A stretch of DNA of 64,000 bases, taken from a virus. Within the stretch, counting starts at the first letter, position 1, and each line of letters opens with the position of its first letter. The stretch is from positions 1 to 64,000 of IMG/VR virus record IMGVR_UViG_3300025949_000022. One strand, 5' to 3'. Below are positions 1-64,000 of this stretch, piece after piece. The notes under the pieces were generated by a model. It was not told where the DNA came from. It saw only the letters and a program-made list of their open reading frames with translations, and searched no databases. The position numbers and the translations under genes are program-made.

Positions 1-342
1 CTGTACCTCTGTCACCCGCTGTTGCTGTACCGCTGTCACCCGCTGTTGCTGTACCGCTGTCACCCGCTGTTGCTGTACCGCTGTAACCCGCTGTTGCTGT
101 ACCGCTGTAACCCGCTGTTGCTGTACCGCTGTAACCCGCTGTTGCTGTACCGCTGTCACCCGCTGTTGCTGTACCGCTGTCACCCGCTGTTGCTGTACCG
201 CTGTAACCCGCTGTTGCTGTACCTCTGTAACCCGCTGTTGCTGTACCTCTGTCACCCGCTGTTGCTGTACCGCTGTCACCCGCTGTTGCTGTACCGCTGT
301 AACCCGCTGTTGCTGTACCTCTGTCACCCGCTGTTGCTGTAG
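1..342. repeat. 24-bp tandem repeat, about 14 copies, coding the octapeptide repeat on the minus strand
   Basis: Unit ctgtacc(t/g)ctgt(c/a)acccgctgttg; only two positions vary, giving D/Y and R/S. Confidence 0.97.
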
Positions 343-721
343 AACCCATTACGGCGATTTCGGGATAAATATTTTTGATTATTTGGCTGGCTGTTTTCTG
401 ATAGCCAACATAAATTATCTCGCCGCCTTTGAATTTTACCTTGTCGTTTAGATCGATAATTCCGTTTTCTTCGACTTCCAAAACCAACCATTTAGCTTCG
501 CTTGACCAATTCGCCAATGAATGATCGCCCAACCCTTTTAAGAACCCATGCAAACCATTGCCGCAAGCTTTTGTAGCTTTAAAATCGGGAGCCTCAACAT
601 ATCCACTATCGGGATATTTGAAATTATTATAAGAGGTCATATCCGCGTTACATGAGCGAAGTATCAATACTTTACCTTGCGGGACTTTGTACGTTTTTAG
701 GTTGATTTTCTTGGTTTTCAT
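1..721 (-). CDS. Ice-nucleation-protein-like protein, 3'-truncated by window edge: InaZ-like N-terminal domain plus AG[DY][RS]GTAT octapeptide repeats
   Basis: Manual translation from ATG at 721: MKTKKINLKTYKVPQGKVLILRSCNADMTSYNNFKYPDSGYVEAPDFKATKACGNGLHGFLKGLG...AKWLVLEVEENGIIDLNDKVKFKGGEIIYVG...STATAGDRGTATAGYSGT; open to position 1; absent from the ORF track. Confidence 0.8.
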   Translation of the reverse strand, partial: MKTKKINLKTYKVPQGKVLILRSCNADMTSYNNFKYPDSGYVEAPDFKATKACGNGLHGFLKGLGDHSLANWSSEAKWLVLEVEENGIIDLNDKVKFKGGEIIYVGYQKTASQIIKNIYPEIAVMGSTATAGDRGTATAGYSGTATAGDSGTATAGDRGTATAGYRGTATAGYSGTATAGDSGTATAGDSGTATAGYSGTATAGYSGTATAGYSGTATAGDSGTATAGDSGTATAGDRGT

Positions 722-735
722 TATTGGTTATTGGT

Positions 736-963
736 TTAATAAGTTAATTCAGTTTCTAAATCTCTTTCCATTTCCCGCGCAAGTTCCACCCATCCGTTTT
801 CTTTAGCTACTTCGATACATGCCTGCGCAGTGCTATCTAATTTTGTAGCGTCAAAACACTTCCTCAAAGCTGATTTTTGAAGTTGCATTAAGTATCCGGT
901 AAGGTCTGCTATCTTAGCTTGCAGATTAGCGTTGTACTGGTTTTTATCGGTGGTTTTTAACAT
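736..963 (-). CDS. Hypothetical phage protein
   Basis: Tightly packed ORF in leftward operon. Confidence 0.6.
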   Translation of the reverse strand: MLKTTDKNQYNANLQAKIADLTGYLMQLQKSALRKCFDATKLDSTAQACIEVAKENGWVELAREMERDLETELTY

Positions 964-1220
964 GATTTTGCCCTCCTTAATTGTTTAACTTTAGCTTCGG
1001 CCTCAATACTTGCTTTATCATTTGATTTTAGCCTCTCTGAAAGGCTTTTAACCTTACTGTCTATACTTACAGCCCAATCAAATAATCTTTTAAGAGAGGG
1101 CGTTAAAAGAGGTGTTATGTAGCAAGCTGCGCACCATGAAAGAGTGAAAGCAAAGCCTACTGTCCAACAAGCTAAAAGAGCCGTTAAAATGTATTGCCAA
1201 AATGTGATGTGAGTTGTCAT
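957..1220 (-). CDS. Hypothetical membrane protein
   Basis: N-terminal hydrophobic helix, coiled-coil tail. Confidence 0.6.
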   Translation of the reverse strand: MTTHITFWQYILTALLACWTVGFAFTLSWCAACYITPLLTPSLKRLFDWAVSIDSKVKSLSERLKSNDKASIEAEAKVKQLRRAKSC

Positions 1221-1226
1221 ATTGCT

Positions 1227-1442
1227 TTATTTTTTTTCGGTAACAGTTACATTAAGGTTAATAAAATTGTGAACTGGCGTTATGTCGCACTCTTCATGGT
1301 TGCGCTCGATACTTTGCAATACCATATGAAATGCGCGCTCTTGTACAATCTCCATGTCATCGGCATCAACCTCAAAAACACCTGCACCTATTTTATCGTC
1401 AAAAGTTTTGTAGCCGTAGCTAACTGTAAATGTTTTATCCAT
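1227..1442 (-). CDS. Hypothetical phage protein
   Basis: Packed ORF in operon. Confidence 0.6.
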   Translation of the reverse strand: MDKTFTVSYGYKTFDDKIGAGVFEVDADDMEIVQERAFHMVLQSIERNHEECDITPVHNFINLNVTVTEKK

Positions 1443-1677
1443 TATTTCTAATATTAATTAAGTAGTAAAAAGGCATCCAAACCAAGCAAATAACTATGAC
1501 CGTGATGCAAACTATTATCGAAGCCGCTTTCAGAAAAAAAGAAGAAAAAACCTTATTCTTAATTCCTTGAGCCAACATTGGCAACCCCTTAAAAACCATA
1601 AAGTATATAATAAAGGCATCCACAATAAAGCACAATACATGTACTGCTGTTATGCCGGTTTCAAGTAGCTCATTCAT
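1435..1677 (-). CDS. Hypothetical two-TM membrane protein
   Basis: Two hydrophobic segments; overlaps neighbours. Confidence 0.6.
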   Translation of the reverse strand: MNELLETGITAVHVLCFIVDAFIIYFMVFKGLPMLAQGIKNKVFSSFFLKAASIIVCITVIVICLVWMPFYYLINIRNNG

Positions 1678-2087
1678 GGAGTTGGGGTGTTTAAAAGTTC
1701 AGGGTTTTGGTAGATGTTTCCGATTACTTCAAGTTCATATGCATCGAAGTATTGTAAGAAAAATATCGGCGATTCAGTATCGCAAACCTCGCAATGGATT
1801 TGATGTTGATATTTAAGGCTTACTTTATTATGGTCGATATAATACTGGCCGCCATCAAGTTGCTTTACCTCGCCAATTAGTTTTTCACCGTATCGATCAA
1901 TACTGATTATATCGCCCTTATAAATTTCTTTTCCGTCTTTATCAGATTTGCCGGTAAATTGTAGATATATCCAGCTATCAAGTTGCCCGACAGTTATGCC
2001 TGATAAAATAGATTCATGAAAATATTTTATGGTTTGTGGTCTGATCATATTTGATCCAGTCCAAATCTTAAACTTCAACTCACGCAT
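1674..2087 (-). CDS. YopX-family protein
   Basis: MRELKFKIW...QFTGKSDKDGKEIYKGDII...EVIGNIYQNPELL signature. Confidence 0.9.
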   Translation of the reverse strand: MRELKFKIWTGSNMIRPQTIKYFHESILSGITVGQLDSWIYLQFTGKSDKDGKEIYKGDIISIDRYGEKLIGEVKQLDGGQYYIDHNKVSLKYQHQIHCEVCDTESPIFFLQYFDAYELEVIGNIYQNPELLNTPTP

Positions 2088-2475
2088 GGCAAACTCCTAA
2101 CTGCTCTGAAAGCCTTTCAAATGTGCTGTACTCATTAGGCTTAAAATTATTTGATTGCGTTGCCGGCAAATCCAGGCACTTGCTATTTATCGTTTCGTTG
2201 GCCTCACCATAACGATCTACAAGTTTTACAACCAATGTATCAAGGGGGAACTTGCTTGCTTTAGCGGTTAGATTCCAGCCGTACTTTTTTATTAGATTGT
2301 TCGCTCTTTCTGCGGCGCTAATGGCTATTCTATTGTTGGTTAGATAATAAACCATACTGTCGGCGTTCTGCCTCACGTTCATTATTCCAAATTCTTTTCG
2401 GAATAAATCAAGGTTTGTTTCTTTCGGGTAATTTTGTACTTTTGCATTCATCGGATTGAATTTTTGAATTGCCAT
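2080..2475 (-). CDS. Hypothetical phage protein
   Basis: Packed ORF. Confidence 0.6.
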   Translation of the reverse strand: MAIQKFNPMNAKVQNYPKETNLDLFRKEFGIMNVRQNADSMVYYLTNNRIAISAAERANNLIKKYGWNLTAKASKFPLDTLVVKLVDRYGEANETINSKCLDLPATQSNNFKPNEYSTFERLSEQLGVCHA

Positions 2476-2502
2476 TGGTTACCGCCAGTGGCTTTTCTTT
2501 TT

Positions 2503-2817
2503 TTATGAATTTGATTGTTGTTTACTTTTTGATTTGCTCGGGATGCTTACATCACTCCTTTTGAAATACTCCTCGATCTTAGATTTCTTAAATCTTATAA
2601 CCTTACTCCCAAATTGAGAGCATCCTATATCGGCCTTGCGATCTAAAAACCATTGCTCTGAAAGGCCCGTATATTCAGCAGCTTCTTTTGTATCTAACCA
2701 GCGATCATCCTTTAGCCTTTTGTTTTCTTCGGCCAGTTCGGTAACAGTTTTTAATGTCTGCTCAAACATGCCCTCAAGGCGTTTAAATGCGGTGGCTTCG
2801 ATGGTTAGCACTTCCAT
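2503..2817 (-). CDS. Excisionase-like helix-turn-helix protein
   Basis: RWLDTKEAAEYTGLSEQWF...KVIRFKKSKIEEY winged-HTH pattern; start re-called to MEVLTIE. Confidence 0.75.
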   Translation of the reverse strand: MEVLTIEATAFKRLEGMFEQTLKTVTELAEENKRLKDDRWLDTKEAAEYTGLSEQWFLDRKADIGCSQFGSKVIRFKKSKIEEYFKRSDVSIPSKSKSKQQSNS

Positions 2818-2821
2818 TGTC

Positions 2822-2953
2822 TTACTTTTTAAATTGTTCAACTATGTAAGCCCAGTGAGCATGGCAGTAAATAATTACTGATATTAAAAGGATGGCGCCG
2901 GTCAATAATTGCAGGCCTAGTATCCAGTTGTTGTTTCTTTTTAAGGTTTTCAT
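2822..2953 (-). CDS. Small membrane peptide (43 aa)
   Basis: MKTLKRNNNWILGLQLLTGAILLISVIIYCHAHWAYIVEQFKK; ATGA overlap with upstream stop; below ORF-track cutoff. Confidence 0.55.
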   Translation of the reverse strand: MKTLKRNNNWILGLQLLTGAILLISVIIYCHAHWAYIVEQFKK

Positions 2954-3171
2954 ATTGATTCTAATAATTCAGGTTTGTACTCAATTCCACTCATGGCAAG
3001 CAGTAAACGCCGGGCCTCGATAACCAACGCATCGGTGTAATCGTCTTTGAGCGTATATATCTCTGTCCTTACTTGGCTGTACTCCATGCCTATGTTATCC
3101 GCAAGGGTTCTTATCATACCTTTAGGGGCTTTGTCGCGGATAAATAAAATTTCTCTTGGGTCTACTTTCAT
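2950..3171 (-). CDS. Cro-like small DNA-binding protein
   Basis: MKVDPREILF...GMIRTLADNIGMEYSQVRTEI HTH-like; divergent from repressor; first gene after a consensus promoter. Confidence 0.55.
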   Translation of the reverse strand: MKVDPREILFIRDKAPKGMIRTLADNIGMEYSQVRTEIYTLKDDYTDALVIEARRLLLAMSGIEYKPELLESI

Positions 3172-3214
3172 TTTTTGTATGATTGTTGTTATATTGCCAT
3201 TGTTAATTGCTATA

Positions 3215-3245
3215 CAAATGTACATAATAAATAGACACTTCCAAA
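3215..3245 (-). promoter_or_regulatory. Bacteroidota sigma-A promoter of the leftward operon
   Basis: Minus strand TTTG-N19-TACATTTG. Confidence 0.8.
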
Positions 3246-3259
3246 TTATTTGTCTATTT
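3229..3259. promoter_or_regulatory. Putative repressor operator
   Basis: AAATAGACA-N13-TGTCTATTT inverted repeat straddling the -33 box; third half-site AATAGACA at 3311-3318 overlaps the repressor ATG. Confidence 0.65.
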
Positions 3260-3317
3260 TTTATAAATAATGTTGTAATTGCTTGATAGTCAATTAGAAA
3301 AAATATAAATAATAGAC

Positions 3318-4088
3318 ATGCACGAAGGCGAATTCCTAAAGAAGTATATAAAGACTAGGCCCATGAAAGTTACGCGTGTTGTGGAATTAACGGGTATTCA
3401 ACGCCCCACTGTGTACACGCATTTCAACAAAGAAAAATTGGACAGTCTGACAAAAGAATTGTATTCTGAAAAAATAGGGATTGTTTGGACTGGACAGATA
3501 TTAGACAATTGGCAAGAAAATAAACAACACACCAGTTTCACCGACTCCGAACGGATAGATGTAAATAAGGGGTCGCGGATAAATCCCACTTTTCCCGGCA
3601 TGCCTGACAGGGAAGAAAATAACATTACAGGAATTGAACGGTATATATCACCTGACCACACACCTATACCGGTCTATGACGATACAGGGGACATACATAA
3701 CATAGATGAGTTATTAAAAAATAATGAAGTAAAGCCCGTAGTTCTTATCATGAAAGGGCATTTAGGGTGCCATGCTGTGGTGAGGCATAACGACAGCGCT
3801 ATGGATAAAGATTTTTTACAGGGGAACCATCAAAAATGCCAGTTAGGTATCCAACGCGTTTTCCATTTTAAAAACACCATTATACCCGGCATGGCAGCAA
3901 TAATCATTTTAGAAGAATTTACAATAACAAGGTACGTGCACCGCACAGATAATAAAGATCAGCTTTTATTGCGATCTGCCGATACTGTTCTTTTTCCGGA
4001 TATGATTATAGATATCGCACATATAAAGCAAATGTGGCGGATAAAGAGTGTAACGCCGGTAGTTCAATCTAAAATATTAATGTATTGA
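3318..4088 (+). CDS. CI-like repressor (N-terminal HTH, degenerate S24-like C-terminal domain)
   Basis: VTRVVELTGIQRPTVYTHF HTH; C-terminal NDSAM...LLLRSAD...IDIAHIKQMWRI resembles Bacteroidota LexA/CI tails. Confidence 0.65.
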   Translation: MHEGEFLKKYIKTRPMKVTRVVELTGIQRPTVYTHFNKEKLDSLTKELYSEKIGIVWTGQILDNWQENKQHTSFTDSERIDVNKGSRINPTFPGMPDREENNITGIERYISPDHTPIPVYDDTGDIHNIDELLKNNEVKPVVLIMKGHLGCHAVVRHNDSAMDKDFLQGNHQKCQLGIQRVFHFKNTIIPGMAAIIILEEFTITRYVHRTDNKDQLLLRSADTVLFPDMIIDIAHIKQMWRIKSVTPVVQSKILMY

Positions 4089-4089
4089 C

Positions 4090-4500
4090 TTATAATAAAT
4101 GATGATCACGGAACGAGTAATAATCATCCTTTGTCATAATTATATGGTCAACTAAATTAATTTCAAGCGACCGGCACACCGACAGGAAGCGATCCGTTAC
4201 AGGCTTATCCCCTTCACCGGGGTTCGCATTACCCGATGTATGGTTGTGCGCTATAATAATGTGACTTGAGTTCTTTATAATCGCTAAATATATCGCTGTT
4301 CTCAAATCAAAATTGGTTTCAGAATAGCTGCCCCTGTTTAGCATTTCATAATATACCGGCTCACGCTTCCGGTTCAGATATATGGCATAAACACACTCGT
4401 ATTTTTCGTACGTGCCTTTCTTCCATATTTTTCTGAATGCCTGGCAGTACTGTAGGGAATTGGTGAGTATCAATAGGGGGTTGCCGATTGTTTTTAACAT
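4090..4500 (-). CDS. radC: RadC-family JAB domain protein
   Basis: E...IIAHNHTSGNANPGEGD...LVDHII...YYSFRD motif; start re-called to MLKTIG. Confidence 0.88.
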   Translation of the reverse strand: MLKTIGNPLLILTNSLQYCQAFRKIWKKGTYEKYECVYAIYLNRKREPVYYEMLNRGSYSETNFDLRTAIYLAIIKNSSHIIIAHNHTSGNANPGEGDKPVTDRFLSVCRSLEINLVDHIIMTKDDYYSFRDHHLL

Positions 4501-4846
4501 AGGATTATAGCTAAAAAAAATGACGTAGAATATACAGATCGACCGCTCAAGGCTTACCACAGCCCATTGCAACTCAAAAGGTATACCTACGCCATGCTGG
4601 CGTACTTACAGTCTGATCGTTGCAATATTTTATACGTGGTAATTTAGAGCGGCAACGTGATAAGGAAGTACAGTTTCTTTATCAGCAAAAATAATAATTT
4701 TATCAAGTCATGGTATAAATAATTAGTAAGGGGATACAATGTAAAAAGATTAATTGATATCCTATAGTTTTAATTAAAAAACTTTTCGTGTCAATTAAAC
4801 AGTTGTTATTATCTTAACAATAGAAATAGGATGGATTGGTTATTTT

Positions 4847-6076
4847 TTAGCTAAAAATATCGTCTGCTGCGTTATCCAGTTCCTCGTCTTGTGAAAGTTC
4901 CCTAATGTACCTCTCGTGTTCCTCAATATTGGAGTGCCCTACTAAATCCATGCTCAGGTTAAAATCTTTTACTTTATCAATAGCCATTTTTGCGAAGATG
5001 TGCCGGGCAATGTGAAAGCTCACATTTTTTGTTAACCCCGCCTTTTCTTTGGCAATAATCTTTAGCCCTGCGTTCAAAACTGTTTCGATGGAGCTTACAT
5101 GCTTTGCCCTGGCCTTTTTATTGGTTTCATCGTCAAAGCCTTTATTTTCCTTCCATTTGAAAAATGTGAAAAGGTAGGTACGCCCGTCTAAATATTTATT
5201 AACTATCTCCGTTGCCTCCGGTATCAGCTTAATATTAAACATCTTTTTTGTTTTCCCACTTTCATAAACTATGCGCCCGTTTTTGAAGTAATCCTGCCGT
5301 AACTGTATTACATCTCCGGCCCTCATACCACGTAAATAGACCGCCAGTAAAAACATATCTTGTATCTGCTGCAATCTTGGGTCGTCCGACAAATCAACGG
5401 CCTTAAAACGGCTCAATTCCTCTTTATTTAATTTTAGTTTTAATGACCGTTCCGCAATGGGTAGTGGGTAATTGTGGACAGCTGCAGATTTGCTATCATA
5501 GCCGTTTTTTTCGGCAAACGTAGAAGCGTACCTGATTATCTTTAACTGCGTTCTCATGGTAGACCGCTTGTTGCCCTTGTCGGCCATAAACTTTATGAAA
5601 CGGTCTATATGCTCTTTAGTTATTTGGCTTGACCTGATATCGCCTATTCCTGATTCGCGGATAAAATAGTTTAACCTTGCCTGATACCCAACCATTGAAT
5701 GACCGCTTTTTAAACTGGCTATATATAAGGGTACAATTTCTTTAAAACTCTTTGGCTTTTCAACGGGCACCGTTTTGGGGTCTATGCCGGCCTTTAAATT
5801 ATCGAAGTAATCAATAAAGTCCCTTTTAAGATCAAACTTATTATTTAAGATTAATGCCTCAACCCTATTATATTCATTTGAAATTTTTATATTTATGACG
5901 GCATAGTTAGGATGCGATTTCGGTTTAACCCGCTTTTGCTTGGGATCCCACTGATCAGGACGTACATTGGCTAAAGTTCGTTTGATTCTTTTATCCGTAT
6001 ATACCTGAATAACTATTGGGCTCGTTCCATCTGAATTTTTGGTGTATGAATAGTATAAAATATGTACAGAGGCCAT
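4847..6076 (-). CDS. int: Tyrosine integrase (Bacteroidota type with arm-binding N-terminal domain)
   Basis: GMRAGD (R), KTK, HIARH (HxxR), LVGH, ERY catalytic residues; start re-called to MASVHI. Confidence 0.93.
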   Translation of the reverse strand: MASVHILYYSYTKNSDGTSPIVIQVYTDKRIKRTLANVRPDQWDPKQKRVKPKSHPNYAVINIKISNEYNRVEALILNNKFDLKRDFIDYFDNLKAGIDPKTVPVEKPKSFKEIVPLYIASLKSGHSMVGYQARLNYFIRESGIGDIRSSQITKEHIDRFIKFMADKGNKRSTMRTQLKIIRYASTFAEKNGYDSKSAAVHNYPLPIAERSLKLKLNKEELSRFKAVDLSDDPRLQQIQDMFLLAVYLRGMRAGDVIQLRQDYFKNGRIVYESGKTKKMFNIKLIPEATEIVNKYLDGRTYLFTFFKWKENKGFDDETNKKARAKHVSSIETVLNAGLKIIAKEKAGLTKNVSFHIARHIFAKMAIDKVKDFNLSMDLVGHSNIEEHERYIRELSQDEELDNAADDIFS

Positions 6077-6295
6077 TTTTAATGTACAATTGATGTACAC
6101 AAAACTAAGCTAATACGGTATAATTCGGCGCAATAACTCACATATTTATTTACAAAAACCCAATTACATACTATAATTGACGTTTTTTAATGTTTATTAA
6201 ATTGCTTGTTTTATCTCGTCGGGAGCACCATTTACCCGTTTCTAAGCGATTAGAGCGGGTTTTTCAGTTTTAATGTACAAATGGTGTACTTAAAA
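6077..6295 (+). other. attP site: tRNA 3'-end core flanked by paired arm-type repeats
   Basis: ATCTCGTCGGGAGCACCA at 6213-6230; TAATGTACAATTGATGTAC (6080-6098) and TAATGTACAAATGGTGTAC (6271-6289). Confidence 0.75.
6234..6264 (+). terminator. Intrinsic terminator after att core
   Basis: ACCCGTTTCTAA-GCGA-TTAGAGCGGGT followed by T-run. Confidence 0.7.
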
Positions 6296-6350
6296 TCACT
6301 TGGCAGGGTAGAAAGGGGGCGTACTTATGATAAGGGTAGACGGATATAAA

Positions 6351-6385
6351 CGCCCTGCATCCGAAAAGAAAAAAAATAAAATCAC
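6351..6385 (+). repeat. Dispersed GCATCC/A-tract motif copy
   Basis: CGCCCTGCATCCGAAAAGAAAAAAAATAAAATCA; near-identical to the 63618-63653 (-) copy. Confidence 0.7.
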
Positions 6386-6673
6386 CTAGACCGCTGGCTT
6401 TTCATTTGTTTGAGAAAGAACTGATTCGCGCGACCAATGTTTCCAATTTCTTTTTTCACTTTCTGTCAATGTCATTTCCTGATATTTATCAGTAGCAGGC
6501 CAGCCTTGAATATACCATAAATCACGCCTACCCATATCATCAAGAAATAACTGTATGATATTCATTGCTAATCCTGGGTCGCCGGTATATACTTTTATTA
6601 TAGTCCACTTTTTAAGTGAACCTTTCCATCTTAAGACTACTTCTATTCCGTTGAAATTTATAGTGTGTTTCAT
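6386..6673 (-). CDS. Hypothetical phage protein
   Basis: Start re-called to MKHTINF (ATGA overlap). Confidence 0.55.
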   Translation of the reverse strand: MKHTINFNGIEVVLRWKGSLKKWTIIKVYTGDPGLAMNIIQLFLDDMGRRDLWYIQGWPATDKYQEMTLTESEKRNWKHWSRESVLSQTNEKPAV

Positions 6674-7026
6674 TTTATGGTTTTTGGAGGGGTGGGTAAA
6701 GATTGTATGTGTTGATAATGGGTAGGGTAGCATGGCATTTCGTGGTCATAAGAATTATACCAATTGCCGTCTTGAGCCAAATAGCCTATGCTTATCCATT
6801 CATCGTTAATATTGCCAATATTAAAATCAGTCCCAATTTGTTCATCGGTTGGCGGTGTTTCCACGCTAATCCAACGGGATTGTGAGGCGTAGGCTTCCAT
6901 AGCTTCGAATACGCTGTTTATTATTAAATCAGAATCTGCATCAATAAGTAAAATTCTGAAATTATCGTAATCAAATTTTAATGCGGTTTCGTCTAAAACG
7001 TCTTCTTTACCTTTCATCTTTAACAT
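6670..7026 (-). CDS. DUF551-like phage protein
   Basis: EAMEAYASQSRWISVETPP...PTHYQHI pattern. Confidence 0.6.
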   Translation of the reverse strand: MLKMKGKEDVLDETALKFDYDNFRILLIDADSDLIINSVFEAMEAYASQSRWISVETPPTDEQIGTDFNIGNINDEWISIGYLAQDGNWYNSYDHEMPCYPTHYQHIQSLPTPPKTIK

Positions 7027-7204
7027 TGTTTAGGATTTTGAAATCATTGATTAATCCCTTTGCTTGGTTATTTATATCGCACTCCATTTGCCATTGACGT
7101 GATTTTATTTCCGCTATAATATCTATTACAGTATTTCCTTCTAAATCAAAACCGCACCAGCTTTTAAAATCATTCTTAAACTTTTTAGTTGTTTTACTTT
7201 TCAT
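7007..7204 (-). CDS. Hypothetical protein
   Basis: Packed ORF. Confidence 0.5.
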   Translation of the reverse strand: MKSKTTKKFKNDFKSWCGFDLEGNTVIDIIAEIKSRQWQMECDINNQAKGLINDFKILNNVKDER

Positions 7205-7291
7205 GGGGTATAGGAGTTAATATCTAACTCGGGTAATGCTGATAGTAAGTCGCTCATAATTTTTCTTCTCCTTTTACCTTATTGTAGTAGT

Positions 7292-7486
7292 TTATGAATT
7301 TTGTGACGGTGGAGTATCTTTACCCTCATCAAGCCATTCAGAGTGGCATTCAGTAGAGCAGAACCTTTCTTCTAAGAAAGTTCTATCAGATAATACAACT
7401 TCATAAGCATCAAATATCTTTTCGCAATTCCAACAGTACCTTACTGGCAACTGCTCTTTCCCTTCGGTTATTTCGTTCTTTTCCAT
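7292..7486 (-). CDS. Small zinc-finger protein
   Basis: CWNC...FCSTEC. Confidence 0.6.
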   Translation of the reverse strand: MEKNEITEGKEQLPVRYCWNCEKIFDAYEVVLSDRTFLEERFCSTECHSEWLDEGKDTPPSQNS

Positions 7487-7489
7487 GAG

Positions 7490-7873
7490 TTATGATTTAT
7501 AGGTTGATTTGTCGAGGGCGAGACCGGATTCCAAAAGACCGAAAACGTCAAAGTGGTGTTTAAGCAATATTTGAATAACTTTATACGGTAATTCATCAGG
7601 CGTACAAAAATCAGGATGAGCCGAATAATAAGACCCCATAACCTCATAAATTTCCGTATCCGCTGCGCTATCATTAAATTCAGATAATAGCAATAGTAAA
7701 GGCTTACTTTTACCACCCAAAATAGAACCATATGTTTCACCCTCCTCTTTAAAAATTAGCAAATCCCCTGCTATACCGTGTAATTCTAAAACTGTTTTAT
7801 CATCAGGTCGCATTACTTTCAATCCATACGGCAAATACGGAGCAAGGTGTTCTATCGTTAGTTTCTTTTCCAT
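7490..7873 (-). CDS. Conserved Bacteroidota phage protein
   Basis: LAPYLPYGLK...KPLL...LLKHHFDVFGLLESGLA pattern. Confidence 0.7.
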   Translation of the reverse strand: MEKKLTIEHLAPYLPYGLKVMRPDDKTVLELHGIAGDLLIFKEEGETYGSILGGKSKPLLLLLSEFNDSAADTEIYEVMGSYYSAHPDFCTPDELPYKVIQILLKHHFDVFGLLESGLALDKSTYKS

Positions 7874-7882
7874 GTTAATCTT

Positions 7883-8155
7883 CTAACTTGTGAATTTATC
7901 AAAATGAATGCCTTTAAATTTATGATAGTCAAATAGAAAATCATGTGATTGCTCGGAACTATAAAACCCATTTTCGTTGAATTTAACAACAGGGATTAAA
8001 TCATTTTCTTGATACTTAGTAGAATGCTTAATTCCATTATAGTCAGTAGTAACAACCTCGTAACCAAACTGACCGACAATACATTTCGCCTGTCCCAATA
8101 TCAACCCATCTTTAGCTGAAGGAAATTCTTCTTTTAGCTTTTTGTATATCTCCAT
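7883..8155 (-). CDS. Hypothetical protein
   Basis: Shares leader AGAAGATTAACATGGA with the gene starting at 7873. Confidence 0.6.
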   Translation of the reverse strand: MEIYKKLKEEFPSAKDGLILGQAKCIVGQFGYEVVTTDYNGIKHSTKYQENDLIPVVKFNENGFYSSEQSHDFLFDYHKFKGIHFDKFTS

Positions 8156-8175
8156 GTTAATCTTCTTTTAGAGCG

Positions 8176-8436
8176 TTAGAGGCTATTTAATGCTTTATGG
8201 GCTATGTGCCAAAACACTTCAACATCCGGGTCGTTTCCATCGCAATTATTTTTTATTTCAATGAGGGCCTTCTCATACCTTTCTACCCTTGATTGGAGGG
8301 AGGCGTTTTGATGGAATACCTTGTTAATTTGTTCCAACGTTTCGCTCCAAGTGCTATCGGTTTTCCAGTTGTTTGCAGCGTGTAATAGTAATTCCGATAA
8401 TCGTTGGTGTTGCTCAAATGGCTGCGATTCAATCAT
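8176..8436 (-). CDS. Hypothetical protein
   Basis: ORF in operon. Confidence 0.55.
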   Translation of the reverse strand: MIESQPFEQHQRLSELLLHAANNWKTDSTWSETLEQINKVFHQNASLQSRVERYEKALIEIKNNCDGNDPDVEVFWHIAHKALNSL

Positions 8437-8452
8437 TGTTTTATGTTTTTGT

Positions 8453-8562
8453 TAGGTTGTCGCTATCGCTGCGAATGATTTCTTTTCCAACCTATGCCAC
8501 CGACTGCGGCCTCATTCGTAATCGTGTTTGTTAGACTACCGCCGAAGTTCCTGCCCGTCTAA
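8453..8562 (-). ncRNA. Candidate pseudoknotted structured RNA
   Basis: TTAGAC/GTCTAA hairpin; crossing 7-bp helices CGAATGA/TCATTCG and TAGGTTG/CAACCTA; GCCGC/GTGGC hairpin. Confidence 0.4.
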
Positions 8563-8588
8563 GGTTCTTTCTACTATTTCATGTGTTG

Positions 8589-8852
8589 TTAATTTACTAT
8601 CAAAAACCTATGTAAAATAGGGCTTAATTGAAGCGTTTCAGTAGTATTAAAATCGTTGTATTCGGCTTCCAAATATTCGTTATATTCCCGCTCCATACGG
8701 TCGTTTTGTTCCCGTTCATAATCAGCGTGTTGCTTATTTACAAAGTCATCAACAGCGTATTGAGCATTTATTTGCTGCGTGATCCAAGCGCATTCAACTG
8801 GGTTAAAGCAATCGCGGCCTATTAATCCTCCGCATGATGGGCATGTTTTCAT
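8589..8852 (-). CDS. Cys-rich hypothetical protein
   Basis: CPSCGG...C...C. Confidence 0.6.
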   Translation of the reverse strand: MKTCPSCGGLIGRDCFNPVECAWITQQINAQYAVDDFVNKQHADYEREQNDRMEREYNEYLEAEYNDFNTTETLQLSPILHRFLIVN

Positions 8853-8935
8853 TTATTTACCTTTTAAAACTTTTTTAAATATTACCGATAAACAAGCTAA
8901 TTCTATAGCTTATTATATAGGGGGTTGTTATATTG

Positions 8936-9037
8936 TGGAGAGGGCAAGATTCGAACTTGCGTCGTAGGGCTACTGTCGCGTTTCACCCAATCGGCTCCTG
9001 TGTCTGCCGTCCTGTAACCAACTCAGGCTACCTCCCC
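8936..9037 (-). tRNA. tRNA-like RNA or pseudo-tRNA (G3:U70, A73; no canonical anticodon arm)
   Basis: GGGGAGG/CCTCTCC acceptor stem, D-arm with GG, perfect T-arm GCAAG-TTCGAAT-CTTGC; central part expanded. Confidence 0.65.
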
Positions 9038-9045
9038 ATTTGTTT

Positions 9046-9336
9046 TTAATCTGTTAATTCTGTTTCAGGATTCACTACTGTCAATTTTACTTCCAGTCCA
9101 GTTGACTGCTTTATGGCTTCTTTAACCATATTGGAAGTATCAGCGTTGATTTGAAAGGGCGCAACATCCTTTGCATCCACCGTAACGCTTGCCTCTATCT
9201 GTGGGCGTCTAAACAGCACATCCGGCAAATCTAAACTAAAGCCCATACAAACCTCATTAATTGACACGTTTTGCGCCTTTCTCGTAGCTTTCACTGTCCC
9301 GTTATCGTTAACGGTTAAATAGAATTTTGTTTTCAT
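9046..9336 (-). CDS. Hypothetical phage protein
   Basis: Start re-called to MKTKFYL. Confidence 0.6.
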   Translation of the reverse strand: MKTKFYLTVNDNGTVKATRKAQNVSINEVCMGFSLDLPDVLFRRPQIEASVTVDAKDVAPFQINADTSNMVKEAIKQSTGLEVKLTVVNPETELTD

Positions 9337-9346
9337 AATTATGATT

Positions 9347-9556
9347 TTAATACAATGGTGTAATATCAATTTCTAATTCCAGTACATCTAATATTTTAAG
9401 CACTGTTTTAATTGCTAAATTAGCTTTGCCACTTTCAAATTTTGCGATATGTTGCTGCGTTGTTCCGACTTCTTGCGCTACCTTATCCTGTGAATATTTT
9501 AACTCTTTTCTACGGGCTGCTATGGCCTTACAAACCACTAATAAATCGTTTTCCAT
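9347..9556 (-). CDS. XRE-family HTH regulator
   Basis: RRKELKYSQDKVAQEVGTTQQHIAKFESGK. Confidence 0.9.
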   Translation of the reverse strand: MENDLLVVCKAIAARRKELKYSQDKVAQEVGTTQQHIAKFESGKANLAIKTVLKILDVLELEIDITPLY

Positions 9557-9561
9557 TAATA

Positions 9562-9594
9562 CAAATGTACATATATATTTATGTAACTACCAAA
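9562..9594 (-). promoter_or_regulatory. Sigma-A promoter, probably leaderless transcript
   Basis: TTTG-N21-TACATTTG, 5 nt before ATG. Confidence 0.75.
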
Positions 9595-9671
9595 TTTATT
9601 TTTTAATACTTATCCCCGATTTTTAGTTAGCTTTGGTAACAGATTATTCACTTTAAAACAATCATATTTTT

Positions 9672-10148
9672 ATGGCAACAGCAGCTCAACACAAAACAGC
9701 ATTAGGGCGGTTAATCGCTACCATTGGTAGTATTATCGCATCTATTTTTAACGCGGCCGGCAAGGCATTTAAAACGCTTCCACCCGATCAACAAACCGGC
9801 GCTATTAACGGTTCACAAATCAGCCAAATTATTAAAAATGGTTACGCTAAAGGTGAGGCTTGGGTAATATCCGAAATAACATCGGTTACAGGCTTACCAG
9901 CGGACGTAGCAACACAAACGGTATTAAGTATTGCTAAAGATGCCGGAGTTAATACAACAAGCGTACAGGCTTATTTAGACCACATTGCGGATAAGGTTCA
10001 ATCAGGCTTAACAGATAGTGGATGGAACGCTTTATGGCAGAACGTCGCTAAGTTTGCAGCGATCTATTTAACACAAGGCAAGTTAAGTTGGGCTTCGTTA
10101 TCTTTGGGGCTTTTAGAATATATTTTTCAGACTTACGTTAAGTTTTAA
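9672..10148 (+). CDS. Hypothetical protein in own transcription unit
   Basis: TAGCTTTG -7 box upstream, hairpin plus T-run downstream. Confidence 0.7.
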   Translation: MATAAQHKTALGRLIATIGSIIASIFNAAGKAFKTLPPDQQTGAINGSQISQIIKNGYAKGEAWVISEITSVTGLPADVATQTVLSIAKDAGVNTTSVQAYLDHIADKVQSGLTDSGWNALWQNVAKFAAIYLTQGKLSWASLSLGLLEYIFQTYVKF

Positions 10149-10264
10149 TATCTTCTCTCTCCCCTAATATAAAAGGACTTGGTTTTTATTAATCAGGTCT
10201 TTTTTTTATTTCTTTCTTTTGGATGCAAAGTGATATATTTGTAGTTCATTAACTACCACAAATT

Positions 10265-10423
10265 ATGTTAGTATCAGAACTCAAAGCAAAAGTTATTAAA
10301 CGCGGAATTTATTACAATAAATGGCTGTACGTTTACAAATTTAAGGGGGCAAAAATAATTCTTATTTACTTCGACGAACACCTTGAATTTAGTCTTTCAG
10401 AAATAGAAAGGATTGAGGCATAA
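10265..10423 (+). CDS. Small hypothetical protein (52 aa)
   Basis: MLVSELKAKVIKRG...IERIEA; follows TATATTTG box; stop 2 nt before next ATG. Confidence 0.55.
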   Translation: MLVSELKAKVIKRGIYYNKWLYVYKFKGAKIILIYFDEHLEFSLSEIERIEA

Positions 10424-10425
10424 GG

Positions 10426-11340
10426 ATGGATAATGATATTATTCACATACAGTCAGCGGGGATGGGGACTAACACTATCGCCCAATTAATTTTATGCACA
10501 CAACAGGGCGTTAAATTTGATTATATATTATTTTCTAACACGGGCGGAGAAAGGCGCAAGACATATAATTATATACCTATAATGAATAAATGGCTTGTGG
10601 CTAACGGGCAACCTAAAGTAAAAATATTACGTCAATTAAATAAGGATAAAAAGTTTATAGGACTTTATAATGATGTTTATCAAAGAAAATCCCTTCCAGC
10701 AATAGCTTTTGGATACAAAACTTGTTCTTTAAAATTCAAAAAGGGGCCATTTGATGTTTTTATAAACAATAATAAGGATATCCAAACCCGTCTTAAAAAT
10801 GGAGCTATAATTCACAAGCATATCGGATTTGATATTGACGAAGAGCATAGAACTACGCAAAATTTCGATACAGAAAAGATGGTTAATATTTATGACCTTG
10901 TTAATGCCGAAATGGGGAGGTTTGAATGTGAAAAGATTATACGGGACGCCGGATTGCCGCCTGTCGGGAAGTCAAGTTGTTTTTATTGCCCTTCTTTAAA
11001 GCCTTATGAAATTATCGAACTATACGAAAGTGAACCTAAAGTTTTTTATAGAGCTATTGCAATGGAGCGGAATGCAAAAGAAACCATGACCGCAATAGAG
11101 GGGCTTGGAAGGGATTTTAGTTGGTGGGATTTGATTGTTGCTTACAGGTATTTAAAGTTCCTTAAAAGGCGTCCAATAGCGGTAAGAATACCAATTAAAC
11201 TTAAAAAATTAATTAAAAAAATAAACAGATCAAAACCGGAAGATTTTGAAACCATAGCTAAATCTCGAAAATCAGCAGCTGAAATAATTTGCGATTTATT
11301 TTCTGTTAAGGTAAATGAAAGTTGTGATTGCATGAGTTAA
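10426..11340 (+). CDS. PAPS-reductase-like adenine nucleotide alpha-hydrolase with Cys motifs
   Basis: SAGMGTNT PP-loop variant, NTGGE, CSLKFK, IGFDIDEEHR, KSSCFYCP. Confidence 0.8.
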   Translation: MDNDIIHIQSAGMGTNTIAQLILCTQQGVKFDYILFSNTGGERRKTYNYIPIMNKWLVANGQPKVKILRQLNKDKKFIGLYNDVYQRKSLPAIAFGYKTCSLKFKKGPFDVFINNNKDIQTRLKNGAIIHKHIGFDIDEEHRTTQNFDTEKMVNIYDLVNAEMGRFECEKIIRDAGLPPVGKSSCFYCPSLKPYEIIELYESEPKVFYRAIAMERNAKETMTAIEGLGRDFSWWDLIVAYRYLKFLKRRPIAVRIPIKLKKLIKKINRSKPEDFETIAKSRKSAAEIICDLFSVKVNESCDCMS

Positions 11341-11389
11341 AAAATTAATCGCTCAACTTCAACGTGGTAGTTAATTTTGACGGTTAGTA

Positions 11390-11424
11390 GGCATCGGCTT
11401 TGATTAGTCGGTGCCCTTTTTATT
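11390..11424 (+). terminator. Intrinsic terminator
   Basis: GGCATCGGCT-TTGATT-AGTCGGTGCC followed by T-run. Confidence 0.75.
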
Positions 11425-11597
11425 AACCCTGCATCCAAAAAAAGAAAATAAAAAAACTCAAACTATTTAAGCACTGATCTATCTTTTATTTCAGAATGAT
11501 TAACAATAGCGTTATCATCCTGCCACCTACCTATTAAAATAAAAGCAATACAAATTAACAGGGCTAAAGCAAAGCAATATATGAGTATCTTCATGGC

Positions 11598-11960
11598 TTA
11601 TACAAAGTTTGCAACGTTTTTAGTTATGATATAATGATGAGACGCATATGTTTTAGTCCAAGATGGCGGAACAAATTCATCTGTGCTATCAACAGTTTCA
11701 TGTATACAAGTTTCAGGATTTAATATTGACGGCGTAAATGAAATAGTACCATTGTTTTCCTGTATCAAATTCCATCCGAAAGTATTTTTATCGTTATTTA
11801 GCGGTAAAACCGTTTGCAATCCGCACCCACATAAACAACGGTGCGCAGATGTTTGATATTCTTCCGAAATATAAACATGATTATCTTTCATTTCCTTAAA
11901 TGGTATCATAAATCCATCTAAAAAAACAGGCGTTATTTCAACTTGCTTTATTGTTTTCAT
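11598..11960 (-). CDS. DUF6527-like protein
   Basis: HRCLCGCG...W...ISFTPSI...HYII. Confidence 0.7.
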   Translation of the reverse strand: MKTIKQVEITPVFLDGFMIPFKEMKDNHVYISEEYQTSAHRCLCGCGLQTVLPLNNDKNTFGWNLIQENNGTISFTPSILNPETCIHETVDSTDEFVPPSWTKTYASHHYIITKNVANFV

Positions 11961-12235
11961 GGCTTGGTGGTTTGCAGTACCGTATCGGCGTTTGTAACGG
12001 TTTGAGTTGGTTGATTAACCGTTTCTGAAAGGATATCGTCTTTCTTTGAACTGCCGGATGAACTGCCGAAATAATACCCTGTCGCTGCGGAAACGGCGGC
12101 TACCATAGCAATCAATATTTGAGGATCAGGTTTTATATTCCTGATTGAACACATGAAGAAATAAGAGAAGCCGAATATCACTATTACAAGTGCTAATACT
12201 GGCTTAATGTTGTCGGATAACCACGTTGTTTTCAT
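11957..12235 (-). CDS. Holin-like two-TM protein
   Basis: Two TM helices, GYYFGSSSGS motif, near endolysin. Confidence 0.7.
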   Translation of the reverse strand: MKTTWLSDNIKPVLALVIVIFGFSYFFMCSIRNIKPDPQILIAMVAAVSAATGYYFGSSSGSSKKDDILSETVNQPTQTVTNADTVLQTTKP

Positions 12236-12333
12236 TTTATTTTACTCTTTAATTTTCATTTGTTTCCACCATCCATAACCAGTATAAAAGAACAGTATCC
12301 CGTATTCTGATATAAAGGTTTGGCTTAGTTCCA

Positions 12334-12849
12334 TTATTCAGGCATATAAGCAAATCCTAATAAATTCAAGTTATGCAGGCTGTGAGGCAAACCCAATGTA
12401 TGAACATTCGCCCAAACTCTATATCCTTCTCTGCCACCGGCCCCATTTGTATTGCCCTCTATTGAGGTGAAATGTTTACCATCCGCGTCAACGTCTATTA
12501 CAATTCCTGTATGCCCGTTTGTGCCGTCACCTTCCTGCCATATTGCCACTGCACCTAAACGCGGGAGAGTACCTGTAATGACCTCTTTAGAGGCTTTAAA
12601 ATTAAGCCACATAGTATGAGTAGACGGTGAACAGTATTTTTTAAGATAAGCTAAGATAATAGGCGCATCGGCATAAGCACCGAATAAAACAACCATTACA
12701 AAGAATGCACACCATGAGGCCGATCTGTAAAATCCTACAGCAAGCATTTTCTTTTGGAAGGCCGCGTCTTTAAAGCCCAAATTAGGCGGTATTTCTTCTT
12801 GTCCTATGTAAGACTTTGCCTGTTTAATAATTTCGTCAATGTGGCTCAT
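12334..12849 (-). CDS. CHAP-domain endolysin
   Basis: WCAFFV, GHTGIV, SIEGNT. Confidence 0.9.
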   Translation of the reverse strand: MSHIDEIIKQAKSYIGQEEIPPNLGFKDAAFQKKMLAVGFYRSASWCAFFVMVVLFGAYADAPIILAYLKKYCSPSTHTMWLNFKASKEVITGTLPRLGAVAIWQEGDGTNGHTGIVIDVDADGKHFTSIEGNTNGAGGREGYRVWANVHTLGLPHSLHNLNLLGFAYMPE

Positions 12850-13650
12850 AGTTTAAAATGATTTTGAATTTTTTACTATATATTCAGCAAACTTTTTACG
12901 CTGATATTTTTTCATATCTATTATATTGGCCTCGATCAATACCCTTTGTTCGTGAGCCTTTACATCAGGTTCTGTGTACCCTAAAACTTTATAATCTGAC
13001 GGGCCAGTTATTGTCTTCATTTTAAGAATTAGCAATAATATAAACAGGAATAGCAACCACCAGTACAATGATAATGTAACCTAAAATCAATATCCAAAGT
13101 GGCTGTTTCATTGCTCTTTTTTTAAACTTAAACATTTACTGCATTGAACGAAAATCCAGTTAAAGTTTCCCTCCTTATTAAATCCGGATTCTACAGTTAA
13201 TTTTTCGCCCTTATAAATAGCAGTTCCACAACAACTGCAACAATAATTTTTTTTAGCTATCATTATTCCCCTTTTTTAAACTTATCCAAAATATCCACTA
13301 CTACCCCGTTATGATCTACTTCTGCACTTAATACTTCACTTCCTATAGTCTCTAAAGCATCGAGCGTAACGTTAACAATTTTATCAATAGTTTCCTGCTC
13401 GTAATATTTAGATGTGGCTGTTATTTTTATGACTATCATCTTAATCAAATTTAGAAAATAAAGTTGGTTTATTTGCAAATAAAAAAGCCCTCCATTTCTG
13501 AAAGGCTTTCCCCTGCGTTACCAGTTATTATTTAATAAAATTGCACTCTTAACCGATATTGCTCTTGGGTATCTTCCGACCCTCGGTAGTCACAACGGCG
13601 ACCTTTGGACAGTCTTTGTGTGTAGTGCTTCGACCCGCTAAAACGTATGC

Positions 13651-14187
13651 TTAAATATTATTCAAAGATGCGGCTTTTCTATGAACGAAACAACCCTGTG
13701 TTTCTAATAAAGCTATGTTAGCTATTTCGGCTATAGGAATATTAAGCTTATCACACTTCCCGTAATGAATTTTATTTGCAATTATCTTTTCGTTGCTGTT
13801 TAAAGCCTGTGTTTTTTCAATGTCTCTAACGAAAAATCCACAATTATTACAATTGCAATCCAGTAATTGAAGTTCAAAAATACTTTCCTTCTCGAGATTG
13901 ATTTTAACATTCAGCGCTGTCTTAAATCCTTTATCGGTTTTCTTTCTTAATGCCATAGCTTTCTCTTTAACCGCATAAGCAGCCGTACCTCTTTGTTTAG
14001 AGCCGTTGAATACAAAAACATAATGGGCGTAAACTCTTAGCGCCTGCGCTATTTTCCTTGCCTTAAACCCGCTTATTTGGTCTATAAGGGTGCCGTTATT
14101 TGTGATAGTTAAACTTTTGATAAGTTGCTCATATTTAACCCTCGCGAACTCCGAACGATTATTAGCTGTCTTTCTGATCGTCTCCAT
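13651..14187 (-). CDS. Hypothetical protein with Cys cluster
   Basis: DCNCNNC...YGKC...C. Confidence 0.6.
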   Translation of the reverse strand: METIRKTANNRSEFARVKYEQLIKSLTITNNGTLIDQISGFKARKIAQALRVYAHYVFVFNGSKQRGTAAYAVKEKAMALRKKTDKGFKTALNVKINLEKESIFELQLLDCNCNNCGFFVRDIEKTQALNSNEKIIANKIHYGKCDKLNIPIAEIANIALLETQGCFVHRKAASLNNI

Positions 14188-14641
14188 CTTTTTCGGTTAA
14201 AAACTTGCCATATCTTAAATAATAATTCACATGGAATTGATTCCTGATTACAGATTTTACTTCACTTATTACCTCTTTTGGCACGCCGTATTGCGCCAGT
14301 AAAATATTAACCGCTATATTTTCATTGTATAATATTTTCTTAACTTGGTCGTGCGGTAAATCTTTTATGGAAACCCTTTGAATAGAGTTTTTATCAATTA
14401 ATAAAGCAGCCTGACTTTTTACGATTTTATTTCTTAAATGGGCCTGATTTTCACAACAGGATTTACACATTACCCATTTTCTACCATTATCTGCGCGGGT
14501 GGCAACTACAGGCCCGTCTAAAGGGTAAAACTTTGGTTCATATTCGAAGTTGTAATTCTTGATTAACACTCCGCATTCTGTACAATTTGGATTCTTTTCC
14601 AAAACGGCATTAATCAGCCGTTGCTTATCTTGCTTGTTCAT
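14162..14641 (-). CDS. Zinc-ribbon protein
   Basis: CTECG...CKSCC; start re-called to MNKQDK. Confidence 0.55.
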   Translation of the reverse strand: MNKQDKQRLINAVLEKNPNCTECGVLIKNYNFEYEPKFYPLDGPVVATRADNGRKWVMCKSCCENQAHLRNKIVKSQAALLIDKNSIQRVSIKDLPHDQVKKILYNENIAVNILLAQYGVPKEVISEVKSVIRNQFHVNYYLRYGKFLTEKDGDDQKDS

Positions 14642-14711
14642 AATTTTATGGTTTAGTGAAAGTACAAATATACCAATTAAACCAACCATATCCGACATGC
14701 TTATCAAGAAA

Positions 14712-14820
14712 AAAGAAAAAAATAAATGCTTACCGAGCCTTGCGCCAAGTAAGCATTTTCATAAACCTTTTCAATTATAAAACCTTTGATAAATTATGAG
14801 CTTGAGCAGCCCTTTTCAGA
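14712..14820 (-). ncRNA. Candidate small RNA or attenuated leader
   Basis: TACATTTG box at 14825-14832; AAATGCTTAC/GTAAGCATTT hairpin plus long U-tract. Confidence 0.4.
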
Positions 14821-14864
14821 TAAACAAATGTAATAATTATTTTGAATATTTTGCAGCCATTATT

Positions 14865-15155
14865 TCATCGTGGCCTGTTCCTGATATACAGCCACAAGCG
14901 CCACATTACAATAACCATTGGCGTATTACAAACAACTCTTAATAGCACTTGGTCGAACGTTTGAAAATAACCTAAATCCCATGCAAGATAATACGAACCA
15001 GCAACCCCAAACTGCCAACATTTTGCAAGGAATAATTGTATAATTAATATACGCAACAGCCCATCGCGCGATAAGTAAAACTCATACGCAATCATGCCTG
15101 AAAATATAACTATTCCCCAAAATATTAATTGTGATATGAGCATTTCAGTTGTCAT
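14865..15155 (-). CDS. Membrane protein (3 TM)
   Basis: Hydrophobic segments. Confidence 0.65.
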   Translation of the reverse strand: MTTEMLISQLIFWGIVIFSGMIAYEFYLSRDGLLRILIIQLFLAKCWQFGVAGSYYLAWDLGYFQTFDQVLLRVVCNTPMVIVMWRLWLYIRNRPR

Positions 15156-15400
15156 TTCTTAATGGTTTTTATCAGTGTGCTTAGTTCAGAAAGTACCGAA
15201 ATGTTATCTTTAGTAGTCTTGTTGGTTTCTTCAAATTGTTTCTCAATTGTTCGCTGCCATTCGGAGCGTTCCTGCCGGTGTAATCTTTCCTGTTCATCCC
15301 GCTCGTCACGGTGGTCTTTCAGTTGTTGCTTTATGAATAAAGCAAGCCAGCCAATACCGCCTAACAATAGTCCTACCGCTCCGTATTGTTCTAACATCAT
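15152..15400 (-). CDS. Holin-like protein (1 TM plus coiled coil)
   Basis: LEQYGAVGLLL TM then charged coiled coil. Confidence 0.55.
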   Translation of the reverse strand: MMLEQYGAVGLLLGGIGWLALFIKQQLKDHRDERDEQERLHRQERSEWQRTIEKQFEETNKTTKDNISVLSELSTLIKTIKK

Positions 15401-15660
15401 TTATTTTTTATAGCCCAGATAGCCTCGCTTAAATCCTGTATCTTTTCGCCCAGTTCTTTAATGGTTGGGTTCATCTCGTCATGGACAATTTTACGTAATT
15501 CCGCATCACGGGCTTCGGAGAAATATTTAAACACCTTGTCTATCCCTTTCCAACACAGCGCAAAGGAGGCAAACAACACCGTGTTGTCTTTTATCCAGTT
15601 AAATATTGGTTCCCACCACGAAGGCGTTTGTTGTATCATTGTTTTGCTATATGTAGCCAT
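15397..15660 (-). CDS. Membrane-anchored coiled-coil protein
   Basis: Packed ORF downstream of fibre genes. Confidence 0.55.
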   Translation of the reverse strand: MATYSKTMIQQTPSWWEPIFNWIKDNTVLFASFALCWKGIDKVFKYFSEARDAELRKIVHDEMNPTIKELGEKIQDLSEAIWAIKNK

Positions 15661-16033
15661 GTCTTGTTGCCGATATTACAATCATAATGGTAGCTACAAT
15701 GATGCCAACTATTGTAAGCTGTAACCCGTAGGTATGCTTTATTAGACTATATTTTTGAGCAATTACGGCTATGTTTAAAATTAAGGTAAAAAAACCGATA
15801 ATTATTAAGAAATTGTTGTCAAATGTGCAGCGTTCCTCTTGTCGTGTACGGGCAAATAAAAAAGATAACAGCATCAATGGTATCATAAGGGAACTATCGT
15901 AAAATACCGTCCATCCGTAGCTATTCCAGTACGTTAATTCAGGTGTGTCATGGCTCATTCGCCAAAAGTAAATCAACATGCTGAATAAATAGCCTATCAG
16001 GATGAACGATACGCCGAATTTCTTAATCATCAT
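15647..16033 (-). CDS. Membrane protein (4 TM)
   Basis: Four hydrophobic segments. Confidence 0.65.
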   Translation of the reverse strand: MMIKKFGVSFILIGYLFSMLIYFWRMSHDTPELTYWNSYGWTVFYDSSLMIPLMLLSFLFARTRQEERCTFDNNFLIIIGFFTLILNIAVIAQKYSLIKHTYGLQLTIVGIIVATIMIVISATRHGYI

Positions 16034-16167
16034 GGCTTCGGGCCGGTAGGCGGTGATACAGGGTCGCCGTTGGTTTGTACCTTTATGCCATGCTTGGCTT
16101 CCAGTTCTGTTTTTTGCTCGTCCGTTAGCTCGTTTAACTGATCCGCCAAATCTTTTAAATCTTCCAT
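16030..16167 (-). CDS. Small acidic/Pro-rich protein (45 aa)
   Basis: MEDLKDLADQLNELTDEQ...PPTGPKP; ATGA overlap with next gene. Confidence 0.55.
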   Translation of the reverse strand: MEDLKDLADQLNELTDEQKTELEAKHGIKVQTNGDPVSPPTGPKP

Positions 16168-16196
16168 TTTTTACTTGTTTGTTTTTTATAAATGTA

Positions 16197-16982
16197 TTAA
16201 TTAATATTTATAATAGTTTGTACCGGTCCACCCGAAATATTAGAGGATACCTGAACGGTTGAATATCCCTGAATTGGAACAGATACAGATGCCGTTGTTG
16301 TTGTTCCAACTGTGTAAACCGGTGTTAACGTAGTAGTTTTTTGCGCTCCGTTTGTATCTTGATAGGTAATCGTAAAAGAGGCCGTTCCAGCCAACTGTGG
16401 CAGTATTGTTGTCGTTATAGTATATTGTCCGTCACTCGGTACTTCTGCCTGTATGTAATCGCCGGTATTTGTAGCTGGAATTGTAAGATTGAATATGTTG
16501 AATCCATAGGGCCGGAATACGATTTGGCTATTCATAGAAACCGCTAAATAATTATTGGGTGTTCCAGGGGGCACGTTTATTATTCCATTTATACCGGCTG
16601 GACCTTGCGCGCCAGTTGCTCCGATAGGACCCTGTGGGCCTGCTGGACCAGTGGCTCCGGTCTGCCCTATTGGCCCCTGCGGCCCGGCTGGTCCTACTGC
16701 GCCCTGAACGCCTTGCGGCCCCGGAATACCGACAGGCAAAGTTATTAACTGCCATCCTATAACTTTCGGGCTAAACGATGTAACGGTTAGCATCCATATT
16801 TGATTAGACCCAGCAATTACCATTGGCGGATATATAGGCCATTGATTGCCCCCCGAAAAATATGCCATCATTCCATCTTTAGGATTTAAAAATGGAGGGG
16901 CAGGAATAAAAGGTTGCTTGGTTTGCGCTTTAACAACAAAGGCTAAAGAGAAAAGTAAAAGGGTGATGAGTGTTTTTTTCAT
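16197..16982 (-). CDS. Collagen-like fibre protein with Sec signal peptide
   Basis: [20 protein letters not shown]; about 16 Gly-X-Y triplets; beta-rich C-terminus; start re-called. Confidence 0.8.
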
Positions 16983-16983
16983 A

Positions 16984-17283
16984 TTAATAAAGTCTAAACC
17001 ATTTTGCAACAGAAGCCTCATATTCATAGCACATACATACTCCGGTTGCTGCTGATGTTGGTAGTGTGCTTATTATTCCACTAACCGCTGAAAGTGTTAA
17101 TAATGTTACGCCACCATTGAAAAATAATAATAAATTATCTCTGTCGTTTGGAGAAGATGGGAATGGTAGTGTAGCGTTAGCAAGCAAACTGCCCGTCCCT
17201 ATTATTACCTTCCCGACACCGCTGTTAATTTGGGTACTGCCTGTTGTCGTTACTTGTTGTACGCCCTCTGGTCTTAATATCAT
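16984..17283 (-). CDS. Small fibre-associated beta protein
   Basis: [10 protein letters not shown]...[12 protein letters not shown] resembles fibre tip domains. Confidence 0.55.
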
Positions 17284-17287
17284 AGCC

Positions 17288-20068
17288 TTAATTAGTCTTG
17301 ACCCAGTTGGTCCCGTCTGATTGCAATAAATAAACAGACGTATTAACCAATGTGGTTAGTGAATTGCTTGCCGCATCCTTTACGGTAGCACCTGTAAAAC
17401 TCCATGTAAAACTTCCTGATGTATCCTGGTTCCAAATAGTAAGCTTTTGCCCACTGTAAGTTGATGCAGATGGTATTGATACGGTTCTATTAGCGGTAAC
17501 AACGGGTAGCTTAACCAATTGTCCTGCGGTAGTAACTGTATAATTTGCATCTGTCGCCGTATTTACTACATCGGCGGGGCTGCTTACCAAACTTCCATCC
17601 CCGGCTATAAGTTGATTAGCTGTACCTATGCCTGTTGAGGTAAGGTTCTTGCTTGCATCGGTGAATACTACTTTTGAGGCAGTTAGGTTACTTATATTTA
17701 CTACACCTGCGTCGGTTATGCTAAAACGAGATGTATAACCACCTGAATTAATCTGACTTTTTATAACAAGATTTGAGGTTATAGGAGAAGTCCCGTTTAC
17801 AGGTTCATTTTCCATTATCCAGTCGGCCTGTTGAGATGCAGCACCCGTCCATGCAAAGCCAGACCACCTGATTCTTGGCGAATACTGTACAGGAACACCG
17901 GATGTAGCCGCTTGGTTGTTATTTAACATTGGGCCGTCAGCCGATGTAGTAGCTATATTTGTACGCTGTACCGTTAAAGAACCATTAACCTGCAAGGTGG
18001 TTGATATCGTTGGAGATGTTGCCAATACATAAACCGTTCCTGATCCGGTTGTCGTTCCTGTATTTAAAGTACCGACACCGCCCGATGTATAAACCGGGCC
18101 GTTACTTGTTAAGTTGCTTAATGTGGCTATATTTTGGGACGTGCCTACATTTACAGATTGCGCCGGCCATGTTCCGCTTACTGTTGTTCCTGTTCCACTT
18201 GCTAAACTTGGGGTTGCTGTAGCAGTACCTCCATTAGCCAATGGTAATAGTCCTGTTACTTTTGCGGTTAAGTCGATTGTTGAATTGGTGATATCACCGT
18301 TTACAATAGCTGAATAAGACGGAACAGTTCCGCCGTGCAAAACTGTATTTGCACCACCTATTGCCAGTCTATTCAAGAAACCGCTTGAATTTCTGTAATA
18401 AGTATCGCCTGTAGCATCCGACCCCAAAGTCATGGTTACGCCGCCAAGCACGTTATTACTATTAGTAAACGTTTGATTCTGCCATGAGTTAGCATGTGTC
18501 AAAGCTATTGAAGCAACCACAGCACCCGTTGTTGGTGATATGGTTAATGTTCCATCTGAATTGCTTACAGACGATACCCCTGTAGCGGGTGTTCCAGTCA
18601 ATTGGCTATATGGCAAGGATAATGCCGATAGTGTGGTTAAAGTTGAATTTGTAGTAGCTACCAATATTGAAGCGTTCCCGACACTTGTAACGTCCCCTGT
18701 AAGGTTAGCGTTGGTCGTAACATGTCCCGCTGTAAAGCCACTACCCGCCCCTGTAATATTCGTCCCCACCAAAGCGGAAGGCGTACCCAAATTAGGCGTT
18801 GTGAAAACCGGATTAGTTGTATAAGCCACTACCCCAGTACCACTTTCATCACTTAATACTCCCGCTAATTGCGCTGATGTTGTTGAGGCGAATTGTGATA
18901 GTGGATTAGTCGTTAACGCAAGTGTAGTTGGGAACGTATTTGTCCCGCTTGTTAAATCCTTATTAGTTACAACATTAGTGCTGCTTGGCGTGAGATATGT
19001 GCCACTGGCTTGTTTCCCATTTAACTGTGTCTGAATAGAGCTTGTTGCATCATTAAAAGCCATTGTAGCTGCTGATACACCATTAGTTGATGTTGGGGTT
19101 ATTGCGCCCAATACAACGGTAGGGACAGGCGTTGTGGTTCTGTTTGCCCATGTTATAGCTATGCCATTTGCTGTATTGTCGGTTAATGAAGTTACTGTAC
19201 CACCCGCCGCAAGTGAATAAGTACCGAAATTACCGCTTCCATCCACACCTATAGCAAGCGTTGGGGTAATTGAGGTTAGGCCGCTTATAGTATATCCTGT
19301 CGTGCCTATGTTAAATATCCGGTTTGTTCCGCCTAAACTTGATAACGAAGCATTTCCACTTCCATCGAGGGTTAGCTGTCCATTTGCCGTGTTTGAGGCC
19401 ACTAAATTAATCACGTTTGACGCACCCAATAATTGCATATACGTGCCTGAAAACGCAGATGTCCCCGCATAGAATTGATTGGCACCGGTAATTATTTTTG
19501 CATCACTGGCTAACGTTCCGCCCAAGTCAACGGCAGTTCCATTTGCGGTTGTCCCACTGCCGTCTGTTAAAGCAAAAGTATTTGCGGCAACATAATTAGC
19601 TACGGCTTGGGTAGTTGGGTATAAAGTATTATTTAGCGTCCCGAATGAAGTCGCCTTATTCGCTATATTTTCAGGGGTGAATCCAAGAGCTGGCTGAACA
19701 GCAATATTACCGCTGCCTAAAAGTGACGTTGAATTGATTGTCTTTATATTCGTTCCACTTACTAATAATGCCTGCGCTCCAATAGAATTATACGACAATG
19801 TTCTCGCTACTGCGCCATTAAAAATAAAAGAACTTGCATCCCCTGCGCCACTTGAATTTACTGTGAGGGGGTATGTGGTTGTTCCACCGCCCCCTCCGCC
19901 ACCGTGCGGATTAAACGCTAATAGTCCCGGCGTGCCTCGATTAAACGCCCATATAGTATCCAATGGGGCAATGACTTTATATTGTAGGGCATTACCTCCG
20001 GCACTCTGCCATGACTGCGCCTGTGCTAATATGGGGAATAATAGAAGGAGAAATAGGTATCGTTTCAT
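17288..20068 (-). CDS. Ser/Thr/Gly-rich tail-fibre-like protein with Sec signal peptide
   Basis: MKRYLFLLLLFPILAQA-Q; fibre motifs LVSGTNIKTIN..LLGSGNI, LGFTPEN, TTSAQLAGVLSDESGTG; C-terminal SDGTNW. Confidence 0.8.
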   Translation of the reverse strand: MKRYLFLLLLFPILAQAQSWQSAGGNALQYKVIAPLDTIWAFNRGTPGLLAFNPHGGGGGGGTTTYPLTVNSSGAGDASSFIFNGAVARTLSYNSIGAQALLVSGTNIKTINSTSLLGSGNIAVQPALGFTPENIANKATSFGTLNNTLYPTTQAVANYVAANTFALTDGSGTTANGTAVDLGGTLASDAKIITGANQFYAGTSAFSGTYMQLLGASNVINLVASNTANGQLTLDGSGNASLSSLGGTNRIFNIGTTGYTISGLTSITPTLAIGVDGSGNFGTYSLAAGGTVTSLTDNTANGIAITWANRTTTPVPTVVLGAITPTSTNGVSAATMAFNDATSSIQTQLNGKQASGTYLTPSSTNVVTNKDLTSGTNTFPTTLALTTNPLSQFASTTSAQLAGVLSDESGTGVVAYTTNPVFTTPNLGTPSALVGTNITGAGSGFTAGHVTTNANLTGDVTSVGNASILVATTNSTLTTLSALSLPYSQLTGTPATGVSSVSNSDGTLTISPTTGAVVASIALTHANSWQNQTFTNSNNVLGGVTMTLGSDATGDTYYRNSSGFLNRLAIGGANTVLHGGTVPSYSAIVNGDITNSTIDLTAKVTGLLPLANGGTATATPSLASGTGTTVSGTWPAQSVNVGTSQNIATLSNLTSNGPVYTSGGVGTLNTGTTTGSGTVYVLATSPTISTTLQVNGSLTVQRTNIATTSADGPMLNNNQAATSGVPVQYSPRIRWSGFAWTGAASQQADWIMENEPVNGTSPITSNLVIKSQINSGGYTSRFSITDAGVVNISNLTASKVVFTDASKNLTSTGIGTANQLIAGDGSLVSSPADVVNTATDANYTVTTAGQLVKLPVVTANRTVSIPSASTYSGQKLTIWNQDTSGSFTWSFTGATVKDAASNSLTTLVNTSVYLLQSDGTNWVKTN

Positions 20069-20098
20069 TTTGTTTGTATTTTTTCTAATTTTATCCTC

Positions 20099-20263
20099 AT
20101 GAGAAGATATGTTATTATTGTATTGGCCCTTTTTATAATCGCTACCGCCGTTTTAATTATCATAGGGATCAATAACCCTCGTAACTTTCAAAATGGCGGC
20201 GCGTACCATGAAAATGAACGCATACGCAAAATGCGATCAGAATGCCCCCAATGTGGTGTCTAA
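20099..20263 (+). CDS. Small membrane protein (54 aa) inserted antisense in the tail module
   Basis: MRRYVIIVLALFIIATAVLIIIGINNPR...CPQCGV; fills the gap between two fibre genes. Confidence 0.5.
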   Translation: MRRYVIIVLALFIIATAVLIIIGINNPRNFQNGGAYHENERIRKMRSECPQCGV

Positions 20264-21661
20264 ATAGCCTGAAATGTAATCATGCCCGTTATTCATTGGG
20301 TGTATGCCGCTCAATAAAGCGTTCCCACCGTTAGCCAACATTAATGGCTTCATATTAAAACACCTTGCAATCCCGTACGAAGTAGCTAAAGTTTGAACCG
20401 CGTTTATATAGGTATCTTGCAAAGCATCGCACCCCGCTCCAAACGAAGCATCCAAATTTGCCCAATACCCACTTATTAAAACAATGTCATTTACCGAATA
20501 GCCAGCGGCTAATATTGTATTTAAAACACTTGTATAAGCGGCTGTGAATATGCTTATATTCATTGTTGGTAGAGTACCTTGAAAGTCATGTATAGTATCA
20601 TTGGTGCTATATGCGACAAAAACACGCCTATGATTTGAATCTTTATTAACCAAGTTTAGAATGTCAATATTTTGACAATCTACAATCGTGTGTCCTGATA
20701 CCCCCCAATTTATGCAACTGGCATTTTTGTAATAAGACAATGCGGTAGCCCAACAATGCCATGCGGGGCTTGCTAAAAGGCCAACTGTTATACTGTCGCC
20801 TAAAAACTGGAATCCATTATAAATTGAAACTGGGTTTCTGCCAACGCCAAAAGTCCAACGGTCAACAATAGCGTTTGCGGCAACATTGTCCGAATCTGAA
20901 AGCCCATCAGCCATAAAAAACATACCGCATGGACGGTTTGTAGGTGCTTGTGGTGTTCCAAAACTGTTCCATGCACCTACCCAAATATCATTTGTGCTTC
21001 CGGCGTCGCTACCTACCGTTGTCGTGGTTGCCAATTTATTGCCTTGTGCAAATATTGTAGCAAGATTATTAGCTAAAATATTTTGAGTATTTAACCCTAT
21101 AACCTGCGTTGGCGAAAAGGAAAACGATTGCCCGAAATCAGCAAAATAATAGAAACTACCTATTGATGCCGCAAATACATTAAAGGAGGTTACGGATTGC
21201 GTACCATACTGCGCGCCGCCAGATGAATAAAAATAATACCCAGCCGTATAGCTATATGAACCAAACTCCGATAATAATATACCGCTTGTGAGGTATCCAC
21301 TCCCGTCGAATATTATCCCCGATCTGTCCATTACAAAAGTATTGCCTATAGAGGCAACTAAATCTTTTGTTCCGGGCGCCATCATATTCACGAATCCTTC
21401 GGCAAGTGTAGTACCGAAAAACGGGTACAGATAATGTGTTTTAGCCCATAGTCCAGCAGCTTTCCAATCGACTACAAATTGATTTGTTTCATCAATTATC
21501 CTGTAAGCGTCGATAGGATGAAATGTTCCGGGTGTTCCTCCGTATTGGTCGCCTGTATAAACGTTCCCTAATACAACGCCAGCAGCAGCAAGATAAGCTG
21601 CTGCATCCGGGTCTATCGGAGAAGCCGCAGAATAAAAATATGGCAATATCCTCCGTAGCAT
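20237..21661 (-). CDS. Tailspike-like protein with C-terminal SGNH/GDSL esterase
   Basis: FLGDSIT, GVSG, STND, GIHPMNNGH blocks. Confidence 0.8.
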   Translation of the reverse strand: MLRRILPYFYSAASPIDPDAAAYLAAAGVVLGNVYTGDQYGGTPGTFHPIDAYRIIDETNQFVVDWKAAGLWAKTHYLYPFFGTTLAEGFVNMMAPGTKDLVASIGNTFVMDRSGIIFDGSGYLTSGILLSEFGSYSYTAGYYFYSSGGAQYGTQSVTSFNVFAASIGSFYYFADFGQSFSFSPTQVIGLNTQNILANNLATIFAQGNKLATTTTVGSDAGSTNDIWVGAWNSFGTPQAPTNRPCGMFFMADGLSDSDNVAANAIVDRWTFGVGRNPVSIYNGFQFLGDSITVGLLASPAWHCWATALSYYKNASCINWGVSGHTIVDCQNIDILNLVNKDSNHRRVFVAYSTNDTIHDFQGTLPTMNISIFTAAYTSVLNTILAAGYSVNDIVLISGYWANLDASFGAGCDALQDTYINAVQTLATSYGIARCFNMKPLMLANGGNALLSGIHPMNNGHDYISGYLDTTLGAF

Positions 21662-21662
21662 A

Positions 21663-22250
21663 CTATTGACTTATAGAGTATCTAATTAAAGTATCATCCA
21701 AGTATTGGCAATCTATAAAGTTGGTATCTCCGGTAACGTAGCTTCCCGATCCGCTTAATTGGTGAAATTCAGTTCCAAATGTTGGTGGAGAGCCATTATT
21801 ATGAATCACTAATACAGAAACGCCCAATAATGCTCCTGTTAAATCGGCTGTAATGTTCCCAGTTTCCGGCGTCGCAACAGAACCATAAACAGTGTCTGCG
21901 CTAAACGCAAGTACTGTGCCTGTATCTTCGGGTGTTTGTTCTGGAACGAAATTTCCGCTTATGCCTTTCAACACCAAGTCCCCATCCAATATCCCGTCCT
22001 TAAACCACCATTCAGCGTTTGTTCCGCCTGTGATAACGCCGTTTACAAGCGTGCCACCTGTATTTATGATGATAGAGAATTGCCCTGTACGATTATTGCC
22101 GATTAAATAAGCTAATACCTCGGCGGTATCTACATAAGCCCTAAACACAAAGTAAGTCGTGTCATAGTAGTAAGTACGTGCGTCAACTGGCGTGCCTGTT
22201 AACCCTATAGGCTTATTTGTGGCTGTGAATAGTGCGGGATTAAAGCTCAT
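21663..22250 (-). CDS. Tail/fibre-associated structural protein
   Basis: PVDAR...EWWFKDGILDGDLVLK; position in tail module. Confidence 0.55.
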   Translation of the reverse strand: MSFNPALFTATNKPIGLTGTPVDARTYYYDTTYFVFRAYVDTAEVLAYLIGNNRTGQFSIIINTGGTLVNGVITGGTNAEWWFKDGILDGDLVLKGISGNFVPEQTPEDTGTVLAFSADTVYGSVATPETGNITADLTGALLGVSVLVIHNNGSPPTFGTEFHQLSGSGSYVTGDTNFIDCQYLDDTLIRYSISQ

Positions 22251-23164
22251 TATGATGTTAATGTTAAATTATTTTGTCCAGATTGAAGTACCATTGGAAT
22301 ACGGGTAACATAGTACCGTTCCCCCCCAATAACTACCGGGCCTTGCATAACGCTATCAGGAATAAATCCGTAATTTAAAATAGTATTTAGCCAGCTAATC
22401 TTTACCGGATTAGTTGCATCTTCCGCAACAGCTAAATAATTACCTGTTGCGGATGAACCAAATGGCAATGTATATGATACCGCGTTAGGAGTTATAGTGC
22501 CGCTGAATAAGAAAATAGCCGTATCAATAGTAGCATAAGGGTCTGTTGCAAACCATCCCCATTTTATCGGTTGTGTAGGCGGTGGTGGCGTAGGTGTTGA
22601 TCCGGTTGCGCCTAAAACTGTTACTACTATTACTTGTGTTGGGTCGTTATTCGGGAAGCCATAAATACGCGATGGCGGTGCAGGCGGTGAAGTTGTGTCT
22701 AAAGTACTTCCCACGAGTTCAACGCCATTAATCGTTATGAATATTGGTATTACACTTGTTGCAAAAGGATTGCCATTATCATCTAAGAAAGGCAGATACC
22801 AATTACCACCCCCGGCATCCAGTAATTGATTGCCGGAACGTACAATATCAATAGGCGCAAATGGCGTTGTTATGCCTATTGTAAACGCAGGGTTTTGGAA
22901 GTTAGGATCAATAGTATTTACAGTAGTATCAACACCGATTGCGGTCACTAATTTATCGTAAACAATAAGAAAATTTGTTGAAGTGTAATCCTGTAAATTA
23001 TACTGCCTAAGCACCGCAATACATAGCCGTGTTATTCTTCTTATAAACCCCCATTTTGCAGATAACGCACCACCAGCTAATGTTATTCTATTGGCCTCTG
23101 TTTTGTTGGCTGCAATAAGTTGCGCTGATAATATAGTTTGCTGAATTTCTGATTGAGTTGGCAT
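22250..23164 (-). CDS. Putative tail structural protein
   Basis: Position and beta-rich composition. Confidence 0.5.
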   Translation of the reverse strand: MPTQSEIQQTILSAQLIAANKTEANRITLAGGALSAKWGFIRRITRLCIAVLRQYNLQDYTSTNFLIVYDKLVTAIGVDTTVNTIDPNFQNPAFTIGITTPFAPIDIVRSGNQLLDAGGGNWYLPFLDDNGNPFATSVIPIFITINGVELVGSTLDTTSPPAPPSRIYGFPNNDPTQVIVVTVLGATGSTPTPPPPTQPIKWGWFATDPYATIDTAIFLFSGTITPNAVSYTLPFGSSATGNYLAVAEDATNPVKISWLNTILNYGFIPDSVMQGPVVIGGERYYVTRIPMVLQSGQNNLTLTS

Positions 23165-23165
23165 A

Positions 23166-23621
23166 TCATGTTTGAAGGTTTACGTAAATATTTGCGGCTA
23201 AAATTTCGTTGTTTGCCGCAATGCCTAACCCTGCTACGCCAAACCGTTGCGCAGCGGCTAAAAACTTTTCTGCTATGTCGAGATTATTAAAATCAGATTC
23301 GCAACAAGCATCGGATTGTACAAGCCGGTTTAGATAAGCAACGGTGTAAAAACCTTGCGCTAAATAGTTAACAGTTGTCACCCACGGACTGCCCGAAACA
23401 TCATCTGCAACAGTGCAAATAAATCTTAAATATTGGTCGGCTGTTATAGTGTAAGGCGCCGTTAAAGACGAACCCATATCAATGGTGGAAAGCAGCGTCC
23501 CATTAGGGTCAAAAATGGTTAATATCCTTGATGATACTGTTCCATATGTGCCTGTATCAGTATAGGTTAATTGGTTACCTGCAATGTTGTTTGTAACATT
23601 TCCTGACGGGTTAGATGCCAT
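23166..23621 (-). CDS. Putative tail structural protein
   Basis: First gene after a TATATTTG box; beta-rich. Confidence 0.5.
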   Translation of the reverse strand: MASNPSGNVTNNIAGNQLTYTDTGTYGTVSSRILTIFDPNGTLLSTIDMGSSLTAPYTITADQYLRFICTVADDVSGSPWVTTVNYLAQGFYTVAYLNRLVQSDACCESDFNNLDIAEKFLAAAQRFGVAGLGIAANNEILAANIYVNLQT

Positions 23622-23824
23622 TGTCTTTTTAATCTATAAATGCTTATCAAATATAATTAAAATACAAGGGCATGAATTACCATTTTGGTGTGAATAGATA
23701 CGTGTTAATAGTGGCAATTCGGGGTGTTGTAGTAGATGATTTTCCCCAACATTAAGAGTGCCTAACTATAAATATTCTTTGGTTTCATATTTGTTTATAT
23801 ATTTGAGAACCAATTTTTGAAAAC

Positions 23825-24175
23825 ATGAAAAAACTAACCTTTGTGGCATTAATATGCCTGCTTTCTGCATGTAAGAAAGAACAAACCTCCCAAACGCTTA
23901 CTGTATCCGTCTCCAATCTTCCCAACGGAACTACGTATAATATCAATATTACGGACAAGAAAAAAGGAACGGCGGTATTGCAGGTAACAAATGGAAGCGG
24001 GCCATACAATCAAACAGCGGGCGTTACAAGCGGACAGCAAATCTCAATCGACTATAGATTTACTTATGTAGCAAATCCAGTCAATTCAGGGGTTTTAAAT
24101 ATATCTGTCCCTTCAAAAGTTCTTTTTCAGACAGGACAGGCAGGTAACGGAATAGTTGATGTAACCGTTCCTTGA
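23825..24175 (+). CDS. Lipoprotein (candidate surface-exposed moron)
   Basis: MKKLTFVALICLLSA-CKKEQ lipobox with charged residues after Cys. Confidence 0.8.
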   Translation: MKKLTFVALICLLSACKKEQTSQTLTVSVSNLPNGTTYNINITDKKKGTAVLQVTNGSGPYNQTAGVTSGQQISIDYRFTYVANPVNSGVLNISVPSKVLFQTGQAGNGIVDVTVP

Positions 24176-27100
24176 TTATAATGCCCTTTGTTCTGTTTTT
24201 GGTTTTGCCTTTTTATTTGTGAAAGAACTTACACCAATTCCAAATTGTGAGGGTATAAGTACCTTTAATGAATTAGTTATACCGCCTACTTTATAAGCAT
24301 CGTAAAGGTCGGTAGCTGGTAATGGTATAAACTCCTGCGGAACATTTGGCCATAGATGATATGGTTGCCCTACCATGTCTTTACCAGCCATTAAATTTGC
24401 AGAACTCCCCACTATAGGGTTTAATTTCCCACGTAAAAAGCTAATTGCCGCGTCAAACCGTGTAGGCTTGCCGAATTTCCCGCTTGTCAGGCTATTTGGC
24501 TTCGTAGCCCCGGCAGGTACTTTTTGCCCTGTTATCTGCTGGGATAAAAACACAACATATTGCGTTAACCCGCCTAAAATATCGTATCGTGTATCGCCGT
24601 CCTTTATCTTTAAAAAATCAGAGCCTCGCGGGTCGGTAGAAACGCTTAATCCTGCCGCTTTTGCCATGCCAAGTATTACCGCTGCTGTAGCTAATGTCTT
24701 ACCGATATCTTTTGCCGCCAAAACTTTAGCTGATCGCGATAATCGCGGGTCACCCCAAAGATATAATGTTTGAATACGTGCCGCCATAAAACGCGGTGAA
24801 AATAATAAGTTGCTTAATATAGCGGGTTGTTTGCCACCAAGCCAGTCAGGTATGCTACCCCGGCCGGAAAGAACATTAACTACAGTTGCTAAATCCCTAA
24901 ACGCATCAGGGTTGTTTTTAAAGGTATAGCCGCGTTCTTGTAATTTAATGGCTTCTGATACGAATACCCCTGTTCTAATGGCGTTAAGGTACCCTGTATA
25001 CGCTCGTTCGGCCCCCTGATGTACTTTTCCTAATACAGGTATCTTTTCGAGCAGGTTAGAGGTGAATTGTTCTTCCCTTGCTAATAATTCAGGGTTGTTC
25101 TTTTCTGAAATATACAGCCCGCTTTGCTTCATTAAATCATATTGTGGCGATGTTTTTATATCTGAAAACCAATCCCGATATTTCTTTTCAGAAAACGTCT
25201 GCCCAAACATAGTTTTTAGGGCTTTTATAGCTTCCATAGGGTGTGCTACCGTTGGAATTAAACCCTGTCTTAGCACCGCCGAAAAGTCCAATGTGGCTTT
25301 AATAGCGCGTGGCAAAGAGGCTACATTTAATAGCACATCCTTTGTTTTCTCAATCTTACTGCGCTTGTCAAGTTCGCGCCTTGCTACATCTAGTTCGTAT
25401 TCGTATCTTAATTCATCCCGTTTTCTGCGAAGATCCCGCACTTCCTGGCTTTCTTCGGGCGGTAAGGTTTTTTCTGGCTTGTCAAACTCCTTCCGGTCTA
25501 TCTTGCCCTGAAACTCCTCGATGCTTTTTTGAAGTTGCGTTTTAGTCGCCCGTTCATTCTGCTCTTCATAGTATCCGTTTTCCTTGTCCAGTTCTTTCAG
25601 GCGTTTTCTTAACCCGTCTATTTTCTCATTCGCCGCTATTTTCTTAGCTTCGGGTAACTTCCTAAGCCCGTTTTCAGCATCTTCAATTTGGCTCAATAAT
25701 TTAGCCTCATTTTTTAGGATGCGTATTTTGTCCTGTAGCTCGCTTTTGGTAGCAGGAGCATTGTATTTACCACTGATAAGGTCGTGCATATCCTTATCGC
25801 TGATATCGTTTAACTCCAGTTCGTCTTTAATCCTGCGCACCACTTCGCCTAATTCAGTAATACCCTCTCGTGCTAAAGAGGTCACCATTTTTGCAACATA
25901 AGGCGCCGCTGCGCTAAGAAACTGCGCCGAAGCAGAAACCACGTCATTTAGTTGCCCGTTGGTACGCATAGCTTTCAGTTTATTGCTAAAATCTTCTGCT
26001 ATCTTTTTTCGCTCCTCTACAAATTCAGCGTGGGTTTTAGCCTTTGTCCGGGGCATTCTCTTTATCGCTTTTTCAGCTTTTAAACGCGCTATTTCAGCCT
26101 GTGATTCTTTTAACTTTTGCTCGTAGTCTTTATTGGCTTGTTCAAGCGACTGATATTTTTTAGTAACATCCGCCAATTCCTCTGGTGTTAGCTTATCGCC
26201 CTTTATATCGCGTTCCCTAACAATCATATTCTCTAAAGAATAGTTGTTATTCAGTTTGAATTTACCGCTGTTTAAGGCGCGTCCGGCGTCGCTTCTTGTT
26301 TGGTCGTTAGCATCTGCAACATCCTGAAAATCATTCAATGCGGCATCGCGTTTGGCGGTCAATTCGTCAAGTGTTTTGTCGCTTAATGTTGCACCTTCGT
26401 CCTGTAGCCGTTTATTTATTTCGATAATCTCGTCCGTCTTAGCCCCTACATACTTAGCTAAAATAGCGTTTTCAGTATCAGTTGCTACATGCTTTTCGGT
26501 CTTTATTTTATGTACCAAATCGTGGATATCGTAACCGTCTTTAAGTTTGGCATCTGCTTCGGCTTCAACAATTTCTCTGGTGCGTACACCGCCCTTATTG
26601 TCGCCTAAAGTGATATCAACCTTGTCGGCTTGCTCTCTTAAAGATTCTTTTTTCGATGAAACTGTCGGTTCTACTCCGGTTGGGTCGGATGGTTCTCTTT
26701 GTGGAGTTTTATTGCCCGTATCTTGTGGTTCGCCTGTTGAGGTGTCATTTTCGGGTTCTGATACAAGTCCTGTAGGTACTTCAGGTGTTCCGGCTTGATC
26801 TGATCGTCCGGATTGTTGGTATTCTTCGTATCTTTTTGCATCTTCTGGTGTGATTCCTAATTCTGTTGCAGCCTGATTATGTTCTTCTATTTGACGCGGG
26901 CTAAGTTCGCCAATTTTATTTGATTTTGCATCATTAATATGATTTTGTATATCTTCGCTCGTAAGCCCCTGTCGCCTAATAGACGAACCGCCTAATCCTT
27001 CAATTATTGGATAGTCGTCATTCTTATCCATTTCCATGACTTTATCAAGCAATCGTTTCGCTGGTGCGGTTTCATAATTGCCTTTAGAAATATCAGAAAC

Positions 27101-29176
27101 GGCTTTTCTTTTGTCGGCAGATGACATGCCTAAATCAATACGCGCGCTTGGGTCGTTCTCTTTAAAGTTTTCCGGTACGATTATACCATGAGTAATAGCG
27201 TCAATAGCTTTTTGCCTTAAAGGGTCAGTAGTTGCTACCGGATTATTTGCAGGTTCTTCATTAACTGGAACATCAGCAACCTTGTTATCTTCTGCGGTAG
27301 GCTGTTCCGGTGTTTGAGCAGGTACTTCCTGATTTGGTTGGGGTTGTTCATTTTTTGATGGGCGTTCTAAGGTTTCAAGGTCGTACCTGTCCTGTGGTAT
27401 TTCTTCCTTGACACCATTAACTGTTTTATAAAATGTTCCTTCATCTTCCTCTGTTCCTTTGGAGTAGGTTGAGCGTTTACCCGTTGCCAGTGTTCGTAGT
27501 TTATCATTAGCCTGGTCAATCTTATTTTGCAATAACTGTTCACCGGGGCTTGGTTCTTCATTAAAGGGCGCGGTTAGCCCGGTACGATATGCCTGTTGTT
27601 CGTCAAGTTGCTTTTGCAGATTGTCACGCCCTATTATTAAGTCAACGGCTTTAGTTGCCTTTTCTTCAGGAAGTCCTTTCGGGATGGATTTTGTTATAGC
27701 CGCTAATTTATCTACATGGTCATTTGTCGCGGCTATTTCTTCCGGCGTCCAACCAACCTGCTGCCCGTTTTCGGATATAAATTGTTTGGTTTTAGCAACA
27801 TTGGCATCCGAACTGTCTTTAATAAGGTTGTCAAGCACTACATTTTTATATTCGCTTAGCGGGGTGAGCTTTGATATATCACCCAAAGAGCCTACCGCGC
27901 CGAATAATGGCGCGGCTTTTAGTGTTTCACCCTCTTGATCGGCTAATGTTCCTAAACTTTCATTGAAAACAGGTTGATCGTTCGCCAAATCAACCCCTTT
28001 TTTTAAGGCAAAGTTTGATACATTGAGTGCCGAAAGGTCGGTGACCGCCTTTTTAGTGTTTTTAAGAAAGTTTACGCCACCTTGTAATGCTTTGTCTCCC
28101 CAATCCTTTGCTCCTTGTTTAAGCAGATCGGTAAAGCCCTCTGCGGTTATGTCTTTCCCAGCTGCTTCTTTAATAGCGTTCATGGTGATGTTTTTTACTA
28201 CATCGTCTTTTAATGAGCTACTAAGTGAATTGAATATACCGTGTCCTAAATCACCCATCAGCAACCCATTAACGCCGCCTGTCCCTAATATGAATGCTGT
28301 TTTAACTACAGGATTGATCTTGGCGCCGTTTTCTTCGGCCTTATCCATTATTTCCTTGCCCTGTCCCATCCCTTGCAGGTATAGTGTTGCGCCGCCAGTT
28401 CCTTCTGCTGCGGCTGCGGCTGGTAAAAACTCTGCCAATCCCCCGAGGTTAGCCATTGTTTTACTTTTCTCAACCTGATTTTCGCTTGTTTTGGACAGGA
28501 AATCAGTTGCTTTATCTGCTGAATTGAATGCCTGATCGAAATCGTGCGTATCCGTTAACCCAAGTCCTCTTTGTGAATTAGCTGTTAATTGAGCAAGGTA
28601 GGCCGCGCCCTTAACAACCTGTAATCCTCCTTTAGTAGCTTTTTGAGCCAAATAGGTTAGTCCGTTCTGTATTTTTCCGGGCAACGTTTGCGCATAAGCA
28701 TAGTCGCCTTGTTGCGATTGTGGCGTTTCGGATATGGTTTCGTTAGCGTGGCTGGCTACGGACTGTTGTGTTTGTTGGGTTAACGCTTTTTGTTCGTCAG
28801 GCGATAGTTGCTTCCAGTAATTCTGCATAGCCGATTGCCCTGATTTAACCCACGGTTCTTGTTGCGGCTGTGTGGGTTGTGCGGGTTCTTGCCCCGGCAT
28901 AAAAACACCTGAACTATGCTGTTGGGTATTTTGGAAAGGATTTAAGCCACTGCCAGATAAGTCCGCACCATTTGGCAAAGCGTTGCCGACTGGACTTTTT
29001 TTTTGACTATAGTCTATCTGGCTGTTATAATCAGGATATTTTGCAACGATCTTTTTTACAAGTTCGGCGTTATCAATGCTTGCATAATCAGGATATTTCG
29101 CCTTTATCTTAGCCGCAAAATCATCTACAGACAATTTAGGCTGTTCCTGTACTGGCGCGTCTGTGATTTCTCCCAT
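24176..29176 (-). CDS. Large internal virion/ejection protein (1666 aa)
   Basis: Position after pilot-like genes; helical and coiled-coil; C-terminal DPRGSDFLKIK motif of large polyvalent-type proteins. Confidence 0.65.
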   Translation of the reverse strand: MGEITDAPVQEQPKLSVDDFAAKIKAKYPDYASIDNAELVKKIVAKYPDYNSQIDYSQKKSPVGNALPNGADLSGSGLNPFQNTQQHSSGVFMPGQEPAQPTQPQQEPWVKSGQSAMQNYWKQLSPDEQKALTQQTQQSVASHANETISETPQSQQGDYAYAQTLPGKIQNGLTYLAQKATKGGLQVVKGAAYLAQLTANSQRGLGLTDTHDFDQAFNSADKATDFLSKTSENQVEKSKTMANLGGLAEFLPAAAAAEGTGGATLYLQGMGQGKEIMDKAEENGAKINPVVKTAFILGTGGVNGLLMGDLGHGIFNSLSSSLKDDVVKNITMNAIKEAAGKDITAEGFTDLLKQGAKDWGDKALQGGVNFLKNTKKAVTDLSALNVSNFALKKGVDLANDQPVFNESLGTLADQEGETLKAAPLFGAVGSLGDISKLTPLSEYKNVVLDNLIKDSSDANVAKTKQFISENGQQVGWTPEEIAATNDHVDKLAAITKSIPKGLPEEKATKAVDLIIGRDNLQKQLDEQQAYRTGLTAPFNEEPSPGEQLLQNKIDQANDKLRTLATGKRSTYSKGTEEDEGTFYKTVNGVKEEIPQDRYDLETLERPSKNEQPQPNQEVPAQTPEQPTAEDNKVADVPVNEEPANNPVATTDPLRQKAIDAITHGIIVPENFKENDPSARIDLGMSSADKRKAVSDISKGNYETAPAKRLLDKVMEMDKNDDYPIIEGLGGSSIRRQGLTSEDIQNHINDAKSNKIGELSPRQIEEHNQAATELGITPEDAKRYEEYQQSGRSDQAGTPEVPTGLVSEPENDTSTGEPQDTGNKTPQREPSDPTGVEPTVSSKKESLREQADKVDITLGDNKGGVRTREIVEAEADAKLKDGYDIHDLVHKIKTEKHVATDTENAILAKYVGAKTDEIIEINKRLQDEGATLSDKTLDELTAKRDAALNDFQDVADANDQTRSDAGRALNSGKFKLNNNYSLENMIVRERDIKGDKLTPEELADVTKKYQSLEQANKDYEQKLKESQAEIARLKAEKAIKRMPRTKAKTHAEFVEERKKIAEDFSNKLKAMRTNGQLNDVVSASAQFLSAAAPYVAKMVTSLAREGITELGEVVRRIKDELELNDISDKDMHDLISGKYNAPATKSELQDKIRILKNEAKLLSQIEDAENGLRKLPEAKKIAANEKIDGLRKRLKELDKENGYYEEQNERATKTQLQKSIEEFQGKIDRKEFDKPEKTLPPEESQEVRDLRRKRDELRYEYELDVARRELDKRSKIEKTKDVLLNVASLPRAIKATLDFSAVLRQGLIPTVAHPMEAIKALKTMFGQTFSEKKYRDWFSDIKTSPQYDLMKQSGLYISEKNNPELLAREEQFTSNLLEKIPVLGKVHQGAERAYTGYLNAIRTGVFVSEAIKLQERGYTFKNNPDAFRDLATVVNVLSGRGSIPDWLGGKQPAILSNLLFSPRFMAARIQTLYLWGDPRLSRSAKVLAAKDIGKTLATAAVILGMAKAAGLSVSTDPRGSDFLKIKDGDTRYDILGGLTQYVVFLSQQITGQKVPAGATKPNSLTSGKFGKPTRFDAAISFLRGKLNPIVGSSANLMAGKDMVGQPYHLWPNVPQEFIPLPATDLYDAYKVGGITNSLKVLIPSQFGIGVSSFTNKKAKPKTEQRAL

Positions 29177-29182
29177 TGTAAT

Positions 29183-30667
29183 TTAATTAAATATCCCTAA
29201 AGGGTCTTTATGCTTTGGTTGTGCCTGTTGCCCGTTAACTACGGGAAGATGTTTTTTACCCCCTAATGTTTGTAAGGATGATATGTCTACCTTTTCGCCT
29301 GTTAGCTGATTAGTTAACTCGTTAAGTTTTATGTTAGCGTTAGGGTCTTTAGGGTTAATCCAAACGGTATGTGCGGGTGAAACTTCTGTCCAGCTATTTG
29401 TAGAAGCATCCCACTTTTGTTTTGCAGGCACGCCGAAACCAATTTGCCCCGCAAGGTTACCTTTCCCTTTATTTATCAGAAGCGGCCCATCATAAGTGGG
29501 ATCAGCGGCTATTTTTGCTTTTAGCTCTTCCCCACTATTCGGCACACCTGTAAGCATATCTGTAATTAACTTTTGGCGGTAAATAGGTTGCGTATTCTTT
29601 TCCTGTTTATCTTTTTGCATCGCCAAACGCTGCTCTGCTAAACTTAAATTGGCTTCGGATAATGCTAATCTTTCATCACTTGTGTTTCTTAGTTTCTCCT
29701 GTCCTATGTTCGCATCAAGCCTATTAGCGAAGTCGGTATAAACCTTACCATACCCAGCATTTTGACGTTGTACTAATTCTGTCAGTTTGTCTTTTGCGTG
29801 GGGGTCTAATGGGTCAATCCCTGCGGCCTGTAATGTGGCAGCATAATGGGGTTGATTGGCATTTTGTATAATATGGTCGGCGATAGCATTTACTGTCGGC
29901 GCATCGGTTGGGTATATTACGCCCCCATGCCCATTTGGTTGTCCGCCAATATCACCTACATGGGGGTCAATGCCATTTTGCTGTAACATAGGTGCAAATT
30001 CAGGCTGCGACAATACTGTACGTGCCTGCGCTATATGTGCCCCCCTGTCGGGTGCTGTAATATTATAACCGTTAACCGTCTCCTTTTTAGCTACAGCATG
30101 GCCTAATTTTATCGCATCGTTCATGTCCAGGTTCCGTTCTATTAAATCAGGCGGCGGCGCGTAAAGGTTTCCTACGGGGTCTTTCTGATATTGCGTAAGC
30201 CAGTCTATACCCGCTTGTTTGCTTTCGGGGGTATAGTTTTTGCTTTTATCAGCTATCTGTGTAGCATAGGCAGTATGCCGTAAATTAGCTTCATGCGTGG
30301 AGTTGGCTACTGTGTTTAAATCGTTTATCCTTTGAACAAACTGTGGCTGTGTAAAAGGGTCTTGCCCTGTTTTTGTATGATAATCAGCCGCATCGTTTAA
30401 AACCTGATCGAATTTAGGTTGCAGCCAGTTGGTGTACTCATTGGCTATTTTTGGCGTTTTCTGCTCATAAAGGTGCTGTGCATATTGCGCATTAGCCTTT
30501 TGTTGTGCTTGTTGTATTGCCGCCGCATCATCCCTGCGTTGCTGTGCCTGCTCGTTGGCAAGTTGCATAAAATATCCTACCGTTCTGCTTTGAGGCAATA
30601 CGTAAGCTAAACCCTGTCCTTGCTGGGATTCATTACCGTCAAATCCACCTATGTCTTGTGCGTCCAT
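29183..30667 (-). CDS. Internal virion/ejection protein
   Basis: Q/A-rich helical; position. Confidence 0.55.
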   Translation of the reverse strand: MDAQDIGGFDGNESQQGQGLAYVLPQSRTVGYFMQLANEQAQQRRDDAAAIQQAQQKANAQYAQHLYEQKTPKIANEYTNWLQPKFDQVLNDAADYHTKTGQDPFTQPQFVQRINDLNTVANSTHEANLRHTAYATQIADKSKNYTPESKQAGIDWLTQYQKDPVGNLYAPPPDLIERNLDMNDAIKLGHAVAKKETVNGYNITAPDRGAHIAQARTVLSQPEFAPMLQQNGIDPHVGDIGGQPNGHGGVIYPTDAPTVNAIADHIIQNANQPHYAATLQAAGIDPLDPHAKDKLTELVQRQNAGYGKVYTDFANRLDANIGQEKLRNTSDERLALSEANLSLAEQRLAMQKDKQEKNTQPIYRQKLITDMLTGVPNSGEELKAKIAADPTYDGPLLINKGKGNLAGQIGFGVPAKQKWDASTNSWTEVSPAHTVWINPKDPNANIKLNELTNQLTGEKVDISSLQTLGGKKHLPVVNGQQAQPKHKDPLGIFN

Positions 30668-30669
30668 TA

Positions 30670-31374
30670 TTAGTAAGGATTAGGTATTTGATAAGGTACA
30701 ACATTGCCTGATACGGGATATGGTGAGGTGTTTTGATAGCCTCCGCCTGCTGCTGATAAGTAAGGATTCCCATTCACCTGTCCCATTGTTTGTACAGTTG
30801 GCGGATTGCTGGTTGCCGCCCCTTTTGCATAACCGATTGCGGCAGAACCGATATCGTCAAGTCCACTATATAAGTTTTGCTGTCCTGCTCCGTACATTGA
30901 AGCGGCGAGGTTTGCAGTCCGTAAATAGGGCTGTAAGGTATTGTTATTATATAATTTACCCCTCCATCCTGCTTGATTTTGTAAAGCGCCCTCGTATTGG
31001 CCTAAAGCACTTTCTTTATACTGTGCCTCCTGTGCGTTTAACTGGTTAGTTGCCGCATTACTTCCCTGTCCGATACGGGTTGCTAAATCCAATATATCGC
31101 CTCCCGATGTTGCGCCTTGTGAACCACGATAAAACTGCGAGGCGGCATTTCTATTAATGTCGTTACGCGCATTAGCATCGCCCGGCATACCGTTCGTATA
31201 ATTACGTGCGGCCAAATCTGTTCCCAACTGAACTTCGGCAGGCATTTCTTCAGGCGTAAAAATATTATTCTTAGCCATACGTTTTGCATCTGCGGCTTGG
31301 TTAGCGCCTTTGATAGCCTTATAAGCTCCTAACCCTGCTGAAACTACTGCTGCTCCGGCGAATACGAATGCCAT
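30670..31374 (-). CDS. Internal virion (pilot-like) protein
   Basis: MAFVFAGAAVVSAGLGAY Gly/Ala-rich N-terminus. Confidence 0.65.
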   Translation of the reverse strand: MAFVFAGAAVVSAGLGAYKAIKGANQAADAKRMAKNNIFTPEEMPAEVQLGTDLAARNYTNGMPGDANARNDINRNAASQFYRGSQGATSGGDILDLATRIGQGSNAATNQLNAQEAQYKESALGQYEGALQNQAGWRGKLYNNNTLQPYLRTANLAASMYGAGQQNLYSGLDDIGSAAIGYAKGAATSNPPTVQTMGQVNGNPYLSAAGGGYQNTSPYPVSGNVVPYQIPNPY

Positions 31375-31826
31375 AACTCCTCCTGTTTTTTATCTCCCAA
31401 AAATGGGTTTTCTCTTTTTTCTATAATATCTTCCTCTACTAAATCGGCAGCTTTTTCTATAGCCTCCGGCGTGTCGTTTTCAGGCATCCTTTCGGTAGGG
31501 TGAAATGTGATTAGCATCGTGTCTGTTATCGTCCTGAAAACACGTCTCGTCCCCGGTTCTGTTACCCCTCTTTTATATCCGATTACACGTTCCCATCCTT
31601 TGCCTTTTAAGTAAATATCAACAACCCCAAACGCGATAACATATTGGTGTTGCGTCTTGTGGCATTTACTGCTAATTTCTACCCCGGCAGGCATAAATAA
31701 TTGACGTGAATAAAGCCCTTTAGTGAACTCATGCACCACCGGCAAGTCTATCTGTGGTCGCGAAGCAATCTCTGCCTGCACCATGTCTAAAACTTCGTCT
31801 TCAGTATATGTTCTTTCTGTTGCCAT
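31344..31826 (-). CDS. Cupin-like tail assembly protein
   Basis: VHEFTKGLYSRQLFMPAG...SKCHKTQH...PGTRR. Confidence 0.7.
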   Translation of the reverse strand: MATERTYTEDEVLDMVQAEIASRPQIDLPVVHEFTKGLYSRQLFMPAGVEISSKCHKTQHQYVIAFGVVDIYLKGKGWERVIGYKRGVTEPGTRRVFRTITDTMLITFHPTERMPENDTPEAIEKAADLVEEDIIEKRENPFLGDKKQEELWHSYSPEQQ

Positions 31827-31845
31827 TAGTCCCTAAAGTTATACA

Positions 31846-32301
31846 TTATTTACCACTTTTTATTTTTGCAATTGCCGCATCATAAGCATTTAAATTTGTT
31901 CCGTAACTGGTTTGATTTAATTGCGCTACAGGGTATTTATGCGATGATGTTTTACTGCCTAACCACCCATCGGCAGGGGATAAGTCCGGCATGATATCCT
32001 CCTCGGTTTTTGCATCAGGAACCACGGCAGGATTAGCTTTCCATTTGTTGACTAATTGCGCCCTGTAATCAAGTAAATCTTTCTGCACCTGTGGCACTTG
32101 GTCGTATGTTAATGTAAAGTGCGGATTCTGCGCTTTGTAGCTGTCAAACATCTGCTGACTTAACTTCGTATCGCGGTTATCCAGTGCCGGATTGCCTTTC
32201 ATTCCTTTAGCCTGAAGATAGTCAATGTATGCGTTCCACTGCGCCCGCTGTTCGGTCGTTAATGGGTGTGATTGCATGGCCGCTGCTTTTACATAAGTCA
32301 T
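31846..32301 (-). CDS. Hypothetical virion protein
   Basis: In structural operon; N-terminus MTYVKAA. Confidence 0.55.
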   Translation of the reverse strand: MTYVKAAAMQSHPLTTEQRAQWNAYIDYLQAKGMKGNPALDNRDTKLSQQMFDSYKAQNPHFTLTYDQVPQVQKDLLDYRAQLVNKWKANPAVVPDAKTEEDIMPDLSPADGWLGSKTSSHKYPVAQLNQTSYGTNLNAYDAAIAKIKSGK

Positions 32302-32302
32302 A

Positions 32303-33226
32303 TCATAAACTCCTTTCTGTATCTATAAAATATGTCTCGATTGAACTGATTTCCGCGTAAGTAATGTCATCGCATTGCAGATCCACAATTAGCCAGCCCC
32401 CCTGCATCTTTCTGCCACCAAATAATGCACTCAAACGTCTTTGTACGGGATCGCTTATTGTCGCAAAATTGGGATCGTTGACATCAGATAAAATATCGCT
32501 CCAGAGCTTGTTATCAATTAGTTTAAAATTCTTGGCTTTTAATTCTGTTAACATTCCATTTGGGAACTGGCTGCTTGGCGCTGTTTGTATTGAGGGCATA
32601 TACCAATTGCCTACTGCATCTAATCTAAAGTTGTAGAATATCTTTTCCTTTTGGTACTCTGCGTTAACGATTAAAGTTATTTTAGGTGAATACTGTACTC
32701 CGTAAAGATTCCCTTGAATTGGATTAGTATTATGAACCCACAATGCCCCGTCTTTCCAACTTATCAGGCTGTCGATAAACTTGGTCATCGTATCGTTTTC
32801 GTACTCATAGTCAGAAGCCCATTTATTCGCTTTGTCAAAGAATGATATTACCTGTGCCGATTGCGGGCCTGTCAATAAATCATAAAACGATAATGCGCTA
32901 ATGCGCAAATTGCCGTCTGAAAAGAACTTTAAAACAGTGGTGCCTGTAAGCGTTATTGTTTCTGTAAAAGTTCCGTTAGTTGTCCTGTTCGTTCCTGTTA
33001 CCGTGCCGGCATATAATTGCACACCACCGCTTGTTAATTGGTCTACCGTAAATGAAAAAACATATTGCCTGCCTATAACTAATCCAAAATTTGTCAGTCC
33101 AATAATAAAACCACTATTACAAGCGGAGTGAACCGCATACTTACCGCTTATCTCCCAGCCCGTATCGGTCGCCGCCACCGGCGCGTTTACATATCCTGTT
33201 GTATTTTGAACTATTGTAAGTGCCAT
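32303..33226 (-). CDS. Tail muzzle/stabilization protein, C-terminal part with extra N-terminal beta domain
   Basis: Start re-called to MALTIVQ (TAATG overlap); VISFFDKANKWAS...WKDGALWVHN...LYGVQY. Confidence 0.6.
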   Translation of the reverse strand: MALTIVQNTTGYVNAPVAATDTGWEISGKYAVHSACNSGFIIGLTNFGLVIGRQYVFSFTVDQLTSGGVQLYAGTVTGTNRTTNGTFTETITLTGTTVLKFFSDGNLRISALSFYDLLTGPQSAQVISFFDKANKWASDYEYENDTMTKFIDSLISWKDGALWVHNTNPIQGNLYGVQYSPKITLIVNAEYQKEKIFYNFRLDAVGNWYMPSIQTAPSSQFPNGMLTELKAKNFKLIDNKLWSDILSDVNDPNFATISDPVQRRLSALFGGRKMQGGWLIVDLQCDDITYAEISSIETYFIDTERSL

Positions 33227-36200
33227 TATGGGTTTATGTTTATGGTAAATACATGATTGGCGCTCATATCTACGCCAGTAAAGGTAATATACCCTGCAGT
33301 CATGCCTCCTGTCCATACACCAGCTATCGGGCCATACGCGGATGCGGTCAATGCCGAACTGGACGGCATATAACCGTTGCCCACATAGAATATCACGGTA
33401 GACGCTGCGGTTCCTGCTGCGGTATTATCGGTTACATTGCCCAACGGCGGAATATTTATAGATTGCGGATAATTCGTGCCATCAATTTGAATTGACGGCG
33501 ATTGTATACCCTTAATAGTGCTATTATTGATAATATTGAAAGTATTTGCAGGCGCTGGTATCGTGCATGCTCCTGTGTTTAATATTGTAGGGATATAATT
33601 AGTATTTACCACCCTGTTTGTTAATGTGGCCCATACTCCACCTATTTTTTTGTATAGAATATCAGATAGTCCATTATACCATATATCGCCGTCGCTTCCA
33701 CCGCTTGGGGACACGTCCGTATTTGGATTTGACGTAATTGTAGCGGTGTTCTGAACAATAGCATCGGGCGAAATATTCCGAATATTCGGCATTATTCGAC
33801 CTGTCAGTGCGCCGGTTGTCAGGTTTTTTTCATCGATTATATTCCATCCTTGTTGCCCCGTATTAGCGCCGCCAATCGTTTCGCAATAATTTGTAGTGGC
33901 ATCTATTACCCATGTTAAAATCGGGTCAGGCGCTTTGATAATATTGAAACAGAGCTTAATTACCGGTGTAAGCCCCGCGCCTGCGGGTAACGTCCCCTGA
34001 AACGTAAAGAAGTCTGCACCAACCGTGCTTGTTCCCGTAATTTGTATTTGATTGGCTACTACGGTAGCCGTGCTGTGTGCGGGTTGTGCTACGATAGCCC
34101 ATGTTGTGCCGCCGGGGTATAATGCCAAAGTAGTTTGCCAGTCGTTTGTATAAAAGTCACCATTAAAAATGTAGTCTATGTAAGATGGAATTGCCCATAA
34201 ATCTTCGCCGTTAAGCCTGTCGCTCGCACCGGTAATCTTTACGTTATTCCTTGCTACTTTGGTTAAAATCGCCCGCGCTTTTTTATCAAAAAGATATAGT
34301 TCTGAAATGGGTATAGAGCCATCCTGCGCTATCCTGATAAAAACCCCTGAATTTGCCGAAGCAAACTTTTGATACGATCCGTCATCAAGCCAGCTTTCAG
34401 GGTTATTACCTATCCCGCCTTCCCATGATGAGTATTGAAGTTCATTAAGTAACTCGCTGGAGGTAGTTAGTAAACTGTTACCCGAATTATCCTGTATTAG
34501 CCTTTTATTTACGGGTGTCCATGTTGTTTTTAAGGGCTTAAAGATAAATAGATAATCCCCTCGCATCCGTGTAAGCGTTATTGCACCGTACTGATCGTTG
34601 TAATCTTTTCTGTCAAGGTTGTCAAAGTTATTCAACCCGTTTATACGTGTACCCTGAATATAGTTTTTTGAGAACCTTACCCGCTGTGTAAATAATACCT
34701 CTCCAAATCCCTGATCCTGCGGATATACCCGTCCTGTTCCATAAAGGTTTGAGATATAGAAATCGGAGAAGTTCGGGTCGCATATTTGATCTATAATAAC
34801 CTGTGGATTCGGGTTTTGATTATTGGTCGGCATCGCCCTGTTGCGCACATACGCATCACCTTGCGAGATTTGTACGATACAAGGGGTAGTAACAGGGTTT
34901 AATGGGTCTTGGGTTTGTATATTGCCTACATACGCCCCGTTGGTAATTGGGTATTTCTGCTGAAAGTCTGAAAAGTTCAGGTAACCCACATTTCCGATGT
35001 TTTGCTCAGGGCGGTATATTTCAACTAAAATCTGTACGCCAGCAGGGAATGAATAAGTACTCGGCGGGTTTTTGATACGCACTATTCCGCGTGTATCCCT
35101 GAATGAATAATTAGGATATATGGTTGCCGCGCCTGTGCCACCAGCGTAGTTTACATTCGGCTGTAAGGGAAAATCCAGCACATACGATCCGCCTGATACG
35201 CCTGTTATTAATCTTTGAACATCATTGATAATAATATATTTACCTACGTGGTCTAAATCAGGGCCTTTGTCCGGTGTAACATTATTGCTTGCTGGGAAGG
35301 GAACGGTAATGTTTGCCGCCACAAGTTCTATAACATCGTCCGAATAGCTTAATACCTCTGTTTCGTAATAAGGGGTATATAGTGTCGCTGGTACCGTTGA
35401 TTCATTGGATATCAGCCGTAGCCTGTCCCCTTTTTTAAACTCGTATTTAAGTATAGCATCGGGATGAATAAGTTGATAAGTGAATAAGCTGCCTACGATC
35501 AAATCAAGGTAGGTATCTTCATTAGCAACCTCAACCACGTTAACTTGCTGGATTAATAATTGAATAAACGTAGCCGTGTCGTTCGTCCTTACAATAGAAT
35601 AATATTTAGCCCATGACGGCGGTAAAGAGGTAATGGTAAGGGTATGTATGGGTTGCTGTAATCCTATTGGCGTTATTCCATCAGCGCCGTATTCTGTTTG
35701 AAAAGGCGTCCTGATAAGAAACGAATCGGTTGTGTACGCATTTGAAGTTACGCCGTCATCGTCATAAAAGATAATGCCGTACTTTTCAGTAGCGCCCATC
35801 TTTTTAGTATTTATAGATAGCCCATTATCCAATAAAGTGGAATAATTTACAGCGGTTACATTTGTGCTAAATACTATTGCATTATGCCCCTCATGGGCCT
35901 CTATGGTAAAATCCCATGATGCATTGCCACCTGCTCCGCTTTCCCCGCTAACCGCGCCTGTGCCAACCGCATCAATAGTTCTAAGCCATTGTTTAATGCG
36001 GGATGCTACTGTGCTGGCGGTATCTGAATTTGTTGCAGTATATGAAAAGGGCGAAACGCCGTTTCCTCCGGTTGCGCTGATATAAAATACATTCCCTTTT
36101 TTAACATCAGAACCTACTAAAAAGTGTGTAACAGTTGTCCACCACGAGTTAAATAACCCGCCGCTTTCTGTTGAACTTGTTAACGATGAAGTAAAAGCAG

Positions 36201-37296
36201 GCGAATTAAGCTGGCTTACTGTCCCCGGTGGCAGGTAAAAAGGTTTAAAGGTACAAACTACGCTTCCCGTTATCGAAACTACCGGAAACCCCTCTGTAAA
36301 GTGACTATACGCAATTGCCCTGTTAAGGAACGACTGACATTTTGGATTTTTTGGCAGATAGGAATAAGGTCGTGCTACTTCTGCCTGATCTACCGTAACC
36401 AATGGGCCGTCATTATAAAAAGTGTAAACATACGTGCCATAATCCGCTATGCCGACATCTGCCTTGTTCAATACAATAGCACTTGCCCAGTCATCCTGGT
36501 TAATTTTTACAAGCAATTCAATTTTAGTAACGTCCCTGCTTCCTGTCTCTACTGTCCATTCTATTGCGTTATTGTTGAACGAGATATTGCCCAATCCCAA
36601 ATAACTTTCATTTGGCGGGAGTGGAACATCGCTATAGGGCGAACAGTCGCTTTGCTCATTATCGTAATAATAAAAGCGGTAACACATCTTTATCTGTATG
36701 CCGTACAGATAATTACTACTCTTGGTTATATCTGTGATAAAGTTCCACGTTGGGCTATGTACCGGAGCTTGCTTGTATGCCGTTATTAAATCCTCTGTAA
36801 TCACCGTTCCGTATCCAGTGGCTGTCTTATCTATGCAGCGTAATATATTCGTTTTACGGGCTTTATTTAGGCCGTCAGCCCAATATAAAAGGTCATCTTG
36901 TATTACGTCTGCGTGATAAATAGGGTAATCAGGATCAAATTTTAAAATATCGACAGAATTGGTATCTGTGAGATTTAAAAGTACCTGTGTTATGGTTTGT
37001 GACTGAATATTAAAAAAATAAATCCCGTGTGAACCGTTGCTATTCCAGTTGAAAAAATAAAGGTTCCCTCTCTCCTCGTTAGATGCGTAACCAATACACT
37101 TGTTAGTTCCGGCAGGAAGTGTATTAAGGATTTGGGTATTGCCCATTATAGAAGTAGCCACGCCACGCCGTCCCGAACCAAACACGCGCATATTAGTCAT
37201 GCTGCGCACGCTGGTTGGCTTTACGTACTGATCGGAAGTGTCTACATCAACGCTATCTGTAAATGTATTTGTGGCTATTTTCTTTTCCTGTGCCAT
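33226..37296 (-). CDS. Tail muzzle/stabilization protein, main part
   Basis: NKCIG, LLYWADGLNKARK, YRFYYYDNEQS, beta-propeller-like; position after ring proteins. Confidence 0.75.
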   Translation of the reverse strand: MAQEKKIATNTFTDSVDVDTSDQYVKPTSVRSMTNMRVFGSGRRGVATSIMGNTQILNTLPAGTNKCIGYASNEERGNLYFFNWNSNGSHGIYFFNIQSQTITQVLLNLTDTNSVDILKFDPDYPIYHADVIQDDLLYWADGLNKARKTNILRCIDKTATGYGTVITEDLITAYKQAPVHSPTWNFITDITKSSNYLYGIQIKMCYRFYYYDNEQSDCSPYSDVPLPPNESYLGLGNISFNNNAIEWTVETGSRDVTKIELLVKINQDDWASAIVLNKADVGIADYGTYVYTFYNDGPLVTVDQAEVARPYSYLPKNPKCQSFLNRAIAYSHFTEGFPVVSITGSVVCTFKPFYLPPGTVSQLNSPAFTSSLTSSTESGGLFNSWWTTVTHFLVGSDVKKGNVFYISATGGNGVSPFSYTATNSDTASTVASRIKQWLRTIDAVGTGAVSGESGAGGNASWDFTIEAHEGHNAIVFSTNVTAVNYSTLLDNGLSINTKKMGATEKYGIIFYDDDGVTSNAYTTDSFLIRTPFQTEYGADGITPIGLQQPIHTLTITSLPPSWAKYYSIVRTNDTATFIQLLIQQVNVVEVANEDTYLDLIVGSLFTYQLIHPDAILKYEFKKGDRLRLISNESTVPATLYTPYYETEVLSYSDDVIELVAANITVPFPASNNVTPDKGPDLDHVGKYIIINDVQRLITGVSGGSYVLDFPLQPNVNYAGGTGAATIYPNYSFRDTRGIVRIKNPPSTYSFPAGVQILVEIYRPEQNIGNVGYLNFSDFQQKYPITNGAYVGNIQTQDPLNPVTTPCIVQISQGDAYVRNRAMPTNNQNPNPQVIIDQICDPNFSDFYISNLYGTGRVYPQDQGFGEVLFTQRVRFSKNYIQGTRINGLNNFDNLDRKDYNDQYGAITLTRMRGDYLFIFKPLKTTWTPVNKRLIQDNSGNSLLTTSSELLNELQYSSWEGGIGNNPESWLDDGSYQKFASANSGVFIRIAQDGSIPISELYLFDKKARAILTKVARNNVKITGASDRLNGEDLWAIPSYIDYIFNGDFYTNDWQTTLALYPGGTTWAIVAQPAHSTATVVANQIQITGTSTVGADFFTFQGTLPAGAGLTPVIKLCFNIIKAPDPILTWVIDATTNYCETIGGANTGQQGWNIIDEKNLTTGALTGRIMPNIRNISPDAIVQNTATITSNPNTDVSPSGGSDGDIWYNGLSDILYKKIGGVWATLTNRVVNTNYIPTILNTGACTIPAPANTFNIINNSTIKGIQSPSIQIDGTNYPQSINIPPLGNVTDNTAAGTAASTVIFYVGNGYMPSSSALTASAYGPIAGVWTGGMTAGYITFTGVDMSANHVFTININP

Positions 37297-37299
37297 AGC

Positions 37300-38046
37300 T
37301 TACATTTTTGGAGAAGAAACAACATTACTTCTAAAGGCATCTATCCACGCGGTGATACCTTCGTCTGCCTCCCAAACGGATAGCCTGTACATTTCCTGTT
37401 TGTAGTTTTCACGGTTTATTGCCCCTAACTGCGGGTTTCTTGTGCGGTAGTATTTGCCTAATGCAAAATACTCTATCGCTTCTTTGGCTTGTGACGGCAC
37501 CCATTCAGGGCATTTATCCAACCCGTCTGATTTATAGAACATGCCGAACGTATCGGTCGATTGAATTTGACAGCCATTGATAAAACTTTTTCTTTTTTGT
37601 GGATCGTATGTTACAACACCTGTTTTCCAAAAGTCTGCGGGTAGTCCATAAACTTCTCCGGCTCCAAAGTTCCATGTCTGATAAGGTGCCACAATATTAA
37701 ACAGGTCTGAACAAAAAAACTCCCATAGCGTTTCGTCAGGCGTAGTATTTGTTGGCGTTCTGTTAACGTTGCCTAATAAACTGTCATCTACTGCCAGCGC
37801 AAACGAGCGTTCGTTACGGGTTATAAAGGTCATTAAAGGTTTTACGCACGCGGAAGGCCAGCATAAACTATTAATGCCATTAATTGTTAGCCCTTTCGTA
37901 ACCCCCCAACAAGGCATAGCATGGAGTGAAAGGTCGCGTATAGCATCGAAAACACAGCCCCACATGGTCTGTGAATTTTGAAGTCCAGGTTCGCCGACTT
38001 CTTTACATAACTCAATAACGATTTGTTCTGTTGCTACGACGCTCAT
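37300..38046 (-). CDS. Tail tubular/ring protein
   Basis: DAIRDLS...YKSDGL...AKEAIEYF; position. Confidence 0.6.
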   Translation of the reverse strand: MSVVATEQIVIELCKEVGEPGLQNSQTMWGCVFDAIRDLSLHAMPCWGVTKGLTINGINSLCWPSACVKPLMTFITRNERSFALAVDDSLLGNVNRTPTNTTPDETLWEFFCSDLFNIVAPYQTWNFGAGEVYGLPADFWKTGVVTYDPQKRKSFINGCQIQSTDTFGMFYKSDGLDKCPEWVPSQAKEAIEYFALGKYYRTRNPQLGAINRENYKQEMYRLSVWEADEGITAWIDAFRSNVVSSPKM

Positions 38047-38048
38047 TG

Positions 38049-38663
38049 TTAATTATCTTTACTATCTTCTGTGTAATCCTTTGGTTCTCTACGCTCACCG
38101 AGCATAAAATTAACTATCAAATCCACTACTTTTGTATCTCCGTCAGACGGCAGTATTACTAAATCGGTATCCAACAAGTCGCCAACGTGTACCCATTGTT
38201 TTGTGCGTACTAAATTGGCTAAGGGTGGCTTGTTATAAACCCACACTGTAGCTTGTCCTTCAATCTGATATGACATTACTTTCTTTAATGGCCCGTAAAA
38301 TTTTTCGAGTGCATCATCTCCCTGCGTTAACGGGTAACACATCTGCCCGCTCATTGTATTTACCTCCAGTGCGCGACCTTTGGGTAAAGTGATTATGTTC
38401 TTTGGCAGGGTAAAATAATAACGTCCCGAAGATGTGTCTTTTAATATGGGTACGTTTTCAAAAACGGTGTATAGCAAAGGGTTTATGTTATGACCTGCTT
38501 CAGACCTGTTTTCAGCCCAATACTGCCCGGTCATCACGTAGTTAACCGCCATAGCAAGGTATGTTTCATACTCTCCCCACTTAGCCGAGGCATCCGGATT
38601 TGGCTTACCGCCTTCCACGCGTAACATGGCCTGTCCTATAAGTTCTGCCTTAGTAAAACTCAT
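38049..38663 (-). CDS. Tail ring/adaptor protein
   Basis: Position and size. Confidence 0.5.
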   Translation of the reverse strand: MSFTKAELIGQAMLRVEGGKPNPDASAKWGEYETYLAMAVNYVMTGQYWAENRSEAGHNINPLLYTVFENVPILKDTSSGRYYFTLPKNIITLPKGRALEVNTMSGQMCYPLTQGDDALEKFYGPLKKVMSYQIEGQATVWVYNKPPLANLVRTKQWVHVGDLLDTDLVILPSDGDTKVVDLIVNFMLGERREPKDYTEDSKDN

Positions 38664-39349
38664 TGTTTCTCCCCTCCCATAGATGCCGATACAGCGATAC
38701 CATATTTAGCATATTCCTGTAAAAGTTGTTCACGTACTGATATGCCGTATTTCTCCAGCATACCATATAAAATAAGGTTAAAAGCCGCTTGTGGCCACAA
38801 CAGGTTTACACTGTTTATACTGTCATAACTCATTATATCCTCATTGCTTACTGTTGTATATGTAAATGCTATTTTAGCGGCGGTTGGATATGTTAAATAA
38901 AAGGCGTCGTATGGCACTGTTTCCTTTGGATAAAACTGCAATAATGAGGGTGAGTTAAACCGGTAATAAACTTTCTTGCCTGCTGAATTTGGCGCACGTT
39001 GCGGGATGCGCGCTATTGCTATTAATTCTGTTTCATCTATGCTAGAAATACTAAAGGCTGGCATAGCCGATACTACATACCCGATAGCAAGCGGTCTGCT
39101 AACCACATCAGGGGCTGTACCTAACGCTACAATACCAAGCGAATTGGATGATCCTGATTGCTCTTTAACCCATACGTCAAGTAAAGTTTTAATCTTTTCA
39201 TTCTGATCGTATAGTGGTGCGAATAGATTAAATGTTTCTATTTGTACCTCCGCAAGTTTGGAATTAAAATACGCAACGGTATCAGTACCTGATTGGTATT
39301 TCTGACCGTAATCGTTAAGCCTATTCCAAATGTCTATAACTGCTATCAT
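38660..39349 (-). CDS. Tail ring/adaptor protein
   Basis: FNSKLAEVQIE...LEKYGISVRE; position. Confidence 0.55.
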   Translation of the reverse strand: MIAVIDIWNRLNDYGQKYQSGTDTVAYFNSKLAEVQIETFNLFAPLYDQNEKIKTLLDVWVKEQSGSSNSLGIVALGTAPDVVSRPLAIGYVVSAMPAFSISSIDETELIAIARIPQRAPNSAGKKVYYRFNSPSLLQFYPKETVPYDAFYLTYPTAAKIAFTYTTVSNEDIMSYDSINSVNLLWPQAAFNLILYGMLEKYGISVREQLLQEYAKYGIAVSASMGGEKQ

Positions 39350-39499
39350 TTGCTATAAAGATATAAAAAAAATAACTATCTGTATTTCTCTTTTTGCTTA
39401 GTATATTTTTCTTAAAACATTACGGTTTCCCGTAAATAATTTTAATTTATATTTTCTATAATTGTATCGGCAATTCAGCCAAATTAAATAAGTACTAAA

Positions 39500-39943
39500 A
39501 TGCAAGAAAATGTAAAGGTATTCACACCGGAGGTATTAGTAGATATTTTCGGGGAAATTAAACCTAAGGGTGATTTTACTTACAAACTAAGAGTTGACGG
39601 CATTAGTAGCCGTGAATTAAGAGAACTCGCACAGGTAAACATAGACTACGGGATGGACTTCAATATTAAACGCTCTGGTAAAGGGTTAGTTGTGTTTAGT
39701 CAGTCAATAGATGACCGACGAATTGTTGTGGAAAACGCTCCTACTAAACAACTATTCGTTCGTGACTTTTACGAAAGCCTACCACAAGACGCACGGATAG
39801 CAGCCTTTAACAATACGGCTAAAGTTAAATGGGATTACCCCGCTAACACTTTAACAGAAGCGCTTACAAATTCATTTTATTTTTCAGACACTCCGGAAGG
39901 TGCCAATTATTGGCAAGATGTTATTTTAGAAAATAGAAACTAA
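39500..39943 (+). CDS. Hypothetical protein, paralog of 60383-60853
   Basis: Shares MQENV, IKRSxKGLV and VRDFxExLPQxARIAAF...GANYWQDVILEN. Confidence 0.75.
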   Translation: MQENVKVFTPEVLVDIFGEIKPKGDFTYKLRVDGISSRELRELAQVNIDYGMDFNIKRSGKGLVVFSQSIDDRRIVVENAPTKQLFVRDFYESLPQDARIAAFNNTAKVKWDYPANTLTEALTNSFYFSDTPEGANYWQDVILENRN

Positions 39944-39966
39944 CTTCTCGAATTTTTAAAGGTGAG

Positions 39967-40000
39967 GCCGATACAGTTGCGAAATTGAATCGGCTTTTTT
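39967..40000 (+). terminator. Intrinsic terminator
   Basis: GCCGAT...ATCGGC followed by T-run. Confidence 0.7.
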
Positions 40001-40014
40001 ATTTATATTTGAGC

Positions 40015-40785
40015 ATGACGTTTGTAAAAGCAGCATCCGCAATACCATATACCCCATATGTAGCGCCTGAAAAAGACGATACTAAACGTTTTATGGCTAA
40101 TTACATGGCATCAAGTATGTATAAAAAGCGGCTTGCATCACAAGGTATTTATTCAACGCCCGATATACAGTCAATATTAAATGTACCAATAAATTACAAC
40201 ACCAAACAAGATACTCAAGCTACCATTGTTAAAAATGGCGGTCAAATTAAAAATTCAATAAACATTAATAAAAATCAATTAGCGGATGTCAAAAAAGATT
40301 TTAACTTTCCAGTGTCCATAGATGAGGCTAAAGCACATGAATTATCACACGTATCGAGGCCATTAAGTCAGCAAGAGCAACTACTTATAGCGGGGAAGAA
40401 TAAAAGTGATTTGGGATATGGCTTGTTTGCCCAATATCAAACAGATAAATCGTTAGGAAGCTATCAAGGGCAGTATGATGATTATAAAACAAATGGGATA
40501 GATAACAGTAATGATGCTTATCACGACTATAGACCGAATGAAAATAAAGCCGATTTAGATGCTTTGCGGTTTTTAATGCAAAAAAAAGGGATTTACGATA
40601 CGTCTAAAAGGGATATGACAATAGATGATTTCAATAAAGCATCCCAAGACCCTGAAATAAAAAATAGTCTTATATTCAACAGGCTTATACAGCAATTCAA
40701 ACCAAAAGATATTATAAGTCTAAATAATACAGTGGCAATGAATAATGCAGCCAGTCCCCAACTATCCGCTGCCTATATGGTATAA
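40015..40785 (+). CDS. Zincin-like (HExxH) protein
   Basis: AHELSH plus downstream NENKAD; start MTFVKAA 3 nt after TATATTTG. Confidence 0.6.
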   Translation: MTFVKAASAIPYTPYVAPEKDDTKRFMANYMASSMYKKRLASQGIYSTPDIQSILNVPINYNTKQDTQATIVKNGGQIKNSININKNQLADVKKDFNFPVSIDEAKAHELSHVSRPLSQQEQLLIAGKNKSDLGYGLFAQYQTDKSLGSYQGQYDDYKTNGIDNSNDAYHDYRPNENKADLDALRFLMQKKGIYDTSKRDMTIDDFNKASQDPEIKNSLIFNRLIQQFKPKDIISLNNTVAMNNAASPQLSAAYMV

Positions 40786-40813
40786 AAAAGCGGCAGATAA
40801 TCCACCTGCCGCC
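40783..40813. terminator. Terminator between convergent genes
   Basis: AAAAAA-GCGGCAG...CTGCCGC. Confidence 0.7.
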
Positions 40814-40843
40814 TAACCAATTATGAACCCAAAGAAACCTTCT

Positions 40844-41968
40844 TTATGCGATAGATAAACCTTCTTTTTCAGCCGCCAAAACCTTGCGGTAAAGGGCTAT
40901 TTCTTCAGCGTTATTCTCCATCGCTTTTTTAGTTAAAACGTGCGTTTTAGGATCGTTTTCATCCTGCTCCGCCCACTTCTTTATCTTCTCGAATTTGCCG
41001 TAGTCTTTTTTCAATTCTACGTATGCTTTCCACAACTCATTATCTACCTCTGCCAGTGTTTCTACTGCGCCGGTTTCCTCAAATGATAAATCGTTTTCAG
41101 GCTTGCTTAAATTAGTGGAAACTGTAATGCCTTCCAGTAAGTTATTAAGCTCGTCTGAATACATATACCATTTTTCTGATATGTGTTCTTCAAGTACTTT
41201 TCTCGCATCAATACCGTACTGTACAGGTATCACTTCCTTGCCGCCTAAGTACCACCGCTGCATACCATTTAAGGTGCGTAAATCGAGGATATGCGCGTCA
41301 ATAGCTTCCTGTATTTTGCCTGAAAATGCTACCTCGCGGCTTTCAGCCATATTGATAAATTCAGATGGCTTTTGGTATGCTCTTGCCTTAAGTGTGTTTT
41401 TCACAACCTCGTCGGTCATATCAGTAACTCCGGCAATACCCATTCCTTTTGCTAAAGTCCGTAAACGGCTTATGCTCCATGCGTTGTTGCCAAGCACTAT
41501 TGACATGGCTATAATGCGGGTTTCATCAATGTCGTTATCAACTTTCGCCAGGTGGTCGTTATCCAAAAACTCATAGAACACCGGTGACGATGGTTTCCTG
41601 AAAGGGCTTTGGCGGTTCATCGGGTTGATGTACCAAAACAGGAATGCCATTTCATCATTTATCAGCACCGCGCCGCCTTCTCCGCACTCCATTGCATTGT
41701 CGGTGGGGAAATACTCAAAATTCTGATCTTTATCTTTCTTTTGGGTTGTGGCTATCCGTACCTGTACTTCCCTGTTTAAAGTAGGGATATACACCGAAAA
41801 GGCATTGCACATCAGGCGGTGTAAATGCCTTTTATTGCCGTCTTTATCCGTCCTTGTAGGGAACTGGAACCGCTTTTCGCGTGGTGATGGAATTGAGTTT
41901 TTGTTGATGCTAAGCAGTTCAAATAGTTTCGACTTGTTAACAACCTCGTCATTAATGTAAATAGCCAT
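40844..41968 (-). CDS. Capsid-operon protein following the major capsid gene
   Basis: Synteny with crAss-related head modules. Confidence 0.5.
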   Translation of the reverse strand: MAIYINDEVVNKSKLFELLSINKNSIPSPREKRFQFPTRTDKDGNKRHLHRLMCNAFSVYIPTLNREVQVRIATTQKKDKDQNFEYFPTDNAMECGEGGAVLINDEMAFLFWYINPMNRQSPFRKPSSPVFYEFLDNDHLAKVDNDIDETRIIAMSIVLGNNAWSISRLRTLAKGMGIAGVTDMTDEVVKNTLKARAYQKPSEFINMAESREVAFSGKIQEAIDAHILDLRTLNGMQRWYLGGKEVIPVQYGIDARKVLEEHISEKWYMYSDELNNLLEGITVSTNLSKPENDLSFEETGAVETLAEVDNELWKAYVELKKDYGKFEKIKKWAEQDENDPKTHVLTKKAMENNAEEIALYRKVLAAEKEGLSIA

Positions 41969-42017
41969 TCTTTTTTTATTTGGGTTTAAAAAAGGGGGCT
42001 TTTACACCCCCTGTAAA

Positions 42018-43484
42018 TTATATACCTATCAGTTTAATCATCTGATTGGCTAATGCTTGTTCAGCGCCAATTTCTGACCGTATGTCAAGGAACTTGCCAT
42101 CGATAGATGATGTAGCCGGATCGATGCCCGCGCCTCCTGTGTAATGTTGTTCCATTTCACGTGAGTAGCCACCAAGCGCCTTGTAGCGATAACCTACCGA
42201 AGCGGTTGCGTCTGTGTCGAACTTGCTTTGTACAAAATCGATTGGCAATACGTAACCTACACCCGACCAGTTATAACCTTCTGTTCCGGCGCCCATTTGC
42301 TCGTTAAGTTCCTCCTGTGTGCGTAAAAGGTAGTTGTAACCGCCTTTATGTACGCCGTCAAAGCCTAACCATAAGAAGAAGTCTTCTTTGTTAGAGAACG
42401 AGTTGAACATATCGGAACTGATTTTACCGCTTTGTGAGGCATACTGGAAGCAGGTATTGTTCATGTACGTTTTTAGCGTATTGTCAACCTGTGAGCGCAA
42501 CCCGTATGCCATCGGCACAAGGAATGTTTTCGTACCGGCGCGTTCCCTTTGAAGTATAGTACCGATGTTGTCGAAATCAGCCATTGCAAAGTTTCCATAA
42601 GAGTAGGATAACAAGTTGCCACCGGAATTGGTGATATAGTCATCTACTCCTTGAGTAGTACGTACCGGGGCTACGCGGTTTTGAGCGGCTGCCATGTTTT
42701 GTGTAACGTTGCCGTCACCCTGAACCGAAAACCATAACGCTTTAGAAATCCTGTCCATGTGCAGTTTTTCAGTAGCTTCAGAACCTACGATCATCATGTA
42801 ATTACCACCATCAGAACCTGACACTGATACTACTGGCATACGGTCGGTCATTGCTGAACCTGTGATACCATAGGCTGTTTTGATGATCTGCGGATTATTC
42901 TGCTGACGGTATAAACGCGGTTCTTTTGGATCTGCGCCTAATGTTCCTTCTGCAAAGGCGTTGGTAGTTATCCAGTACCTGCCCTGTGCGGTTATTTTAG
43001 TCGCAAGGTCGTTTGTTGTTAAACGGGGCTTAATGGTCAACCGGTGCGGCGTAACGGTTTCATCTTTAAGGATGATCTGCGCTTCGCTATTGTCCACCAA
43101 TTTGATAATATCCCACTGTGCTGGGTAAGAGAACGACTGTGTGCCATAGCCTGTTGTGGTAGTGGTGTACATAGATGTGGTGTCAAGTGCTACTACGATA
43201 GCCGAACCTACGCCGGTAGATGGTGTTATTACTGATCCTACCAAAAAGTTATTGATAATCCAGTCTTGTTCCCAGTGTGCATAGTTAGGGCCTTCAACCG
43301 ATGTTCCTAAGCCCATTTCTTTAAGCATAGTGTACCAGTTCTTTTCCATTCCATGACGGGAAAGTAATTTTTTACGTACTTGCGGAACGTCCGCAATTAA
43401 TCCGAGACCGGTTATAAAACCTTCGGATGTAGTCCCCATCACTGTTGATGGTTGATTTGAGTAATTATAAGGTGCTACTGGCAT
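42018..43484 (-). CDS. Major capsid protein
   Basis: 488 aa after scaffold; QNNPQIIKTAYGITGS, VRTTQGV, SEIGAEQ HK97-like blocks; hairpin terminator right after. Confidence 0.85.
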   Translation of the reverse strand: MPVAPYNYSNQPSTVMGTTSEGFITGLGLIADVPQVRKKLLSRHGMEKNWYTMLKEMGLGTSVEGPNYAHWEQDWIINNFLVGSVITPSTGVGSAIVVALDTTSMYTTTTTGYGTQSFSYPAQWDIIKLVDNSEAQIILKDETVTPHRLTIKPRLTTNDLATKITAQGRYWITTNAFAEGTLGADPKEPRLYRQQNNPQIIKTAYGITGSAMTDRMPVVSVSGSDGGNYMMIVGSEATEKLHMDRISKALWFSVQGDGNVTQNMAAAQNRVAPVRTTQGVDDYITNSGGNLLSYSYGNFAMADFDNIGTILQRERAGTKTFLVPMAYGLRSQVDNTLKTYMNNTCFQYASQSGKISSDMFNSFSNKEDFFLWLGFDGVHKGGYNYLLRTQEELNEQMGAGTEGYNWSGVGYVLPIDFVQSKFDTDATASVGYRYKALGGYSREMEQHYTGGAGIDPATSSIDGKFLDIRSEIGAEQALANQMIKLIGI

Positions 43485-43495
43485 TGTCTTAGTTG

Positions 43496-44620
43496 TTAAA
43501 GTTTATAATAATCCTGTACAAACTTCACCCTTGAATCCTGGTCTGACTTACCTGCATGTGCAGCATCCTCGCCTCTTTTTATTGCAGACGGGTTGTGATA
43601 TTCCTCTCTGATCTTTTTGTCAGCTACGTTAACAGCGTGTTGCTGCCATGCTTCGTAGTTTTCAAGTATCAGAACGCTTTTTGCAAATGCAGCGATACGG
43701 TTTGCACCATCTTCATTTGCCGGAATATTAGCCCATTCATTTTTCATGTATTGCTCCACTTTTGGCATCAGGCTTTTAAGGCTTTCTTCCGATGGAGTAA
43801 AATCTGCAAATATGGCTTTATCATCGCTCTTGCCATTGATGTTAACTTTGGCAAACGATATTTCTTTTAAGGCGTTTTTTGCTATCGGTGTAAGTTTTTC
43901 AAGGTGGCCGGTTTGTTTTTCCTGCAATAACTGCTGCTGCAATTCATATTCGGAGGCCGGGGCTTTAGAAACCTGCGCTTTATGGTCTTTCAGGTAATCC
44001 CTGTCATTCCGCGCATCCACTTTTAGCCGGATTTGCTCTCTTGCAATAGTTTCTTCGTCATGCTCTTCGGGGTTGAGTTTATAAGAAGCATCAAGATATA
44101 CTTTAGCCTCTTTCTCTGTAAGCCCTTCTTTAACTTGCAGCGCCAATAGCTTAACGTCATAAGGCGACATGCTTTCAAAGTTGTCGTGCTTATTTAGTTT
44201 AAGAAATGCGTCTACCTGTTCGGAAGTTGCTCCGCCTTTTAGCAGGTCGTTGAATTTTTTTGATAAGTCATTAGCGAACGGGTCGGTGCTTACTTTGGCT
44301 TTTAGTGAAAGGTTCTCGTCGTCGAGGGCTTTAACGCGGCTTTCAAAGTCGGTTAACTGCCCTGCCTTTTCTAATAAACCCGCAAGGTCGGTAGAACTTT
44401 TGATGCTCCCGTTGGTAATCTTTACCAGCTCTTCATCGAAATTAAACTGTGGTTGCGCCTGTTCGGTTGTTTTGGCAGGTTCTGCACTTGCTGCATCCGC
44501 TGCCGGGATATTGTCGGTGTTAGTTTTGTTTAGTGTTTCGTCAGGTATATTTTGCTGTTCCTGTCCGTTAATTTTTAAGCCAGCTTCTTGCAATAATTCT
44601 AAGGTATCTTCTCCGGGCAT
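43496..44620 (-). CDS. Scaffold-like protein
   Basis: Acidic helical protein immediately upstream of the capsid gene. Confidence 0.65.
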   Translation of the reverse strand: MPGEDTLELLQEAGLKINGQEQQNIPDETLNKTNTDNIPAADAASAEPAKTTEQAQPQFNFDEELVKITNGSIKSSTDLAGLLEKAGQLTDFESRVKALDDENLSLKAKVSTDPFANDLSKKFNDLLKGGATSEQVDAFLKLNKHDNFESMSPYDVKLLALQVKEGLTEKEAKVYLDASYKLNPEEHDEETIAREQIRLKVDARNDRDYLKDHKAQVSKAPASEYELQQQLLQEKQTGHLEKLTPIAKNALKEISFAKVNINGKSDDKAIFADFTPSEESLKSLMPKVEQYMKNEWANIPANEDGANRIAAFAKSVLILENYEAWQQHAVNVADKKIREEYHNPSAIKRGEDAAHAGKSDQDSRVKFVQDYYKL

Positions 44621-44729
44621 ATTGATTGCATTAGTTTAGTGTAAAGATAATTTCGCGACATAACTTAACCTATCACAATTTGCTTATAGTAAAATTATTA
44701 CATACCTTTATACCGTACACAATAAGGCT

Positions 44730-44927
44730 ATGGAATCTAATAACATTGGCGCAAAAATAAAGGAAGGTAGAAAAGCAAAAGGCTTTAAAAATCAGGCGCA
44801 GTTAGCAGTTAAATTAAATATGTCTGTTAACACAATTAGCGGCCTTGAAAGTGGCCGTAAAAAAAGCACTTCGGTAACTATTTTACAATTAATTGGCAGG
44901 GAATTAGGAATAACTTTTCAGATATAA
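44730..44927 (+). CDS. XRE-family HTH regulator
   Basis: IKEGRKAKG..NQAQLAVKLNMSVNTISGLESGR. Confidence 0.9.
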   Translation: MESNNIGAKIKEGRKAKGFKNQAQLAVKLNMSVNTISGLESGRKKSTSVTILQLIGRELGITFQI

Positions 44928-44932
44928 ACAAT

Positions 44933-45172
44933 ATGACTATACCCGGCTCACGCATCCTAATAGAACCTACCGAACCTATCCGTAAACTGGAATCAGGTTT
45001 ATATTTACCCGAAGCGTTTTTACAAAAACCAAACACCGGAAAAGTTGTTGTTACTGGTGTAGATGCACCCCCTGAATTACTTAATAAAACAGTAGTCTAT
45101 AACCCTGTTATTGCTATTAATATTGAAGGGAAGCATTTGATACATATTACTGATTTAAAATTCGTACTTTAG
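44933..45172 (+). CDS. groES: GroES (Cpn10)-like co-chaperonin
   Basis: PGSRILIEP...ESGLYLP...PNTGKVVVTG. Confidence 0.85.
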   Translation: MTIPGSRILIEPTEPIRKLESGLYLPEAFLQKPNTGKVVVTGVDAPPELLNKTVVYNPVIAINIEGKHLIHITDLKFVL

Positions 45173-45194
45173 TATCACATTTAACAACAAAATC

Positions 45195-45401
45195 ATGGCA
45201 TCAAATATCGTAGCAACTTACCCTCCGGCAGTAGGCGCACCAACCCCTCCGGCTGAACTGGATCCTTTTGGGAACGAATCGGCATCAACAAAAGATTCAC
45301 TACAAAATTATGTAACAACTATCTTACCGACATCGCCTGTTACAAGTTATGTTCTTAGGCGCGAACAGGTTATAAAAGGGATACAGGAGTACCCAAGATA
45401 A
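45195..45401 (+). CDS. Small Pro-rich protein
   Basis: ORF with AT-rich leader. Confidence 0.5.
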   Translation: MASNIVATYPPAVGAPTPPAELDPFGNESASTKDSLQNYVTTILPTSPVTSYVLRREQVIKGIQEYPR

Positions 45402-45403
45402 TT

Positions 45404-45592
45404 ATGATTATATCAATCTTATTTTTACTGTTTTACTTAGTAGTTGCAGTGATCCTTATTGAAATTGTGTTTTGGATATTAAGTTTAATATTCGCGCCAA
45501 TTATCACTCCCCGTATCAGGGGTTTGGTGTATGCTTTGGTGTTAATATTGGTTCTTATTTATGCCGTTCAACACTTTGGATGGATTAGATAA
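45404..45592 (+). CDS. Small two-TM membrane protein
   Basis: Almost entirely hydrophobic. Confidence 0.6.
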   Translation: MIISILFLLFYLVVAVILIEIVFWILSLIFAPIITPRIRGLVYALVLILVLIYAVQHFGWIR

Positions 45593-45721
45593 CATTCGCT
45601 TATTATGAGATTAAAACATATCGGACATATCCTATTAGATAGCGGCCTATTTATATTTATGGCTTTTCCTTTTTCTATCCCTTTGCTTATTATAGGAAAT
45701 GTTTTAATCTTAATAGATTAC

Positions 45722-48061
45722 CTAACTTGCCTTTCTCGGTTCAAGCAACGATTTTAATCTTATCTCCTGCAATCTCCCCTGATTTTTAATAATCTCTGTT
45801 TGAATTGCCTGTTGCGCTGCAGCTTGTGATTTCTGTTGTTGTAAAGCAGCTTCATTTTGTAATTCCTGTTGCTGCAATTGTGCATCTGCCTGTGCTTTTT
45901 GTCCTTGTGATTGCTGCTGAACTGCGCCGTTCTGCTGAATAGCCGCCTGCTGCTCCTGTTTCGCTTCGGCCTGACGTTTATTTACCGCAAACGCTGTATA
46001 AATTTGTGCCTGCTTTAACTTATCAGAGCGAATCATAGCCTCAATTATTAAAAAGTCGTTTTCACTCATTGAAGCAAGTCCGCCTTGCCTTGCCGCACTT
46101 CTCATATTCATTAAATCCTGCAACATTTGCTCTTTGTCTGAACTATCAAGTCCAGGAGAAATCTGAACAGCAAAATCATAATCAAATATCTTCTCGCTAA
46201 TAGAAACAATTTCCAACGATCTTGATATAGATAACTTTTTCTTTTGCTCTGGAGTAGCGTATTTAGCCACACACTGCCATTTTGAAGCCACCACCTCATA
46301 GGTGCCTTGTGTCATTTGTTCAGTAGCGTTTATAAGCGGTGTAAGGGAGTTTTGTGAGCCCTGAAGTAATAATTTAGATACACCCAATCCCATGTCCTCA
46401 CGGGGCGTTTGCGCGGCGAAAATATCATTTATGCCTGTTACCTTTTCAATCATTCCTATTACGCGGCCCATATCTTCCCACCATGCCGATATAATTTGCA
46501 TTAAGTCAGTTCCTATTGGTGTTATTGGCCGACTTCCGCCTGATTGGTTTTGCCCCCATTGGTTTTTATCGTCAATAAGCAGGTATCCCTCGTCCTGTAG
46601 TAGTTTTAATAATTGCTGTGGTTTGTAAGATACGCCGTCTATCTTCATTCCCTCTAATGCCCCTTTATTAATGGCAAGGTTTGGCGGTGCAGGCATTTTG
46701 GCGCGCGCTACGCGGAGTTTTAACATGATAAGCTGTGCATCATCCACAAAAGGAATAGCGCGCTCTATGATGCTCGTTGAGCCTGTACGGGCAAATCTTA
46801 GCGGGAATATCGGCCATTTTTTACCGCCCTCTGATTTATAGTTAATGTCGGTATCTTCTCCCTGCTCAAATACATATGCCGATCCTAAAACCATTGAGGC
46901 TTTATAAATGGTCATATTTGTAAAGCTATCCAGTATCTTGCCTTTTTTGTTTGACACTTTAGATAGGTCGTAACTGGCATCTACCTTGTTTACAACTAAG
47001 GTTCCGTTGTCGCGCGTTACGCTTGTCAGGTTTATTTGCTTGCTGCCAATCCAGTATCCGCGAAATACATCAACCTCAATCTGATCGATCATTTTAAAGT
47101 CGAACTGCTGGTTATCGGATGTTAGATTGGCATAAAATCCGGGGATGTTACCGGTTGAATATTTTCGCGCTATCTCAACAATTTGTTTGTTGGTTAGCTT
47201 GCTTGTCCGGCGCAATTCTGAAATGCTTATTTTCTCCCAGTAGCCACCCCATGATATATCGCGGTAATCCCTGTATTTTGATTGTGGAAATACGGCATGG
47301 GCTATATCAATATAACTTTCTTCTACTTCATTGGTGTTTGGATTAGTGAAAACCCTGCGGCCACTATAGGCGGCGGTTATCATATCGTCGTTAATCAAAT
47401 CCTCAATGCCGGTAGTTTTGCTAATGTATCGTGTGTTGTCGATTAAAGTTTCAAGGGCGCTTTCTTCCTCCAGCATAAATAATCCTATACTTTGCGCTAA
47501 ATCTACATCCTGTGGTGAGTTGATCGGAACTGAATTATTGGCTACCGGAAGTTTGGGCTTTACGAGATTTACAGTATGATTTGTGTTAAGTGTTGAGAGT
47601 ATATTTCCAAGCCTGATATCAGTTACAATCTTTGCTATGGCAACCTTTGACTTCTTATCTATTAACGCCTCGTAATCGTTAGCTTGTACGCCAATATCGA
47701 GCTTATTTTTCATTAAAAAACCAAGCACTGCATCCGCTTTTTGTGGAAGCACTTGTGTCATGGCCCATGATATATTTAAAGTGGTTTTACGCTCTCCGCT
47801 TTGGTCTGGCGCACCTACCATCCAGTTCTTATATTTGTTAACGCTATTAGTGCCGTGCCGGTACGCTCTTAACTCTGCTATTGAACGGCGTTCTGCACCC
47901 CATCCATCATAAGGTAAAGCGCATCTGTTCATAAAGTATTTTGAACACATCGCGTTTAATGCGGCTAAGAAATAACCATCGTCTTTTACAGGGTTTGCTT
48001 CGTCGGGAAATGGATAGCCATTTTCTGAAATATATTTATTTGCGAATTTCGGTTTTTCCAT
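45722..48061 (-). CDS. Portal protein
   Basis: LRAYRHG...LNISW...; IEKVTGIND; Q-rich C-terminus; follows terminase. Confidence 0.88.
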   Translation of the reverse strand: MEKPKFANKYISENGYPFPDEANPVKDDGYFLAALNAMCSKYFMNRCALPYDGWGAERRSIAELRAYRHGTNSVNKYKNWMVGAPDQSGERKTTLNISWAMTQVLPQKADAVLGFLMKNKLDIGVQANDYEALIDKKSKVAIAKIVTDIRLGNILSTLNTNHTVNLVKPKLPVANNSVPINSPQDVDLAQSIGLFMLEEESALETLIDNTRYISKTTGIEDLINDDMITAAYSGRRVFTNPNTNEVEESYIDIAHAVFPQSKYRDYRDISWGGYWEKISISELRRTSKLTNKQIVEIARKYSTGNIPGFYANLTSDNQQFDFKMIDQIEVDVFRGYWIGSKQINLTSVTRDNGTLVVNKVDASYDLSKVSNKKGKILDSFTNMTIYKASMVLGSAYVFEQGEDTDINYKSEGGKKWPIFPLRFARTGSTSIIERAIPFVDDAQLIMLKLRVARAKMPAPPNLAINKGALEGMKIDGVSYKPQQLLKLLQDEGYLLIDDKNQWGQNQSGGSRPITPIGTDLMQIISAWWEDMGRVIGMIEKVTGINDIFAAQTPREDMGLGVSKLLLQGSQNSLTPLINATEQMTQGTYEVVASKWQCVAKYATPEQKKKLSISRSLEIVSISEKIFDYDFAVQISPGLDSSDKEQMLQDLMNMRSAARQGGLASMSENDFLIIEAMIRSDKLKQAQIYTAFAVNKRQAEAKQEQQAAIQQNGAVQQQSQGQKAQADAQLQQQELQNEAALQQQKSQAAAQQAIQTEIIKNQGRLQEIRLKSLLEPRKAS

Positions 48062-48097
48062 TTTGCGTAGTATGCTTAATGGGTGATAAAGATACTG

Positions 48098-50212
48098 TTA
48101 AACTTTATTATAAACAAACCATGTATTTTCTTTCGCATCACGCAAATCTTCGCCGGGATAACTTAGATATTGTTTATCTCTTGCGATTAATCCCCAGCCA
48201 AAAGCCGTACCTAAATCTTTTTTAGTCCTCACCTTTTTTGAACGGTTCATTGTTAACAAATCTGCGATAATTCTTTTATGCTTAATCGCGTTTGAAAAGT
48301 TCATTACGTAAGATGATATTAAAGAAAAGAATTGATTGATCGTATCTTCTGTTGCGGGTGTTCCTACCTGCTTAATATTTTTGGCTGCATACCCTGTATG
48401 GTCGAAGGTATCTTCCGGCCTGTCCATTAAATACATTGAATATCCTCTTGCCCTAAAGTAGCTTTTAATAGCCCGTTTATTATTTTCCACGTTCATTTGT
48501 GTGCCGTAATAAACGTGCATCATTAACATGTCTTCAAAAAATACATTTGGGTCGCCCTCGCGGAATAAATAATCGGCTACTACCTGATTCGTTTCCCAGT
48601 TCCATCCTAAATCAAATGGCGTGCCGTCATCGTGCTTTTTTGCTCCGTCAATATTATCGTCGTACATACGGAAAATAATACCCGCACCTTTCGAAGCTCT
48701 GGCCTTATCTACTATTTCGTCAATGTCATGTTCAAACGGGTCACATGCGCCTCTATACCTGCGTATATTACCCGGTAATCGTATTCCTGCGCTGCTGATC
48801 TCACATAAATTATCGTTCCCATCCTTTAGCAGGTATGATACTTCCCATTTACCGTCTACGCATGGCTCAAAAACAACTTTTGTATCTCTTTGGCCGTTTA
48901 CCCAAACAAAGTTTCCTGTTACCGTCCAGTCTTTAGGCTCAAACCCATAGGATTCAGGATATTCAAGCCGTCTTGATATGTCCTGTAGGTTTTCTTTGTT
49001 AAATGCCGTCTTTTCACCGCTGGGTGTTAGCGCATCCTCGATTTTTAGCGGCGACTTTCTTAACAGGTTGCCTATTGCTTTTTCATTGCCCCTTGCCCGT
49101 AAGTTTGCGATTTCATTTTCAAGGTGTTTTTTTGCTTCTTCACGCTTCGGGTATCCAAAATCGTCAGTATCCGCACCATCTTCGGCTGATAGAAATACCC
49201 GCCATACACCTGTTGTTGTCCGTCCGTTTTCGTTAAGGTCGTTGGGGTCGCTATCTTTCCAAAAACGGTTTACCTCGTCTATTTGTTCATCACTTACTTC
49301 CTCAATAGATGATTCTATCCAGCATTTACCTATAATTTCTGCACCGTTAAAATAATGCAGGGTAGGTTTAAATACTTCCCACCATGTGATAAGTGACATT
49401 GTTTCCAGCTTACCAGCTTCATTCAATATGCCCCTGTTGGTTTCCTGTCCATCATAGGCACTCGCTTTCGCCGGTTCAAAGTCAATTTTAGAACCTATTT
49501 CTTCTTCGCTGTACTTTACCTCTTCTTCTTCGGCATCCATACCGGCTTTGCCGCGCATTTTAGCGTCGGTCATCCGTTCGGATGGATAGGAAAACTCCAA
49601 ACGGTCTTCAGGATCATCGCTACCCTTATGAACCGGCTTCATAAACCATATCATCTTTTTGTTTGCGCGGGTGATGCGTTTAAAGTTCTTATAGGCTTCT
49701 TCGTCGTTCTTTGATTGGTTATGTCCCTGAACGTTTCTAACGCGCGTACAGAACTCGTATTCCTCACCAAGCGTAAACTCTGTCTTCCCTAACCTTCGTG
49801 GGCCGACAAGAAATAACCCGTAACAATTGGGATCCCTTACAACCATATTCCACAACTGGAAAATGTGGCATTGAACTATTCTAAAGTCAGCATGTTTATT
49901 GGTTTTTGTCCACCAATAGTTTAAAAAGAAGTAGTATGGGCCGGTGATATAAACAGGTTCACCCTTTATGAGTATCCAAACGCCGTTCCTGCGCTTGTGC
50001 CATTCATTCGCTATCCATTCTTCTTCCTCGCGAGTAACCCTGTTCTTTCTTTGGAGTAGTGATTTTGGTATTTCGACGTGCCTGAACTTTTGTTGCTTTT
50101 CCGGCAGACCATAGTTTATCATTTGGGTTTTAGGCGGCATTTTAGGCAGCGGTATCTTATAGCCTCCAAACTCCGTATATCCACCTATCGCCCTCCAGTC
50201 TGCCGTGTACAT
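48098..50212 (-). CDS. terL: Terminase large subunit
   Basis: YITGPYYFFLNY, GPRRLGKT Walker A, LNEAGK, GACDP, VENNK nuclease motifs. Confidence 0.92.
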   Translation of the reverse strand: MYTADWRAIGGYTEFGGYKIPLPKMPPKTQMINYGLPEKQQKFRHVEIPKSLLQRKNRVTREEEEWIANEWHKRRNGVWILIKGEPVYITGPYYFFLNYWWTKTNKHADFRIVQCHIFQLWNMVVRDPNCYGLFLVGPRRLGKTEFTLGEEYEFCTRVRNVQGHNQSKNDEEAYKNFKRITRANKKMIWFMKPVHKGSDDPEDRLEFSYPSERMTDAKMRGKAGMDAEEEEVKYSEEEIGSKIDFEPAKASAYDGQETNRGILNEAGKLETMSLITWWEVFKPTLHYFNGAEIIGKCWIESSIEEVSDEQIDEVNRFWKDSDPNDLNENGRTTTGVWRVFLSAEDGADTDDFGYPKREEAKKHLENEIANLRARGNEKAIGNLLRKSPLKIEDALTPSGEKTAFNKENLQDISRRLEYPESYGFEPKDWTVTGNFVWVNGQRDTKVVFEPCVDGKWEVSYLLKDGNDNLCEISSAGIRLPGNIRRYRGACDPFEHDIDEIVDKARASKGAGIIFRMYDDNIDGAKKHDDGTPFDLGWNWETNQVVADYLFREGDPNVFFEDMLMMHVYYGTQMNVENNKRAIKSYFRARGYSMYLMDRPEDTFDHTGYAAKNIKQVGTPATEDTINQFFSLISSYVMNFSNAIKHKRIIADLLTMNRSKKVRTKKDLGTAFGWGLIARDKQYLSYPGEDLRDAKENTWFVYNKV

Positions 50213-50742
50213 CAGATAGTCGTTTTACTTTCCGCAAAGCGTTCCGCAAATTGCAGTAGCCTTGCTGTTTCTTCCCTCACCACTTTTCTTGTCTGCGCAT
50301 CGGGAAATATCTGTCTTTCGTAATCAACCAGTGACTTGTGTATTGCAGGAAGCTGTTTTTCCACATTTAGGCGCTCTCTAACGGACTTTTCTATGTCATC
50401 CGTATTCATAGGGCTTCGGATAAACATCGTTAACTGGTGAAAGTTTATGAGCTTTGATTGCCAAATCACAAAGGCCAGGTTATCCATCATCATAAATAAC
50501 GCTGTCGCTATTTTGTTGTACTCTTTGTTTTCGCCGGATAATATGTCGGGGTATTCTGCCTTTAGGTGTTTGAGTACTTTAGCCAGCCTTGCGTCATAGT
50601 CGTCACGGTCGGCCTGTAGAAATGGGCTGTCCTCGGATATCATTAAAATAACTACCCGTAATAACTTATCATCCTCTGTTATGCCCTGCAGTGTCGCGTA
50701 CTTCTCGCACATTGGCTCTTTGCAGGATGTATCATATCTCAT
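50212..50742 (-). CDS. Putative terminase small subunit
   Basis: Helical 176 aa directly upstream of terL; ends FAERFA. Confidence 0.5.
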   Translation of the reverse strand: MRYDTSCKEPMCEKYATLQGITEDDKLLRVVILMISEDSPFLQADRDDYDARLAKVLKHLKAEYPDILSGENKEYNKIATALFMMMDNLAFVIWQSKLINFHQLTMFIRSPMNTDDIEKSVRERLNVEKQLPAIHKSLVDYERQIFPDAQTRKVVREETARLLQFAERFAESKTTI

Positions 50743-51542
50743 ACTAATTCAGCCTCCTTGCTATTAGCCTTTTTCGATTCCCAATCCTTAACTATCTCTA
50801 GAATATCGGTATAGTTCCCCCAAATATCTTTACGGTGCGCTACCTCTATATCACGTAAGTCCTCGTTGCCGACCTCATATGATATGCGGAAGCCCCGTTT
50901 TTTCATTAGTAATATTCTATCTCCCTTTTGCAGGGGCATATCTGGTTCGTGTTCGCGCTCCAAATGCGCACGGCATTTTTCGTCAGCCGCAAGCACTGTA
51001 GCGGTATTCATTTCGTACTTATCATGGGTACGAACTAATAATATCCCACTATTCAATTCCAATTTATCAGGCAGTTGGTCGCGCAGGAAGAATATATACC
51101 CATTAACCGGACACAGGTCGCCGTCACGATACACGCCATATATCCTATCTTGTCTAACAAGTACGCATAATCCATGTTCTTCGGTACGTACTAATCTGCA
51201 TTCAGTTTCTACATCGATCTGTTCCCTATAATCAAAAAATACCTTTTCGCCTACCTGAACATCGAACGGCGCATCAAATTCAAGTGAATTTCGAACCATT
51301 GCATTAAATTCATCACCGCTTCCATCACCCTTATTAGCAAAAAACCATGTTTCTTTTGGTAGCATGATAACCGTACCACTTATGGATAGATATTTTGACT
51401 TATCCTGATTGAAATATGATAACTGTATGCTTACCTTTCCGTCAGGGGTTGGTATCTCTACAAAATCATAGTTCGGATCGGCTTTTATTAGCACGAAATT
51501 GTAAGGAGTAATTGCAGTTTTTATATCAATAGTTGGAATCAT
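50739..51542 (-). CDS. Tandem GroES-like protein
   Basis: Two units: PYNFVLIK..GTVI..VQVGEKV and PVNGYIF..NSGILL..ATVL..LQKGDRI. Confidence 0.7.
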   Translation of the reverse strand: MIPTIDIKTAITPYNFVLIKADPNYDFVEIPTPDGKVSIQLSYFNQDKSKYLSISGTVIMLPKETWFFANKGDGSGDEFNAMVRNSLEFDAPFDVQVGEKVFFDYREQIDVETECRLVRTEEHGLCVLVRQDRIYGVYRDGDLCPVNGYIFFLRDQLPDKLELNSGILLVRTHDKYEMNTATVLAADEKCRAHLEREHEPDMPLQKGDRILLMKKRGFRISYEVGNEDLRDIEVAHRKDIWGNYTDILEIVKDWESKKANSKEAELV

Positions 51543-51544
51543 AT

Positions 51545-52480
51545 TTATAAAGTTAATAAACTATTTTGCCTTAGTAAATTTATTTTTGACAACAGTAAAT
51601 TTTCCTCAACATATCCTACCGCTTCGTAGTGAGAAGAACCGTTTGGAAACTCTGTCATTGGATGCACATAAGGCAGGTTAAATTCAGGCAAATTATTACT
51701 GCCAAAATATTCAGCGCCAGCCCATGTTGCCTCAAGAAAACTTATGTTGCTCTTTCCCCTGTTTAATGGCGTGTCGCATAACGGGAAAATCATAGCTTTA
51801 GGCTTTAACCGTTTTAAGTAATCGAAGTATTGCATTATCGGCATACACTCTACCGAATAGTAGTTACCTATACCTGCTTTATCCAACGCCATTTCTAACT
51901 TAATAAACCTATGACCTATAAAGTAGAAATCGAGGTTGTTATTATCGGCTATCATCGCCATTATCTGATCAAAGTTTTCGTAAACATCAGCCTCATGCGT
52001 CATACCTCCGCGCCATACTACTTTATTGCTTGTGGTGTTGGCGGCGCTACATTGTCCCAATATATAATCGTTAAGCGCATTAGGAATTACTATGCCGCGT
52101 CCGAATGATAAAGCAATATTATTTGTGCTTACCCAAACCTCATCGGCGGTATCAATCATTTCTAAAATAATATACTTCTGTTCTTTGTATTGCTGGTACA
52201 CCGGGGAGTAAGCATCAACGTGCAAAACATCGTCGTCATATTCTACTATTACCTTAATTCCGCACTTCTTTGCAAGCCTAATCATTTTCATGTGATCGGG
52301 CGTACATGGACGTTGCATAATCAAGATATCAACAGACGCTAAATCCCATTGTGTAATGTGACCGAAATGGGAAATATCACGTAGATGAATGTCGGGATGA
52401 TTGATAAATGGAAGCACCCCAGTAGTGCGGTAAAAATCGGTATTGCTCCAGATAGTTTGTGAATAATAGAGTACTTGCAT
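51545..52480 (-). CDS. GT-B (GT4-like) glycosyltransferase
   Basis: ILIMQR, VEYDDD, ADEVWVST, VIPNA, VWRGG, PLCDTPLNRGKSNISFLEAT. Confidence 0.85.
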   Translation of the reverse strand: MQVLYYSQTIWSNTDFYRTTGVLPFINHPDIHLRDISHFGHITQWDLASVDILIMQRPCTPDHMKMIRLAKKCGIKVIVEYDDDVLHVDAYSPVYQQYKEQKYIILEMIDTADEVWVSTNNIALSFGRGIVIPNALNDYILGQCSAANTTSNKVVWRGGMTHEADVYENFDQIMAMIADNNNLDFYFIGHRFIKLEMALDKAGIGNYYSVECMPIMQYFDYLKRLKPKAMIFPLCDTPLNRGKSNISFLEATWAGAEYFGSNNLPEFNLPYVHPMTEFPNGSSHYEAVGYVEENLLLSKINLLRQNSLLTL

Positions 52481-52544
52481 AATGAAATAAATAATATATC
52501 TTTACGTGCAGTTTAAGATATTATTCATTTCAATTCATTTCATT

Positions 52545-52766
52545 ATGGCAGCAACTAACATGATCTCCCTATCGGTTCAACAAATAGGGACAACACCACC
52601 ATCAAAACTACATCGTATTGGGGTAGCCTCAATACTTGATGTGTTAGATTTTACAGACACTAATTTCCCATTTATTAAGTCTGTAGTCTTTACCAGTAAT
52701 CCCGTTTTATCACGGTTATATGTTAACGAATCGGCATCCGCTATTGAGACAACAATTAACAGTTAA
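52545..52766 (+). CDS. Small protein, possible virion decoration
   Basis: Start re-called to MAATNM; antisense insertion with own TATCTTTA box. Confidence 0.5.
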   Translation: MAATNMISLSVQQIGTTPPSKLHRIGVASILDVLDFTDTNFPFIKSVVFTSNPVLSRLYVNESASAIETTINS

Positions 52767-52771
52767 AACAC

Positions 52772-53140
52772 TTATTCTCCCTCGCTGCCTGAATCGGCGG
52801 GGGGGTTTATTAAATCGCTCGGCACTTCAACTAAAACACCATAATAAACCTTGCTGTCTGTGAACCTGATATGTTCGATACTGCCAGTAGTTTCACCTAC
52901 CGTAACCGTTTCTCCAATTTTGTACTTAGCTGGTAATTCCATTACATTCTTTTTATGTCCTAACATTGGGTTTTCAACTACAAATATATCGTTACTTTCA
53001 AAGTGTTTAATCTGCCCGTTACTATTTAAGCTAACTACCCAAATCGAATTTATATTTATTGAATAATCAATAACTAATAAAGCCCATCCTTTTCCCAATG
53101 GTGTTTTCACTTCGATAGGTGGATTGAGTTGGATAATCAT
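52772..53140 (-). CDS. Hypothetical phage protein
   Basis: QLNPPIEVKTPLGKGWA..IDY motif. Confidence 0.65.
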   Translation of the reverse strand: MIIQLNPPIEVKTPLGKGWALLVIDYSININSIWVVSLNSNGQIKHFESNDIFVVENPMLGHKKNVMELPAKYKIGETVTVGETTGSIEHIRFTDSKVYYGVLVEVPSDLINPPADSGSEGE

Positions 53141-53847
53141 TTCCGCCGGTAAACCATAATGTGAATCACATTTGCTACGAACTCAAACTCTTTAGCTATG
53201 TCAGTCTGTAACCATTCATCTAAAGCCTTGCATACGGGTTCAATGCCTTGAAAGTAACCAAATGGCTGATGTGTTGAACAAGCGGCGTCATCAACGACTA
53301 AAAAGCCACCTGATTTCACCATTGGGGCGTAGGTAGTTAGGTCAGCAAGCGCACCTTCGTAACTGTGATCGCCGTCAATGTATGCCACATCGTATTCGCG
53401 CCTTGCGCGTTCAATTACCTCTTCGTCTGCAGAATATCCTTGCACTATCAGGGGTAGTTTAATATAAACAAGGTCGCTGTTAAACTTTTTGTAAATCGTG
53501 TTTAGATGCTCCCAATAATCATCGCCAGTCCACCCAGTTCCAACCCCGTTCATCGGAGAAACGCCCCACACGTTGGCAAATGGTTTTAGTTTTTGCCACA
53601 AGCTCAATGTAGCCCCTTTAAACACACCAACCTCTAACATATTCGGGTCGTCTGGCAACTCGTCACAAATAAGCTTCCATAACCACCAAAAGCTGCGTTC
53701 ACCAAAGCCAAACACATTTTGCTCCACCCAATCGCGGTGTTCTTTAAGAACCGCGTCGGCATTTACCTTTTCGCAAAAGCTTTCATGTATCTGCTTATGG
53801 TAGTCGGGTTCGTCTACCCACGAATTTTTTAGGTCGGTTAGTGTCAT
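53137..53847 (-). CDS. Class I SAM-dependent methyltransferase (Methyltransf_24-like)
   Basis: LEVGVFKGAT, YIDGDHSYE, GGFLVVDD. Confidence 0.9.
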   Translation of the reverse strand: MTLTDLKNSWVDEPDYHKQIHESFCEKVNADAVLKEHRDWVEQNVFGFGERSFWWLWKLICDELPDDPNMLEVGVFKGATLSLWQKLKPFANVWGVSPMNGVGTGWTGDDYWEHLNTIYKKFNSDLVYIKLPLIVQGYSADEEVIERARREYDVAYIDGDHSYEGALADLTTYAPMVKSGGFLVVDDAACSTHQPFGYFQGIEPVCKALDEWLQTDIAKEFEFVANVIHIMVYRRK

Positions 53848-54062
53848 TTCTTTATCTCCCTTGTTATGATTTCTACTATTCGTTCCACATGTTCATTATA
53901 AACACCAACTGGATAAGACGGGTATTTGATTACTATAGAAATATCGTTAATCATTACGGCTATTTCAATCGGAAATCTTAGCTGTTCATTTATTTTTTGT
54001 GGTTTTTCTTTAAAGAGGCTCATAGCTTTATCAATTTTTCCCGTAAATGGTTTTAAATCCAT
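53844..54062 (-). CDS. Hypothetical protein
   Basis: Packed ORF. Confidence 0.45.
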   Translation of the reverse strand: MDLKPFTGKIDKAMSLFKEKPQKINEQLRFPIEIAVMINDISIVIKYPSYPVGVYNEHVERIVEIITREIKK

Positions 54063-54270
54063 CTTTTATATACCAAAACTTCCCGTCTTTATTAACTTTC
54101 ATGTGCCTAATTTTATGCCGAAATGGAAATTTAAAATTCCAATAATATTCATAGTGGTAATCAAAATTTACAAATACATGCGTTGGTTCCTTAAATCCAT
54201 ATGGATTATTGTAAGCCATATCGTTAAACGGTAAATTCACGTAATGTCTATATGCTTCTTGCCAGTTCAT
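54031..54270 (-). CDS. Hypothetical protein
   Basis: Packed ORF. Confidence 0.45.
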   Translation of the reverse strand: MNWQEAYRHYVNLPFNDMAYNNPYGFKEPTHVFVNFDYHYEYYWNFKFPFRHKIRHMKVNKDGKFWYIKDGFKTIYGKN

Positions 54271-54935
54271 AATTTCATTAAGTTATCAAGTTTCTCATCA
54301 ACAGTGCGCCCATTTTTATGCACGAATATTGGTTCGTTGCCTAATATTTGGAGGCGTCCGTTTTCATACCCGTATTCGTTTTCGTGGATGAAAGAATGTG
54401 AGTTAAAAAGTATTTGGTTACAATCAATCTCAATAGGCCGGTATCTTTCCCTTTGGTCTTGCGTTAAATATACCATAGTTGCCCAAAGCTGGTCGTCATT
54501 TTCAAAATCAACAGGCAAAGAATCGATTAACACGATAAACCAGTCCGATTTGGCGTAATACAATCCACTATTTACAAATCTAAACGGAGAGGTATTATCT
54601 AAATCGGGGGCGGCTTTGTAAAACTTATCAATTTGCGGAATTGGCCAGCATCCTTTTTCAGCACTGAATATCACGCGCGTATGAAAGTTAAATCCGTTTA
54701 GCTTCTCCCTAAACTCATCCTCGCCTCCAAGCGCCAGCACATCAAAAGCATCACAAAAAATAAACTCTGTAACATCAGGGTTGGATTTAAGATAATTGTA
54801 CGTTTCGATAAGTTTAGTTCCGAAGCCTTTCCATTCTGCCTCTATCACTACGTAATCCCACTTATTAGCTACTAATGAGCGGATAAGTGGGCCTGCGTGT
54901 TGAGGGGAGTTGGTTACGGTTATTACTTTAAGCAT
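54267..54935 (-). CDS. PLOD/LH3-type glycosyltransferase domain protein
   Basis: KVITV, IFCDAFDV, IFSAEKGCWP, FVNSGLY, DDQ, IDCNQILF, VHKNG match the procollagen lysyl hydroxylase GT domain pattern. Confidence 0.85.
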   Translation of the reverse strand: MLKVITVTNSPQHAGPLIRSLVANKWDYVVIEAEWKGFGTKLIETYNYLKSNPDVTEFIFCDAFDVLALGGEDEFREKLNGFNFHTRVIFSAEKGCWPIPQIDKFYKAAPDLDNTSPFRFVNSGLYYAKSDWFIVLIDSLPVDFENDDQLWATMVYLTQDQRERYRPIEIDCNQILFNSHSFIHENEYGYENGRLQILGNEPIFVHKNGRTVDEKLDNLMKL

Positions 54936-55038
54936 AAAAGAATTATATCTATAATTTTAACTATGATTATGTAAAACACCATTAGCCCTACGTGATTATT
55001 AAGGTAGTTATTGAATATTCGCCAATAGTCAGGTTTAT

Positions 55039-55644
55039 TTACTTTTTCTGCCATAATCCCTTTTTTAAGCCCATTTTTACTTCAGTCCAGCCAAGTTGTT
55101 TAAACAATTTTTGAACGGGCTTTATGTCTACGAAATCTTCTGTCACGTCATCTACGCAAATCGTTGCACCGCTATCCATGCGTTTATCAAACCAAGTAAT
55201 TTCATTATACAAAGCTGCGACCGTATGTGTTCCGTCCAAATGCACCATAGCATATTTATTACATCTTACAGATTCCAGTTCATATAATTCAACTCCGTGC
55301 GGGTACAAAAGAAAATATTCCGTATCTGTCATTCTCATTGGCATCCATTGCACGTTCTTATCTAACACATAAGCCGACATAGCTGCCATACAACGCTTTG
55401 CCATGTCGTTTGTATAATCTAACCTGCACGGCCCATTTGGTTCGCGCCCAGTGTACAATATCGATCCGTACGGGTCTATTCCAATTACAGTACTTCCCGG
55501 CCGATGTTCACAAGCGGCATCAACAATATATTTAGTCCCCATCCCCATGCGTACGCCAACCTCAACAAGTAAGCCCTCAACATCTTTCGATAACTCTACC
55601 GCTTCGGTTAAGAACTCATATTCACCACTGTCGCCTTCGATCAT
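55039..55644 (-). CDS. Class I SAM-dependent methyltransferase (TylF/Methyltransf_24-like)
   Basis: VEVGVRMG, GIDPY, VHLDGTH, ICVDD. Confidence 0.85.
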   Translation of the reverse strand: MIEGDSGEYEFLTEAVELSKDVEGLLVEVGVRMGMGTKYIVDAACEHRPGSTVIGIDPYGSILYTGREPNGPCRLDYTNDMAKRCMAAMSAYVLDKNVQWMPMRMTDTEYFLLYPHGVELYELESVRCNKYAMVHLDGTHTVAALYNEITWFDKRMDSGATICVDDVTEDFVDIKPVQKLFKQLGWTEVKMGLKKGLWQKK

Positions 55645-56441
55645 AATTCAACTTTTAATGGTAGTGTTCCTTCAATATACCCCTTATGTAACTCATGGTA
55701 TTTACCCCAGGCAGCAGCAGCCAAACTTTCCTTAACCTGCGAATATTCTGTCCCGCCAACATCAATGTGGTCGATGTCTATATGTGGTAAAAACCCGTTC
55801 CAAAAGCCACCCAACAATGAACGCAAACTCATCAGTGTATCGTCAAAACCGTAAACACCGGCCTGAACAAAATAACCCACCGTATCAAGCAACCGCCAGT
55901 TCAACATCGTACATGTTCCCATAACATCTCTTGATCTCTCAACCACTATCCAACGTTCGCCCGGTTCGTGCGGCAGCATCACAAATTCACTCCTAAAATC
56001 AGGGTCAGGATCATTAGGCGTCTGCCTTAAATCTTTACGCTTTAAACCCAAAACACCAATAGTATTATCGCGCTCAATAGCGGCCTCCATTTCATCAACC
56101 CATCCCGTATAATTAATAACAACATCGTTGTCAATTTTTATGCAGTGTTCCGATGGCTTTCGCAACTTCAGGCCTTCGTTTATTCCGCGCGCTGTACCAA
56201 TGTTTTCGGGTAGGGTAATAACAGTAGGTCTAATCACAGTCGGTTCCGGATATGTCCACACCATACCAAACACACAATCGCGCAATATTGCTTTTGTTAC
56301 CTCGCAACTACCGTTATCAATCACCACTAATCTATGCTTATCCCAATCCACCGTTTTACGCAACCCCTCTAACGTGCGTTTCGTATATTCCGAACGTCCA
56401 TTATCCTCTGTATCGTGGCAACACATTATGATTAGTGACAT
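55641..56441 (-). CDS. GT2-family glycosyltransferase
   Basis: VVIDNGS, ENIGTARGINEG, KIDNDV, YGFDD. Confidence 0.9.
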   Translation of the reverse strand: MSLIIMCCHDTEDNGRSEYTKRTLEGLRKTVDWDKHRLVVIDNGSCEVTKAILRDCVFGMVWTYPEPTVIRPTVITLPENIGTARGINEGLKLRKPSEHCIKIDNDVVINYTGWVDEMEAAIERDNTIGVLGLKRKDLRQTPNDPDPDFRSEFVMLPHEPGERWIVVERSRDVMGTCTMLNWRLLDTVGYFVQAGVYGFDDTLMSLRSLLGGFWNGFLPHIDIDHIDVGGTEYSQVKESLAAAAWGKYHELHKGYIEGTLPLKVEL

Positions 56442-56659
56442 TTAGCCCCCTTTATATCAATATTATCTAAAATATATTTATCTATAGAAGCACAAATTCC
56501 TTCTGACTTATTCCATGGGACTTCTTTATTATTGGTGATATCCCATAACGCAAATTCTCCATTCGGCAATTCACGTTGACCAAATTTAAATGGACGGTCG
56601 CCATAGGTCTGATTCTCATCGTCGCTATAATGATAATCTATGGTTATTACTTGCGTCAT
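56432..56659 (-). CDS. Hypothetical protein
   Basis: First gene of the leftward GT/packaging operon. Confidence 0.55.
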   Translation of the reverse strand: MTQVITIDYHYSDDENQTYGDRPFKFGQRELPNGEFALWDITNNKEVPWNKSEGICASIDKYILDNIDIKGAKCH

Positions 56660-56786
56660 TTTTTAATAAACCCCGCCCATCCCCAATGTTAAGACAGCGC
56701 AAACTAATCAGGACATACACGGGACGAACGGGAATATTTTAGTTAATTTTAATGCCCTGATCGATTAGTTTGCTTCCGTAAATCTA
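56660..56786 (-). promoter_or_regulatory. Structured 5' leader with two alternative helices
   Basis: GCAAACTAATC/GATTAGTTTGC crosses CCCGTTCGTCCC/GGGATGGGCGGG; TAGATTTA -7-like box at 56779-56786. Confidence 0.5.
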
Positions 56787-57287
56787 CACTTTATTATTAA
56801 CCAAAAAAAAGTTTTTTCACCGCATTTTTTTAACACCAACCCGTAATTATTTTATCGCAAATCGTTAATACGTTTTACTGAATTAAACAACAAGAATATT
56901 TCGCTTAGCACACTATTTAATGTCGATTTAAAAATGGGTTATGTTGTTGTTAGTAGGGGGTATGGGATGCGCTTAATTTTAAAACACTTTATGTAGTTGC
57001 AATAGTGGGGTAGACGCCCACAGCCACCCCCACCAATTCTCCACAGAAAAACCACTTTACTGCGACCGGGTGGCCTTGATTATTTTGAAAAGCAATCCAA
57101 CAAACTAAAGGCTGTTTTAAAGCTAAGTAGGGGACCAAAAGCTATTTATTTAGATGGCTTATTCTTTCAGATAATAAACCTTATGTTAAGTAGCAACTTT
57201 GACAGGCTTAAAATAGACTTGTTGTCACTCCCCTATCCTATCGCTTTTTAGCTATAAATAAATAATTAAAATATATTTACAATTAAA

Positions 57288-57318
57288 TTTGGTGGTATTA
57301 AAATTAGTTGTATCTTTG
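57288..57318 (+). promoter_or_regulatory. Consensus Bacteroidota sigma-A promoter
   Basis: TTTG-N19-TATCTTTG. Confidence 0.85.
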
Positions 57319-57392
57319 TTGTGTCGAAAGCAATAAAGCATAGATAATTAAACCCTGCTACAGGATAAGCAGCACAAAACACCTGATAAGCT

Positions 57393-57794
57393 ATGATTAG
57401 CAAAGCACAAGTTATCCGCAACAATAGCCAGTACAAAACATTAATCAACGCCGTTATTAATTCTTTAGGTGGCACAGATTACATTGAGGATGTTAATAGC
57501 TATGGAATGTCAGGCGGCTTCCCCGGCTTCACTTATTATTCTGATACTCATAAATTCGCTATGAGATACCGTAAATTAATTGTTACTATGCTTGAAGATA
57601 TGGCCGATCAGTTGGGAGAAGATGTCGTGTCAATGGTTTCCAACTTCGGGGTGTTCCGCAACTCACCAATGGATAAGGACGACAAGAAAGAGCTTTACCG
57701 CTATTTAGGCGGAGGCAGAAACGCCCAATCAACTATTACTAATGTTATGGCGTGGTTTGCTGCTGAAGAAGTTTGCAGGATGTTTGAAGATTAA
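57393..57794 (+). CDS. Conserved phage early protein
   Basis: GMSGGFPGFTYYSDT...MAWFAAEEV motif; first gene after consensus promoter. Confidence 0.7.
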   Translation: MISKAQVIRNNSQYKTLINAVINSLGGTDYIEDVNSYGMSGGFPGFTYYSDTHKFAMRYRKLIVTMLEDMADQLGEDVVSMVSNFGVFRNSPMDKDDKKELYRYLGGGRNAQSTITNVMAWFAAEEVCRMFED

Positions 57795-57863
57795 TCCATA
57801 CTAACATTAAAGCCAGCCCGACAGCCTCACCGCTTCGGGCTTTGGCGGCTATAAGAACTTACC

Positions 57864-58094
57864 ATGAACACAACAAACCCAAAGGGCGCAGGCCGTAAGA
57901 CTTTACCAGCAGCGCGTAAGAAAGTCAAGTGTATTATATTCTTAATCCCATCGGAGATTGAAGCACTGGAGGCTAAATACGGATCCTTAACCCTCGCCAT
58001 CCGTTCAGTCATTATCCAGGACAAGCCCGAAATACTTCCCATTCTTGACAAAATCATCGATTTATCAGCCGAATTAAAGGCTTTAATGAGTTAA
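57864..58094 (+). CDS. Small DNA-binding protein (AT-hook-like/RHH)
   Basis: PKGAGRK motif. Confidence 0.6.
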   Translation: MNTTNPKGAGRKTLPAARKKVKCIIFLIPSEIEALEAKYGSLTLAIRSVIIQDKPEILPILDKIIDLSAELKALMS

Positions 58095-58279
58095 AATACC
58101 TTACTTAGTGTATTGAGCGGCATAATAGCCGCTTTTTTTATGTCCTTTATTTTCAAGCACTTAGTCTCATTTGATCACCGCTTAGATACCCTGACTTATT
58201 GTATTGATTCATAATCAGACCTTTTCTGCCAAGATTAGGCCTTTTTTATGTAAAAAAATGTCGTATTTTTGTGTGTAGT

Positions 58280-58663
58280 ATGGAAAAATTAGGGATAAAT
58301 ACCCTTCCCGCAGACGATTATTGTAACAATGTAATATTAATACCATTGGGTAAATATTTAACGTTGCCATTAGATAGAATTCGCGCATTTATACCTGAAA
58401 GGCGAGGATTTAGATCAAGTGCATGTTTAGACTTGCTGGTTATTATTAATTGTAATCCTCGTCTTGCTATTACACGCGTATCTTCTTTAATGCACAGTAA
58501 TCCTTATAAGGCAATTAAAAATGTTGCTTACCTAATGTCATTAGGTTATGTTAGACAGATTGGTAAACCTCGTCTTATTATCCCTTTTCAGCGGTTTAAG
58601 ATAGATAAGGGGTATGTTATTACTCAAAGTGGTATAAAAGTACTTCGGGAATTAATGTCTTGA
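58280..58663 (+). CDS. Winged-helix-like protein
   Basis: LMSLGYVRQ...YVITQSGIKVL; start re-called to MEKLG. Confidence 0.55.
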   Translation: MEKLGINTLPADDYCNNVILIPLGKYLTLPLDRIRAFIPERRGFRSSACLDLLVIINCNPRLAITRVSSLMHSNPYKAIKNVAYLMSLGYVRQIGKPRLIIPFQRFKIDKGYVITQSGIKVLRELMS

Positions 58664-58758
58664 TTAAGGGGCTTAAAATGCTATTTTGAATGTCTATTCT
58701 CTATCGCTTGGTTATTTTTGGTCTTTTCTTTTTTTGATTAGCTTAAAGGGGTTCGTTT

Positions 58759-58938
58759 TTATCGGGGTTTCATACCGGTTATATCCTCAATTTCGGCTTC
58801 GATAATACTTACTTTTACTACGATGGTGTTAATAAAAGCCTCTACGTTTTCAGGTAATAGATACCATACTTCATGAGCGGCCAATTTGGCTTTGTTTAAT
58901 TGGTCGCGCTCTATTAATAGTTCTTCAAGTCTGTTCAT
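58759..58938 (-). CDS. Small hypothetical protein (59 aa)
   Basis: MNRLEELLIERDQL...GMKPR, manual translation. Confidence 0.5.
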   Translation of the reverse strand: MNRLEELLIERDQLNKAKLAAHEVWYLLPENVEAFINTIVVKVSIIEAEIEDITGMKPR

Positions 58939-58987
58939 GTTATTAATGGTTTAAAGGGGCTGTAATTTTAGGTTTTTATGGCGGTTT

Positions 58988-59176
58988 TTATAGCTCAAAT
59001 CCGTCTGGGAACGGTGAAATACCTTGCAAATATTCTTGCCTGTCATATTTGGCCTCGTGCCAACCAAAATCCCAATTACTATGGCTTGTTGTTGCTAATT
59101 CATATGGGTTTTCAGATAGTGGTTTGCCATCGGCATACGCTTCGTATCCTTCCTGTAAGGCTTCGTCGTTTTTCAT
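58988..59176 (-). CDS. Rmf/CrpP-fold-like small protein
   Basis: EGYEAYADGKPLSENPY...WDFGW. Confidence 0.6.
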   Translation of the reverse strand: MKNDEALQEGYEAYADGKPLSENPYELATTSHSNWDFGWHEAKYDRQEYLQGISPFPDGFEL

Positions 59177-59355
59177 CCCTCCTTCCCCTCCTGTAGATTA
59201 AGCTGGTTGAGGAAGTCGCGGAGTTGTATTGCTTCGCCTAAGCTTGCCACGATATTATCGTTATTTTGTTTGATAATAAGCGATTGATGCTCATTGAATT
59301 TTAAACTGACAGGCATTCCATCTTTTTCAAATTCTATTACTATTTCAGTTTTCAT
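59173..59355 (-). CDS. Hypothetical protein
   Basis: Packed ORF. Confidence 0.55.
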   Translation of the reverse strand: MKTEIVIEFEKDGMPVSLKFNEHQSLIIKQNNDNIVASLGEAIQLRDFLNQLNLQEGKEG

Positions 59356-59403
59356 AATTTTAAGTTAGTTGTTAACGGATGGTATTATTTAAGGTGGTGG
59401 GGG

Positions 59404-59619
59404 TTAGTTAAGATCGATTATGTGGCGCAACTTATCAGGGCCATTAGCTTCATCGTATCTAGCTTCTAAGATTGGGAATTGCTCAAAAGCCTCGTCAACT
59501 GAATCAGCTCTTACATTTAACCATGATGAAATATTATCGATCTGCTTTTTAAGCCCGGCAATACTTGGATAGGCCCTTAGCTTTCCGCTTTTATCCCTTG
59601 CAATGATGTACTTTTTCAT
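59404..59619 (-). CDS. Hypothetical protein
   Basis: ORF with AT-rich leader. Confidence 0.55.
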   Translation of the reverse strand: MKKYIIARDKSGKLRAYPSIAGLKKQIDNISSWLNVRADSVDEAFEQFPILEARYDEANGPDKLRHIIDLN

Positions 59620-59663
59620 TTTAAAGTGGTTTGGTTAGTTATTTTTTTTGATGTTATGTTCTC

Positions 59664-59764
59664 TTACTGCCAAATCCCCATGACTTTCAGGGTCTATGGG
59701 GTAGCATACATTCACCGTTGTAGCGGCTTCGATGCTGATATTGGCAGATTGCTAAGACTTAGCA
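59664..59764 (-). ncRNA. Candidate structured RNA (palindromic hairpin plus three-way junction closed by CTGCC/GGCAG-TAA)
   Basis: TGCTAAG/CTTAGCA; CTGCCAA/TTGGCAG; AGCAT/ATGCT; CCCCAT/ATGGGG. Confidence 0.5.
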
Positions 59765-59768
59765 TAAC

Positions 59769-59996
59769 TTATACAGTTTCTTTACTGGCCTTTTCTAATA
59801 ATTTGCCATATTGAGTACCGAGGGTGAACATGAATTTTTCGTCCGGGCTTTCAAATATAAATTCGCTTTGGTTTGGTGATAACCTATTTTTCTTTACGAT
59901 AATATCGGCGCCGGTTTCTTCTTCAAACATTTCAATTGCTTCTGAAAGCTTGGCTGCATAATTGTTGTTGAGGGTGATAATTACTGATGAGTTCAT
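59769..59996 (-). CDS. Hypothetical protein
   Basis: Shares a 25-bp leader with the gene starting at 60346. Confidence 0.6.
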   Translation of the reverse strand: MNSSVIITLNNNYAAKLSEAIEMFEEETGADIIVKKNRLSPNQSEFIFESPDEKFMFTLGTQYGKLLEKASKETV

Positions 59997-60030
59997 TTTT
60001 GCTAAGTTTTAAATTGTTAATATTCTCTTT

Positions 60031-60092
60031 TTACTGCCTTAACCTCAAGCCTTGTGAGCGTTGAGGTGGCAGACCCTGATACGTATCAGGGC
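60031..60092 (-). ncRNA. Candidate structured RNA related to 59664-59764
   Basis: CCCTGATACGTATCAGGG palindrome, then CTGCC-ACCTCAA...TTGAGGT-TAA-GGCAG-TAA. Confidence 0.45.
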
Positions 60093-60133
60093 AAATCAGA
60101 GTGTTTTAATATCCCTAAGTAGGTGCCTAAATT

Positions 60134-60346
60134 CTATTGTCCTTCGGCTATTTGAAGTAGTAGGCTTTCGCAATGCTCATTAATATAATGCTCACACCCC
60201 TCAAACGTTTCAGGATATTCAGGCACATCTTCCCACTCTGTTTCAGCCTCATTTTCCGACCAAATACCCTGTGTGAAAGCAATAAACTGCTCGTCTGTAT
60301 CAAACTCCCATTTTTCGTTGTCAATACTTGTTACTGTTATTTTCAT
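60134..60346 (-). CDS. Small highly acidic protein
   Basis: E/D-rich 70 aa. Confidence 0.6.
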   Translation of the reverse strand: MKITVTSIDNEKWEFDTDEQFIAFTQGIWSENEAETEWEDVPEYPETFEGCEHYINEHCESLLLQIAEGQ

Positions 60347-60382
60347 TTTTGCTAAGTTTTAAATTGCAATTTTAAATTCTTA

Positions 60383-60853
60383 TTATTTGTTTTCTAAAAT
60401 AACATCTTGCCAATAGTTAGCGCCTTGTGGTGAATCACTAATGTAAAATGATGTTAAGATGGCCTCTTCTAAATCCCTTGCTGGATTTTTCCATTTGCTC
60501 TTAGCTGTATTGTCAAACGCGGCTATCCTTGCCTCTTGTGGCAGGGCTTCAAAAAAGTCGCGCACCATTGGAATTTTCTTTGCCTGAATATCATCTGGGT
60601 CGGCATCATAATAAGAGGAATCAAGGCCTTTAGAATCCGGTTTTGGGCTAAAAAAAATAACCAGCCCTTTATCGGACCTTTTTATTAAAACATCCGACCA
60701 TTGCAGTGAATTTGACACTGTCAAAACATCCCCGTTTCCCATTTCTTTGGTAAAGCACCGGATAACACCATCGGGTAGGACAGATACATTTTCAGCCCCG
60801 AAGTTTTGTACTGCGAAATCATTTGTACAAACTGCATTTACATTTTCTTGCAT
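60383..60853 (-). CDS. Hypothetical protein, paralog of 39500-39943
   Basis: Start re-called to MQENV from the paralog alignment. Confidence 0.75.
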   Translation of the reverse strand: MQENVNAVCTNDFAVQNFGAENVSVLPDGVIRCFTKEMGNGDVLTVSNSLQWSDVLIKRSDKGLVIFFSPKPDSKGLDSSYYDADPDDIQAKKIPMVRDFFEALPQEARIAAFDNTAKSKWKNPARDLEEAILTSFYISDSPQGANYWQDVILENK

Positions 60854-60881
60854 AATACATTTTTTAATTTTAATCGACATT

Positions 60882-60931
60882 GATTAAGACCGCATTAGCG
60901 GTTTCGCTGAACTACAGCTCGTCAGTTAATC
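60882..60931 (-). ncRNA. Type I hammerhead ribozyme
   Basis: GAUUAA-CUGACGA-GCUG(UAGUU)CAGC-GAAA-CCGC(UAAU)GCGG-UC-UUAAUC: complete core and three stems. Confidence 0.9.
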
Positions 60932-60943
60932 TTTTGTGTTTAG

Positions 60944-61030
60944 TTAAATAGTTAGCAATTGATAAACTGCGAATATTAATACTATTGTTGCGATTGCGCC
61001 GATTAGTAATGATTTGTTTAGATTTTTCAT
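60944..61030 (-). CDS. Small hydrophobic peptide (28 aa)
   Basis: MKNLNKSLLIGAIATIVLIFAVYQLLTI between promoter and ribozyme. Confidence 0.5.
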   Translation of the reverse strand: MKNLNKSLLIGAIATIVLIFAVYQLLTI

Positions 61031-61067
61031 GTTTGATACGTTTTTTAATTTGCCTTGATTGACGATG

Positions 61068-61099
61068 TAAATATAAAGCGTTAAATTATCATTTCCAAA
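61068..61099 (-). promoter_or_regulatory. Sigma-A-like promoter of the early leftward operon
   Basis: TTTG-N20-TATATTTA. Confidence 0.65.
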
Positions 61100-61149
61100 T
61101 CTTTTTTCATTTATTTTATAATTTAAGTATTTATATTTACTTTTGGCCT

Positions 61150-61413
61150 ATGAACAACAGAGTATATGGCGTGTTTGCCGCTATAATCGATAACAATATT
61201 ATAGTCATAGATTTTAATCTTAAAGACTTTTATAAGCAATTTGTGAATAAATGGTCTTGCTTTGATATGAATTATCAGGCGTTATACCGGCGTTTTAAAA
61301 AGTCGGATGCCTTTGAAATGGAACTTAGCGGGGTTGTTATTCATCTCCAGTGCATCATATTGAAGCCGCAAGCAAAGAGAAAAAAAGAAATTAAGCCTCG
61401 TACTTATAAATAA
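61150..61413 (+). CDS. Hypothetical protein, probably leaderless
   Basis: TACTTTTG 4 nt before ATG. Confidence 0.6.
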   Translation: MNNRVYGVFAAIIDNNIIVIDFNLKDFYKQFVNKWSCFDMNYQALYRRFKKSDAFEMELSGVVIHLQCIILKPQAKRKKEIKPRTYK

Positions 61414-61444
61414 AAAAGCCGGGGTTATCCTTAAGTCCCCGGCT
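61412..61444. terminator. Terminator between convergent genes
   Basis: AAAAAA-GCCGGGG...CCCCGGC. Confidence 0.75.
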
Positions 61445-61465
61445 CTAAATAATTTTGTTGGTTAA

Positions 61466-61684
61466 TTATTCGGTCTGGGGTTTTCGCTTTGCGCGGGTCT
61501 TTTTGGGTGCTCCTGCGGGTTCTGATAGCTTCTTAGCCATTAAATCTAATTGCCGGGCTTGGTTATCATAAATTACTTTTTGGGCTTTAAGGGCGTTGGT
61601 TTGAAGGTCTATTTGTGCCTGGATTTCTTTGCTCTTTTTTTTGAAATCTGCCGATAGGTCTTTTAATGTCTGTACGTGATCCAT
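61466..61684 (-). CDS. Coiled-coil basic protein
   Basis: Heptad pattern with Lys/Arg-rich tail. Confidence 0.6.
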   Translation of the reverse strand: MDHVQTLKDLSADFKKKSKEIQAQIDLQTNALKAQKVIYDNQARQLDLMAKKLSEPAGAPKKTRAKRKPQTE

Positions 61685-61823
61685 TTTTTTAGTTAATAAT
61701 TCTGCTTCCTCTTGTTAATTTTTTTTACGGAGTTAGTCAGTCTGTTATGGGGGTTGGTTTTGTCGCTTCATTTGCGTGGTTTTTAAGTTTTTATTTTTTT
61801 CTTTTTTGATTAGCGTGTGGATG

Positions 61824-62033
61824 TTATGCGACCTCAGCAAGCGAACGGTAAATATTCATTTTGCCATAAGTCCATGCGTTAGGCGTTTTTAATTGAAGCA
61901 CATAATCGTTACCGTTTTTGAAGTATTTGATTACTTTACAAACGATATATTGCCGGGATTGGTAATCTAAAACGCCGACCTTTTTTATTTGACCGGTCGT
62001 TAATAATTCTATCGTTATGTGATTAATTACCAT
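61824..62033 (-). CDS. Hypothetical protein
   Basis: Packed ORF. Confidence 0.5.
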   Translation of the reverse strand: MVINHITIELLTTGQIKKVGVLDYQSRQYIVCKVIKYFKNGNDYVLQLKTPNAWTYGKMNIYRSLAEVA

Positions 62034-62050
62034 ATCAATTAGCTTTAACC

Positions 62051-62248
62051 TTAAAGTACTTTAGTGATTTTAACGTTTGTTATTTCGGGAACGCCAGCGC
62101 CCTTTAAAGCAAGATTTTCGCCAAATGATAACTCAACTTTTAGCCCTCTTTGCTTTTCAGCCTCGATAATAAGCTGATTAAGGCTCTTTACGGCGTTCCT
62201 GATATCAGTTGCCACATCCCTATCCGATCTAATTTCTACTGCTTCCAT
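62051..62248 (-). CDS. Hypothetical protein
   Basis: Packed ORF. Confidence 0.55.
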   Translation of the reverse strand: MEAVEIRSDRDVATDIRNAVKSLNQLIIEAEKQRGLKVELSFGENLALKGAGVPEITNVKITKVL

Positions 62249-62256
62249 TTTTTAAA

Positions 62257-62553
62257 TTAGTTAGCTTTAACCTTAACACTATCCAGCTTAACCCGTGCTG
62301 GTAAATCTTTTAAATAGGCTTCTATGTTTTTATAAACGGTTACTTTTTGAGTATCGTTATTCGCCGGTTCGTACATTGATAACCTTTTATAGTCTTGTAA
62401 TGCTCCGTAGATTAGATTATAATCGCTTATAGGCATTGTTACTACTTTCTGATACTTGGCGCTGTCTTTTTTAATTGGTTTCGCCTGCGGGCTTGTTTGG
62501 GCCTTTAAACCGAGGCTTAAAATGATTAAGGTGGTGGTGATTATATATTTCAT
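62257..62553 (-). CDS. Secreted protein (Sec signal peptide)
   Basis: MKYIITTTLIILSLGLKA-Q. Confidence 0.7.
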   Translation of the reverse strand: MKYIITTTLIILSLGLKAQTSPQAKPIKKDSAKYQKVVTMPISDYNLIYGALQDYKRLSMYEPANNDTQKVTVYKNIEAYLKDLPARVKLDSVKVKAN

Positions 62554-62556
62554 GGT

Positions 62557-62922
62557 TTATTTTTTAGAGGTTTTTAGCTTTTTTTTCTTGATTTTCCTGT
62601 GGATTATTATCGGCTGGTCGCGTCTATAAAATACTCCGTTGCGATAATTGTATCCAGCTATTGACATAGCCGTTACTACGTCGCAATTTGAGCAATTGGC
62701 CTGATGATGAACCCTTATACCATTTACAAAAAAATCGTCTTTTCGGGGCGCGTCTGTCATGATGGTAGATGTTCCGGTGAGAGTTGTGACAGAAAATAGA
62801 TTTTGCCCGCTATATGAAATTAACGAATCAGTCAACTTAATAACTTTAACGGTGTCTGCCTTATTCTGCCCCTTTAAATTAAAAGCAAGGCAAAGGAGTG
62901 TGATAATTAATAAGTATTTCAT
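62557..62922 (-). CDS. Secreted protein (Sec signal peptide)
   Basis: MKYLLIITLLCLAFNLKG-Q. Confidence 0.65.
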   Translation of the reverse strand: MKYLLIITLLCLAFNLKGQNKADTVKVIKLTDSLISYSGQNLFSVTTLTGTSTIMTDAPRKDDFFVNGIRVHHQANCSNCDVVTAMSIAGYNYRNGVFYRRDQPIIIHRKIKKKKLKTSKK

Positions 62923-63083
62923 GCTGCTTTGTTATTTAAGGCGTTAAGTTTACAATAGTTTTTTACGAATACCTTTCGGGCAAGAGAGTGTATCACCTCG
63001 GTAGGCTCGTGACTTACGAGTATTCTATTGCACATACGAAGCGCCGCGTAAATCTTTCCGGTTTCGGTTAATGGTTTTTTCAT
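62919..63083 (-). CDS. Small hypothetical protein (54 aa)
   Basis: MKKPLTETGKIYAALRMC...; ATGA overlap with next gene. Confidence 0.5.
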   Translation of the reverse strand: MKKPLTETGKIYAALRMCNRILVSHEPTEVIHSLARKVFVKNYCKLNALNNKAA

Positions 63084-63153
63084 AATTGATTCGGGTTAAT
63101 TCAAAATTAGTGGATTACTTAATAAGTTGCTCTAAAACTGCGTTATTTATTTT

Positions 63154-63549
63154 TTAGAGTGCGGTTTTTCTTTCCAAAATAGCAACCGTTTCTAATTTAA
63201 ATTCTATTAGCCCCTCTAATTGCATCCTGTGTATTTTATGACGTAAAGCGGATGCGCTGCGCATTAATTTTTCAGCTATTTTTTGAGAGGTCATATTTTT
63301 ATAATTTTCAATTATGAAATCTACCTCAAACTTTTTATAAGCGTTAAATCCAGGGGGCATAACATATCGGGGCCGGTAAATGTGCGTTTGCTCGCTTTCT
63401 ATTCGCCGGGCCAGCGGTAATAAGCCGCCGTTCTTATCTATCATATCCTGAATATCTTTCATTAACTGGCTCTTTGGTTCAGCTAATCCCGGAAATATAT
63501 CTGCTGTCATATTATTAATTTTTGGAGTTGGTGAAATAGGTTGTATCAT
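63154..63549 (-). CDS. HTH-containing protein
   Basis: NYKNMTSQKIAEKLMRSASALRHKI. Confidence 0.65.
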   Translation of the reverse strand: MIQPISPTPKINNMTADIFPGLAEPKSQLMKDIQDMIDKNGGLLPLARRIESEQTHIYRPRYVMPPGFNAYKKFEVDFIIENYKNMTSQKIAEKLMRSASALRHKIHRMQLEGLIEFKLETVAILERKTAL

Positions 63550-63617
63550 TTACTGTCATTATTTTAGTTCATACAATCGCATGGCATATTTATGTTTTGG
63601 CTGAATAAATCGCAAAC

Positions 63618-63653
63618 TGATTTTTTTATCTTTTTTTCTTTGGATGCAGGGCG
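63618..63653 (-). repeat. Dispersed GCATCC/A-tract motif copy
   Basis: CGCCCTGCATCCAAAGAAAAAAAGATAAAAAAATCA on the minus strand. Confidence 0.7.
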
Positions 63654-63654
63654 G

Positions 63655-64000
63655 TTATTCGTTGTTAAAGCGCTTTAATTTTATGTCTGATTTGCAATAA
63701 AGTGGATGCTTTGGACTTCCGTTTTTATTGATATGAAGCGCGGCGGCATATGGAAACATTTTTTTTACCTCTTCATCCCGGCCAAATACCCTAAAGTTAC
63801 CCCATGCGAAAACCACGATATTGCATTTAGTAGAAACATGCTTCAGGTGCCTGTCAGCCAAATTAACGTTACCTTTTTCGATATTTAACTTAGTCGGGTC
63901 TGTGCTGATATAGGTAAAAAGATTCATCATGTAAAACCCACCGTAACCTAAATTATTGGCTATGGTTTTTATTCGCCTGATTGTAGGGTCATCGGTTTCA
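63655..64000 (-). CDS. DUF1643-family protein, 5'-truncated by window edge
   Basis: DDPTIRR...MNLF...VVFAWG...PKHPLY; frame open to the window end. Confidence 0.85.
   Translation of the reverse strand, partial: ETDDPTIRRIKTIANNLGYGGFYMMNLFTYISTDPTKLNIEKGNVNLADRHLKHVSTKCNIVVFAWGNFRVFGRDEEVKKMFPYAAALHINKNGSPKHPLYCKSDIKLKRFNNE

Follow-up and report, generated by a model that had tools for sequence, protein, structure and literature searches.

What would a self-cleaving RNA do between two small genes of a tailed phage, and how firmly can such an element be recognised from the DNA that encodes it? The stretch of DNA analysed here (the window) comprises the first 64 kb of an IMG/VR record of an uncultured phage; the record is 75,103 bp long, has direct terminal repeats and is rated 100% complete. 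Between a short hydrophobic ORF and the gene for a 156-aa protein, in a neighbourhood where the genes lie on the minus strand, there is a 54-nt element that, judged by its sequence, is a genuine type I hammerhead (Table 1). Intergenic phage hammerheads are already known, having been in print since 2011, and the window copy adds one member. The role of hammerheads in phages has been an open question for as long, and the window copy amounts to a small natural experiment on it. Our main reading, to which we assign a probability of roughly 0.7, is that this hammerhead would cleave itself and separate the message of the small ORF from that of the downstream gene.

A type I hammerhead between two small genes

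Read directly on the minus strand, the element has every position of the catalytic consensus. C3-U4-G5-A6-N7-G8-A9 reads CUGACGA at 60925-60919, G12-A13-A14 fall on 60905-60903, H17 is C60888, and A60902 pairs with U60889. The core-adjacent pairs of the other two helices are Watson-Crick as well (G60918-C60906 at 10.1-11.1 and U60887-A60926 at 1.1-2.1). Perreault et al. 2011 (PMC3088659) accepted hammerheads on the same grounds, namely three helices whose core-adjacent pairs are Watson-Crick.

Chance tests on the window point the same way. A type I descriptor applied to both strands matched the window at this element and nowhere else, whereas a loose type I motif turned up in 2 of 300 dinucleotide shuffles of the window and an equally good one in none. 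Folded alone, the 54 nt adopt the hammerhead fold as their minimum free energy (MFE) structure, at -13.3 kcal/mol. The sequence-only reading had described a canonical type I hammerhead, and this description is borne out by the core positions, the three core-adjacent pairs and the shuffles, as well as by the two models introduced below. Hammerhead cleavage produces 2',3'-cyclic phosphate and 5'-OH ends, and the cut position after residue 17 follows from the hammerhead consensus. Cleavage between 60888 and 60887 is likely on this basis, and the direct reading predicts it at the same position as had been proposed earlier.

Table 1. Features of the hammerhead locus, in window coordinates.
Feature	Position	Strand	Basis
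Promoter-like site TTGGAA-17-TATATT (sigma-70-like)	61098-61070	-	consensus match only
Leader copy 1, AAATTAAAAAA then CGTAT, 10 nt upstream of the small-ORF ATG	61051-61041	-	motif search, alignment
Putative 28-aa ORF; about 22 hydrophobic residues follow two Lys near the N-terminus	61030-60944	-	ORF reading
Type I hammerhead, including A-rich 5' flank	60935-60882	-	direct reading, descriptor, shuffles, folding, models R1 and R2
A-rich flank of the hammerhead	60935-60932	-	read directly
Stem I, 6 bp (5' strand with 3' strand)	60931-60926 with 60887-60882	-	read directly
Core CUGACGA	60925-60919	-	read directly
Stem II, 4 bp with 5-nt loop, closing pair G10.1-C11.1	60918-60906	-	read directly
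GAA between stems II and III	60905-60903	-	read directly
Stem III, 5 bp with 4-nt loop, closing pair A15.1-U16.1	60902-60889	-	read directly
C17	60888	-	read directly
Predicted self-cleavage site, after C17	60888/60887	-	hammerhead consensus applied to the read sequence
Second GATTAA (copy of the stem I 5' strand), pairs with the stem I 3' strand	60870-60875	-	sequence reading, folding
Leader copy 2, AAATTAAAAAA then TGTAT, 6 nt before the MQENV ATG	60870-60860	-	motif search
Downstream gene, 156-aa protein (MQENV...)	60853-60383	-	ORF reading, homologues

Genes and leaders around the hammerhead

The 28-aa hydrophobic ORF described earlier is present upstream of the hammerhead, with 12 nt between its stop codon and stem I. 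It had been called toxin-like; hydrophobicity is the one feature behind that label, and the ORF matched no PHROG family. The possibility that this upstream region is a structured small RNA instead of an ORF received no support from folding (z -0.96, with 34 of 200 shuffles folding as well). The promoter proposed earlier corresponds to the sigma-70-like consensus match in Table 1, and a consensus scan of 1.2 kb gave 11 promoter-like sites, where shuffles gave 4.9 +/- 2.2. The -10-like block of the match in Table 1 falls in a stretch that is conserved, by alignment, upstream of the homologous gene in two related loci (L050 and L048). That the transcript would be an early one was an assumption of the sequence-only reading.

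The downstream gene starts at 60853, 34 nt after the predicted cut. All eight homologues for which an N-terminus is available begin MQ(E/D/V)NV, which makes it improbable that translation begins at the earlier in-frame ATG, at 60880; the spacing of 34 nt given in the earlier reading thus has eight homologues behind it. The 156-aa protein had no Pfam, PHROG or PDB-sequence match, and its Atlas model was of low confidence and gave no usable Atlas match.

Two other features of the neighbourhood may be recorded here. An 87-aa ORF on the plus strand (61150-61413) starts 119 nt from the ATG of the small ORF; since it lies on the opposite strand from the small ORF, the region between them would hold divergent promoters. 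Searched against a collection of 5.8 billion proteins, its product found only itself. The next two junctions of the operon (60031-60092 and 59664-59764, minus strand) each form a double hairpin, a palindromic one followed by a CTGCC...GGCAG stem. We considered whether these spacers might be decayed hammerheads and rejected the idea, as they show no core motifs by eye and no matches to either of our models. A single operon therefore has two kinds of structured spacer.

Rfam models do not call the element

The check proposed with the earlier reading, a search with Infernal and hammerhead models, does not recover the element when the Rfam models are used, all of which stay below their cut-offs. 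Nothing in the whole window reached a gathering score, and a 501-nt stretch searched at E <= 10 matched no hammerhead family. RF00163 (Hammerhead_1, gathering score 34 bits) had no match in the 75-kb genome at either E <= 0.001 or E <= 10. Weak matches appear only when stretches of 70-119 nt are searched, where RF03152 (the RAGATH-1 hammerhead), the best-aligned Rfam family, scores 20.8-24.0 bits against a cut-off of 56.3 and RF02275 (Hammerhead_HH9) 15.1 bits against a cut-off of 52. By Rfam criteria, then, the window hammerhead is outside RF00163, RF03152 and RF02275.

The weak alignments to RF03152 and RF02275 nevertheless place the core in the same register as the direct reading. The window copy resembles RF03152 in being of type I and in having a short stem I after an A-rich stretch, followed in register by CUGANGAG ... 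CGAAAC ... GUC. It differs from that model, which has a very short stem II and a stem III of 9 bp, in having stems of 4 bp and 5 bp, and the conserved 5' hairpin of RF03152 is not convincing here, being aligned with a 5-column gap and non-standard pairs. With RF00163 and RF02275 the window copy shares the open stem I permutation and the same core.

A class of type I hammerheads in phages

A search of IMG/VR for similar elements gave a very different picture. The scan pattern fixed the A-rich flank, the core, CGAAAC and GTC and left all stems free; it matched at least 100 stretches, compared with 11 for a control pattern in which the letters were shuffled within each block. Among the matches listed, which come from 80 loci, there were 81 pattern matches, and 72 of these have all three stems although none was required. 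Removal of duplicates reduced these 72 (stem I of at least 4 bp, stems II and III of at least 3 bp each) to 58 unique copies, of which 41 share the layout of the window copy, with a 6-bp stem I and a 4-bp stem II closed by a 5-nt loop.

Covariation in the 58 unique copies, from which the window copy was excluded, is strong: 13 of 16 pairs are doubly changed, and 97.5% of pair cells are standard, a percentage that is inflated by the preselection of the rows for stems, which does not affect the variety of pair types. The covariation score was 0.698 as against 0.134 in shuffles, and none of 500 shuffles scored as high. Model R1, built from these 58 copies without the window copy, gave the window copy 60.3 bits (E 3.8e-13), within the range of roughly 29-75 bits obtained for class members, and part of this score arises by construction because the letters of the scan pattern were drawn from the window copy. 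The only other R1 match in the window, at 53489-53457 on the minus strand, scored 15.7 bits; this stretch has AAAAG and a 6-bp stem with a 16-nt loop, has no ribozyme core and is probably a chance match.

The bias of the pattern was checked with a generic type I descriptor, which found 52 further unique copies outside the pattern in the same loci. Four with elements longer than 64 nt were dropped and the other 48 were used, including a degenerate-looking one (L072:2710-2772). Their pairs covary in the same manner (97.7% paired, 14 of 16 pairs doubly changed, score 0.829 against 0.182 in shuffles). Model R2, built from off-pattern copies, scored the window copy at 60.9 bits (E 5.2e-13), which was its sole match in the window at E <= 10, and it reduces the pattern bias without removing it.

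The off-pattern copies also show the architecture of the class. Of the 52, 49 have a stem I of exactly 6 bp and 41 a stem II of 4 bp with a 5-nt loop; there is an A at -1 in 50 of 52 and an A at +1 in 51 of 52, and positions 1 and 5 of loop II are U in 41 of 41. The class can thus be described as having an open stem I of 6 bp that begins with G and ends with A, an unpaired A on either side of it, a stem II of 4 bp closed by a 5-nt U...U loop, and a stem III of 5-7 bp with a tetraloop. The window copy fits this layout (6 / 4+5 / 5+4) and shares class features that the search had not imposed, namely A at -1, +1 and +2 and U at positions 1 and 5 of loop II. It departs from the class at position 3 of loop II, which is G in the window copy and A in 79 of 86 class copies. 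The conserved flanking A residues and the U residues of loop II hint at a possible tertiary contact between stems I and II, of the kind that hammerheads use for activity at low Mg2+.

These data bear on whether the element could be a chance motif in AT-rich intergenic DNA, unrelated to real hammerheads. It falls below the Rfam cut-offs, is the sole copy in the 75-kb genome and is not conserved in two relatives, and where many windows are scanned, rare chance motifs are to be expected somewhere. Chance would nevertheless have to account for a good motif that no shuffle equalled, for more than 60 bits against a model made from the copies of other phages, and for shared features that had not been asked for (exact stem lengths, flanking A, loop II U1 and U5, and placement between stop and start codons). 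We consider such a coincidence extremely improbable. To judge from its layout and its model scores, the window hammerhead is a clear member of a widespread class of type I hammerheads at phage gene borders.

Placement at gene borders and the proposed mechanism

Members of the class occupy a very regular position. An ATG-started ORF of at least 30 aa begins no more than 120 nt after the cut in 108 of 113 unique copies, and the distance from cut to ATG has a median of 24 nt (interquartile range 21-28, range 2-114; 34 nt in the window). On the upstream side, the distance from the stop codon to stem I has a median of 9.5 nt (n = 82), close to the 12 nt of the window copy. The downstream ORFs are small, with a median of 74 aa. 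PHROG searches with 103 proteins encoded downstream of class members revealed no common family; most of the matches are to families of unknown function, and one is to an anti-restriction protein. The absence of a common family among these 103 proteins indicates that the element is tied to gene borders and not to a particular gene.

Class members also tend to occur several at a time. Over the 80 listed loci (650 kb) R1 gave 151 matches, none with E above 0.001 and frequently more than one to a strand, and the descriptor found more than one copy on 25 of 62 locus-strands, with spacings of 146-2129 nt. One array (L072:2288-8607, plus strand, in IMGVR_UViG_3300030382_001968) has 14 R1 matches on one strand in 6.3 kb, roughly one ahead of every small gene.

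This placement fits the suggestion of the sequence-only reading that the ribozyme would separate the small ORF from the genes that follow. It also fits the proposal of Perreault et al. (PMC3088659) that hammerheads in phages divide long transcripts into mRNAs for single genes; the same paper reports that clustered prophage hammerheads cleave both in vitro and in vivo. Under our main reading, a transcript that starts near 61062 would carry the 28-aa ORF and then the ribozyme. Once 60882 had been transcribed, the RNA would fold as a hammerhead and cut after C60888. The 5' piece of about 175 nt would contain the small ORF and have at its end the hairpins of stems II and III and a 2',3'-cyclic phosphate; the 3' piece would begin with a 5'-OH at 60887 and carry a 34-nt leader, the 156-aa gene and the following genes. 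Cutting would uncouple the two messages in stability and in translation.

A competing hairpin

Folding of the full leader complicates this scenario. A second GATTAA downstream of the cut repeats the 5' strand of stem I, and its pairing with the 3' strand of stem I (60887-60882 with 60875-60870) gives a hairpin that is 1.5 kcal/mol better than the ribozyme fold (-16.1 against -14.6). At equilibrium, the pair probability of stem I in the full leader is about 0.002. The hammerhead is the MFE structure until 12 more nt have been transcribed. Because the competing hairpin is the more stable, cutting would have to be co-transcriptional, and it may be partial or tuned. The hairpin would also cap the 5' end of the cut 3' message. 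The sequence-only reading did not include this hairpin. Most class members behave differently: with 30 nt of downstream sequence included, 94 of 111 keep stem I in the MFE structure, and the window copy is among the 17 that lose it.

The competing hairpin and the G at position 3 of loop II together argue for a reduced cleavage efficiency of the window copy. One may therefore ask whether it is a hammerhead by descent that cuts poorly or not at all, and that serves mainly as a stable pair of hairpins between genes. The other junctions of the operon, with their double hairpins that are not hammerheads, would be in keeping with this, as would the remark by Perreault et al. (PMC3088659) that slow or inactive hammerheads may exist among those of phages. 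However, every position of the catalytic core is intact, and an identical stem I is found in six class members. Moreover, the energy models ignore the tertiary contact suggested above, and the interval before the competing strand is made leaves co-transcriptional cutting plausible. On balance, we regard a poor or inactive ribozyme at this site as rather unlikely, and continue to favour self-cleavage that separates the two messages.

The same two helices could also be read as a designed switch. Stem I and the downstream hairpin would compete under kinetic control, exerted by the speed of transcription or by a ribosome that terminates 12 nt upstream, and the outcome would fix how much mRNA is coupled relative to uncoupled. 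The arrangement is suggestive, in that two mutually exclusive 6-bp helices share one 3' strand and the stop codon is so close to stem I. But the competitor is not a feature of the class, as the first 6 nt of the 3' product are mostly paired in only 18 of 111 class copies, and two AT-rich 6-nt copies at a distance of 50 nt could arise by chance or as a by-product of leader duplication. A regulatory switch of this kind seems quite unlikely to us, both as a design and in the proposed routes of its kinetic control.

A further pairing was considered for loop II. AACTA occurs at 60941-60945 and 60949-60953 on the minus strand, 9 and 17 nt upstream of stem I, and is complementary to all five bases of the loop. 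A pseudoknot between loop II and AACTA is possible, but we keep it as a weak suggestion, as a nearby 5-mer match is not rare and the class points to the flanking A residues instead.

Relatives and the origin of the arrangement

Close relatives of the locus are scarce in the collections that we searched. A blastn search with 1.2 kb against GenBank phages gave no match, a query with a 165-aa protein against IMG/VR returned nothing, and exact and loop-fixed DNA patterns gave 0 and 0 matches. Across 45 loci with a related primase (about 0.5 Mb; one at 78% identity, most others at about 45%), the descriptor found no hammerhead of any of the three permutations, and R1, applied to 12 of the 45, gave nothing above noise.

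Two distant relatives (L048/L049, which are one contig, and L050) do have a gene homologous to that of the 156-aa protein, at 41-58% identity. Neither of these two, which are the relatives covered by the upstream comparison, has a ribozyme before this gene; the closest homologues are 67% and about 50% identical. Directly before the homologous gene both have a promoter-like block and an A-rich leader, whose counterpart in the window, by alignment, is the stretch upstream of the 28-aa ORF. The 11-nt AAATTAAAAAA also precedes the homologous MQENV gene in L048 and L050. Within the window it occurs only twice, in the same direction and 181 nt apart, once on either side of the small ORF and the ribozyme. 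The relatives thus have the order promoter, leader, gene, and the window phage has promoter, leader, small ORF, ribozyme, leader, gene, a difference that points towards a role for the ribozyme as a border or insulator.

A comparison of three sequences makes the small ORF, the ribozyme and the second leader copy look like a single insertion, about 180 nt long, in an ancestral leader, an arrangement that was not part of the earlier reading. Because these three look like one inserted module, the ribozyme probably acts as a border that would return to the resident gene its own short leader. A wider view, which we put forward tentatively as a possibility that falls well short of even odds, is that the ORF, the hammerhead and the second leader form a portable module of about 180 nt bounded by the leader direct repeats, with the ribozyme as a natural insulator. 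A new small gene would slip in between the promoter and leader and the resident gene, and cleavage would restore the short 5' leader of the latter. If general, such insulation would explain both the fixed distance of about 24 nt to start codons and the arrays in fast-evolving regions of accessory genes.

Comparison with known hammerheads

Insulation by a hammerhead has an engineered counterpart. Synthetic ribozyme insulators such as RiboJ were reportedly introduced by Lou et al. in Nat Biotechnol in 2012. RiboJ is an engineered hammerhead from a plant satellite RNA that is placed just upstream of the ribosome-binding region of a gene, and its cleavage leaves a fixed short 5' leader whatever lies upstream. 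The likeness to the window hammerhead is a functional analogy, and we claim no relatedness.

Among natural examples, the hammerheads of phages and prophages described in PMC3088659 are the closest in setting. They share with the window copy the canonical core and the sense orientation between small genes of a polycistronic transcript, and their clusters flanking single genes have a parallel in the arrays of the class collected here. As far as the available text goes, the published emphasis is on type II hammerheads with a pseudoknot in clusters of two or three, whereas the window copy is of type I and single; the array of 14 copies mentioned above holds more copies than the double and triple clusters described there. 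A 2026 paper (PMC13725137) describes type I as the usual form of hammerhead in bacteria and bacteriophages. The hammerheads that this paper reports are from RNA-virus genomes and resemble the window copy in being of type I and located just upstream of ORFs, with a longer helix III; in the available text they are reported without loop-loop contacts. The window hammerhead differs from them in being DNA-encoded in a tailed phage and in having a 4-bp stem II and the conserved flanking A and loop II U residues. Our literature search returned no publication on this specific class beyond the papers cited, and Dataset S1 of PMC3088659 may already include it.

Rfam passes over other members of the class too. 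Twenty class-bearing loci (among L052-L130; 133 kb) did not reach the gathering score of any Rfam 15 family, and since the class members in them, like the window copy, remain below the cut-offs, they are missed by routine annotation. The same blindness means that two copies in the cultured Pelagibacter phage Eistla (MT375521) have also been missed. This phage offers a cultured system in which experiments on the class could be done. Its two copies, L151:4002-4048 and L151:5256-5296 on the plus strand, lie upstream of the RNA polymerase gene in the unannotated gaps gp15/gp16 and gp19/gp20, and have a 6-bp stem I in which GTAACA pairs with TGTTAC.
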